Of a stretch of 64,000 nucleotides of DNA, positions 1-64,000 are shown piece by piece; the first letter of the stretch is position 1, and every line of letters starts with the position of its first letter. Source of the stretch: Lingula anatina. Lineage: Eukaryota > Animalia > Brachiopoda. The DNA lies in contig CM120642.1 of the NCBI GenBank assembly GCA_051362555.1, positions 29,822,001-29,886,000 on the forward strand, in the 5' to 3' direction. Under the pieces are notes generated by a model. That model did not search any database. It saw only the letters and a program-made list of their open reading frames with translations, and had not been told where the DNA came from. Made by a program: the position numbers and the translations under genes.

Positions 1-208
1 AGCAAAGTTTAACAATTTTTGTATCAGCTAACAAATTTCCTTCATGAAAAAAAAGATGAATTAACATTTAGATAATTTGGTTATTGGAAACATTTGCTTT
101 GCTGTGATATACCTTAATTTTTTTTCAAAATAACACAACATGTACCACAGACCATTGATACTATTTTCATTTTGGTTTCTGGATAGTATTTTTTATTTTA
201 TTTTTATT

Positions 209-247
<39 letters not shown>

Positions 248-1039
248 TTATTATTTTTTTTATTATAATTTTTTTTTTTTTTTGGTAGGAGGGAAAACTT
301 TGATTGTGTTTATAAGTTTCATTTTTGTAGCACCAGCATGAGTGTATCTTATCAACATTTTCTCAGGCAGTGTGTTGTAACATGCATGTGGCATCAAGAC
401 ATTGTGTATAGTCACATTAACAGCATGATCTCATAGCATGATTGTATGTAGGTACAGGTTTATTATGTGTATATGGTATAATAATGCTTTCTCAAATCAT
501 TCCACATAAACCAGAAATCAGACTATTCTAAGTTCTGCCTGCTCTGTATATGCCCATATTTGCTGTTACTGTCACTGCCCTTATTTGACAGTAGATGGAG
601 CCATAGTCTTTTAGACTATGAAACCAAAGGAAGACACTTTGAGTAAATTACTTTAACTGACACTGATTTATTAAGACAAATGTTGAGCCCTAGGGGAACT
701 TGATTGTAACACAACTTGAGTGGTTCTGTCAATTTTGTTATCACTGGAAGTGAAGTGGAGGACCATTAAGAATGATTTCATTACTTCTGTGGTACTATAT
801 TTATTGGTATGAAAGACATGGGATGCTAACCAGTGATTTGATCTCAAGCTGTTGCTGCAGTAAGATTTTCATAGTTTGAAATTAGTCTAAGCTGTGTTTA
901 AAGTTGCTGTGTAATATGCCTTTGAAATTTTACATCAGAATAGCTGTACATTTCTTTCTAAAAAGATTTCTCAAGGTACTAGAATCTTAAATGAAGAAAA
1001 TAAAACAGTTAACTTCAACTTGTTCTCTCCTCGCCTTAG

Positions 1040-1204
1040 CTCGCCAGGACGCAGTTCAAGACAAGCGTCAGAGGCTGGACTACAAGGAGATTACGCCGTG
1101 TCTCAAAGCGGTGTCCAAGGAGTGGGAGAGCATGCTGGGAACAATGGAACAGATGACGGGAGACAAATTTGACGCTGATCAGCTGCTGGATGCAGTGAAG
1201 AGAG
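1040..1204 (+). CDS. TBC1D1: TBC1D1/TBC1D4-family Rab GAP, internal exon (first visible; the gene starts upstream of the window)
   Basis: Acceptor ccttag at 1034-1039, donor G|gtgaat. Encodes ARQDAVQDKRQRLDYKEITPCLKAVSKEWESML...LLDAVKRG, which resembles the region just before the TBC domain of TBC1D1/4. Phase 1 at both ends. Confidence 0.88.
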
Positions 1205-1645
1205 GTGAATATATTTGCTTTATCACAGCATTGTGTTAGAACTGGAAATATTTTGTTTTTGATTGATACTTTTGCTGCATGATGATTTTATTCAATGTTA
1301 TTGTTTTGCATAATTTATCTGGAATAATTGAAAAGAGTGTTACAGTATTTGTTTTAACTTAATTTTAAAATCATATACTTGAAGTTTTATCCAAAACCTT
1401 ATGATTTTATTCATGATGATTGTGAAAATGTTATTAACCTAATTAACTTATTATTTGGACATGTCGCTTAAAGATGATATAACTTTATTTTTAAATTATT
1501 TTTATATTGAATAAAACTATTAGAATAAATCTTACAAATGTGACATATGTAAGTGATTGGCACATTTGTCTACATTTGGTTGTTTGATCTTTGCTCGTTG
1601 AAAACATGAACATCTTGGTATTTATTTTCCTCTCATCTCCCGCAG

Positions 1646-1816
1646 GAATCCCCCGACCCAAGCGCGGTGCCATTTGGAGGTTACTGGTGGCGCAGCACCG
1701 CTTGCACCACCCTGGGGTGCTGAAGATGAAGTTCCCCAATGTTGAGCTGGAGACGCCGTATCAAGACTTACTGCGCCAGCTAACCACACACCAGCATGCA
1801 ATACTCATTGACTTAG
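1646..1816 (+). CDS. TBC1D1: TBC1D1/4-family exon, start of TBC domain
   Basis: Acceptor cccgcag, donor G|gtggga. GIPRPKRGAIWRLL...YQDLLRQLTTHQHAILIDLG carries the first part of the IxxDxxR arginine-finger motif. Confidence 0.92.
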
Positions 1817-2281
1817 GTGGGATATACAAATAATAATAATAATAAAAGTGATTTAAAGCCCAAAATCCGAATATTTTGAAAAAAACTGCACAGTATAAGA
1901 TACAAGTAATGAAAACTGACTAAAAAAAATCAAAGCCTCAAGCCCCAATAAAAATGTAGTGTGTCAAAATTGATTTGGTTGCTATAGGTTATCAAAAGGA
2001 GCTTGCAGTGCTAATGGGTAAATATTTGTGGTTGTTTATGTTTGTAGGTATATGACTTTACAGCATTCATGTCATTGTAAACTGACTTTTATAATTCAGT
2101 GGAACATAAAAGATTATATATTTGATTTACCTGTTGACTGTTTCGTCTGTTCACTCTGACAGACTTGGTCACAACTATCTCGAAACAGTCAACATGAAAA
2201 TTCAAATTTCTGGATCTATCATAAATGAAAACTTTCTGACTACCAGAATCATGTCTATAAACCATGTGTTTTTTGCTCCAG

Positions 2282-2433
2282 GTCGTACATTTCCTACACA
2301 CGAGTACTTCACCACTCCACTGGGCGTGGGTCAACTGTCCCTCTTCAACTTGCTCAAGGCATACTCATTGTTGGACACAGAGGTCGGCTACTGCCAAGGA
2401 CTCAGCTTTGTGGCTGGTATCTTGTTAATGCAT
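2282..2433 (+). CDS. TBC1D1: TBC1D1/4-family exon containing the catalytic R finger and YxQ Q finger
   Basis: Acceptor gctccag, donor CAT|gtaagt. [10 protein letters not shown]...[31 protein letters not shown] contains the canonical TBC motifs. Confidence 0.95.
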
Positions 2434-2823
2434 GTAAGTACACTTACTTTGCAGTCACTCAATAATTGTTGCTGCTTTGTTTATTCAAGGCTGTCTTGTA
2501 ATTGGAGTCAGAGATCAGCTTAGACTAGAAGCCTGTTAATCAGCCACATGACTGGTATCTTGTTGATGCATGTTAGGCTGTCCACATGTAAAATTGTGTT
2601 TTTTTATTGTATCTGTATAGTGGACACAGCACTAGTCAGGAAGCCATTCAGGTGTGTTTTTGACTCTCTTTTTCAGTTTTTTTACCAGATTTTTATTTAT
2701 TGGAACCTAGATGGCCTGTAAAAAAAGGAAATTATACTTTTTTCAGAATCCTGGTTGAACCTCTGATGGTCAGCGTCTGTAAATGATATTGAAATTTCAT
2801 AAATGTTTCATTTTCTCCCTCAG

Positions 2824-2916
2824 ATGCCAGAAGAGGAGGCATTTGATACTCTTATCTACATGATGTTCTACATGGGGTTCAGAAGACAGTACAGGCCAGA
2901 CATGACCTCACTACAG
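2824..2916 (+). CDS. TBC1D1: TBC1D1/4-family exon (31 aa; absent from the ORF track)
   Basis: Acceptor ttttctccctcag, donor CAG|gtaagg. Encodes MPEEEAFDTLIYMMFYMGFRRQYRPDMTSLQ. Phase 0 at both ends, in frame with the neighbouring exons. Confidence 0.92.
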
Positions 2917-3527
2917 GTAAGGAGGGATATTAGAACATGGGGTTCAGAAGACAGTACAGGCCAGACATGACCTCACTACAGGTAAGGAGAGATATTAGAA
3001 CATGGGGTTCAGAAGACAGTACAGGCCAGACATGACCTCACTACAGGTAAGTAGAGATATTAGAACATGGGGTTCAGAAGACAGTACAGGCCAGACATGA
3101 CCTCACTACAGGTAAGGAGGGATATTAGAACATGGGGTTCAGAAGACAGTACAGGCCAGACATGACCTCACTACAGGTAAGGAGAGATATTAGAACATGG
3201 GGTTCAGAAGACAGTACAGGCCAGACATGACCTCACTACAGGTAAGGAGAGATATTAGAACATGGGGTTCAGAAGACAGTACAGGCCAGACATGACCTCA
3301 CTACAGGTAAGGAGGGATATTAGAACATGGGGTTCAGAAGACAGTACAGGCCAGACATGACCTCACTACAGGTAAGGAGAGATATTAGAACATGGGGTTC
3401 AGAAGACAGTACAGGCCAGGCATGACCTCACTACAGGTAAGGAGAGATATTAGAACATGGGGTTCAGAAGACAGTACAGGCCAGACATGACCTCACTACA
3501 GGTAAGGAGAGATATTAGAACATGGGG
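2870..3527 (+). repeat. Minisatellite: 10 near-identical 65-bp units plus a partial 11th, each copying the exon 3' end and its splice donor
   Basis: Unit acatggggttcagaagacagtacaggccagacatgacctcactacaggtaaggagRgatattaga. The catggggttc motif recurs at 2871, 2936, 3001 and so on to 3456, with a partial copy at 3521. Confidence 0.97.
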
Positions 3528-3655
3528 GTAGGAGGCAGGGATATAAAATAGTCTATGAAACTCCCATGTTTACTGCTTGTGTAGAGAATTTGGTATTATA
3601 TGCTATGTATGCTACACATAGTAAGTCATGTAACCTTTTCATTTCGAGTTTGATA

Positions 3656-3767
<112 letters not shown>

Positions 3768-4053
3768 TGGGAACATATTTGTTGTTTGTTTCTCGCCAAA
3801 GGATAGGCTTAGGACTTATTCTTTATGATTTTAACTCGGTCAACATAACTGCAGGATACTCTAGGAAATACTCTATATGAAATAAGGATTTTATCTAGCA
3901 TATGAGGAATTATTAAAGCAAACTGTATGCTCATTCACTTAATGGTAAAGTTTTTGAGAATTGATTACATATACATCTAATAATATGCATCTTTAAGCTT
4001 TTAATACAAAATAACATTATAGATTAGCTCGATGAATATTCTTTATTTTCCAG

Positions 4054-4213
4054 ATTCAAATGTATCAACTTCAGCGTTTGTTGCACGACCACTACAAGGA
4101 GCTATATGAGCATTTTGAGGAAAATGAGATCCACCCCACTCTCTATGCGGCCCCTTGGTTCCTGACTCTGTTTGCCTCACAGTTTCCACTGGGATTTGTC
4201 GCCAGAGTGTTTG
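4054..4213 (+). CDS. TBC1D1: TBC1D1/4-family exon
   Basis: Acceptor ttttccag, donor G|gtaaat. Encodes [53 protein letters not shown], a strongly TBC1D1/4-like segment. Confidence 0.95.
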
Positions 4214-4741
4214 GTAAATGACTCTGTTATATAATTGTAGATGTATTCTTATTGTACAGTTTAACTTAATATGCATGTATGCACCTGATGTTTAGAATTA
4301 TATTGTACAACACATACACATATATTAGAATAACATGGCATAATTAAGTTGACCTATTTAATATTATTCCAAATCAGTTACATGCCTTATTGTTTTGTTA
4401 GTCTTATTTTCAAAAAATATAAACTTTAGGTAAGATACTGGTCTGTAGTGAAATATTGTCATCTGGTGACATAATATGCTACACTTCCCATCTAAGAAAG
4501 AGTGGAGGGGACCCTACTCAAAGGCGCCAATGCCAATGAGTTAGGTCCCACCAGCTAGTGCACACTAACTCCTGGGGGACTCATGCTGAATGCAGCCAGA
4601 TTAACAGACTTACACGCCTCCTCCTGGCATTGAGTAGAAATCAGAGTAGGTTGTAATGATTCAAGTATATTAGAAACATGAGGAGGAGTGTTATTAACAT
4701 ATTCATGCATGGTCTGCAGTAGTCTTGGTGTTTTCTTCCAG

Positions 4742-4911
4742 ATCTGATATTCCTGCAGGGTATGGAGGTGATCTTCAAGGTGGCGCTGGTGTTACTGGGA
4801 AGCCATAAGGAGCTGGTTCTGCAGTGCAGCAGCTTTGAGACCATCGTGGAATGTCTGAAGACCACCCTGCCTGAGATGAGTATGATACAGATGGAGAGAG
4901 TCATCAATCAG
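4742..4911 (+). CDS. TBC1D1: TBC1D1/4-family exon, end of TBC domain
   Basis: Acceptor ttcttccag, donor CAG|gtactt. Encodes [57 protein letters not shown]. Confidence 0.93.
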
Positions 4912-5361
4912 GTACTTAGTCTGTCCTCTTTCTTTCCTTTTCTTGTTTATTTCCAAATCTAGGTCATAGGTGGAATATTCAAAAATTGAATGTGCTAGAA
5001 TACGTACATGTATGTTATTTTCCTTTAGGAGAATTATATTTTGACTTTGGCAAATAATTTAAGCTACCAGAACCTTCACCTCAGTATTACTTTCTGCACT
5101 ATAGAACCTTTTGTATTTAGCAGGAAGGGTGTTTTTTTTTTTTTTAAGACGTGTGAAAAAAGCCCCCCTCTTCTTGCCCTGTTTCTTTTCAGTAAATTAC
5201 GTTAATCTACACAAGCAATCATGAAAATAACCCAAAACTCCACGAAAGTTTTAATATATGTAATATGATACGACAGGGAATGTATTTTGACTGCTGATTG
5301 TGTTTCCAGCTCTTACTTACTATAGCACATATTTCATGTGTCAAGTTCCTTTTGTCCTCAG

Positions 5362-5973
5362 GTGTTCAACCTTGACATCTCCCAACAGTTGAATTCCTAT
5401 GAGGTGGAGTACCACGTCCTGCAGGAGGAGATGTTGTGGTCACCACAGCAAGGGAACATGGACATTGAGAGACTGGAACAAGCCAACCAGAGTCTCAAAC
5501 GACAAAACATGCAGATGCTGGAACAGCTCCAGACGGCTCACAATCAGAACCACACACTAGAGGTCACTCTTGGCAATCTTCAGGGCAGCCATAACAGACT
5601 GAAGTCCCATTTGAAAACCCTAGAGCTTGAACGGACTGCTTTACTTAACACAGTGGCTAAACTGAAGGCGCTGATACCCCCAGAGAAGATATCACAAGCA
5701 GGTATTTCTCTGCCAGATTTGATGCAGAATATTCCACACACTCTTCATTCTGGGCAGGATGGAAACAAAAATAACTTTGAAGGTGGCACGTACGATGATT
5801 CTGATACGGAGGTTGCAATAATCACCAAAGAAAAGCAAGATCAGAGCAGGAAGAGGTTCAGCAGTGGAGAGAGCGTCCCAAGATTGGGGAACTTGATGCA
5901 TCGCTCTCCTAGAGGAAAATCCCCACTTGTCCTCCATGAAGAAAAAAGTCAACAAAGACCGGATTCCCACTGA
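5362..5973 (+). CDS. TBC1D1: TBC1D1/4-family last coding exon (coiled coil and disordered tail)
   Basis: Acceptor ttttgtcctcag. VFNLDISQQLNSYEVEYHVLQEE matches the family YEVEYHVLQEE motif, followed by a heptad-rich segment. Stop TGA at 5971-5973. Confidence 0.93.
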   Translation: MFNLDISQQLNSYEVEYHVLQEEMLWSPQQGNMDIERLEQANQSLKRQNMQMLEQLQTAHNQNHTLEVTLGNLQGSHNRLKSHLKTLELERTALLNTVAKLKALIPPEKISQAGISLPDLMQNIPHTLHSGQDGNKNNFEGGTYDDSDTEVAIITKEKQDQSRKRFSSGESVPRLGNLMHRSPRGKSPLVLHEEKSQQRPDSH

Positions 5974-6711
5974 ATGGAGTATTGCAGATTTCCAATCAAT
6001 TTGGTGCCATTTTCTTTTACTTTAAACTTTTTTTTAGTTCAAAACAAGAAGGTGAAGTGAACTTTCTAGTCTACTTATTCTTGATAACTTTTATTATTAA
6101 GCTATTTTAACTTGTTAAGGCATGGCTTCCAGAAAAAAAATGTTTTTAGGATCTTCATATACACAGATATTATATAGTATGTTTATGAAGGAATAAGCAG
6201 TTTTTACCCATTGAACCTCAAGACAGTATTCGTCATGTGTTGCATAATTGTTCATGTGCAGCAAAACTATAAAATGATCCACATGGTATCTTATACAAAG
6301 GAATGAAGAATTATCCTTTTAAATTAATAGAAACAGCGAATGTCGTCACAAAAATTAATGTTCATGGGTTTTGTGGATGCAAGTGTGTTGTGTGTGTGTG
6401 TTGTGCTGCTAAGCATCGCAAAAAAAGGTTGGGAAAACTAGCTTACTAGGAGAGCAGGACTTGATTAAGAGATAACCAAGGGACTGATGCTGCGAAAAAC
6501 CAGTTCCAATGTAAAGATAGATTTGATGACAATGAAAATTAAATGGTGACAGGCTTCTCTTCCTTGATAATTGATATCTAAGTCAAATTTCGGTTTCATG
6601 TAGAAACTTATATATCTATTGTCCATTGATTGATTGACTTCATGAATATGGTAAAAATTTTAATGGCCAGTCTGAGTTCTGTTGAAATCTGTGTATTAAC
6701 AACAGGACTAG

Positions 6712-6712
<1 letters not shown>

Positions 6713-6772
<60 letters not shown>

Positions 6773-6795
6773 CGCGCGCGCGCGCGCGCGCGCGC
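6713..6795. repeat. (TG)n-(CG)n compound dinucleotide repeat
   Basis: About 26 TG units followed by about 15 CG units. Confidence 0.95.
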
Positions 6796-9016
6796 ATGTG
6801 CATTTGGTTAGGGGGATGGGGGGTAAGGGAAGCTCAGTCAAAATCATATAGTTTCTTGGTCATTGTCATATTTGATCTCCATTTTTAATCGTTTTTACTT
6901 GTATTAATTATAATTGAATTGCATACAATGGGAGGGGAGACATCCATTATAATTGTTTCTTTGGGCAAGACTAGAGTTATTTGAGCAATAATAATACAAA
7001 AGTTCCATTATTTGATGTGCTCAGTATAAACATATTTAGAAAGTCATTTCAAGCATTCCCAAAAATTCTAAATGTATTCCTGTCGATTCAGAATCTAAAT
7101 TTATCATTTTTTTTCACAAACGTGCTCCTTTCAGAAGCGAGGAATGATTTGAAAAGTATGAACAGTGTAGAACGAAACTTGGTAGCCAGTGTTCAATGTT
7201 TGATCGAGAAAAAGTTTTGGGCTCAAAATCCTCTTAATACTCTTCAAGTCAAAATTATCATCCTTAAATTACTCAAATTTGTGATGAACAGTATGTGGTG
7301 AAAAATGCACGGACTATATTTTGTTATCACCATACACAAGATGTACTATATTATTTTCAATGTTTCTGTTGATCAGAATCCTGCAGAAGCAGAAGTATAG
7401 ATCTACTCTTTTTTTTTTTTTTTTTCATCAGCTATGATTCGTACCACTATCGATTAATCTTACCTGCTAAATTTACTTATTCAACATCTCACTTTTTTTC
7501 TTATTTCTTAAAGAGTATATAAGTTTTTAAATTTTATTGTCATTTCTTGGTGTCTCAACAATGTTTATCATATAATATCATTAAATATGGACCCCATTTG
7601 ATTAGCATTCATTTGATAGTTCTTGATGTGGAATATATTTGATTTCATTCAATTTTTTTGTTTTGGTATGTTTTGTTATGAGATGGGAGAATGGCAATCC
7701 ATGTTTTAATTGCTACCATCTTGGGTTTTATTTCATCATAGGATTTTATTTCATTATTTCATTTCACATCATTAGGAGTTAATTTGTGTCAATTCATTTT
7801 GTGTTATTTATTTTACTTATATACAGATTACCAGAAAAGCGCAGTATATTGATGCCTTTAAGGTAGAAAAGGTTTTAATTGAAATGAATCATAGGTCAGG
7901 AAAACAGAAGAAAAATTATATTACTTAGAACAATCTTCAGGTTTGAAATATCTGTCTCAGTGATTTGGTTGACTTAAAAGCTCAGAAGTTTCATAGGGTA
8001 TACTCAAATGTCACACTTTTTGTTTTTGTTATGCTAACTTTAACTATAAAATCCAAGTATAAGTTAATTCGTAAAAAAAATTATAATGTCTATATTTTAT
8101 GTTAATTTTTTCAAAGGAAAAAAATTACTATCAAACAAATATGAATAGTAGGTATGTGGTATGAAAAGTATCTAGGTTCTTTCATCTGAAGGACTTTGAT
8201 CATCGAAAATGGCTACAAAAAGACATCCAGTGCATGTACAAGTACTATAAGCCACATACTGGAAGGGTACAATCAATCAGACGTTTTGACAATTTGCAGT
8301 TAAAAATGTAAAATAAATTGGACAAAGAAGCAGTGTGCAACGTTTTATGTATTTTCAACATCTTCAGACTAAGTATAGTCTGTAAGAATCTTAGCATTTG
8401 ATAAAAAACGTTGTTGTTTTTTAACCAAATACATGTACCATATCCCCTTTAGACCCTATCACAAGAGAAAACGGTTAGAATTCGTTAAAATAATAATGCA
8501 CAAATTACATTTTACCTTTTGCGCGTTCTGAAATTTAGATTCTTTATTTTATGCAAAATTACTGTATTTATGTAGAATTTATTTCACTTTAAACAGAACT
8601 GACTTGTTTACTTGGTTGTGTTTTTGGACACGTTCTTTAATTCCCCGTGACATGTGATTTGTCCATTTATTAAACGTCGTTTGCCGGATCTTTTATTTTT
8701 TGTCATATGCACATTGTATTCGTATATCACAAGGATAGGGTACACCGCCTGGGATGATTTGTTTGAACCATAAGCGTGTGTTCTTGTCTAAGTTAAACGC
8801 TTTCCGCATTCAAATCAGTAGTTTTCGACTAAACGGGGAAACGCACTACTCAAACAGGCCGATATAGAGCAGACGGGGAAAAGACAAACTATGATCCTAT
8901 AAAGGGGAAAAGAGAAATGAAATATGTTACTTTCAGCTCTCTTTGGAATGGGAAAAGAACATTTATTAAAATTACCTGGGAGACTAAAGAAGTAAAACGA
9001 ACTTCGAGTGGAATCA

Positions 9017-9075
9017 GTAGCGTAGTGGGTAAAACGGCGATTCTTTGTTGTAGCGAAATGAGTTCCACACATATC
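9017..9075 (+). mobile_element. Possible tRNA-derived SINE head (degenerate)
   Basis: A-box-like tagcgtagtgg (9018-9028) and B-box-like gagttccacac (9060-9070) at tRNA-like spacing. No full cloverleaf. Confidence 0.3.
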
Positions 9076-9963
9076 AAACGCTAATATCATCGGTGCTTTG
9101 GACCAAACCCAATATCTCTTTCCAAAACCCGTTGTAATTTATCGAATTTAATAATATAAATCCACTTATTATATTTTACCTTTTGTGCTCTGACACTTAG
9201 TCCGATAAAACACGCACGCACACACAGTCAGCTAGTTGTTACAACTGGAAAATCATTTTAACATATTACACAGTTGGTAGAATTAAGGGCAACGAACGGT
9301 ACCCCCCCCCCCCCCCCCTTTCCACACACACACACTGTGACACACAATTCAACATCATTTTAACATATTACAACGCTGTATTGTATAAATTGCATGCGTA
9401 ATCCATTATATGTTTTCACATATTAAAAATTTAGAAAATAGAGATACATCTGAAAACAATGGGAAACGATCATTAAAATGGACATTAAGTGGCCGTATAT
9501 GTAATTCTGGCATTCTTTACGCCAGCTGCAAATTATATTGTTTCACCAGTTTGAGCTTTTATCTTCAGATCTTACGTGCATATCAATGCATATCAAGTTG
9601 CGAATTTAACACAATTTGTTATGAGGACGAGGCGTGTGATAAAACAACCGACAAATATGAACTCTCAGCGTTTTCTGGGCAACGAGTTTGTAATCCCTTT
9701 CCTGTTGATTTGATCCATTATGACTATACCCTTCAAAACTTCGTCTGAAGTCTAAATACTAAATGAGGCACATGCCGCTTCGTTCAAATCTTTTTCTAGC
9801 TCGGTGTACTGTCATCGTCACAGGAAAATTCAGAAAATTCATCCATTTTGGATACTTTGACACAAAAGGGGACAGAGTTATCAGAGGAGGCTTTTCCACC
9901 AGTATCAGTGGCAAGGCAAACGGCATCATTTGGCACAGCAGAAAACGAAAACTTGTCGCTGTA

Positions 9964-10804
9964 TTAGATATATTTTTCAGAACTTTCTGGGAAAGTTTCT
10001 ATGGTGCTTTCTTCACCCTGTAACGAGGCAACGCCATTCCCCTCCTCATCGGTAATGTTATGTGCGATGTTTGAGATAACATGCGTCTCAACAGACACAG
10101 TGTTACGTGGTTGCGTTTCCCCTGATGGTTCTGCTGCCTCTTCCGTTGGTGGTTGTGTTGGTGATTGTGCTGGGTGTTCTGTTGGCGATCCTGTTGGTAG
10201 TTCTGTTGGTTCTGTTGATGGTCCTGTTGGTAGTTCTGCTGGTTCTGTTGATGGTCCTGTTGGTAGTTCTGGTGGTGTTTCTGTTAGCGGTTCTGTTGAC
10301 AGTTCTGTTGGTGGCCGTGTTAGCTGTTCTGTTGGTGGTTCTGTTGATGGTCCTGTTGTTGGTTGTGTTGGCGGTTCTGTTGATGGCTCTGTTGATGGTT
10401 CTGTTTGCTGTTCTGTTGGTTGTTCTGTAGGCGGTTCTGTTGGTGGGCCTGTTGGCGGTTCTGTTGGTTGTTCTGTAGGCGGTTCTGTTGGCGGTACTGT
10501 TGGTGGGCCTGTCGGTGGTGCTGATGGCGGTGGTGGTGAAGGCGGTGCAGGAGTGCCAGCCATAACATAGGGACCCGCACTGACCATAACCTGTCCAGCG
10601 GTAACTCCAGATGACCCGCTCACACCAGGGACATCTTGCGCAGAGTATCCAGCCACTTTGGCTGTGTTTTGAGCATAGACGGCGGCATACCCAGACACCG
10701 GGGCCGCGTTAAGTTGAGGACTGGCTGAACTGACCGCGGAAGCAGAGGCTATCGGAATGTTGTCAAACTCTAGAAACTGTGACGTCCTCTTAGCCAAATA
10801 TACC
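9964..10804 (-). CDS. Uncharacterized four-repeat protein, exon 8 (last): end of repeat 4, then an Ala/Ser-rich region and a Pro/Thr/Glu repeat tail
   Basis: Minus-strand acceptor ttataaccacgtag. Phase 2 joins IR|VYLAKRTSQF in frame with ORF 9964..10797. Stop ends at 9964. Confidence 0.8.
10140..10545 (-). repeat. Coding low-complexity repeat with ~12-nt units (PPTE/PSTE/QPTE/PTG)
   Basis: Recurrent ggttctgttggt-like units on the + strand translate to PTEP repeats on the minus strand. Confidence 0.9.
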
Positions 10805-11227
10805 CTACGTGGTTATAAAAACAACAGATAATAATTTTGGGAATCTTGGATTTATATATTTCTTTAGAAAAGCAAGTGAAAAACAGAAATTTATAATCAA
10901 AGAAGAATAAACGATAACATTTTGGAATATCAACTTCAGCACCAACGTACACATTCCCAAAAATTTCTACAAATACTGATTATTGTACTATTGCGACTTA
11001 AAAACAACTCTGATGCTTTGCATCAACAGGGCAATTGTAATAATGATTATTACACAAAGGTAAATAAGTAAGCGTAAATTCAAACATAAAATGAATAAAG
11101 ATGTCACACAATAAAACTTGTACAAAAATGTTAACCGCCATAACTAATAGATTTTTGTATCTTCTAACAGATTGTAAAACGTAAAAAACACGACTTTAAA
11201 GCGGGGAAAATATAGTACAGTACCCAC

Positions 11228-11357
11228 CGTATAGTATCCAGCCACGTCTCCTCACCATGGAGATAAGTGACGTCCTCTCGGGTGGCCCCCGCCTGCTCCT
11301 CTGACGTCAGAGCTTGAACTGGGAACGTTTCGACACTTATCACTTCTCGGTCGTGGG
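11228..11357 (-). CDS. Four-repeat protein, exon 7
   Basis: Acceptor tttcgctccag, donor CG|gtgggt. Encodes AHDREVISVETFPVQAL...WLDTIR. Phases 1 and 2. Confidence 0.8.
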
Positions 11358-11380
11358 CTGGAGCGAAATAAAAATGAGTT

Positions 11381-11464
11381 AACAGAGACAAGATGTACAA
11401 TTTATGAGATAACAGAGACAAGAAGTACAATTTATGAAATAACAGAGACTCAACGTACAATTTA
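11381..11464. repeat. 30-bp tandem repeat, about 2.8 copies, intronic
   Basis: aacagagacaagatgtacaatttatgagat at 11381, with variants at 11411 and 11441. Confidence 0.85.
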
Positions 11465-11577
11465 CAAGACCTAAAATTCGCACTGCGGTTAAGAACTTCT
11501 GTTCACAGAAAGCATGCTTACGAGCGAAGCTTAGACTTAATTAAGTTAAGACCTAATTAAGTTAAGTTACATCTCAC

Positions 11578-11853
11578 CTGATTTATCCATCCACTGTTGC
11601 AATCTGTCCAAAACCGAAGGAAAGTTTTTGAATGTCATGGAAAATTGCCCGTTGCCTAGCGGCAATATGGACACCTTTGAAGGAGAAAAAATGGCGCATG
11701 ACAAGCGTTCAGGTGCTGCAGTGGGCGTGTCGCTACCTGGAGTGAAGGAGTAGGCGATCCGAGTAACGTACTGATAAGAGCGCCTTGAACGCTTATCAGG
11801 GAGATACATGTACTTAAAGGGACGCTTTTGAAAACAGGCACTCGGACTTCTAC
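11578..11853 (-). CDS. Four-repeat protein, exon 6
   Basis: Acceptor atatttcag, donor G|gtgaga. Encodes GRSPSACFQKRPFKYMYLPD...VTRIAYS...LSCAIFSP...VLDRLQQWMDKS. Phase 1 at both ends. Confidence 0.8.
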
Positions 11854-12323
11854 CTGAAATATAAATATAGTTATAAGGTTAGTTAGTCACCGTAGATAAC
11901 TTCTATGTGTAAGAGATAAGTAAGTTTTAAAAAATCGATAAGCCACTGATTTGCTTTATTAAGTTGACGAGTGACGTTTCCTTCGGAACAATAATTTAGA
12001 TATATTAACAATCATCTCAATATCATAGATTGTGGAGAAGCTCCGATGCTAAGTTATTTCATTTTACTCGGCTTCTTGTAATTCCCCAAATATCAGTATC
12101 ATATAATTAAACATATCTCTTTCGGCAAGGAAAAAGATTCATTATTTGTCAAAATTATGTCAAAAATATATTTGCGTGCCCGACTTACACACTGTATGCA
12201 AGATATTAGGTATTTTTAAACACACTTCTAGTTCTGCATTTCTCGTGCTACTGTTGTTCGGGTCAGTTTGTCTTTGGGATCCCAACTTTTAGGCTGCGCA
12301 AATAAAACCATAACCACACCAAC

Positions 12324-12452
12324 CTGAGAGAATTTTTACTGTCTGTATATTGAGGACGTGGACATTCTGTTGGCCTAACCAGGAGGAGATGTGGTGCATT
12401 GCCTCGCTGGGTGACGAAAACCCCAGGGCAGACGGTATAAAATCTCGTAGGC
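12324..12452 (-). CDS. Four-repeat protein, exon 5 (absent from the ORF track)
   Basis: Acceptor tctatttccag, donor G|gttggt. Encodes GLRDFIPSALGFSSPSEAMHHISSWLGQQNVHVLNIQTVKILS. Phase 1 at both ends. Confidence 0.75.
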
Positions 12453-12733
12453 CTGGAAATAGAGCATTTTCATCTTCAATATAAACTTGTGCTGCTGACG
12501 TTGCCTATGTTATTTTTACTTGATTAAATTTAGTTTGACTAGTTAACATGGAGAGAAAAGTTTAACATAGTTTTCAATTTATTTGTATGATAAAGAAGGT
12601 CAACAAACTGCGTAGTCATTGGTTCAATTTTTGTGAAAAAGGTTTCAGCTTGTGGTAGCCAACCTAGGCCGGCATATCTACAATTTTGTTTAAACTATTT
12701 TGCCCTTTTACGGAATTTAAAATAAATACTTAC

Positions 12734-12931
12734 CTAGCCGCATTTCCTCTCTAGGCCCATCTCCTTTATGAGCAAAGTAAAACAACCTAAGGATGAAGGC
12801 AGAAGGCTTATTTGGCTTGAATATCAAGGCTGTGGAGTCATTGCGAGTTATAAAGCGTTCCGGTTGATCTGCCGGGGTGTACATTGTGATGTGCAGAGGG
12901 GTATTCACAGTCTCAACTGTCACAACGGGGT
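12734..12931 (-). CDS. Four-repeat protein, exon 4
   Basis: Acceptor ccgtccccag, donor G|gtaagt. Encodes NPVVTVETVNTPLH...AFILRLFYFAHKGDGPREEMRL. Phase 1 at both ends. Confidence 0.8.
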
Positions 12932-13536
12932 CTGGGGACGGAACATGTGTAAGTAATATGTTATTGTTCTTGATAACAGCACAAACATACATAATACAAC
13001 ACAATGACAGATAACATACTGTTACACACCACAGACATTATCTTGGCACTTCATTGTTAAAACTTCACCTAAATAAAATTAGAATGACGGCTTATAGACT
13101 CAAAAAAGTTGGTAATATCAAAATTAATGGAAAAGTATGCTGCTCTCAAATACACCAAAAAATTGATAAATTTATAAAAACCGACATCGTTTTATCAAAT
13201 ACCAAATACCGGGAAATGCGCTGATGCGCACAAAGTCACTTAAATGGATGTAAACTAGGAACCAATTATATGACAGCACCATTTAAAATTAAAGAGTGTA
13301 TCGACATTCTAAGTGGTTCACTTTTAAAGCATGCTATTCTGGGAAGTCTAACCGATCACCTATCAAATCTGATAAGAGATGTAGAACATATTTTGGGTGC
13401 GCTAGAAAAGAAGAGGTAGAGACACTGCTGAATTGGGAAAGTCATATAATGTACTGGTATTTCGATTCAATATCTGCCAATGAATAATCAAAATTAAGCC
13501 GTTGAATCAAAATCACACCATGCGCTGTACACTTAC

Positions 13537-13682
13537 TTTTGGTCCTAGCCAGCCACTCATTGGCAGCTTGGATCAATTCTCCAAGCGTTACGTCACCGTG
13601 ATTGGGAACGAAGTCACGTATAAGGAGAGTAGGCGGGGTAGAAGGTTTTGGCGATGACGGTGGGAGTTTTCTATACCATAAC
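13537..13682 (-). CDS. Four-repeat protein, exon 3 (absent from the ORF track)
   Basis: Acceptor attttcag, donor A|gtaagt. Encodes RLWYRKLPPSSPKPSTPPTLLIRDFVPNHGDVTLGELIQAANEWLARTK. Phases 2 and 1. Confidence 0.8.
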
Positions 13683-14005
13683 CTGAAAATGACGTCAAGA
13701 CTAATATAATCATCGGTGCGTACATAATACTATAGTCATTTCTGACGAAGAAGAGAGATCAAAGGTAGTAAACTTGTCTACCAGCTAGAAGCAGACTAAT
13801 TCTCAAAAATTTGTTGGCAAAGAACGTGAAGCTCGTACTTCAAGTAATTTACAAAAACAAAAAATGTGTGTCACGAACTACCTCAAAGCATTTGCACCAA
13901 AACCGGTTTCAAACTATCATAAATGAACCTTAAATAAAATTCCATTCTCAATCTTATCAAGTGACTTCCGCTTTAATCTTCAATTGAAAAAATATCCGTA
14001 CACAC

Positions 14006-14185
14006 CGTAAATGTCTCACAATTACACCTATTGGTCCTTTCTTGGATAGTGGCTCCATCCAGAGTGCGCTGTCAGTTCCAGCACTAGGGGTGTCAGCTCT
14101 GACAATCTTTGTCACCGTTTCACACTTGATTAAGTAAACATCATTTCGACTTGCCAACCAAGAAGATGCTCGGCTTACTAATACC
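14006..14185 (-). CDS. Four-repeat protein, exon 2
   Basis: Acceptor tttttcttttaag, donor CG|gtgtgt. Encodes VLVSRASSWLASRNDVYLIKCETVTKIV...IVRHLR. Phase 2 at both ends. Confidence 0.78.
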
Positions 14186-14486
14186 CTTAAAAGAAAAAAT
14201 ATAGTCAATAATTCCGAAAGAGAATAAATAAAATTCATAAATTTCTAACGGTTAACTTACTTGCTACAGTCTAAAAATGCGCCATATGAGTCTGATGCTT
14301 GTATGCACAACTCTTTACATAAAAGAAATAAACTTGGCATCAAGGGCAACTCTTCTGAAAAGAAAAATGGATCTTTAACTCCCTTATTTGACCCAACTTG
14401 AAAATGACGTATTGCCCAGATGAAATTTGGAATCAGAAAGAAATTTTTTATTCAAAGGCTGTCCTTTCGCATCCCCGCGCCCCCCC

Positions 14487-14724
14487 AATGCCCCTATTTC
14501 ACACAGACCACGAATCCCACGAATCGCCAGGAATTGACAAATTTCAGGATTCGTGGTTGAATCGTAATCAGTTCGTGAAGTTCTTAACAGATTCGTATAT
14601 ATTCGTAGTCAGTTCTTGCAATTCTTGATCAATCACGAACTGATTACGGTTCAACCACGAATCCTGAAATTTGTCAATACCTGGCGATTCGTGGGATTCG
14701 TGGTCTGTGTAAAATAGGGGCATT
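14487..14724. mobile_element. Palindromic MITE-like element in intron 1
   Basis: Near-perfect inverted arms of about 90 bp: aatgcccctatttcacacagaccacgaatccc... and ...gggattcgtggtctgtgtaaaataggggcatt. Confidence 0.8.
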
Positions 14725-14786
14725 ACACAAACCACCCCCACACCAACCCCCAGCCCAACTACGGGTTTGCCAGTAGGCCTACTTAC

Positions 14787-14986
14787 GCCATGTCATCGCC
14801 TGTGACAGATGACCCAAACAAAGACTGTCTCGCACTCCACACTGGAGCGAAGTCGCGGCACGAAATTTGCTGGGCAGCAAGAAGCTGATCGCCGAGGGCG
14901 GCCGCTGGGGACATCACCTCTTCGTAACTGGGTGGGGCGCCAGGGGGTCCCCTGCTAGACGCCATGTCTGGGTTCACGTGCTCCAT
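14787..14986 (-). CDS. Four-repeat protein, first coding exon (PPxY motif, start of repeat 1)
   Basis: ATG in acaATGG context, donor GC|gtaagt. Encodes MEHVNPDMASSRGPPGAPPSYEEVM...ISCRDFAPVW. An acceptor near 15020 suggests an untranslated upstream exon. Confidence 0.75.
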
Positions 14987-16286
14987 TGTCTAGGTGGGGC
15001 ATTCGAACACTTGTTGTGCCTAGAGTGGAGAATAACTGCCGATAATAGGTCAAAACAATCACATGTAAATGAAATGATATTCATGCCATACCACATGAGA
15101 TTTCTAGTGCCCTGGTGGGATTTCTGCCTGGCTGTCTTTATGTAGGATGTGCAGGTTGAAAACAAAGACTGACACCCCCCCTTTCCACTAATATTCGTGT
15201 CCTGGATCCGCTCCTGTGCTTTCCTCTTTTTAACGGATATTAAAGAACACTCGTAAGTACAAGTAGGCAAATTTGCCTCGGACGCCCAGCGTCTTAAAAA
15301 TGTACACTGACTGTTAATCTTTCGTGCTTGCAATTACCAGTACAATAACAGCATGTTTGCAAGATTTAAGACAATTCAAAATAAGTTTAAGTTTGGGAGA
15401 TTTCAAGTTAAAGACCTCAAGATTATTACTTAACACGGCATAATTAGAAAGGGGTCCTAGACGTATACTGTACATGTATATATAGCAATCCTGGGACCCT
15501 AAGTCCCACGGGTCTTATAGTAGTCCATATGTCATCTTTTTTGCTGGGCGACGTCATTTATTCATACATGTACAGGTTTGAATTAGACCTGCTCTGAACA
15601 CAACTTAACCACGTGTTCCCCGGCATTCCAATCAATTATATTGGCATGTCCAGTCTTCAGACACCAGCACCATTAACATGTCATCAACTTAGCTTGAAGT
15701 CATAACAAGGGCGTTTACAATGTACTGCGAGTTGATTAAAGTAGTAATTAATTCTCCCTCATCTTGTTTATCTACATGTATGATTAATTATTTAGTCATT
15801 AATCATTAAAAACAGCCATTCGGCGAAATTTTCTTCCTTTTTATGAAACTTTAAAACGTAATTAACCAACCGTGTCGGTGAAAGTTCACGCTTCACATGA
15901 CATAACCTGTTTTTAGGTCATCTTTATTTTATCTGTCTATTCCGTGTTTCAATGAAACAGTTTTGAAGCATTTTGAGACAAGATACGCTCTCTTTCCCAA
16001 CATGGCACCTATGGTATTGTGAGCAATGAAGTACACATATAGAACACGGGAATAGGAAAAAGTGCCGTAACTGCACCAACGTGCATACATATCACAGTCG
16101 GACACTGGAGATAAATATACAACATAGCCCTAACACAGGTATCCTTTGGTTCCATATTCATTAGCCTGGATATCTACTATACACCAGCCACAATGAGTGC
16201 ATTTGTACTTTACTATATATAAAAAATACCGGGGACGCTGATTGCATGCACAACACGTTAGGTATGAATGCTACCTGTACATTCAC

Positions 16287-16467
16287 TTAGACCTCGTTCA
16301 GAATAGGGGACTAACTAGTCCGAGGGTCAAATATGGCCGACTCACTTGAATACTTCCCCACGGGATATCTATTCAGTGTCTATTAGCGGATTAGACGGCA
16401 ATCTTTGTATTAGGTCGCCACATTTGACACTCAGACTAGTTAGTCCCCTATTCTGAATGGTGCCTAA
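16287..16467. mobile_element. Palindromic MITE-like element, family A
   Basis: Inverted arms ttcagaataggggactaactagtc... and ...gactagttagtcccctattctgaa. Interior resembles 18305-18511. Confidence 0.7.
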
Positions 16468-16472
16468 CAGGA

Positions 16473-16509
<37 letters not shown>

Positions 16510-17356
16510 CGTGCGTGCGTAAGGGGGGTCTGCCAGCAAGGGATGGTCTGGTAAAAGATCTCCAATAAGTTTCTGTAACAGTTCAGATATGTACAAACAC
16601 AAGTAAGCGGTGGAACCATTTTGAGGCCTTATTATCATGTGAACCGGCTGATTGTTTGCGACAAAAGCAATTTTTTCTCTTGCACGCGGCGTGAGTCGAC
16701 ATACATTTTTCATGTCCTGTGTCCACTGTTTCAACACGGGCTGTCTAAACCAATGATGAACGTATTCCTCGCAAGCCCATGAGGAAGGCAATAATTGTCT
16801 TAGGTAGGTTTACGAGCAATTTGTCTGTGGGAAAACAGCTACAAATGTAGGCCATTTAGTCAAATGCATCTATTCATATCTTTGACCTTAAAACGTCAAA
16901 TACGAAAAAGTCAAAACATCAATCATCGTAAATATGATTATAAAATGCCAGTGGTCCGTGGACTGTCAAACCTCTTGGATCCTACACGCGTCACCAGAGA
17001 CGAAATGTGATGTTCACGGTGATAGGAACATGTCCTTTACATTCTCATTTGGCAATGCACTGCATGAATATATATGCAGCCAGGCCTGACTACTTGCCAT
17101 TTCGCACAATAACTGTTAATGATAGCCTACTAATGTGGTACCAGTGGCTTGTGAGGGGGGGGGGGGGGGGTCAAGCTTCAAGTCTTCCCTTCATTGGGTG
17201 GTTGATTGGAAGGGGGGGGGGGGGGGGCATTCATGTACACTGTAGGCTACCTTGATATACCAGTAAGGGCGACATTAGCTCTGCGCGTGTACGCTCAGCT
17301 TGACGCTTGCCATAGCCTGAATACAAATAGGCCTAAGTATCCTCAAACCACCAATA

Positions 17357-17395
<39 letters not shown>

Positions 17396-18304
17396 TGTGT
17401 GTTACATGTACATCCTGTTACTTATTACTTACAGATGTGATAAACCAAACGTCTGATCAACTATATATTCGACGAGCGTCAAGGCTATGCTGACTCTCAA
17501 GAGGTAGAGTTTGACTCATTGCGCCATATGGGCTTCCTGGTATACACTCGGTGTAGGCCTACACTAGCGTACTCAGGGTCGGTTCCGTCGGTGGCGGAGG
17601 CACCCTGGTACTGGTCGAGTGGAAAATGCGAATCCTGAGGACTGGAATGCAGTCAGTCCATGTCCAGTAGTTATTGTATGCGGACTATAAGTCATACAGC
17701 ACTAACGCCCTTGTTATCTCAGGCATTCCAATATGGAGTCATATTTAGGTCAATGTACAAATATACACTGGGCCCTCGAGTGTACTAAATAATGACAATA
17801 ATAGTCGTTTTGTGTTGCATGCGTTTATATTCGGGAAAAATAAATTTCCCGGTCAGGGGGTCCATTAGAAAAGTTAACTTTTTTTTTACTTAGATGTTAT
17901 ATTTAATGACTTATTTAATATAGGGCCTAAAATGGCTGAGAAAACTTGACAGCTAGCTAGGACCCATGCTAAATATGAAAGGGAAATCGAAAGTTACATG
18001 TAGCATCTTTAATTTAAAGTTCACTGTGATAACTGTCGCAAACTCATATAATGCAGCAATCTGTAGTAATTCAATGATGACCAAACATTATTTTGCAAGT
18101 TACGGAAGTGGTTTTGATAAAATGTTTTGCGCGCTTACCTCTCTGCAGTGTGGTTTATATTTCGTATTGTTGTATTCAAAATTCAAAATTAAAATAAGTG
18201 TATAGCTGTGTCTTGTCATTGATTTTTGCTTTATTTATTTTCTTTAACTTTCTTCTTTTTTTTTTTTTTTTTTAATGTAGGCTTATATGGGCTAGTAAAG
18301 AGCA

Positions 18305-18511
18305 AGGCTGTATTCACAACCAAAGTTGATCCGCGGACTAACAGATCAGCAATTAGATATGGCCGACCCATTTGAAAGCTTGCCACGTAATCTCTGAGGG
18401 GAATCTATTTATTGCTTATTAGGGGGTTATGCGGCAAGCTTTCGAGTCGGTCGGCCATATTTGATCCGCTGATCTGTTAGTCCGCGGATCAACTGGTTGT
18501 TAATGCGGCCT
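18305..18511. mobile_element. Palindromic MITE-like element, family A
   Basis: Inverted arms agttgatccgcggactaacagatcagc...atatggccgacc and ggtcggccatat...gctgatctgttagtccgcggatcaact. Confidence 0.75.
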
Positions 18512-19037
18512 AAAAGTAAATTGGACCCTGTGGGCCCTGCAGTGTGGTCCTTCCCTGAACGTACAGCAAAGCCCCTTCGGGCGGTCTAATCCTGCTGTCT
18601 TTAACCAAAGATACATTAAAAAACTGGTTGAGTCAGTGCCTGGAAATATAAATGACGTCATCTGGGTTCGTGACATCCACAGGAGAACTTAACTGTTTGC
18701 AGGAAATCTTCGTTGACTAATATTTACTTTGGGAGACTCTGGATTTCATGCTTTCGTGGACGGGACGTTTACTCTTCTATGAATTGATGTATAGCTGATC
18801 ACCAAAAAGATATCCACATGGAAAAAACTTCACAAATTTTATAAATTAACTGTCAGTTTAGAGTTAAAGATAGAAACAAAATAAACCCCAAAGTACTGGT
18901 TTAATGATGCAATTTGTCTTTGTTTGAAATCAAAGGTGTAATGTTCTGTTGGAACATTCCAGCCATTTAAGCAAGAGTGTAGGTAAAGATTTTGGTCTCA
19001 TCCACTACCCCCCCCCCCCCCCAAAAAAAAAAAAAAA

Positions 19038-19072
<35 letters not shown>

Positions 19073-19792
19073 GTCCGTCTGTCTGTCTGTCTGCACTCTA
19101 GCCGCTACAACAAGCCATATAGGAGAGACCATTGTGTTTCCCCACTCTTATTGATAATCATCTTCAACGACTCATTTCAGCTGTCGCTTATCGCATTCAC
19201 CTGTTTCGCGGCACGTACTGTATGTCTTCATAGATTATTGAGATAAACCGACCGTTGATTTTTTCCAAGTTACAAGTAGGCATGATTAAATACAATATCT
19301 AGAAGGAACGACTGCACTTAATCGTCCCAGTGCTAATAATTATCCCCTTAAGACACCATAAGAGGGTCAGAAAATGAATCTTAGATTATGTGGAAGTATT
19401 TTTTCCGCACGTGAGGGTCGGAAGGTTGGTATGAAAGTGTAGCAGTAGCAATTCAGACACGCCTCTGACAGGATTTGATATTTGAATAATTCCACGGCGA
19501 TTCTCTCCGGACTATTTTCCCCCAAGCACAACTCACCCGGATGATAACCACGTGACCTGCTATTTAACCAGATTTTGTTTCTTTGAAAATAGGAGGTGGT
19601 TATGATACTATACAGATGTAAGAATTCAAAGTATTTGGAATGTCCTTGTTTGATTATATCTCAGATGAAGAAGTATCCCAGAAAAAAACACCTTAACCAA
19701 ATCACTTTACTTATACTTACTAGTTGACATCGTCATTTCCTCTAACAGTGTGGTTCTGGAAACGTAGAAATGGGGTTCTGAGCAACTTTATG

Positions 19793-19793
19793 T

Positions 19794-19856
<63 letters not shown>

Positions 19857-19866
19857 TTATTTATTT
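19793..19866. repeat. (TTTA)n microsatellite
   Basis: Directly visible. Similar tracts lie near 190-260 and 43165-43214. Confidence 0.9.
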
Positions 19867-20617
19867 GATACTTTTCATTATATGTTTGACAGTTGTGAAG
19901 CGATAAAAGATTGAATACAGTGTCTGTAATAAGATTAATCTCTCTTGCCTTTATCAAAAAAATTAATTGCGCTCTTGACGTACTTAATTTTAAAAAATAC
20001 GCCTGTTGAACTGTATCAAAATGAAAAGTCCCCTTTTCTTATTCAGAAAATGGCTAATAAAAGATAGGGATCAATACATTCCACGATCCCAATTCATAGC
20101 GATACGATCTCGCTTAGGGCAGAGATTGATTGAAACGATCGATCTCTCGAGAAAGCCGGGCTTTTCATTCAGATGCTGTCACCAATGAACATGAACTTGT
20201 TACCGTTCCTAGAAATGCTTGGACTCTATTCGTTAAGCGAGAAATGACGTTTCTCCACAATCATATACATGTATGGATATCCAATGGCTTGTTCAAACTA
20301 AAAAGTATTTTAGACTGAATGATTGGGCTTATTTACTTGACCAAACAAGCCGATTCCTGTGAGAGCTGTCTGACATTCGATTCCCTGGATAATTAATGCG
20401 GACGTCTGATGACGCAGTGCAATCAGATTCCCGTTTTAATATGTATGTTTTAGCAAAAGAGGCGTGCTTGACCTTTGCCCCAGCAACAGGATAGAAACCA
20501 CAAAACTTGCAACGAATTCCGGGTCTCTTTCAGAAATCTGGTAGGTGTTGCCAATGCTGCATCCGAGGTGCAAGGCTGGAATGAGCTGCACGGCATCTAC
20601 TCACTCTGAGATTGACA

Positions 20618-20663
20618 ATGGAGAAGAGAATCCAATGTTTTACTATAGTCACACTTTTTACAG
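20618..20663 (+). CDS. Secreted 12-Cys protein A, exon 1 (first part of the signal peptide)
   Basis: acaATGG context, MEKRIQCFTIVTLFT, strong donor CAG|gtgagc. Phase 1 matches the acceptor at 28555 and completes a signal peptide (MEKRIQCFTIVTLFTVLMSPVTP/EDC). The link across a 7.9-kb intron is inferred. Confidence 0.6.
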
Positions 20664-22205
20664 GTGAGCGAAGCATGTTGATTTGGCATGATACTGAAGT
20701 TTAATTTAAGATGATAGTATTGCGTATTTTTGGAATATAATACCAGTACGTGTGAATCTCAACGCGTCGGTGGTTTTACTTTCGGTTCGTTAAGTAATTT
20801 AGAACTGTTAGACCGGCTACGTCTGGTAAAGTAGCCATTATCAACAGTGTTGATTAGTTCTGTCACTGTGATAACATCTTTGTGTACGATTAGCTTCAAA
20901 TGACGATTGACTTAATTAGATGTACTGCACTTGGCGGCCTCCGTTCTAGCGTGAAGAATCAGTCACTCGTTAAGAATGGAGATTTCAACTTCACGCGCTG
21001 GTTAATCCATCAAACCGCTCTCAAAGCACTAACTTAGATTACATTATATTTTAAGAGCTTCTTTACAAATTTTTGCTAGATTGGATATGATTTCACAATG
21101 AACGATTCCTACTGGAATTAACGCACTTCATCCAGCGACAAAAATCAGCTCAGAAGAATGGACTTGAACGAAAAATAACACGAAATATATATAATATAAT
21201 TACAAAAATATATGTCCCCGGTATATGTATTAAGATGCAAAGAATATAAATATATGATTGACATGTAGACTGTAAAGATTATCTCATTTTCACTCAACGT
21301 GGAAATATATCCTTAAGTCACTGTTCATACGTATGCATGTGTGAGCCTACGTATTTACATGTCCACATGAAAAAATTCTTAAGATATATTGCATATTATT
21401 TTATTCTTTTTTACATATATCAGAGATCATCTGTAGGCAGCTAAAATTTAAAGGGGCAACAAAACAAGTGATGATAAATAATCAATGTCTCGTAGAGCAT
21501 GTCAAGTCACAAAATGTGTGTATAAGAGAGACAGAGAGAGAGAAAGAGGGGGGGGGGGATGAGAAACAAACAGAAATGTCCAAATGGACATTCCGTTCGA
21601 TGTTGCATACATTGAATAGGATGCATCTTGATTGGCAATGTTGGGTTCGTAAATGTATGCATTCGTTTGAAAAGGTGGCCCAGTAAGTCATCAAATTCAC
21701 CCCGTATTAATGATCAAAATGGTTTTCACTTGCGCTTCAAGTTAATGGTCAAATGTTTAAATCGTTACCGTTTCACTCCATGAGAATTGTAACTCGCTTT
21801 TGGGTTATATTTCAACATTAGAGCCAAAGTACAAAGAACCCACGGGGCAACGATTATTCGATTGCTGAAATGGATAATACCGTGTGCTATTCAATTAGCA
21901 CGAACTTGGTCTTATATGATTTTCTCTTACAATTCTATCGGGACGGCTCGTTAGGCGATCTTTTGACTTAAAGTCTTGGTTTCCGTTTCTGTCGCTGCCC
22001 CTCGATGGAAGACTGAGGTATTCTCACAACACAGACGCAAGACACACCTATTCAAGTTATCCAAAGCTGCGACACTTCATTTGCCAAAAATTATGTTGAC
22101 TGCCAAAGGACAGTTCATCTATTGGAAAATTATTGAACGTTTCAAATTCTGATTGCATTGTCCCATTTTAATCAAGATTGAAACTAATGTCTGTCTGGCT
22201 CTGTC

Positions 22206-22208
<3 letters not shown>

Positions 22209-22246
<38 letters not shown>
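22209..22246. repeat. (GA)n microsatellite
   Basis: Directly visible. Confidence 0.9.
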
Positions 22247-22248
<2 letters not shown>

Positions 22249-22654
22249 TCATTAAAATACAAACACTATTACGCAACCAGCTAATGATAGATAGGGCGTT
22301 CTTTCATAGATCTATTGAATCTACAACCAAGTATACGTGCTCCATTGAACGGGAATTGACAGCGTTAGTTTGCATGGAAGTCGATCAAGCAAACGCCAAT
22401 TTCCTTGACCTCCATAACTGCATTACTTAAATCAAGTTAGAGATCAATGCGTTAATTACCAACTGGACTGTACTTAGTAACTGATGCATACGTATCTGAT
22501 CGGCACACGTACATGTACAGTTGACGGCGCTGCCTTTTAACAATCGACACTCTTTTGGCCCGTAATATTGGCCTGCAATAACCTTGGTTGTTTGTGCCCT
22601 TGGCTGGTGACCAAACTGATGAAAATCTGTCGGCTTCACACTTAATTAGCACCA

Positions 22655-22656
<2 letters not shown>

Positions 22657-22731
<75 letters not shown>
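22657..22731. repeat. (TA)n microsatellite, about 37 units
   Basis: Directly visible. Confidence 0.95.
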
Positions 22732-22732
<1 letters not shown>

Positions 22733-25700
22733 TGGGGCACAAGAATAACACGACTTTTTTATTGACATTTAAACAGAGGGACACACGCTGTTAAATGCTA
22801 TATATTGAAACTATATCCAAGATAGACATCTTAACAGATTATCTCATCAATTGCATACATTTCAGGGGAGGGAAATATATAACTTTTCTCTTTCAGTCTT
22901 TTTCACGATCAGTTCGGACCAAACTGGACTCATTCGAGGATAACTATTCACTTCTTTTCATGAATATGATACCCTTCTCTTGTATACTGTAAGCTCTGAA
23001 ACACAGCTATACTCTTCGGGGATGTGTTGACGATGGCCACTAAAACTAAAATGTGGTTTTCTTCTGCTTAGTGTATTAAAAAACCCACCGGTCTACTACA
23101 TATACGACGCCATTAGTGTCCGGGAAGCTTACACATACAAAGCGTACACTATAATAGTTTCAAGGGGACGTGCTGCATAGTAAAACCCCTGTAAGAATGA
23201 CTGCAATGGAGCGTAGTTAACGTTCGTCTTATTGCCCTCTCGCCATTTATAGTCCCACGAGATCATTGGCTTTAACATGTTCATCCAGTTGATTAATCTT
23301 TTCATAACTTAGAGTGGCCAACTGAACTGTCCCTCAGGAAATGCTGAACCTGGACTCAAACTTAAGTGTTCTCCGTGTGCGTGTGTGCACATGATTATAA
23401 TCCAAGAACATTAAAGCATTTGTAGTTTGGAATTGGCTGGTTTTCAATGTCAAGGTATGACATGTGTATAAAATTTCTTACAAATACACGTATTTTATGC
23501 TTGTATATGTTGAAGACCATTGGCGGCATTGAACAGAAATTGCTTTAGATATTGCTTGTTCTTCCATCAGGTGTATGGTTCGTGGTCACGAAACTGAAGC
23601 CACGATATCAATAATTGAATGACAATTAAAAGTGAGCTGTGTTCTTTGGGCTGTTGCAAAGGCATAATTCATATCATAACAAAAAATCGGTTTGACCAGA
23701 GTTCCTTAATTTGCAAACGCGCCCCCCCTTTTTTTTATAGATACTGGATTACATGCAGACGGCCGCCTCTTTCTAAAACCAAGGAAAGACCGTTTCTTTC
23801 CTTAATGGGGGGAGAGAGACACTATACAGATACAAAACGTTCTCACACCTGATCATCCCTTCTGTCCTCTAATAGATACTTTGACAGCACTTACTCTTAA
23901 GTGACCATTAGCAATGATGAAAAGTTGCTCTGTGTCTTCAGACATCGCTGTCCACTCCCTAGAGTGAAACGAACCTGCTCCGACCACTAACGTACAAGTA
24001 TGTTCATCTAAACCAACTTCTTTTTGCCATCAGACCACCTGAGAGGCAAAATATGCACGGAGATGTGGGACTTCATAGCAACGATAACAGAAGGGCGTGG
24101 GGTGCTGGTGGGGGGGGGGGGGGGGGGGGGGGTTCAAGAGATTCGCCCTCTTGGTTGGACATGTCCATCCGGAATCAAAATCTGATCTAGGTTATACAGA
24201 GGGACACGTTTATTCTTATGAAGGGGTGGCACATGCACGCCTTTTTTTTTGGTTGGTTTTATTCATATCCTTTATTAAACACCATTAAGTTATATAGGTA
24301 TAATATAATTATATATTAGGAATACATCTGTGACTGTATGCATGCTGAGTTTAAAAACCATCACTGTTGCATGCAAATGGACAGATTTACACACATTACT
24401 TAATTATATCCAGCCGGTAAATGACAACTTGGTCGGTTGACATTTAAAACGGAATAATTTTAGGTGCCACCTAATCCAGAACTTGTGTTATGAACAGGTC
24501 CAACTAATTGTCTCGATTAATATGTTGGCCTTATACCTTTCAAAAAGTCACTCGAGCCTTAATTTTTCCGGTAAGAGAAATCACTTTCGAAGGTGCAAAT
24601 AGTCAGTCAGTCTGTTTCGTTAAATATTTAATTCTAAAACAGATTTTGTTAACATGCGATGAGTATATACACCCTCCCAGGCAAAGTAAAAGCCCTGCAG
24701 TGAAACCTATAACTTGTTTGAAGAAGGAAACCGCCGATTCCACACCGCTTTTCGGTGGGGTCAAGTTACCGCTACAGCTGCAAACATGACCCCATCTTAT
24801 GTTGTTTGGTCAAATATAATCTGCTGGATTTTTTTTTTTTTTTTTTTTTTGGGGGGGGGGGGGTACATTTGCATCGATGTGGGGCTCGTCTCAATGGTTC
24901 AATTTTCTTTTTCTTTCAAAATTAGAACCGAAAAATTCTCTTTACCAAATTAAAATTTGGACAGGTTATAGTGTGCTACAAAAGTCGAAGCCAAAGTGAA
25001 ATGAAGAGAATCCCATTCTAACCTTGGATTTGACCTTTCACTAATTTTTCAAGGTCAGACAGAATTTTTCATTTGCAGTGTATTAATTCTTGTATTGACG
25101 GTTTTTCGAAAACTTCAAGCACTGTTTAGTTGAATTTTGTATAATGGTAAATACTTACGTGAATGATGATTTACAGTATTTGGTGAATGTACACATTGAT
25201 GGGCGTCAGTGTTATAACATGTAAAAATGAAACAGTGTTAACGCTGTTGGATTTTTGCATTAAAAAAGAATGAGGATTACTTGCATGGAGCAAGTACATG
25301 TAATTCTCTATAATAAAAATAAAATAAATTTGTAAAAGTGTGTTGAAATATCTAACCCCAAGCAGTTGCAGTATATACCAAAATTGAGGATTTAATTATC
25401 AATTATGAAAAGTTGCTGCACTAACGTGGTCGACTTATTAGAACACTAAAAGCCATTGTGCAGCTCGAACTCCCATAGGTGCTCCTAATATATCAGCATT
25501 TTTGTAACTTGCACTTAATCCAATATTTGCGACATCGTGGAATCTCTCCAAGGACACTGGCGTTACTTAACGACACAATTGGCCACGTTTCTGTGCATTT
25601 TTCTATTTTTTTGTTAGAGCCGTGGCGCATTTATGCATAGTTGTTGTATTATCCCAAAGGCCAGTTAACGACAGATTAACTTTGTTTTCTGATGCCATGA

Positions 25701-28554
25701 ATAAAATAGGTTTGTCAAGTTTACTGATCAACAACGTTTAAGTATAATGGTACTTTGTACCCTGGACAACAAACAAATACATTTGGATATACGCTACCAT
25801 GCTTATAAACCTATGGAATCTGATCAGGCTTGCGTTTTTATTCTGAAGATAGGTAAAAGCAGTGATTCGCCTTCCCAGCGTACATGCACCTCATATCGAC
25901 AGCAGGAGCGTGTCATGATAATGGATGTCCCTTGGAATTTCTTATGGGATTCAGTTCATTAGAACGCCTTGCATGCATGCATGTTTTGAAATTACCTGCA
26001 TGTTTTACACCGTGCTATAAGCGAGCGATCATGAAGGATGAAATAGACGCAGGTGTATCGGCCGTCTCAATTTTAGGCGATTTTATTTGTCATAAATAAG
26101 CTTAATGGGCTGGCGTATTTCACTTTTAGAGTATTAATCATGTTTTTTTTTTCTTGTTTATCTTGGAATAAGAAAAATGCATCCAACTTACATAAAACAC
26201 CGAGCAAGCTCCGACTGGGAAATATTACACACACTTGATTGCCGTATGGTTTAATGAAGTAGGTTACTCCCCTATAATTCGTTCTCTTTCTCAGACCTAA
26301 TTGCATACCTAAAGGCGTCCCAATGTGAACATTGGCACTACTATAAGTATATGAAGTATGGCAGATAATTAACTGTCATCTACCGGAACTATGATGATCA
26401 CCTTTGTAGAAACCTTTCTAACTGGCAATCTGCTAAGACCAGACCCAGTACAATATATCTTGAAGTTCCTACCAATGTGCCACGGTTACAACTGAGAGTG
26501 TAATGAACAAGGCCCGCGGGGAGTATATTGCACTTACAGATACAGATAGCCGCACCCTTAACACGCTTACCTTGCTTGTGTCTATATTATTACTTTTCTT
26601 AATCACCATTTCCCTGAAAGGAATCTATTTTCGGTCAACTTTGCTGCAAACTACTTCAAGGGCCGCTTCACTCTTCGGGAAGTTGGTCGCCTTTTTTAGA
26701 AGATAAAATCGCAAAGGCACTTGCTCCAAAATAATACCAAAATTATACCTATTATTTTCCTGCGCGATCATGCACCCGTCATTTGTAAGAACTCTCCTCT
26801 TTAAACTACCCAATGCAGTATAATGACAGTGCCGTTCCTGGTAACCAGTTACACATGTACACATCTTACCTTATCAGGATCAGTGCTACAGCTACAGCAC
26901 TCTCATGGACACATGCACAAATCCTAATGAACTACGGATTAAGGATTCTTTGTTAAACGGGGGCCTGTAGTCTGGACAAAATGACTCGATAAATAATATT
27001 GGACGCGATACAATCCTTGTCGAACAATTGAATATGACCAAAGGTGGCCGGCGTCGCTGCAGTATGGAATGACGTATGTATATATATTAAACCCATAAAA
27101 GTTTTAAAATTGGTCTTAATTTTAGTTATTTGGTTATTCTGTTTTGGACTTGCAAATCATTTCTGTAAAATCTACTACGTTTTTAATCCAATTTTGCAAC
27201 GCATGTTACAATACCAATCTAAGTAAGGTATTTGTGCTACATTGTGCATACAATATTTATCTGATTTATATTTATCTATTGATTGTAGTGTCTTTTTTTA
27301 ATTCCTGATTGAACGATCGAATCAATAACTTGGCGTTTTAAGTTGCTGTTCCGCTCACAGAACTTATAAACGAAATAGTCGTTTGTAGTCTCGAGCCTCG
27401 GGTTTGTGATCGCGAACACCGAATTAACGAGACACAATTAACGAGTCGCAATTTCATGGCAATAATTTTATGGTGCAAGTCATCGCCTTATTTCAGTATA
27501 CTAGAATGACTACCTCCCCCGTATGAAAATTCTCAATGTAAGACTAATTGCCAGAAAATGAATGACAACAAGCGCCAGTTTTACTCGTGGTTCTCGAAAG
27601 ATGTCAATGTTTTTAAGATGACAAAACCATCCTTTTGACGCTGCTTCACTTAATTTCCAGTATCAAAGGGTCAACTTAACGGAATAAACGTGTAACATTT
27701 CCACCATAGCACATTTCAAGCATGATAATGGCTCTTTTAACTCTTCCATATTCAATCCGATCATTACCAGCCACCACGGGTTAACATGATGTGATTACGT
27801 TCATCGCCAGCAAACGCTGAGACGTACTTATCGCCCTTAATTAAGTTTGCGACCATGAGACCAGCGGAATAGACCGTTGGAGGGCAGTAAGGGTTGTGGA
27901 ATCTGGCCTCGGGGACTTCCGCTTTCTGAATTGCTGTTGTTAATGTTTTGGTTGTGTTACATATTGAATATATGGTCGACAATAATGCGGCAAACGAATA
28001 TCCTTGTACCGTACATGTACATATAGAAAGACAAAGAACGTTTTCTTGAGTTCAATAATCGTTGTACTTAATCAGTGTTCACTCTGGTTTTATCGGCTTA
28101 GATTTTTGCATCGAAGTTCTGATGACCTTGATACCTGCCATAATTGCTGAAAAATTGCCAAAGTCACTTCTGTTGTACTTACTATTGACTAAGTAATCTG
28201 AGAACCGCAAGGGACGAACCATCCTGGAATAAGGCAGCCCATTGGTGTCTGCAATACTTTGGAGGGGCGAAACCGATATATCGACTCTCTAAATACTGCA
28301 ATAAAGAGGAAGAGGAATGCTTTGATTGATGTCTGATTTCATTGTGGACAAATATTTGATTTGTTTATCAAAGATGCAAGTAGATTATACATTGAATCAA
28401 ATGCGACTGTTGCACTCTCTCAACACTTATCCCAAAACCATGCGGCAGTCATTTCATTCAAGTGACTATGTCTGCATCGAGCAGCTGTATAGTGAACAAA
28501 GGCAAATTATATATCTATACCCTGATAAATCATTGGCAAAATTATCCATTTCAG

Positions 28555-28690
28555 TTCTGATGTCGCCAGTAACACCAGAAGATTGCACCAATCAGGCCGC
28601 TGCTCCGTGTCTGAGACCTTTTGCAGACTACTTAAAGATAATCAAACAGCTTATTCCAAAAATTACTCGCCAGGATCGGAATATGTGCAT
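28555..28690 (+). CDS. Secreted 12-Cys protein A, exon 2
   Basis: Acceptor tccatttcag, donor AT|gtgagt. Encodes VLMSPVTPEDCTNQAAAPCLRPFADYLK...RNMC and aligns with the paralog's DECTPENVARCLTPF...AVC. Confidence 0.82.
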
Positions 28691-29722
28691 GTGAGTATGC
28701 AAGCACTTTAAAAGACGTATTCTTTCTTTGAACATAAGGTTAAATTAAGATAACTGGATTATATTGGTAATGGTAATAAATACCATCTTCTAGTTCTAAA
28801 TGGGACCTTGTCACATTTGCCAACTCCTTACACCATTATTTGAATAATATTCAACAGTTGCAACGTATCCAAAAAATAACTCTTTTGCAAGTAATTTAAA
28901 GAGTTAATCTGTGTTACCCCGTTAAATTACTTGTGGTTTATTTTAGACTTTGCATAAAGACAAATACAAATACTGTAACAATAACGGATTGAGAATATTC
29001 AGGAAGAGATGTCCTTTCCTCAACCACACACCCTGCTGAAAAATATATACTTTAATAGCGTGTTTCATTTCATTGAAATGCACTGAAATGTATACGGCAC
29101 TTGATGCTGTGCAACCAAGTCTTTTTTTCCTCGCACTGGAAGAGGGGTGGGGACGCGTAACACATGCTCCAATCTCCACCAGATGCCGACAGACTGATTA
29201 CGTTATTTCTGTGAACGAATTCCCACAGTACAAAAAATGCATGTAATTAGCCAGAGATATATCTGTGAATCTCCAGTGAATAATAATTTTGACCTTTTAC
29301 ATAATCAGGGCAAGTTTTATACTTGTTTGATAATAAAAGAATGATTTACATTGCAGCCAAAAGCTGCTGCCAATTTTCTGAACTGTGGAGAAATTTAACA
29401 TACTAAATATGTTTTAGCGTACTTTTTAAATTTCATTTTATTTACATAATTCTAATTTTTAGTAAATCTCATTATCTCATAGTTCCATACAAAACTGCTC
29501 TTTTTTAATGATTTATTATGCAAAAATTCTTTCATGCATATGGCTGACACTTTAATAAAATATCTTGAATCTTGAAAAGTGATAAAAATCATCCCTGGTA
29601 GAGGGTACCTCCCCCCCCCCCCTCTCCCTCCCCCCCCCCCCCACCCCCCCGCCTTGATCCGCCAGTGTTATGGCCCCCACGTGGCAAAGCATATCACAAT
29701 GCATTCCTCGTTGTTATTATAG

Positions 29723-29865
29723 TAATTACCAAACTGCACGCCAGTGCCTCGAGACCGTTAAGAAACACTGCAAAAGCGACGTACCACAACAGCGCAGAAC
29801 GAAGGCTTCACTGGACTCATTTGAAGATCGCTTAGATTTTATCTGCAGTGAAAGCAGACAGAAAG
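29723..29865 (+). CDS. Secreted 12-Cys protein A, exon 3
   Basis: Acceptor ttgttattatag, donor G|gtagga. Encodes NYQTARQCLETVKKHCKSD...LDFICSESRQK. Phases 2 and 1. Confidence 0.82.
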
Positions 29866-29900
29866 GTAGGAGCATAGGGCATGTGCATATATTTGACATT

Positions 29901-29939
<39 letters not shown>

Positions 29940-30212
29940 GGACCGCGGTAGAGCGGTAGAGATGGTCAACTATAAACACATAAATGTAAAACGGCTGGAA
30001 AAAACGCACCAAACTTTTTTTTAAATATCAAAGTGAAAAGTTCTTGAGAAATTCAAATTGGCATTTTTCTAACGTGCTAATTATGTGCAAGCACCTGATA
30101 TAAAAGTCTGTAATTCAGTATATACAATCCAATTATTTTTCTTTATTTCGAGAAAATGATGGTATTTCCAATGGTAACTGCTGCACGAGTAAATGTCTCC
30201 ATTTGTCTCTAG

Positions 30213-30354
30213 CCCTCCAGCGCCTCGAACCTTGTTTCAGTGATCCAGCAAGAGTATCGGCGGCCGACGAATGTGAATTTAAGTACAATGCAACAAATCA
30301 TGTCATAGTAGACACCGTTGTGTCACGTCAGAGGACACTGAGAGCCATCTGTTA
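30213..30354 (+). CDS. Secreted 12-Cys protein A, exon 4 (absent from the ORF track)
   Basis: Acceptor tttgtctctag, donor TA|gtgagt. Encodes ALQRLEPCFSDPARVSAADECEFKYNATNHVIVDTVVSRQRTLRAIC. Phases 1 and 2. Confidence 0.8.
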
Positions 30355-30361
30355 GTGAGTA

Positions 30362-30598
30362 TTAGACCCCATTCCCATACCTAGATCGATCTAGCAGGAT
30401 CGACCCATCTCCGAGGGGTTTCTCGCTAAATTGCACCCATCTTAAGCGGCTCTGATATCTGGCATGTCTACTGAAGCTGTTAGGGGTAATTAATAACTAC
30501 CGTTTAGCAGCTTCAGTAGGCGTGCCAGATATCAGAGCCAGATGTCAGAGATGGGTCAATCTTGCTAGATCGATCTAGGTATGGAAACGGGGGCTTAG
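30362..30598. mobile_element. Palindromic MITE-like element, family B, immediately after an exon donor
   Basis: Arms ccatacctagatcgatctagcaggatcgacccatctc and gagatgggtcaatcttgctagatcgatctaggtatgg, plus an inner inverted pair. A related copy lies at 56714-56976. Confidence 0.8.
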
Positions 30599-31063
30599 AT
30601 ATATGTATTTTCATTCATAACATATGAAATAAAGACCATGTGTATCAGCTAGACTTGTGCTCACGTAGAATATGAATACAGTGTAGCCTCTGCTTGTTTA
30701 AAAAACTGTTCATGGGTGGAAGAGATTGTGAAATGAATATTCCACCCATTTTACCCAATTTATATATTTAAAATAAATAATTATATATATAATTGAAATG
30801 AAAACAAACAGAAAATGAGAAAAAATACGATAGAGGAGGATCTTGTTAAAATAGCTACGAGATAAAGAACTGCAGTATATTGTTGACTATTTTTGTACCT
30901 ACAGTGTATATATCTCTTAGAGGTTACAACATAGTGAATATAGTGCTTTTACTTTGTCTTGTCGCCATTTCGCCTACTCTACAGACTGTAATATTCAAAA
31001 TGCGTTTTTCGACAACAGTTTATATGATGCCGTTATGATTTAAATCACCTCTTTATATTTCAG

Positions 31064-31355
31064 CAACACACAAAATCTGTCCTCGTGCATCACGAACGTG
31101 TACAAACCATGCGGAGACGCTGCCACGGACTTAATCACAGCCTTACTTAGACAGAACTTTAAAAGGCTCTTAAGTGGCTCCACATGTGAAATAAAGAGTA
31201 AACGACAACAAACATTAACGACAGAGCGGTCCACAGAGTCCAAAGTACAAGTAGGGGACTCTTCCTCTTCAAGCGTGATATTATGTTCACAGCGGAACTC
31301 GTTTCTTGTGGTGGTTGCCTTGCTTGTTGGTTTAATTTTTTACGAATGTGTTTGA
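31064..31355 (+). CDS. Secreted 12-Cys protein A, last exon (Ser/Thr stalk and hydrophobic C-terminus; possible GPI or transmembrane anchor)
   Basis: Acceptor ctttatatttcag. Encodes YNTQNLSSCITNVYKPCGDAATDLI...STC...SSSSSVILCSQRNSFLVVVALLVGLIFYECV, then stop. Confidence 0.82.
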
Positions 31356-31439
31356 ATTGTTTAATATATGTATATCAGTTAACTTAATTGCATTCCTTTG
31401 TTGAATGTAGGATATCGTGGAGGGGAGATTGGTTGTCAT

Positions 31440-31442
<3 letters not shown>

Positions 31443-31487
<45 letters not shown>
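31443..31487. repeat. (CA)n microsatellite
   Basis: Directly visible. Confidence 0.9.
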
Positions 31488-31490
<3 letters not shown>

Positions 31491-32502
31491 AAAAAGAACG
31501 AGAAAGGGGGAGATGATGGCACAGATATTTTTATACATTACTAAATTAATTTGATATTTGAGTCTGTTGTGGATACACTGGCTCAGTGCAAACTACGAAC
31601 TCTGGTACCGGTGACATGTTGAAGAGAGTCCGGTTCCCACTAATTTGTACAGGTAAACCCCGTCCTAGATGTTGGCACACTGACGTCACGCTAATCCTCA
31701 CCTGTATGAATCTAACGGAAGGCGGTCTCTGTTTCACGGACACGTCAGTTTCTATACGTCAGTGTCTGAGTGTACATGCGTGATCATTGTGTGAACCTTT
31801 TGGTTATGTGAAACTGACGTGTTCCAAGATTTTCCAGGTCGGATCCTCACCAAAACACCTTCTTGAGTTTTTACTGAAGTTCCTTGTGAGTTCTTAATTA
31901 TCTCTCCTGACTTACGACAGTTGCTCTTGCCGCTCTTTATATATGGAGAATGCAGTCACTAGGTTGGCTTCTCTTGTAAGTGACTTATAAAAACCATCAT
32001 CTTAATAAATGAATTAAGTAAAGTTAAATAAAGATATCTAACCAGTACTACAGTTGCAGCGGCTTCCCACGAAGGTACAGCGCTTTTACTAGTGGACGTG
32101 TGTAGATCTAATAACAACTCTTGACTCTTACTGAAATTGTGGACTTTCTAATCACAATTGAGTTATGGAATAAAGATGTCTCAAGATATTAATTACATCA
32201 CCCAATTAATGAGATCCAATTACATTACACAGAACTGGAGTTTTCTAAGTGCAATTCAGCTACACGATATTGGCCTCTACTATGACCCAATATATGGAGT
32301 TAATTACATTTCACAGGCTAATAACAATAAATACATAGGGCAATATGCATCTATAACAATCCAGTCAAATTTACAATTAAAATTCAAAAATATATCTAAA
32401 TATCAGAGAATGTTTTGGTTATTGAATTACTGATTATTAACAGTCATACAAAAGATCCAGTTCCACTTTTAAAATATAGGAATATCTTTATTACCATGTG
32501 CT

Positions 32503-32638
32503 CCACTTCCAGCACCTTGCCATACAGTGACTGTGTTTTGTGTACAACTAACGCATTTCCAATGTCACCGTGGATCTATTGGAAATGCGTTAGTTGTACA
32601 CAAAACACAATCACTGTATGGCATGGTGCTGGAAGTGG
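32503..32638. repeat. Near-perfect inverted repeat (61-bp arms, 14-nt loop)
   Basis: ccacttccagcaccttgccatacagtgactgtgttttgtgtacaactaacgcatttccaat and its reverse complement with 2 mismatches. Confidence 0.92.
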
Positions 32639-35600
32639 CATGCCTGTAGCAATGGAAAGTTACTTAGCTCATACATGTATTATCCTCATGGTGAAGTCAA
32701 TGGCAGGCAAAATTGCGACTGGTGGGTTCTGTCCCGCAATGTGTTTTGGCTGTGATGTGCAGAAGCACCAGAACACATCTTCAGTTGTTCAAAAAATGTT
32801 CATATTATCCTCCAGAAAATAATTAAAATGAAACTTATACTGAAATCTGGATATTGGTCTGGGTCAATCAATTAAATTACAAAATTGATTCAACAGCTAT
32901 TTTTATATTTGCATTTATATATACTTGGCAAGATAGGACATTTTTTTGAACTGCTATTATTATTATTATTATATCTATGATAGTGATGATGATGATGATA
33001 ATACATAGTTTTTCCAATCTCCAGTAAAAATATATCTTATTAAACAAAAATGGGACAAAACTTCGAATCAAAGTGTAGGGACGGACATTGCTTTCTTCCC
33101 TAGAAAAATTCATTTTAGCGGGTACATCTCATATAGAGTAACCGTACCTTTCATAGTGTAATGATTTAGTTTCAGGAACTTGTAGGATGCAAACCAGTGC
33201 CACCAGGAGTTTATTTCAATGCTCAAAGAGTATTAATGATTAATATAAAATGAATGTTAAATATATAATACATTGTACATTACGTACATGTAGGTGATAG
33301 TATATACGAACAAGTATATTTTGCACGACACGTTTCCAATGTAAATTTAATTATAAGTTTTTTTCTCTGTATCCAAATAGATACTCGTATATCATGATCA
33401 AGAACATTATTCTGGTTTGAACCATAATTTATTTGTGTGCACTGAACATATTTTGCATCAACATTTACCAACAGTATACGTGTATATACATACATTTTGT
33501 CATATATGGGTAACAACTTAATAATGAATTTATTATTTTTACTTATAACACCAGTAAGTAAATAAAATATATGGCTCTAAGGTCCATAACTTTCTTCACT
33601 AATTGCTGACAATATCAAGTTATCCCTGAAGTTTTAGCCACAACTGTTTAGACGGATGCTGCGTATTGTACGTAGATGTGAATACAACTTGCAAGAAGCG
33701 GGTAGTACCGTGAGAAGAATGCCCCTCCCACCTTCCTGGCCGTCGTTATATATGTACCATATACATATGTATATTTTTATGTATATATGTATATTTTTTT
33801 TATCCAACTCCATCTCTTTACAAAGTTTTCATTCCTTCTGATCCGAATGAATTGAAAGATCATACATATACATTTTGTGTCGGATTCTCGTGTTAGCAGT
33901 CCTGATTTTTATAGTTCGACACGTGATTTTTTAATTGTGCCCACTTCTGCCCTCTTTTCCTTTGTGCATAGTGTATAGGGTTTAACTCAAGCAGCACAGT
34001 TTACTTTAAATGCTAACCCATATCTCTATCTTGTATCTCGTCTTTTGTATGGAGTAACTGTCAGCATTTAGTGAAAAAAGTCAGGATCTTGAAATCATGA
34101 ATCTAAATTATTCACGTGTCGTTGTAACCAACAAAGCCTACATATCATTTTAAACAACAGTGACTGATAACAATGACTACGAGATTACTCCCTAGACAAA
34201 TACCGCACTTCAATAATTACTGCAAGATTAGGCTTATTGCGTCACTCAGCCTGAGTTGCGGGATGGGACGGGCCGTCAGTGACACCCCGCCATGGTACAG
34301 CATAGGAAACCAGACAGCGCAAGTACCTTGGGACAAATCTTATATTTGTTTATTGGTCTAGCAAAGTTGTTTAATAGTGTTGACATCATAACAGTGTAGA
34401 CAGCCAAATGTGGCACTGATTATCTTTTCGAATAAATTCTTTTTTGGATTTATTTTTTCTCTGTAGATTGGAAGGATTGTCAGTGGTGGTGAAAATACAT
34501 GCCTATATCTACTGGAAGGGCTTCCGGACCAAACGTATATTTGTTAAATAATAATAATAATAATAATGGAAGAACTGAATAAGTGAATTGATGAATTAAA
34601 TTGAAAGAAAAATAAATTAAAAACTTCAGAAGCCGTTTGTGAAAATTTGCCCTTATAGGCCTTTTGACATGATTACAAATGCTTTATTTCAGTCACATTT
34701 CACATGTAACATTATCTACTTGTACAATATAAATTTTGAATAAAATGTGTGATGAATATTACTACTGACGCGACAACATCATTTCATGTTTTTCTGTGAG
34801 CACACACATCGTTATGGAGGACGCTATATTCAGATTTAACATCTTCACACAATCTGTTCACGTACGGACACTGAAACCACAGATGGTCAACACCAAAGAT
34901 CTTGAACATTCCGGCAGAGAATTATGTGGTATTAAAACTACAAGGCTCTGTGTAAAGCTGAATTGAGTGGACTTAATATTCGGTTGACTGATACATGCAT
35001 GTACAATAGTTCATATACCTATCGAGGAATGCAATGATTTTATCTAACATTTATGACGTGATTTTATGTACATTGTGGCTGGCATACTGGATGCCAAATA
35101 AATCAGCAAAACCTTTCGTGCTTAAGTCTTATACTGTACCTAATGTTTCACTGATTTTCAAGAGTTTCCTTTGTAGGGTCAAAAGACTTCTCCCCCACCC
35201 CACCTGCTTCTATTCCCTTCATTACTGGCCTTTTCATACACCTGCTCACTGAAGACCTACATTTATTACTAAATTAAACCTAAGTTTTTCATTCACAGTA
35301 CAAGCCCTTCTACAAATATACTCATTTTAAAGGGCTGTTTGAAATCAAATTGCTTTGGATGATGGACCGATTCGTAATCTGGTAAAACGTCCAATAACAG
35401 AACTAAAACAGACCCCCCTCCCTTCAAAAGGATCTTACAGGGCTACTCAAAAGGAACAAGTTTTAGGGCTCTCTTTGTCATTCCATATGTTCCTGCAAAA
35501 GTTGCAAAAATTAATACCCTCCACGCACAGGTATTCTAACATTCGGGTTACTTTAGATCCGAAATAGGTAAGTCGACGTCACCTGGCAACTACTGTAAAA

Positions 35601-35733
35601 TATCACTGTTAACAGCGCGAAAACCGCTTATTTTCAGAAATCGTTATTTTCAAAAACCTCACAGAAATGGCAAAGGGCGGCTTTGCATCAGGATCAATCA
35701 AGATGTTTTAATCTAGGTATTTTTTACAGGGAG

Positions 35734-36022
35734 CTAAGACGACGTCAATATTTGATAAAAGAAACACATGCTGAGTGCAACCATTCTATCAAATCTATAA
35801 GATTGTAACGATTCTATGCCAGATTTATACTCCAGTTGTTTCCCGACATTGGGTGCTGTGCTACTTTTCTTGTGATTCTTTCTTTTAATATGACACGGGA
35901 TTCCTTGGCCTTCAAATATTTCTTTTAAACTCTGGTTGTTAATTACGTTTAATAAATCTACCGCCTCTTCACCGCATATGCTGTGTGCATTCGCCGTACA
36001 CGTTAACATATCCTTCATCATT
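35734..36022 (-). CDS. Secreted 12-Cys protein B, last exon
   Basis: Acceptor ttctccacttttcag, phase 2. Encodes KMMKDMLTCTANAHSICGEEAVDLL...IPC...RMVALSMCFFYQILTSS, then stop. Aligns with the last exon of protein A (CGDAATDLI). Confidence 0.82.
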
Positions 36023-36553
36023 CTGAAAAGTGGAGAAAAAAATCGAATTATTGTAGTGAATTGAAGTTGAAATCAAAATGTCAGAGTTTTAAACTTTTAA
36101 GTTTTGAATAACATGAAACTACAAAAGTCGTGGAGCCGCAAAAGGTGACTTTATGAGTATCAATACCATGTTGGGGGTATGGACGGATCTTGACAGAAGT
36201 AGAAATACAAATCTATTACAAAATAATTGTATGGCATACTTAAATTTTGTATACTATATTTTAGAAAAGTTCCTGATATGAGATGGTATATATTCTGAGG
36301 GATGGACAGTGTTCTAGAGATAACTGTAGAAACTTTACCCTATCAAAACTCGACAAAACTAGAAAGACATTTCTTACTCAGTGAAAGCTTGAGATAAACG
36401 CCTGTTGTTACAGGAACAAATACTTTAGTGAATGATGGGAATAGAACAGTAGTATAATTTAACAAATGCTTAACTTTTATTCCACCGGAGACAAATCTAG
36501 AACTATCAGCGAGAGAAAGAAAGAGAGAGAAAGATAGAGATACATGTACGTAC

Positions 36554-36701
36554 TTGCAAAGATTCCGTAGTCGTGTTTTACCAGACTGATATACGGCCCT
36601 GCCAGCGTACTCCCGCCTTCTCTCTTGAAACGTATTTTCACACCTCTCTATTGAGGGTTTGATCTCTTCGCTGTTTAAACACTCGTGGTTCCTGTTGTAG
36701 G
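36554..36701 (-). CDS. Secreted 12-Cys protein B, exon 3 (absent from the ORF track)
   Basis: Acceptor ttctcctttcag, donor AA|gtacgt. Encodes TYNRNHECLNSEEIKPSIERCENTFQERRREYAGRAVYQSGKTRLRNLC. Phases 1 and 2. Confidence 0.8.
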
Positions 36702-37728
36702 CTGAAAGGAGAATGTGCCAGCGGATTAGACCGCAATTTGCTCACCCACCTGCTTGATGACTGCGCTAAAATAGCTGAGTCACTAAATCAATAAGGAGCG
36801 TCCATTTTGGCAGCTTAGGGCCCATATTACAGGTCGTTTTTCATGGTGATCAACGTTAAAGAATCTTTGAAGATGGAGGGCGCGGACATATTATCTGATA
36901 AACTTAATAATCCAGGTTTTTAAATCATCTCACTTCAAAAATCTTTTGGTTAGGATGCTGGGAAACCAAACAAGGAGCTCCGTTTTTATGTGTGGGAGCA
37001 TTAATAGAATGAAATGAGAATGTACCGGGATCTCATGACAGTACCGCAATTGCCTTCGACCATCCTACTGCTATGTCTAAAACACATATACCTTTACGTA
37101 TAGCAAACCTTCTTCAACAAGAAAGAATAATTGGCGATTTTTTAATTTGTTTACAAAATGTACTGAACTTTGGGATGCTTACAAAATCGTGGTTAAAAAT
37201 TCTTGTTACGAGGTCTGATAGCTAAATCACCATTTGAATGAACGGGTAAAGTCACTGAAACGCTACATGTACACTTACTGAAATTACAAAATGTTCATGA
37301 CACTGGCATAAAAAACTGATGTGACAGTAATGGTAGTCCTTGGAATGGAAACTCTGTGTCCAAAATGATTAAGAACAGATTAGGGTAAGCCGTAAGTATA
37401 CTGGTAAGTAAACAGGATAAAACAACGTTAATTACTGTACAAAGTAAATGGGACAGGGGACAAGGTTCCTAGGAGTCTACCATTCTTGTCACACCGGAAA
37501 AAAATGACAATCCATCTTAATGGTAAAACCACCTGTAGCCAGCAATTTCATAAGGGGAATTCTTTTCCTGAAAAGAGGGACCTTTGTCCCCATTAGCTGA
37601 TCCAATTTGAGAAATGGCACAAATCGAATTTGATTCAGAGTGGACCTTTTCTGGCCAAACAGGCTTTCTTTCAAACCCCTCTAGCCACACTGCTGGCAAC
37701 AGGCTTGAAACGGATTTTATCCACTCAC

Positions 37729-37862
37729 TGTCAAAACCACTTTCACTGCACAAATAGCCCGTGTAGCTCTCTAGGACTTCGACTGATTTTAAGAACATTT
37801 TTTTCGCGTCGACACATTTCGGTCGAACTGGCAGTAGACAGGCCTGCATGGTCCCATACTCC
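37729..37862 (-). CDS. Secreted 12-Cys protein B, exon 2
   Basis: Acceptor tttcgttgtag, donor A|gtgagt. Encodes EYGTMQACLLPVRPKCVDAKKMFLKSVEVLESYTGYLCSESGFD. Phases 2 and 1. Confidence 0.82.
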
Positions 37863-38875
37863 CTACAACGAAACAAAAAAAGGCCGTTAAGAACAAAAAC
37901 AGCACTATACGCAAGAGGGCTACGCGCACTCAGCCACATGCCTATTTGGCACTCTTGTCTACATTTTGTCCTTTTGTTGCCAAGACGATGCAACAAGCTT
38001 GTAGGGAATTATAATTATTTCCTTTTGCTTCCAGTGCTTGGTTTTGCTAAAGTAAAAACTCCAAGCATGAGGTCGTCATGGTTAAGTACAATGACACCCT
38101 TGTTGTTGTAGGTCATAAATTTCGCTTACACAAGGGACTTCAGGTTTATGGTTGCTGTTGCCCGCTTGATAAAAACAAATCTAAAAACTTAAAAACCATT
38201 ATTGCAAGAGTTTCAAAATATTGAAGCACAACAAAACGATTTAGCATTTTTCACATGTGTAATAAAATTATGTTTACCAAAATATTTGCAAATGAAATAA
38301 TACTTTCAAAATGAATACAATAAGATGACGGTTTCTGCATTTCTCTCGTATAAGTAAACAACATCTGGCGTTATTCGCGTGGAACCATTTGTCTTACATT
38401 TATGCAGTCTCCTTATACCATTCTCGTACATTAAGGCCGAAGAAGAGCCATCTCCAGGGACTGCCAGCAAGTGAAACCCACATTAAGGAAACCGTCGGTA
38501 ATTTTTTTCCTCTGTGGGACGGAAATTGGAATGGAAATTGTTTGTGATTTTTTCCACGGAAGCAATATGTCAAATTTTAATTTCCTTCGCCCAATTAAAA
38601 TATTTTCAGCAAACATTACTGCATTTTGGATCAAAATTTCTCTTGGCGTGCTCGAATGCATAGTAATCACTTCCATTTAATATTTAAAGCATCGATGGTT
38701 TCCCGACAACTACATTTACATGTAGTTTTAGTATTTTATATGCTTATAATTATAAAACATGCACACCCATTATACAAAGTAGAATCATTTTGACACAAAT
38801 AATTTACCTGTTATATTTTTATGTAAAATGTCCTTTGCGCTGAAAATCCGTTGATGCAGTCATGTGCATTTATAC

Positions 38876-39237
38876 CCCAGAAAACACGGAACGTTGTTAA
38901 CGTTACCATAACGTTACCATGAGGATTCATGTTAATTCACCGTATAGATCTTGATAAAAATAGAAGTATATATATTGATGCACCTTGAAAGATCTACGTT
39001 ATAGTTGTAAAATACAATCCGAGGAGTTTGTTGTTTTTTTTTTTTTTTTTCATTTTTTGTTCATAATCCCCGAAGAAGGCCCAGGGACCGAAAGCTCGGA
39101 TTGTATTTTACAACTATATAATGTACATTTTTCAAGGTGCATCAATATATATACTTCTATTCATAACGTTACCATAAACGTTTGTTGGTTAAATAAACGT
39201 AATGATAACGTTATAATAACGTTCTTTGTTTCCTGGG
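38876..39237. mobile_element. Nested repeat: an outer TIR element (cccag...ctggg) interrupted by an inner fold-back at 38959-39161
   Basis: Outer ends cccagaaaacacggaacgtt and aacgttctttgtttcctggg, with internal aacgttaccat repeats. Inner arms of about 65 bp: aatagaagtatatatattgatgcaccttgaaa...tagttgtaaaatacaatccgag and the reverse complement. Confidence 0.7.
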
Positions 39238-39314
39238 CACCATGTACTGTACTTGGGGTATTGCTGTTTAATGAATAAATGCATTGTACCACATTAAACA
39301 CCACCTAGACGTAC

Positions 39315-39532
39315 CTGCACACTGCGGCCATCTTCTCTTTACTTCCCAAATTTGTCGTGGAGATGGCGTAACCCATTTCTTCAGTGGCATTTATGAATGG
39401 GGTCAAGCATCGCGCCACGTTTTCTGGCGTGCACTCATCGGAAGCCTCTGAGGTTAGCAGGACTGAAAGAACGAGAAACAGTACAGAACCTGTACAGAGC
39501 TGTTGGTGCCCACCACGCCCTCTTGTTGTCAT
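39315..39532 (-). CDS. Secreted 12-Cys protein B, first coding exon (signal peptide and first three Cys)
   Basis: ataATG start. Encodes MTTRGRGGHQQLCTGSVLFLVLSVLLTSEAS/DECTPENVARCLTPFINATEEMG...AAVCR. Donor AG|gtacgt, phase 2. Confidence 0.82.
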
Positions 39533-42500
39533 TATTTTTGTTGTCACTGGAAACACCTTGATCCCGAGAAAAATAAAGCCCTCCTTCGCCCGTCGTTCTA
39601 GCAGACCTGATGTATGCAATTTCGAAACATTTGGTTTTTATACGCTTTGATGCAGAAGCATCCCATGAGATATCTCCACATATGGTTTGTTAGTAATACC
39701 CCAGAGGACCTGGTTTCTTCGATCTTTTGACATACCAAAGTTATGTAATATCAAAGTTGAATCGCATCCAGAACTAGATAACACCGGATGTTTCTACAAA
39801 TTTTGGCGATTTCCAAAGAATATACAAAAGTTACCATAATAATTTAATCAGCCATTAGATCTCTTCTGATCATTCTTATGGAAAAAAAGAAAGCAGCGGT
39901 CGACACTTCAAAATTGTTTTCTTCACCGCACCAGATATGACGTCAGAACCGGTAATTCAATTATATCACTACGATGTAAATATTCGGAAGTAAGTAACCG
40001 CAATCTTCGCATGACGAGCAATTACCTCGACCACATAAGACGGAAAAGGGTCTTGAAAACATTCTGTGATGACTCATTTCAAAGATGCCTCAAGTACCAC
40101 ATAGGTCCCTTTCCAATAGATGCCATCGGTCTACGTGGATCGACCCAACTCCGCAAGGACTCTCGCTGACAGCAATCAGCTTCACTGAATGACACCAGGA
40201 GGATATCATAAGCATAGCACTCATTCTTTTTAAAAGATCTCAGGTGTCAGAAGTCACGCTCGTTGCCTTATCCTGGATTTGGATCCTGTTGGATACCCAC
40301 AACTGTTTTGAAGCAACGAGCGTGAGGTAAGGTTCGTCAATGGGAGCAAAAATGGGCTTTGTTTATGTTTTCACTGCACGGGTTGATTACTGTACCTAGC
40401 TATCAAGAAATGTCAGCCTTGCGTTTATCATTCAACAGTTGTCAAAGTACCTATGACAAAAGCAATTCAACCATACATTATGCATTTAATTAAAAGCTCC
40501 CTGCCTGAATAAAACATCGTGTCAATATAAGTATGGTAACAATTGCCCATACAGACTAAATTCATTCCGTAGGCCTATGTACACATGCCCAGAGTTTTCG
40601 GACCCTGTAGCTACTTTTTAAGCCAAAATACAAGAAAAGTTTGGTGACCTTAAATGGCCAATCAGTGAATGATTATACATGAACGCGCTGGATTCGACAG
40701 AACGAAATTACAGTTAATCCCCCCTTGGTAAAAGTTTAGTTTAGTTCAAAGCTGCTTCATGTGTATACATGGACTTCGGTGGTATCCATTTTTTAACCAA
40801 GTTTATAGAGACATTAAGCATCCTACGGCTAATTTGTTAGACACAAAGAAGTCAGTTGGCAAAGTGACAGTTACATATGTAGTTCAATCTAATTGTTGTA
40901 TTACAGAAGATCTGTGCATATCGTACCTTGCAGTGGATACCACTATAACCCCTCGGAAAGTATCTGCCAGATACATGCACAACGGGTACTTTGATGATGC
41001 CACCATCAGAGTGAATGACATAATACATGACAAACTTGTCAATAAAGAATAACATGCTACTTCCCTACTCTGATGTTAAGAGACTGTCCAACCGTGGCCG
41101 CTTTTACAGAAGCAAAAAAGAGAGCGTCCCTAGGGAAATGCAAACGTTAATACGATTCGTCAGCCGGGCTACTATCTTCAATCCCTGGTCATTCTGATTA
41201 TTTCTAGGACGAGGACGGCAATGCCCTGTAGACATGACCTGGGTATCTAACTGTTATACCCGCCCGCTTGATGACCTTGACGACGATGTCTGGACTTCAG
41301 CTGGTGAAAATAGTTTTTGAGTGCGACGAGGTTTAAGTATGGACCAAAGACGTCATTGATATGTATGTATGTATTCTCTCCTCACAATGATATTTCGTTT
41401 TGGTCCAACCCTTCTACACGAGCTCAAAGGGGCCTCACTTTGGGGTGAAAGAAAAAAATCTGCATTTTTTTACATTTTAGATACTGGTTTCATTTAGAGT
41501 ACCATGAAGCATTGAATTTTTGTTCACGACTTCAATGGACATTAACCTAAGTGGATTATGATGGTGATTTTTTCCTATCCTTTGTAAACCTGCATTTTCA
41601 ATTAGACATAAAGTGTCAAAGGATGTTTCATGAGTGTAGGGTCATTAAATTTATAATTAAATAATAAGAAATCAATAAATAAACCCAACAATAAACTAGA
41701 AAAAATGTTCTCGCAAATGCTAATTGATTCGAGGCTGTACCTTTGGCGATTAAGAAGCAGAGTAAGGCCTCACACTGGGGCAACAATCAGCCAAATCCAC
41801 ACCCATACTTGCTTCAGCTGAGCGCCCATGGTATCTGATTTATTTTTAAAAAAATACGTAATCAAAAAGGATTATTTTTGAGCCGGAACGAAATATTTTT
41901 TTACAGTGGTAATCAAATTGTTGCAAACCAATTGTGTGATTTAGGTCTAAATCAGATTAATATATCCATGAGAGGTTGGATTACAATGGTTATACATTGA
42001 CTTTCAACATGGTATTTTACTTGAGGTGTTGAGAAACACCTTGTTGATTTTACTTTAATCTGACATATTTTCTTGGGACATATATTTTTGAAAATTAACT
42101 CATGATAATTAGATTAACCACACCAAGAGGGAATTGATGGTAATCATTCAAGTAAATAAGTTCTTGCTACGCATTTTGAGACCCATGCGCATGCTACCTT
42201 ATGTATAACTCACACTGCTATCAAAACTGTGACAAAATGCCCCATTAAAAAGAGAAAGAAGAAAGCCTAATGAACCTGATTAACAACTATAAACAGGTGA
42301 CATTCGATCACTGCCATACTTAATTGCGTCACTGTTTGTTTGAGACGTGGCGACAAAATCGATATCCCGGCGTAATAGCAAGTTGGGTGTCGTAGATCCG
42401 TCTTAATTAACTTGTCTCTCAAGACCTTAATCGTTTATACCCAAAGGGGAAAGGCCAGGCATTGGTTATGTTATCCCCTTGTGCAGTAGACCATATGAAT

Positions 42501-43161
42501 ACCAGTGGGATACACAGTGGAGTGCGGATACACAGGGAAAGAGAATGTTTTGAAAAATGTTTTGTTGGGAGACGATAGACATAAATAGCCGCTAATTATG
42601 CTTTGGGCGTCGAGCGTTTTTTAACGGATACCCTCTGATTTTCCCTTAAAAATAGCAGTGTAAGGAGGAAATTGCATTGATTGTATAACGTGTGGGTTTT
42701 TTTCTATTGAACGTGTCCATTAGGTCTATTTGCTGTCATACGTTCCCTGCAGGAAAGTTATTCCGTGAAGCATTTCAAGCCGCAATATCTCACAGACGTG
42801 TTGTATTCAATAGTTTTCATTACGATTATTGTTAGACGACATACCATTTCAAGTGCATTTAAATAGATCAATTGACAGATAGTGATACATTCCAGCCAAT
42901 TATCAACAAAAAAAGTTCGGCACGACAGAATTTCTTCGGTTTGCCCCAAGGAACAGAAATATTCTCGTCAAAGTATATTCTCCCGTATATTACTAGAGGC
43001 AATACCGTTTAAGTGAGCAAATGCTTACAAGCTCACTGTATCTGTATCTTGCTCCATAAGGAAAGGAGACTCTTATGTAATCATCTTGCACATTTACTTA
43101 AACCTAGAATGTCACATGTATGCGTATAGCAAATCGGTTCTTCTGAAGTGGGCATGAAAAT

Positions 43162-43214
<53 letters not shown>

Positions 43215-46200
43215 GAAAACGTGGCCTCGGGGAGCCCTACAATACTGTTTACAATGTAAATAAATAAGCTATCAAACATGCATCTTGTCTTCCCCTAATC
43301 CACATGCCTCTGCCATAAATCTACATAAAACCTTTATTGTTTTTTTTTCAATGTTATTTTATAATATTAAGTGCTCATCCAACAGTATGCACTAAACCCG
43401 AAACAGGTGCCATTTCAAATCGCAAAATGGCAAAATAGCACCTGAAATTTTCCAGATTTTATTTGACGTGGGATCTCCTTAGGGTTTTAACGCTTGCATA
43501 TTTATTTATTTATCAATTTATTTATTTTGCTTTTATGAAGAACCATACAAGTACAAACTGCCGTCTTATCAACATGGGGATTGGCAACACCGCCAGCTCC
43601 AATTTGAGAGGCTCCATGAAATATATGCACAAACAGATCAATCCGTTTCACGCTCTGTCTAAAATGAAGCCCCTTTAAGTCAAATTGCTTTTTTCAATTA
43701 AGTAACTCAAATGCTTCCTTAGGGTTATTGCATTTTTTCGGAATTTCGCTTCACAATATCAAATCGGAAATTGCATTGATTGGGCAACACGTTTTGTATT
43801 GAGTGTTTCCAATTTGTGGCTTTTTGGCGTTACATCCGCCCTGTAGGCATGATTACTTGTATACCCTTCCAGTTACAGCCTATTCAGTAGTTTTTATTAC
43901 ACAGCTTGTCATTAATTGTCCCCTATCAATAGCATTACACAAGATGAAGAAAATTGATTGTAATAAATATTGCCCAAATATCGACAAACACATCATCGAT
44001 CATCGTGACACATCTGGTAGTATTTCGACAGAGCATACTAAGTACGTTTCACATAGGTTGCAATTGGTTTTTCAGTTGAGATGGGTAAGGAGTTATTAAG
44101 CCTAGGTTGGCTACCACAAGACGACAGCATCAAGAATGAACCATTGTACGGCAGCATTTGTATAACCTTGGCATATAAGCGGTAGTCCAACTATGGAAGC
44201 ATCCATGTACATAATCCATGAACTAAATACTTAGAACTTGGTTTAAGTTTTTCATAATAAAATATTTGTTTTTGAAAATATGCCAAAACTTTCCTCTCTT
44301 TGTTTAATAATGAACGGCTAATGTGCCTATGTGACAACTTTAATTAAATGATGTCCACGTGAAATCATTACGACGTCATAAAGGAGTTCGTTTTCGCTTT
44401 TGAAAAGACCAATACTCTTTGACGTGACTGTAAATAGTTCATGATGACTCGATTCATGCCCGAGTAAAGGCCGAGTTTTAAGACCTGTGTCTGAAAATGA
44501 ACGCGGACTTATCCATCAACCTCACAATAAATTCATTCTTAACTCTAAATCACACCATAAACGTTTCAAATACCGTTCTCATCTCAGTCGTATGAGAAGG
44601 CATTAGTGGCCATTACTGGAAAAGATGTCACATTAGAGCACACGAATGAGGCCTATCCGAAGAATTTATGAAATATTAAAGAAGCATTGACATCAACGAA
44701 ATATATTCATTCATTGAAGATAAGCCAGCCGACACGCGTCCTAACATTTATCTTTCATCTCGTAATTAAGGATGAAACTTTATCAATAATTTGTAATAGA
44801 AAAGTGCGTATGTCAATGACGCTGTCTACTAAATCGTTAAACGAGTGGGCTCTCGCATTAGGAAATCATTATGTTGATAAATTACAACAGATATAACTTT
44901 TGAAACAAGGATATTTTACCAAAGAGTTGTAAAAGTAATAGTAAATTGAATGACATTTGACTTATATGAACAGTGTGCACGAAAAAAGTGTATTTTTAAC
45001 TGTTATAAGAGGCTGGTCAGAACATATGAACTCAACATTTGTGGAGTTACTGGAACTTCAACGTATGTGCACGCAGTGCAATCAGGACATTGACTTCAAT
45101 TGTAATTTCACAAAAACGCTGGGCGTTCTCTGTCAAGATTTAAGCGTAGCTGCCAGACACACAAATTACATTCTGTGCACGAAGCCGTGGGCTTTACTGC
45201 GACTATGCCAATGACGTCTAATTGATACGGGGCGCAAGTGTTCGTCTTACAAAAATTAACACGTTCTTACAATACAATGAATAAGAATGGCTGATACCCG
45301 AGTACCTCACTTATAAGCAGAAGTTATGGAAATCCTTGCAATAATCCAGCCAAATTTGTATTGTGATTAGTTCTGTGAAAAAAAACTCAAGGTGCTCAAA
45401 TGCTTGATATAATAACTCTAGTCGTCTATCATGTTGGTTAGAAGATTTTAACATAAACTACGTTTCATTTTGAGACGAAGAAGGTTCAGTAAATTACTCA
45501 GTACACTCCAAATACGTTGTTAAAAAGGTCAAATACTGTAGAATTTCGGATTCGAGCATTTTGAAAAGAGAAAGAAAAAACTGAGACGTCCTTTCAAAAA
45601 CCCATACGTACTAATATTCAAAACTGGGCATGATCCAAGTGACAAAAAAAAAAACTTAAGTCGAAACAGAAAGCATCAAGTAGAGCACAGTGCTACCGAA
45701 ACTTGTCAACACGCGGCATTATAAGAATGTTACAAATTCAAAGAGGAAGATCTGCAGCCAGGGAGCTGGTGGTTTTAGTCTCCTGCGCCAGTGTGTGTTT
45801 GGAATGGTGTACATGAGGGGTACAGGTAAAAGCTGCCTTGACTCCGCAGTATATACAGACTTGAAATTTAATATGGAATATTTCAGTTTCGAAGGTATGC
45901 CTAGGTAAAAATCCGTTCTTTTTTCAAAAAACTCCTATCCTATATATGATTTGTGAATGGAGAAGTGTGTAGTCAGGTGTGTCGCTACCAATTAACTGAC
46001 TTCCATGTCTGTTGAGCTGCTACATTGTGTAATATGCGGTGATTTAATTGGGTGGTGTTCCTTTGGGCTGGTCACTGCTTGGCTTAGGCAAAGCTTGGTT
46101 CTGTCAAAAAAGTATCCGTATGTCGGCAACTACTGCATAGAAGAATTTGAAATTTTGCATGCAAGCGGTCAGTTTTGAAGTGCTTAAAATGAACTAAGTA

Positions 46201-46399
46201 GTGCTTTACAAATTTGTTAATTTGTGGCAGAATGGTGCAATAAAGATAGACATTACCAGACAGATTAAAGCGCCAAACGGAACGGTCCACACAGTTTTAT
46301 AGAGTAATGCCCAGACTGATGTACATACACAGATGTCACACCCAATGCATCGAAATCTTACCTCAGGGGAACAGGACGCACTGTCTTTCGGGATATGCT

Positions 46400-47190
46400 G
46401 CTGCAACTTAACAAAAGCCACCCAGTCCGTTCAGAACAAAGGGCAAATTACCACCAAAATGTGTTTTTCAAGGCCCTTAACGAACACCAAACTGGTTTTA
46501 GCAGGTTAGAATACCAGACAACCTCCGAGGTACCCACTGTAAACAGCAAAACATCGTCGTCTGTTTCTCTAATGAATTGGGGGCCATGACCGTTTCTGGG
46601 TAGAACACTGAAACCACGTGGCTTTCTTTATTGAGGTCAGATTTCACCTGTGCCGCCCAACTAGTCAAAACAGAGTTTACAGACATCCAGAAGAGGCCTA
46701 CGACGAAGCATGTGCCGCGTCTGAAGTGACACGGGTCATTGACAGCGTCAGTATTTGGAGTGGATACCACATTGGTGCCAAAACACCAATGGTAGTCATT
46801 GACGAAAACCTTAACCAGATCAAATAAAGGAATAATCTGGGAATCACTTGACTATCACTTGATAGGGGGCACCTTAGGAACAATTTTAGGTTGCACGGTG
46901 AGATTGCCGGTTCACACAGAGCACTTTTAATAGCAAATAACTTACAGAACCAAGGGAATGAGCAGCTACCCTGGTCATCAAAATCGCTACATTTGAACCG
47001 CATAGACAATATGTGGGTAAGCCATTACTCGCCGAATCAACTGCCTACATGCCCTAAATCGAAACTGGACCAAATTGGACAATTTTGGACCGATGCCTGG
47101 AATAATATTCCAGATTGAACTCTAAAAACCTATCCCAAGGAATGCCTTGCCGCTTGAGAGCGCTGGTAACAGACAGAAGAGACCAGGCGT
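46400..47190 (+). mobile_element. Decayed Tc1/mariner-type transposase remnant
   Basis: Ordered fragments match Tc1 transposase landmarks: PL*TAKHRR; VAFFIEVRFHL...RVYRHPEEAY (cf. VLFSDESRF..RVWR); SVSIWSG...TPMVVIDENLN (cf. SVMVWG..L..IDGNLN); LPWSSKSLHLNRIDNMW (cf. WPxxSPDLNPIExxW); WNNIP; MPCRLRALV. Contains stops and frameshifts, and the catalytic acidic residues are altered. Confidence 0.85.
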
Positions 47191-50100
47191 AACAGCGACC
47201 GTTACTATGACTAAACACTGACATGAGGGTCCTTTGTGGAGCGTGTAACTCTTTTACAGACGATAATTTGGAAAATATGGAGATCCAAAATATCTCTTTT
47301 AATGGATGTGGTATGACATAGAATAGGCAATGCATTTCTGTTTGCTTCAATGTCGAATTCAACCAATGAGCTGATGTCACCATGACATTAAAGAGATAAT
47401 TTAAAATTATTAAAACACGATTTTAATCCTTATTTTCATTTATCAGTCAGCAAAATAGGAAAAAACTGATGAAAAATGACTTGCAAAAAAATATTCCATA
47501 TTAAATGTCAAGTCTGTAGCTGGTTAGCATTACCCTGTTATAAACGGTCGATATTTGATGGAAATAGGTAATTAGGAATGAGTTATTAAGTTACACAATT
47601 AGCCAAGATAGTATCCCCTCGGGAGTGTAATGACACGCAATGAATAGTGTACGATAAACAATTATGCTCCATACCACATGCATTTATGTAATTTGATTGG
47701 ACTTTTTACAGGTTTCATTTGATCCGATGAGTGATTGTAAAAGAGCCTGGTAAGTGGGAGGAAAACAATATATCTAATTGACAAAGGACATTTTGTCATG
47801 CAACCAGGTTTTGCGGTAAATTTACACTGCTAAAGGGCATAGACAGCGTTAGAAATTGTTAAGGGGTCCCTTATTATTCATATCGCTAGCAGCAATTACT
47901 TAGCTCCATATTCAGATGACTTTATCAAGGGAGGGCATTCAGCGAAAATGAATTGATTACAGAAAATACAGAAGAAACAAGCTTTGACACTTCATGAAAA
48001 CATACAGTCATCGGGGGATATTTTTTTCTAAATCTCATTTTGTATCTGTAGGTTTTATGTAGCAAGGATCTGATTTCTTTTTACCAACTTGTCATTAATA
48101 TTGGCATAGGGCAATGTATCCCTTTGCAAAAGTTATCCGATTTCTGTCAAAACGACGTTAGCCCCTTATGAGACAGTATCTACATTGAGCCGGATATCAC
48201 CTCCTTTTTCAGTGCCACGGTTAAGGCAAAGAAATCGATCAGTCGTCAAGTTTTCATCAAACGGAAAATGGAACGATTTTTTCTTTCAAAAAAAAAAAAA
48301 AAAAATCAAAAACGTCAGCGAATACTGTGTTTTCTTCAGCATTTGCTGTCATTTTACCCAACCTTTGCCTTTTACAGGAATATGTTTCGTTTGCACTGTT
48401 AAGGCCTCTCTCACTTTTGAGATAACTTGGCAATCTATATTGCCCTTAGTATTAAAAATTAATGATAAAATGTTTGGCTATATAGCCAAGACTTTCAGAG
48501 AATTCTTATTTCTAAACCTTATTCGGTAAACGTAATCTTCATTCACACAACCCAATTACCGTTATTCTGCAAGTCTCCAAAGAGTGGCAGATAGACGAGA
48601 GGGAGTTAACTAAAGGCTTACAACGATTTAACTAAATTGGTTACATAATTACGTGCTTAATTCATTTCGACAATTCTTCAACACGGTCTGCCACCACATA
48701 TCCCCGCAGTGTATGGGGTATTTATAATAAATGGGATATTAGAAGGCATGAACTGAGTGTGAGGACAACTCGATTGCATAGGCGTGGATTGCAAAAGTGG
48801 CAATCGAGGAAACGGGCCATTACAAGCATCTTGGAATCGAAACACCTCGGAATACGGGAATTAAGTAAAGATAAGCGGTTTCGACTGGGGACAAAAGGCG
48901 TTGTTTTTTTTTCTTTTTTAATCTTGCTCTTATACGCATCTTCCCTGCGTATTTGCTTAGTGTTTATGCGTAGGTGTGACTCTCAGTGCGACTAGCGTAT
49001 GACCCCGCGGTTATTTTTTCTTCTTGTCTGGCCATTGCTTCTAAACTACTGTAAATGCCATTGGATAAGGTTTCCGAATGTTGAGTTTAAAAGAACTTGT
49101 GATAGTATGTACAAAGGACCTGAGCGGAAGATTCTTTTTCCTTCAAAAAGTTTTTGAAATGTTTGAGCATGTACTGTTCCATGTTGTTGCCGCAATTTCC
49201 GTAAAACAGTTAAAATTTCGTATTATACACCTATATGCTTATCTCTAACTGTTTATTCTTCAAATGTGATAACGTGCCCCTTGACATTTTGCTCAGTCTG
49301 CAGTCATTCATTTTTAAAGCCATCACCGATATGCCAGATATTTCGAAAAAAAACATACATTTCTTCCTGTGACAAGGAAATAAAAACCGTTTTTAGTGAT
49401 CCATCAAAAAGGCGAGGTGTGTTTTACATATGAACCGATTAATTCACTTTTCCGCTAGATTTTCGTGGAAATGTGTCATCACACTTAAGGGTTCGCAAGT
49501 TGGACTTCAGCGAATCCGGTCTTACAGTGTACATGTATACTCTTTCTCTCTCCTTTCAATTCTTTAGCTATGATACTATGCTCCCTTTTTCTACAAGTTA
49601 TGAGGCCAAATATATTTAAAATAAATCATAACGAAGACAGCGAAAACCTGATATAACGGCACAAATTTGACAGCCCATGCGAATTGAAAGATGGATGGTT
49701 TCATAATACGCGCCATGAAAAAAATACCTTGTGATAACACATAACATATTCCCTAATAACGGATAAAGTAAAGGAAATCACTTGATCAATAACAGGTTGC
49801 TGAAATATCGTCTGACAATTGTACAGACCAAACCAATCTATTCTCTATTTCAAAACCGTTTTTTTTTTTAGGAATACAAAATATCCAGAAAGATATAACA
49901 TGGCTAAATGGTAAAGATCTAATATGGCTAGAATGTTTCATCAGGCTGATGGTGGAAACGAAGAGTGGGGTGCCCACTTTCTACAGTACAGCTCTTACCA
50001 AGTCTGCCTGTGCAGGTCATGTTACGTTATGTGCCTGTTATACAGTATTCAAAAATATCACGCAACAAAAGGATGAATTTTGAAAGGACTCGTATCATTA

Positions 50101-53100
50101 TCCGAGTTATATATCAAGGGGGTTGATCTACTAAGCTGAAAGTAGATAATACTGACATTTAATCTGATTCACCATACACTTGTAACGTGTACAGATACAG
50201 TGTAGTAACTGCATATCTTGGCTTTCTTCGTCCCAAATCTGCCCATGAAATATAGCACAAGTAAGTTTTTATGCCCATGCAAATGTTATATGACCAATGA
50301 ATATTCCATGTAAAAGGTATATATAGAAAAATGGATATAACCATGTTCTATAGCCCACTGACATCAACGTTTTGTAGGGCATGATTATGAACATGTTTTA
50401 TAGCCCATTCACATGTTATAGAAGAAACTGGTATGCCTAAGTGTTACAAGTATAAGATTTTCAGATAAATCAGCTTAGCTTTTCAAAGCTATGCCACCAA
50501 AAAACAAGAACCGGTTTTTTAAATAGACCGTGCACGTGATATAGACAAACAGACATAATTTTATGAAATAAATAATACGATTTTTTTCAGCATTTGATTG
50601 ACAGGGAAGTGCCAAACATAAACAGTGACTCGCGCTTGCAAGTGTAAATACGAGACATTGTTATATACTGTATAACTTTCTCATTTCTAATCGAAGTTGA
50701 GCTGTCCAGAAGGACAGTGTAGTGCTTAGTTTAAAATTGCTGAAAAGATTGTTGTGACATTATGCCTGTCAGATCGCTCTAGATTCTGGAAAAACTAAAG
50801 GCATCTTTGATTGCTCTTTTTGCTCCGTACAGAGCTATCCTGACCTCACTTAGACATCTTTGGCCAATACAAGTCCCGAGTTCAGCTGCGAGAGATCATT
50901 TGTTCCACCTAAATGATAGAAATGCATTTAGTGGAATCTCAAAGGAGAAGATTGAACTTCTTTGCGTCGATTTAGAAACAATAAAAATCAAGAAGAAGTT
51001 GCCAAAGATAGCATTTTCTGACAACCTAACTCACACCTTAAGTAATCAAATATTTTTTCTATATATACAATGTTTACATTTTCCTTAACTGTCGGTATGA
51101 AAACTCTATGCATTTTTCATTTTTTTTATGAATATTGAAAAAATACAGACACAGGAAAATAATATGCCTGCAAAATTGACAATGATTAAACTTTATGTCA
51201 TAAAAATTGCATTCAATTTAAGTATAATTTAATTTTAAGAACAGATGATCATGAGCATCGGGATGAAAAAAAGAGAGAATGGAGTGTTTCCCTCGGAATT
51301 GTTTTCCAAGTCTGTTTTACGTAATTTAATTTCAGGAAAATTGACCTCCTATTGCGGGCACCAGGCAAGTAATAAAATCATGCTGTAGAGCGGCCGGTTG
51401 AGTTCCAGTGGTTGCTGAACTGAACTACAGATTGCCAGCACCCAAGTCTGATCGATTGAGTTAGTTAATGTAGATCTCAGGGACTGATAATCGAATCATT
51501 GCAATACGTGGTAACAGACTTTGATGGATTACTTTCTTAAATTTGTCTCTGAAATGTTTTTTTTCCTATTTCGGTCAATTGATGACACTTATACCTCTCA
51601 ATAAGATATTATCTTCGTCTAAGACTTAAAGATACTTAAACTTACTCTTTTTTAATTGTGCTTAAACTAATTTAATTGCAGTTGTGTCCTTGACTTTGAT
51701 TCACCAGGACGTCTTGCAAGTAGGGCACAGCGCATGTACATATGTCTTCTTTTTCATCGCAAAATAGGCTTACATGTATTGAGAAAACTTTGACGTGACG
51801 TCTCAAGAATTGATGGACCCCGTTAGGTGGACGTCATACTATGAAGCGATGATGGAAATTTCGGCGATAACTGAATGAAGCATTCGATTTACAACAGAGT
51901 TCTTACCAGTACTGTCACCTTTTAAGATTTCCATCTCATCTCTCGATCCGATGAAGTATTTTCAACAGTATGATTAAAATCGAATTAGGTGCCATACTTT
52001 TCATTTTGTTTTTAAAAACAGAATATGGATCACAACAAACCACAGCATTAACGTCCACATCTTTTAAGCTTCAAACAGGCCATCATCTTTATGAGAATGT
52101 CATTTTGGTCACCGCTTAATGGGTAATTTAAAAGGCATTTGTTATAATGCCCATCACAGCCTTAGTAGCGTTTAAACGCCGTTTTCGAAATTCAGAAACA
52201 CATATAGAAACACATATATTCTGATTTCATTCTATATCCAGTGTATCCCGTTAATTCAAAGCCAGATACAATACAGGATGAACTTTGCACACTCAATCTG
52301 GGACCAAGTCTGTGACCGACCTCTCAGTTATAAGAGAGATGTCTGATCATGTAGCGGTCTATCTCTGGATCACGGAGCTGAAACAATTAATATTCCAATC
52401 AGATAAATCGGTTATCGTACTAGGATAGATGAATGCAACTTCTGATTTAGAACTAAGTTCATGTTTCTGCTAGTAGTCACTAGTCCTTGACTAACTCATG
52501 CGTTCGTTTAATCCAACTGAAGAACGACCCATTTCATCTGGCCGACTGCTTCTAGTTTGTAATATCAAAATGTCATAATAATTCATCATCGCGGCCAATG
52601 AATGACAACTTAACCATTCAATTATTATTATCAGAAGAAACTCAAGGCTAATTACTTGACTAGCGATTGACCTCAACTACGGTCGCGGCGGTTATGAGAA
52701 GAGCACCCGCCAGGTTCTCTACCTTTGCTACATCGGACGACCCACTGTGATGAACGGGTCTGACATGTGCCAAGACAGAGCGGCCCAGCTGAACTGGAAA
52801 CGCAGCCTTCTAAAACTAAGATAACAGTACAATTGTGATTAAAACTCGCACTGCATGAAGCTTACGATCGAAACGGAGGTTGCTTCGTTTTAGATTTGTC
52901 ACAGGGCTTTCTTGATCTGATGAACTGATGTTGAGTGGTTACCATTGTCACGAGATGCCAATCTGCAAGGGATGTCCCTAAATGTAAACTACAGTATGAG
53001 AGATGATGATAATTACATCTTTTTTTATTTTTAAAAGACTACTGGGTGAACCACAACTTTCATTTTGACATCCCGATAAAAGTATATCACCTCGCGTGAA

Positions 53101-55949
53101 ATACCACGAGACACTGACAAATCGTTCCATTCTTGGCCATATTTATATGTTAATGTCACCAGCATACACAAATGTACTTCACGATCCCGTGAAATAAGAC
53201 AAGCTTTAAAGGCTTTAAAATACATTACAGTCCCGTGATATAATTCGACAAAACTGTATAGAAATAAGAAGAAGGCTCAAAGGAAAAGCCACAATAACGA
53301 ATAGCGCGTATTGCTCTTTAACAAATTTTATTTAAATGGACTTGCATTTTACAAGGATAAATCCTGAAAATGAAAGAAGGCTGCATAAAACCAAAGCGAC
53401 CAAAAAGCATCGATGTCAGTACAAATTTACATGAGTTTTTTTTTTTTTTTTTTTTTTTTGCTTCATATACATGACTTTCCATCGCCAAGGGTATGTTTCC
53501 ATGGGAATGTTACGATGCAGGTTATCTGCCAGTGCCAGACTGTAAGATTGCAGCTAAATGTCATCGGCTGCGCTCGGAGCTGAGACTTATTGACTGTGCA
53601 TCTTAACTTCTCTTCTTCGATATACGGTGAACAATAATTGGGATATTACCACTCGAAAAAAGGCAATAATTCTTTGTCATTTTAGCCAGCACACGTGCCC
53701 CATGTCTGTTTTTAAACATTTTGGGCATGAAACGCCAGCGTGAAAGGTAACTGCTGTGTGTGAGTGGTTGCTATCTGCATGCTCTCTTAATGAGCACTTA
53801 TAAATTGAATCCATTAATACATTCAGTTTGTGGTGAACGATTTCTTTAAAAGAGTACATCTGACATTCCATCTCTGCATTTCAAACACCATATCAGGTAA
53901 ATGTTGCGGTGTAAAACAGTTGACACACCCTGTAGCTGGGGTGAAATAATGGGTAAGAGGACACACTATCACAGTATTTGCGATAGGAAGAAGGCCTTTG
54001 CTACACTGAAAACACCTGACAACCAGGGTAGCGTGTAATGGGCCATTCCGATAATAGTGGCACTACATAAAGACCGTCTGTAGAATGACAGATATATCAC
54101 TTTCAACAGAAGCAGATAGCAATATCACTTCATTTGCCCTTTTTCAATTAACAGAAAATACATTCCATGTTTTGTTGCCGGTCGATTCCCACGGGGGAAG
54201 AATTAGCGACCGAAGGGAAGACGTCGGATGTGCTCGATGATGGTTTTGAGTAACGGCAAGGAGTTCAGTTGCCTAATATATTTTAGTTATAACCTATGTT
54301 TTCATTATGAAGCATGGGTTTTATATTAACATCAACTTGCATTTTGACCTAAGAAACAGATTGGCCAGTTATTTGTAATGTTTGAGGTCATCCCTTAACA
54401 CATTAAATGAGCCTAGAGACACCTTGAACATCCGCAATGGGACTCTGTACATTGTGTAAAGGATATCCGTTGGATTTGTGTCTACATAATTTCTAACATC
54501 ACTTTTTAATCAATTTGTCATATTTCAGGCAGGTAGTTTCAAGCCATAACGGAAAAAGTAAAACCAATAGCCAGAAGCCTCTGGGTATACAACAGTGGTG
54601 ATAATGGACGCACCCACAGCACTTGAACTTAAACAAGCAGTGGCATTATTTGATTACTTTCTGGCATGCAGAAATGCTCTTAGTCGTGGTTCATAGCTTA
54701 GTTCAACGGGCAGGCTATTGGCAACGGAGAGCGGAATTATTAGTGGAAAAGTACTTGACACACTCGACCACTTTGGGTTCGCAATAATTATTGCTCTTTG
54801 CTTTTAAAAAATGATTTACTGCTTTGGCAATCAGAGCATCGACGCATCTTCGGCACCATGTGTGCATGGTGTACTTAGAGATGCAATATAAAGCGAGCAC
54901 TTTGTCGGGTTATTACCACTATAGGCCCTATCAAATGCCATCATAGTGTTTCAGGTAGTATAGTTTAAAGCAATACCAAAGGTTGCGATACATTATTTCC
55001 CGATAACTTTTTGCACAGAAAATTTTTGATCCTTTCTGTTCCTTACGGACTGGTGAAAAAGTAGGTCAAATTTACGACCAGAAATTTGCAGAAGATGCAT
55101 TTTTAAAGACTTTTTTCTATTGCCACTAAATTCGACTGGTTTTATGTCGCAGATTTTGTTTGCGTTGTGTAATAAACTGGTAATTAGAATTTAAATACCT
55201 TACAGGGCATTTATTCTTAAAAAGACTTTTATCGAGAAAAGTGAAATTTTTGCCGATAAACGACAAATTAATATTATTTGAATAGATATAATAAGATTAA
55301 AACATCACTGTTTTGAAGGATTTTTCTTACCTTTAACTTGTTTATCAAGGGCGTCTCTTTCACAATAGAAACATCAAGATAACGCCGATCTACGTCTTTA
55401 CCGATGCGACATAACTGAATAGACTTCAGCCACCTTATTATCTACCAGGCGTCTGCTGTTTCACTGAGCCCATAACACCATGAAGTAAAGGATATGTATA
55501 CAAGGCTCTTAATCCCATACGATCACTGAAGCACTGCAAAACTAATTTGCTACCAGAGACTGGTATCGGCACTTGCTTTTATCTTAAGGAATCTCTTCAA
55601 TTTTTTCTTACTGGTCAATAAATTAATCGTAATCAAACTTAGGGAATGCCACTTACCTGTTACAAGTATGATTATAACCGACTCCATTGTTCTTATGTAT
55701 ACGGATTTTGTTCTGTTTTTGGATGTGAAATTTAGACGTCGACACAGGCAGTCAAAGCATCCTGCTTTCATGCGCACATTGTAATCACTAAGGCTAGTCG
55801 GAGGCAGATAAAGACTGCCGCTAGGTGGTGTAACAGTAAAATACAATAACGCCAGACTCGCCATGCTTGGGAAGGTGCCAAGGCAAGATTGGACACGCGA
55901 TAGGCCGGCGTGGCAAAGTGTGATTTTTAATTGGACAACTAACACCGTG

Positions 55950-56016
55950 ATGGAGACATTAAGCGAAATCGCCCTGATTGGTTCGTTGTTGCTTCTGTCG
56001 ACCTATAGCCAGGGAG
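55950..56016 (+). CDS. Candidate signal-peptide first exon of another secreted protein (downstream exons not identified)
   Basis: gtgATGG context, METLSEIALIGSLLLLSTYSQG, then G|gtgggg phase-1 donor. This is the same layout as exon 1 of protein A. Confidence 0.45.
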
Positions 56017-56713
56017 GTGGGGACACATTCAGTTATTCTGTCCAGCTCGGGGTGTTCTGTCTCTAGCGCTCTTATTCTTCTGTATGTGTGAGATAATGTG
56101 CTGACACCCCGTGGGATACATGCCAGAATACTTGTCAGCGAGAGGTGTTAGAGGAATATGTCGCAAGAGGGTGGCAGTATGTTGTTTGACGTAAAAAACC
56201 GAAAAAATGTACTCGCATTTCATCGAAAAACACTCCTATAACCAAATAAATAAAGCGTATATCGCTACGGTCATATAACATTTAAGGTGTGTCTGTGTCC
56301 ATACCGAGCGCACTGTCACAGACACAACAGTGAATGAATTTAATAAGAATAATAACACTTGAAGAGGAGACTAGTGGTATTCAGGCACATGATACTAGTA
56401 CGCGTGCTGCTTTATCAAATTAAACAAAGACTCACTCAAGGCTCACTATCATCCCCTGAACATAAATCGTTAACTGTAAAGCGATTTTATTGCGTGGGAT
56501 TGAACATATTACGCATAATTCACGAGGGGCCAAATCCTCTTATATAAGTTGGTAATGATTACTTTCGGGTCATTTAATTCTAACACTAAAATTGATAAAA
56601 ATAACCCATCAAGCTCAAAACGGGCATTACGATACAAACGTGTAACGGGCATATGCAAAACACGTTAGAGATACTCCTTAAACGCAATAAAGAAATTAAA
56701 CCCCGTGTGAATT

Positions 56714-56976
56714 TTAGACTGGGTTCCCATACCTAGATTGATCTAACAGGATCGATCTATCTCTAAGGGGTTTCTTGCTAAATTGCTTTCAGCTTAAATG
56801 GCTAAGATGTCTGGCACGCCTGTTGAAGCTGCTAAACGATAGTTGATTACCCCTAACAGCTTCAGTAGGCGTGGCAGACATCTAAGAAGCTTAAATTGAT
56901 AGCAATTTAGCGAGAATTTCCTTGGAGATAGATCGATCCACAGTTAGTACGATAGGGTCTGGGAATGGTCCCATAA
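56714..56976. mobile_element. Palindromic MITE-like element, family B (second copy)
   Basis: ttcccatacctagattgatctaacaggatcgatctatctctaaggggtttcttgctaaattgc matches 30371 onward. The central spacer is inverted relative to the 30362 copy. Confidence 0.8.
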
Positions 56977-59900
56977 ACTCTTGTTGCTTTAAAAGTCAAA
57001 CCTTGGACATAATAACGAATTATTATGTCCAAGGTCAAACCAACGCTTTGTAATTAGGAAGCACTGATATGAAAAGAAATGTATATCTGGGCCTGTGAAA
57101 TATATGTCGTTGATAAGAAATGAAGACCTCTCAACATTTTAAGCTTGTCACAAATGTGTCTGCGTAACCGGATAATTAATCTGATTAAAAGCTGCCTATG
57201 CACTGTGCCAATCCCTTTTGTTCATGGGCTAACTATACGATGGCGCGGCGGCCTCGCGTGCTCCGTGCACCTGATGGATCCAATCCCCAGGGACGGTGGT
57301 ATCGTGTCCGGATATGAAGCTGTCGGCACATCTGTCAGGCACGGGTTACTGAGAACAAGCGTACTGAGGTTATCCATGACGGGTGTTCAAAACCAATGTG
57401 GTATGGAGACGAATGAACATGCATATTTAACGCCTCGAAAAGTAGGGGATACACTGGCGTTGCAAGAGAACAGAGTAAAAGGAATCATTACCACACAGGA
57501 ATTAAGTTGATTAAACATTAATTTAATGAACATCCCCTGCAATGATTATATACAGTGGCGCCTGTGAGAGGTCAGCTTTATCGAATATTATAGGGTCTAA
57601 ATTCTAAACAAAGACATGGCGTGTAAACGGAGATTGAACTTAGCCCATGTAGGATGTTTTTTGGACGTCATCTAAATGTTGTCATGGCGATCATTCAAAT
57701 AATTGTGGGTGCATGTCACATAATAAATTTGGCCATCAAACTGAGCAAGAAATTATAGAATTAAGAAGATATTTATCATTCTGGCACCAAACGTTCGCCA
57801 GTACAATCGGTACCCAATGAAAAATTAACGTCACCGTATTAATATAGTGTTTCAATGCGTATGTGGTCTAAGGCAAATTTAGCTACTTGCATCTTTTGGG
57901 GGATTTGGAAGGGTGCAATCGTATTTCATTTAAGGTCCGACGAGAAAGCACCTTATTGCATTTTTCTTCGTACCATGCTTTGTTTCAATTCAAGTGAACA
58001 GTATATCTTTTTCAGTAACTGGAAAAATGGCATATTCAGGTGCATTTCACTTCTAAAGTATTAACGTGGGCTTTGAACTCAATCACATGAAATCTCTAGC
58101 CAAATACATGTCTGGATTTGCGTGTAACAGCAGGGACTGCACTACAGTGCCGAAATTCTGGGAAAGGCTAGTCATCAAAATCATTACTAATTATTTCCCC
58201 TGGACATAGGTGTGATCCAAAACTTCAATAAGCAATTATAACTGATTTTAACCTCATGACACTGGACCTGTGTGTATTTACACCAAAATACCTGCCTGCG
58301 GAGTAATTATAATCTCGTTCTATATTCTGGGCATATGTCGTCCACTTTCAAAGACACTAATATAATTAACAACGGTATATAATTAACAACATTGGCCACA
58401 CCGAATATCACGATTTGTGGTTCGTGACCATGGGATCTTCGGTTTTAAAGAAAAAATTCTTCTTGGCCGCTGGGAAATGAGACTGCTTTCAATAAGTAAG
58501 GACAGAAATAACCCTTGAGGGAAGGTCAACTAATCTGCACGAATTTCACAACTGCAAAAGCAGTGATGAATCAAAACGCCATCGACCCCGTGGACTAAAT
58601 GCACTTAACAAGTGGACATATCTATAAACGGCAATGTCCTAATTACAAATATATTCCCATTGCTGCCGGTGGCCAAGATTGGTAAATACTTTACTCATGG
58701 CCTTAAGCTCACCATCACAGACATATTTAAAATTTATCTGCAACTCAAGCTTCACCAAAATGACCTATATGCTGTCGTCTTTTGGTCGTTTGGCCCAGAG
58801 GAAGTACACAACTAGTCTTCGCTTTCAACGTCTTGTTCCAGCATATATCATTTGCCGTGCCATTAATGATGCATGAATAGTCACTATCTTTTCAACACAA
58901 ATGCCTGCACGAACCATAGTCTGTAATTCATGGCACATTAACGGGCCTAAACGTTTCGCCGTTCCAACACGTTTACCATATTAGGAAGACATATTATTAA
59001 TCAAGAGGGTTAGTGACTTATGAGTCTTTGCCAGAACGCCCTGATAAGCCGAGTTCTAAATTTTGAATTAATTTGAAAATTGTTAGAATTTTTAAAATAC
59101 CATCATGCTTTTTTTGTTTGAATATTTGTTTGATTACTAATAAAAAACAACCCCTGAACGAAACGAAATGATAAGACATCTTATATCAATTGGAATGCCA
59201 ACGTATGTCAACCCCAGTGACAAGCTTTTTGTTGGTACCGTTAGTTTAATGTACGCACATCTTTCACGGGCCGAACGTATGACATGGGGAATTGAAATGA
59301 AAATAACCATATCACGACACGCACAAGGGATTTCACAGAATTAACTGGTTATTGATTTGCTCCGAGGCAGGCTGAACCATCGGAGACCCCATTGAAAAGA
59401 CCGCAGGTATACATATGTCGCTGATGTATTAAATGCCGAAACGCCCTCTGTGTATCACTACGACCTGAGGGCAGTGAACACTCCGGGCTCAGTGTTGAGC
59501 TACAGACTACGCCATGTTTAACAGTTCATATCGGTTTGCGACTGCTTGCCGATCAAAATACGCCATAGCTTTTAAAAGAGATTGCAAGCGACCGCCAGAT
59601 TTTGTGGTTGCAAAAAGTGTTGGCCTTTACATTCAGGTTGTAAAACAGGGACATTATTCCATTAGATTAAATTAAGTAAATACTGGTCTGAGAGATTCAC
59701 GTTATGTATAATTCACTGGGGGAAATATCTGTTTTATACGTAATCAGCGATTACTACGCAGCTCATTTCCATTACATTTGTTAATAGCTAAACCATCAAG
59801 CTTAACACAGGCATCACAATTCAATTATGTAACCCAAAAATTGGTCTTATCTTTTAGAACCAAAACCTGGTCTACTTAAGTTTAAGTTAAATCCATAGAA

Positions 59901-61521
59901 GTCGCCTTAAATAAAGCAAGTGTTGGTCTCAAACATTCATGTTATAAAACAAATCAGTATTCCATTAGATTAATATTGGACTACAACCTATTTGTCCTGT
60001 GTCAACGTGGACAAAACATTTGGTCTAAAAGTTTAGAAAAGAATTCAGGCTAAAGGTTTTTTATGAGATAGGTCCTGAAAGGTAAGTTGCCCGGGGCCTT
60101 TAACAAAGCCTTTTCATTACCGCGCTGTGTGTACAGGTCTGTAGAGAGACCGTTTGATTCCATTTATCTAACTCCCAGTTACAATACCAGTTCGAGTATT
60201 CAATTGCATAACATGATCAGTTGATGAGGAAAAAACATTAATCTGACATTAATGCCATATTGATCTTTTTTTTATCCATTAGAAGTGGTATTAAATGTAA
60301 AAAGTCATCCCATGCTCATTTAAATGTTCTTTATCATCACTTAACTGCCAAAGAAACTTTTGTCAAGGCAAAACTATTCACGGGCACCCAGGGGTACATT
60401 TGGACCATTTAAAACAATCAGTACAGCAGTTACTGTTTGAGTTTAAAACACTCGTAGAACGCCCCGACTGATGTGGTCCCTTGTTAATTTTGACCTGAAA
60501 GCAGCATTTAGATTAAACGATTGAGGTAAATTAAGATTTTTGAGCACCATTCAATTCCAACCAAAAAGAAGACACAAGAGGACTCCCATACAAACTGTGC
60601 CCGGGGGTCTACCGCTCACTCCTAAATGGTTTTTAATGTTCTTTCATAAGAGACATCGATGCAAAGCTTTTCATTATTGTTTCTAATGCTTCTTAACAGC
60701 GTAATTGATAAAATTCCAATGGGATACAATTCAGGGAAAACATAAACAGTTTTGCTCTCGGTATTGATCCACCTATAATTGGATTTGTTGTTATGTCAAA
60801 GTGATATACTTTAGAGTCATTTATGTTATAGCTTTTCTAGGCAAAGGGTCTACTTAACTGAGAAATACTTGATAGGCTCAATAATGAACTTAAAGGTATA
60901 TCCAATAAAGATATTCTACTTATAGAAAACTGGATTTGATAAACATTTTCGACTACAACGCCATGCTTGTTTTTCTTAAAATTCAGGCTCCGGCAGTCTA
61001 AAACCACCTTGATAGCAAGAAAATCATTCTTGGGTTTTGGCAATGTCGAGCATGGATTCGATATTCAAGCATCAGTGTTCTGACTATTTTCAAAATATGT
61101 TGACACGGCAGAAACATAAATGTTGTGATGGCCTTAAACGGAGTCTATGCAATGTCCGGGCAAAAAACCTAATGGAATCGACACCTTAATGAAGCAAAAC
61201 AAACCTGAAGGTCCTTTGAAGTCAAAGCAAGATAAAACCCATTGCGTCTACATTCGCTGATGTGGTATCCAACATCGCTTTATTTAATTTAAACCGTTTC
61301 AGGCAGACTTACTACAGGAAATAGATGGTTTGAATGCAATAGATAGTCTGAGGGACGTTGGACCGTTTCCCCGGAATCAATTTTCGCTCATCGCGCTAAT
61401 AAACCATCTGTCTGTATTAGTTAAGCCAGTATAAATTTTCATCTTTTACCACGTTAGCCTACCTACTAGAAACAAACCTCTTCAGTTTGTCTACGTATGA
61501 GCAATTTATCTCATACGTTAG

Positions 61522-61562
<41 letters not shown>

Positions 61563-61573
61563 CACGCGCGCGC
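61522..61573. repeat. Compound microsatellite (CT)n(AT)n(CA/CG)n
   Basis: Directly visible. Confidence 0.85.
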
Positions 61574-62845
61574 TAGAATGTGACAGTCTTTATGACTTCA
61601 ATCTTTCTTAGGGAACCGTCACCGCGCCCTGACAATCTACATTTTAAAAACATAATTACAAGTGCCGCTCTTCAGCTAAAGCTTAAACTACTTCACGCGA
61701 TGGCGAACATCTAATCACTTTACCCTTAAAACTGTTTATGTCACTTTCCATAAAAAGGGTAAAGAAAAAAGAGAATGGCTTAACGAAGAGATCTCGCTAA
61801 CTAAACTTGTAAAAATGATACTTATTACATTAGTAATTAATCAAAACTAAATCAAAAATTCCAAACACCTTTCTCAGAGGCAGACGCTTACGATTAAAGT
61901 AAAATGTAATACTATATTCCTAAGCGGTTAAGGTGTAAAAATAAGGTAAATATTGTGATAGATGACCGCTAAATGACGTACATAGGCCCTATCTAAATTA
62001 TTGAAACTTCATTAGCTGTGAGTATTTGATAGCCCGGGGCTTCATAGTGACGTTGTACAGTCCGTAAGTGACCTTGAGAGGGAGAGGCCTCGAGTGAGTG
62101 ATTGGGTGAAATATACACTATATACTGTACATCTGCATGCACAGTGTATATACAATGTGCATTATAAATTACGCATCGAAAGCGCAGTGTAAGAGCTTTC
62201 CGTACAATAAATTCACCCGGTCTAAGTAACAAACAATTTTCTTTTTCCCCTTGTGAGGCGTTCAAGTGATCAACAATCCAATATTTCTAGTAACTGTTCT
62301 AATATTAGTACGCGTCTGAGGTTGCCCGGATTGACTAGAAAAGCAGATATTGTGTGTATGTCCACATTATCTGGTGGAAAAGAAAGACGTGGTAGAGTAT
62401 CAGGTGCACGTTAAGTAATGGATTCTGTGAGGGGGTTAGAGTATTGGTCATGTTTATCGTCAGTTAATATGTCAATAACGTGTGATCCGTGTAAGAGATG
62501 TTGAAATGAACTGTGATTACAGGGCTAGCACACGAAAGGCAGAAGTCAACGCAGTGTAGAATGTAACCTCTTAGACTATCGAGGGACACATTTAGTGAAG
62601 AGATCACTGAACCGTACTTTCAGTGCGACTATTTGTACTAAAATAAACACGCAATCTTTCTTCAGAAGGAGTCACTAAGTTGACACCTCTGGAAATCTGT
62701 TCCTTTTTTGATACTAGTCGTATAAATTGGAATTTCTACAGTAAAGAAAATATGCATTTTGTACCACAAAATCTACGCAAAATTTTCATTTGGTTTTAGA
62801 TTATAATTACAAAACATCGTTTCGGAATAGAAGCCTTTTAGTTTA

Positions 62846-63281
62846 GTTTATTCCTGTAATAATAAACAAATGGCGCATATTCCCCTGTGTACTCTGAAGC
62901 CGAGGGTCCTATTTCCTCTTACTGTGCCCTAGCTACGCATTGTAGTTCACGAGGGGTTGTGCTCTGTTTGCTTTATTATATACTGATTAACCGACAAGGT
63001 ATAAATTAAAGCCTTTTGGTTTTTATTCGTTACGTGATTGATAATATATTATTTAAAAATTAGAATATCTAAAATACAAAAAGATCAAAAACAGTCAAAA
63101 GTGCTAAAAATATTTTTCAAATGTGATGATAAATAATCACAGGAGGATAAGTTTGATGTATACCACTTGATGTAGAAAAATTATGTGACAAGCAATATTT
63201 GAACAATCATCATCAGCTGGTTACCATAGTGCATGAAAACTGACCAATCAGATGCCTAGAATTCTAACATAGGAATAATAA
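62846..63281. mobile_element. Possible non-autonomous DNA element
   Basis: Short inverted ends tttattcct and aggaataataaa, with internal gaagccgaggg and accaatcaga motifs reminiscent of invertebrate interspersed repeats. Only one copy is present in the window. Confidence 0.3.
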
Positions 63282-64000
63282 ACGGTGACGATAATAGCGT
63301 AGTATACAGTGTAGATAACAGCAAAATGAATAAGAAATTAAAGCTTGAAGGAATATAAAAATGCAACGCTACAAAAATTCATTTTTACGTAATAGCTCAA
63401 AGAAAGCTTGGAGTCCATGAACATAAACTTTCGCTTGTCCATGTTAGAATGCCTGGAAGCATTTCCATTTTCGTACTATTCTGAGATGTTACATTCTTTG
63501 TTTTACGCTTGAATAATCAATCCTTGAAAAACACTCGAGCATTAAGTACGCCTGGAACCAATTCCAATTAGGCTTTGTTTGAGGTGTCATATTCTTTATT
63601 TTACGCCAAAATAATCACATTTTCCGAAACAATCCCATTTACTAATACGATTTTCCAAATACGCTCACAAAAAATAACAAAATTTTCTTTTACCTTAGAG
63701 TACTGAAATTGTGTTATTTGGCAGCATATCTCAGAATAGCATATCTTTTATCTCTCCTTAAGTCCAAAATAACTTGTCTAGATCTGGTTTTGTAGGTCTG
63801 ATAACTAAGATAATAGCGATGCATATCTGCCATAATATTTCCATGGCCTTCAGATAACTGCTATCAGCAACGGTAAATTTCGATCTATTAGTGATATACG
63901 GAGGTCAAAACAAATTGTAGCATAACTGCGCTAAAACCATCATAAAATATATCATTAAAAATAATAATAATAAATAAATGAACATTCAACGAGCAGGCGT

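What the first reader, a model, noticed from the sequence alone, without database searches (positions are those of the whole stretch)
2870..3527. An exon-intron junction amplified 10 times: tandem array of live splice donors in the TBC1D1/4 gene, with only the first giving a full-length protein
Seen: the 65-bp unit consists of the last ~47 nt of a coding exon plus the first ~18 nt of the intron. CAG|GTAAG donors therefore occur at 2917, 2982, 3047, 3112, 3177, 3242, 3307, 3372, 3437 and 3502. Reading past the first donor meets an in-frame TGA at 2968-2970, so splicing from any later donor directly to the next exon truncates the TBC domain. Established: such premature stops with downstream junctions are typical NMD substrates. 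Inference: copy number could act as a VNTR dial on productive Rab-GAP mRNA, or a mechanism must enforce use of the first donor.
Basis: partly seen in the sequence, partly recalled or inferred. Interest (0 to 1): 0.8.

Follow-up and report, generated by a model that had tools for sequence, protein, structure and literature searches.

The report
Leaky splice-donor repeat in brachiopod gene
In the lamp shell Lingula, the end of one exon of a vesicle-traffic gene (TBC1D1/4) is repeated ten times together with its splice signal, a repeat type already known from lancelets and human genes, but in three RNA samples roughly a fifth of the messages likely splice at the spare copies and would make a cut-short protein, while two other samples show none of this.

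Summary
Observation confirmed: 10.1 copies of a 65-bp unit (47 nt exon end + 18 nt intron start) in Lingula anatina TBC1D1/4, ten CAG|GTAAG donors, in-frame TGA at 2968-2970. The unit junction is also in contigs of two other samples, so an assembly artefact is unlikely. The architecture is known: 'mirage' minisatellites of amphioxus and human F7, CBS, IFI6, LMNB2, PDGF. This scan has noted many more, including in this genome. What the RNA adds: in three polyA runs of one study, 70 of 214 reads on the unit carry the intron-derived 18 nt, all on the gene's strand, with almost no reads in the unique intron (2, 0, 0). This points to splicing from later donors in roughly a fifth of the mRNA (rough range 0.1-0.3), some from donor 3 or beyond. 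It is inferred from count tables, not seen in single reads. Two runs of other studies show none (0 of 29 reads). Best reading: a slippage-born, unselected repeat with leaky donor choice, like CBS and IFI6 and unlike the silent amphioxus mirages. A copy-number dial and NMD remain untested.

The parts
2870..3527 (+). Tandem array, 10 full 65-bp units plus 8 nt; unit = 47 nt exon end + 18 nt intron start
2824..2916 (+). 93-nt coding exon in the TBC domain; ends at donor 1 (CAG|GTAAGG, 8 of 9 consensus positions)
   Evidence: junction reads to exon 4054 in 5 of 5 RNA runs laid
2982..3502 (+). Nine later donors at 65-nt spacing; donor 3 (3047) is CAG|GTAAGT, 9 of 9 consensus, the others are identical to donor 1 over -3..+8
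2968..2970 (+). In-frame TGA met after reading through donor 1 (17 new residues, then stop)
3520..3527 (+). 8-nt microhomology, identical to 2870-2877, at the array's far edge; likely seed of the first duplication
   Evidence: match shown; role inferred
3528..4053 (+). Unique remainder of the intron, with a CA/AT/T microsatellite block at 3659-3766; RNA depth 2, 0, 0 over 3542-3625
4054..4213 (+). Next exon; the only sequence found joined behind the unit's donor in RNA
   Evidence: loose-end consensus agreement 1 in 5 of 5 RNA runs; Pfam PF00566
1040..5973 (+). Last seven coding exons of TBC1D1/4 (1040-1204, 1646-1816, 2282-2433, 2824-2916, 4054-4213, 4742-4911, 5362-5973), one open frame of 506 aa

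Best explanation
This is a junction-spanning ('mirage'-type) minisatellite, likely born by slippage at an 8-base match between exon and intron and likely unselected, whose spare splice donors likely take about a fifth of the mature message in some samples and would give a truncated protein or a decay substrate. Steps: (1) shown: ten near-identical exon-end/donor units with the 8-nt match at both edges; (2) inferred: one misaligned repair or replication event made two units and unequal exchange expanded and homogenised them; (3) shown: polyA RNA of three runs holds array sequence on the gene's strand, some reads spanning two full units; (4) inferred from count tables: these molecules leave the array by splicing to exon 4054, not by intron retention; (5) inferred: donor 1 wins about four times in five because it is made first and closes a normal-sized exon, but the donors are strong and 65 nt apart, so a later one is sometimes taken; (6) predicted: the stop at 2968 sends these mRNAs to NMD or yields a 1058-aa protein lacking the last 77 residues of the TBC domain; (7) untested: the two runs without leak come from animals with a short or absent array.
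For: Array and microhomology. Other individuals: run X1 contigs differ from the window at 5 flanking positions plus an indel and hold the 2934-to-2870 junction (depth 611.6, core unit 733.3, flanks 91.6-99.5); X5 holds it too (288.5 against 68). RNA: X11 on 2395-2934, 96 reads, depth 28 on the intron part against 42-47 on the unique exon, 40 back-joints from 23 starts, zero depth in the upstream intron, one strand only. X11/X12/X13 on 3437-3646: 73/70/71 reads, depth 28/18/24 on the 18-nt part, 41/46/41 loose ends to exon 4054, unique intron 2/0/0, back-joints with 65 nt on the shorter side in 3 of 3. Retention predicts 10-18 intron-exit reads for 5-10 copies, 2 seen; and 67-82% two-part reads at read length 142, 33 of 70 seen. 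Implied share of later-donor mRNA 0.13-0.26 under uniform models. No masking structure (z +1.27). Precedent: PMC1557585, PMC3087553.
Against: No single read joining intron part, unit and exon 4054 was displayed; later-donor splicing rests on exclusion and on my geometry model of a tool whose thresholds I had to assume. On the entry side there is no clear deficit: 63-76 of 96 exon-anchored reads go straight to exon 4054, where donor 1 alone predicts 71-80% (hand arithmetic). The exit-side deficit was significant for X11 and X12 but not X13. With mates halved and 15 copies, the intron-exit test alone is not significant (P 0.15). Reads near the microsatellite may be filtered out. The three positive runs are one study, about 6% of each run read. 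X14 and X17 show no leak (0 of 16, 0 of 13 reads). Neutrality is inferred, not tested: 0 of 6 variant columns hit the core donor, which is uninformative.
Confidence: 0.66

Rival explanations
1. The array-bearing RNA is retained or slowly spliced intron; only donor 1 is ever used, as in F7 and the amphioxus mirages.
For: 2 reads in X11 do run into the unique intron. No entry-side deficit. F7, LMNB2, PDGF and amphioxus cases use only the first donor (PMC1557585, PMC3087553, PMC3902484). The tool warns that dips in depth may come from its filter.
Against: Unique intron depth 2/0/0 against 10-29 reads expected for 3-10 copies, counting only reads that end before the microsatellite; long arrays also fail the two-part-read ratio (P below 0.001 for 8-10 copies at all three read lengths). 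Upstream intron depth 0. X11 has 41 reads to exon 4054 against 39 across the previous junction.
Confidence: 0.13
2. The array is a heritable or tissue-tuned unproductive-splicing dial on Rab-GAP dose: more copies, or more U1/SR activity, send more mRNA to a stop.
For: Leak differs between studies: 28 of 96 against 0 of 29 reads on the same stretch, Fisher P 0.0003. Contig depth ratios differ between samples (about 7-8 and about 5 against 10 in the window, rough). CBS repeat number is reported to lower enzyme activity (PMC5188458, review passage).
Against: No matched DNA and RNA; depth is not copy number by the tool's own warning. In F7 minigenes 1-12 copies did not change donor choice (PMC1557585). 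Unit types differ between samples, as in free turnover. Notes of this scan report such arrays at many Lingula introns (unchecked), which fits a mutational habit rather than gene-specific design.
Confidence: 0.15
3. The array or the repeated RNA reads are artefacts (assembly stutter, genomic DNA in the library, or a copy of the unit elsewhere).
For: X1 and X5 are only guessed to be DNA; no contig spans the array; no whole genome was held, so other loci could not be searched.
Against: Unit-to-unit junction in two other samples with their own variants; reads on one strand only in X11-X13; zero upstream-intron depth; unit variants in RNA that are absent from the window. X1 depth of about 7-8 copies leaves little room for copies elsewhere (rough).
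Confidence: 0.04

Closest known systems
Human CBS intron-13 31-bp VNTR, c.1444_1467+7(16_21), and IFI6 (6-16) intron-2 minisatellite (PMC1557585 introduction; PMC2630376 passages; PMC5188458 passage; the primary papers were not read)
   Same: First unit spans the exon-intron border, every unit repeats the donor, and pseudo-donors are used besides the true one. For CBS, more repeats are reported to lower enzyme activity.
   Different: Different gene and phylum; longer unit, mostly exon-derived. There two extra donors are used; here the read ratios suggest on average about three extra units, which I could not resolve to named donors. Here every later donor gives the same premature stop.
Human F7 IVS7 37-bp VNTR and the 'oriented scanning' model; LMNB2 100-bp and PDGF 81-bp repeats (PMC1557585, parts 1-4 of 6 read)
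   Same: Identical donors in tandem; the most upstream one dominates.
   Different: F7 uses only the first donor unless a later one is a perfect consensus. Here identical 8-of-9 donors appear to leak, and a memoryless leak of 0.2-0.3 per donor does not fit the reads.
Amphioxus 'mirage' minisatellites: Adh3, globins BflGb6/BflGb9, troponin C, PGBD5 (PMC3087553 passages; PMC3902484 passage)
   Same: Tandem copies of an exon-intron boundary in a marine invertebrate, length-variable, homogenised within arrays.
   Different: Those are reported not to disturb splicing or give aberrant mRNA; this one appears to in 3 of 5 RNA runs laid.
Intron-proximal rule for two strong 5' splice sites (PMC3413131 passages)
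   Same: Strong duplicated donors more than 45 nt apart can both bind U1, giving a route to later-donor use.
   Different: That rule predicts near-total use of the downstream site; here donor 1 still takes most mature mRNA, and last-donor-only use of an 8-10-copy array does not fit. NMD could hide part of the downstream use.

Membership tests
Junction-spanning ('mirage'-type) minisatellite | Head-to-tail units whose first copy spans a real exon-intron boundary | tested here: met
   exon confirmed by RefSeq identity and RNA junctions
Junction-spanning ('mirage'-type) minisatellite | Splice signal repeated intact in the intronic copies | tested here: met
   10 of 10 units have CAG|GTAAG
Junction-spanning ('mirage'-type) minisatellite | Present in the genome of other individuals | tested here: met
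   Unit-to-unit junction in contigs of 2 of 2 DNA-like runs laid, X1 and X5; both only guessed to be DNA
Junction-spanning ('mirage'-type) minisatellite | Copy number varies between alleles | tested here: inconclusive
   Depth ratios of about 7-8 and about 5 against 10, but the tool says depth is no copy number; no spanning reads
Junction-spanning ('mirage'-type) minisatellite | Turnover and homogenisation of units | tested here: inconclusive
   98% identity, a variant in units 1, 4, 7; other unit types in X5 and X11-X13; no phylogeny of units possible
Silent subtype (F7, LMNB2, PDGF, amphioxus mirages) | Only the first donor is used; no aberrant mRNA | tested here: not met
   Read-through of donor 1 in X11, X12, X13; met in X14 and X17 at low depth (0 of 29 reads)
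Leaky subtype (CBS, IFI6) | Pseudo-donors spliced to the next exon in mature RNA | tested here: inconclusive
   Favoured by exclusion of retention; no single-read proof
Regulated unproductive splicing (AS-NMD) | Premature-stop isoform stabilised when NMD is blocked | not testable with these tools
   Stop lies upstream of later junctions; no NMD-block data
Regulated unproductive splicing (AS-NMD) | Event conserved across species or condition-dependent | not tested
   No orthologous genomic DNA fetched; sample tissue and genotype are coded
TBC1D1/TBC1D4 Rab-GAP family (host gene) | PTB + DUF3350 + RabGAP-TBC architecture | tested here: met
   P0001: PF00640, PF11830, PF00566 at 909-1118; named TBC1D1/4 by sources

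The most novel reading that the evidence does not exclude
The array is a natural allelic or tissue-tuned splice dial: identical strong donors share the splicing in a way that neither strict first-donor scanning nor the downstream-site rule predicts, array length sets how much TBC1D1/4 mRNA is lost to a premature stop, and the surviving product is a 1058-aa PTB-bearing, GAP-defective inhibitor. Invertebrate mirages would then be a hidden, widespread source of expression variation rather than silent scars.
Probability: 0.13. Interest if true: 0.7.

Novelty: new member of a known kind. Interest (0 to 1): 0.42.

Why it matters
The repeat type is known and, by this scan's unchecked notes, common in Lingula, so the structure alone is ordinary. 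The useful part is the RNA: invertebrate mirages are described as silent, yet this one appears to divert about a fifth of steady-state mRNA to stop-bearing forms in some animals. If long reads confirm that, the locus is a ready natural test of how the spliceosome chooses among identical strong donors (first-made against nearest-to-acceptor), and a case where such repeats carry a real expression cost.

Tried and rejected
No whole genome was held, so other copies of the unit and the genome-wide frequency of such arrays were not tested. The run search listed no RNA holder by index; that blank was not used as evidence, and the RNA runs were added by species label. 7 of 20 listed runs were laid (X1, X5, X11-X14, X17); X2-X4, X6-X10, X15, X16, X18-X20 were not. 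RNA structure hiding later donors: rejected, z +1.27, 91 of 100 shuffles fold as well. A coding role for the array: rejected, 65 is not a multiple of 3 and the read-through peptide has no Pfam hit. Cryptic acceptors in the unit: 10 AG sites, none with a pyrimidine tract by eye, and reads keep the whole 18 nt. Skipping the 93-nt exon would be in frame; not testable on the stretches laid. Models that fit badly: donor 2 only, last donor only for 8-10 copies, memoryless leak of 0.2-0.3. Excess of variants in the intron part, 4 of 6 columns, P 0.054: not significant. Paper searches: one search found 0 papers; PMC10078293 passages held nothing on junction-spanning repeats; (Lingula, tandem repeat, splice site, intron) gave 2 papers, neither on this by title or abstract start; one search gave 4 papers on mirage. 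No supplements were read. No structure or complex was predicted.

Full report
Observation. Tandem Repeats Finder gives 2870-3527, period 65, 10.1 copies, 98% matches. The ten units differ at only 5 of 650 cells, in three columns: one in unit 9, one in unit 3 (which makes that donor a perfect CAG|GTAAGT) and one shared by units 1, 4 and 7. Seven exons between 1040 and 5973 join into one open frame of 506 aa when donor 1 is used; each of the 9 later donors gives the stop at 2968-2970. The last exon is 100% identical to Lingula anatina TBC1 domain family member 1, XP_013417491.1; 3 of 3 isoforms in that cluster use donor 1, and 37 of 37 proteins held keep the motif across this junction. In P0001 numbering the junction follows residue 1041; read-through gives 1058 aa, losing 77 residues of the TBC domain (909-1118) and 313 in all. 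The two catalytic-finger motifs (assignment recalled, not from a call) at 955-962 and 995-999 are kept.

Origin. The 8 bases at 2870-2877 in the exon recur at 3520-3527, 18 nt into the original intron. A misaligned copy between these two matches gives exactly this unit. That it happened so is inference. A common unit variant in other samples (column 60, A to G) extends the resemblance between exon and intron upstream of the match (one search prints both).

Is it real? No genome was held. The run search listed 20 runs; I laid 7. X1 contigs differ from the window at five flanking positions and one indel, and contain the junction 2934-to-2870 at depth 611.6, with the core unit at 733.3 and flanks at 91.6-99.5. 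X5 holds the junction at 288.5 against 68 for the exon-side contig, with a different unit type. The ratios suggest about 7-8 and about 5 copies, but the tool warns that depth is no copy number, and both runs are only guessed to be DNA. An assembly artefact is unlikely; copy-number variation is probable but not shown.

RNA, first stretch (2395-2934, one unit). X11 (polyA): 96 reads, all one strand, depth 42-47 on the unique exon, 68-78 on the 47-nt part, 28 on the intron-derived 18 nt, 0 in the upstream intron; 40 back-joints from 23 starts; 41 loose ends reading into exon 4054; 39 reads across the previous junction (25 joints, 6 and 8 loose ends). X14 (16 reads) and X17 (13 reads), from two other studies, have 9 loose ends each to exon 4054 and no depth on the 18 nt. 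The difference is 28 of 96 against 0 of 29, Fisher P 0.0003 (mates not treated as dependent).

RNA, second stretch (3437-3646, last unit plus unique intron). X11, X12, X13 (one study): 73, 70, 71 reads; depth 28, 18, 24 on the 18-nt part; 41, 46, 41 loose ends behind the donor, all to exon 4054; unique intron depth 2, 0, 0; back-joints 29, 22, 25, each run with a read having 65 nt on the shorter side, so it passes at least two donors. A geometry model shows that retention would give 10-29 reads leaving into unique intron for 3-10 copies, counting only reads that end before the microsatellite; 2 were seen. Long retained arrays also predict too many reads with two 18-nt parts (33 of 70 seen). 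The best fits have about three extra units on average and a later-donor share of about 0.13-0.26; assuming 1 to 9 extra units widens this to 0.07-0.42. Joints per read in X11 (1.43) fit three or more extra units. Donor 2 only, last donor only of a long array, and a memoryless leak of 0.2-0.3 fit badly.

Against this reading. The tool shows tables, not reads, so no single read from array to exon 4054 was seen, and my model assumes its thresholds. Exon-anchored reads show no clear deficit of direct donor-1 joins (63-76 of 96, expected 71-80%; hand arithmetic), whereas reads anchored in exon 4054 do in X11 and X12 but not X13. There are more exits (128) than entries (96); 3' bias, noise, or 3' decay fragments of stop-bearing mRNA could explain it, and I did not test these. 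The filter for human-like reads could thin the intron. All positives are one study at about 6% of each run. Tissue and genotype of the runs are unknown, so the zero in X14 and X17 may reflect a short allele, tissue, stronger NMD or low depth.

Mechanism. Donor 1 is transcribed first and closes a 93-nt exon; later donors make exons of 158-678 nt. In F7, the first of several identical donors is used exclusively, and competition appears only with perfect sites (PMC1557585, parts 1-4 of 6 read). For two strong sites 45 nt or more apart the downstream one is used almost wholly (PMC3413131, passages). These donors match 8 of 9 consensus positions and are 65 nt apart, between the two regimes, so a first-donor majority with a leak is the likeliest behaviour; this step is inferred from mammalian work. 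No RNA structure hides the donors. The stop lies upstream of further junctions, so NMD is expected (recalled rule; untested in brachiopods), and the splice-level leak may exceed the steady-state share. A truncated human AS160 fragment inhibits GLUT4 vesicle fusion (PMC3089500, start of abstract only); that one is far shorter, so it is only a lead.

Comparison. Minisatellites whose first unit spans an exon-intron border are described for human F7, CBS, IFI6, LMNB2 and PDGF; CBS and IFI6 use two extra donors (PMC1557585). CBS repeat number is reported to lower activity (PMC5188458, review passage; primary paper not read). Amphioxus mirages have the same build and are reported not to disturb splicing (PMC3087553, PMC3902484, passages). 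Notes of this scan list 47 findings with these words in at least 25 genomes and several in this genome; they gave me the term 'mirage' and the paper, which I read. I did not check their frequency claims. I found no paper on this locus in the searches, which cover an open-access library only.

Verdict. A real, new member of a known kind, most like the leaky CBS and IFI6 cases. The architecture is ordinary; the apparent sample-dependent leak of about a fifth of mRNA into a stop-bearing form is the part worth a long-read check. Interest 0.42.

Noticed in passing
window 2402-2438 and 2540-2576: A decayed second copy (81% over 37 nt) of the end of exon 2282-2433 with a GT lies 138 nt into the next intron: likely an older two-copy junction duplication in the same gene. 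RNA depth there is 0 in X11, X14, X17.
   Followed up: partly
window 3044-3052 (unit 3 donor): One unit carries a perfect consensus donor, stronger than the true one. This variant was not listed in X1, X5 or the RNA runs, so it may be private to the window's haplotype, where it would be predicted to draw more splicing.
   Followed up: partly
window 2433: In X17, 3 of 4 junction reads show C at the last base of exon 2282-2433 (silent His codon, donor position -1); X17 also has A to G at 2886 in 4 of 8 reads, absent from X1, X11, X14.
   Followed up: no
window 2824-2916: Skipping this 93-nt exon keeps the frame (476-aa fragment); F7 constructs skip the exon when early donors are lost. Not testable on the stretches laid.
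   Followed up: no
window 10141-10531: Degenerate 12-bp repeat, 33 copies, 71% matches; by eye it looks like a Pro/Thr-rich coding repeat on the minus strand. Not translated.
   Followed up: no
window 11374-11464: Three copies of a 30-bp unit (80-93%), relation to any exon unknown.
   Followed up: no
window 3659-3766 and 6713-6795: Compound microsatellites (CA)22(AT)15 T36 in the array's intron and (TG)26(GC)16 downstream of the gene.
   Followed up: no
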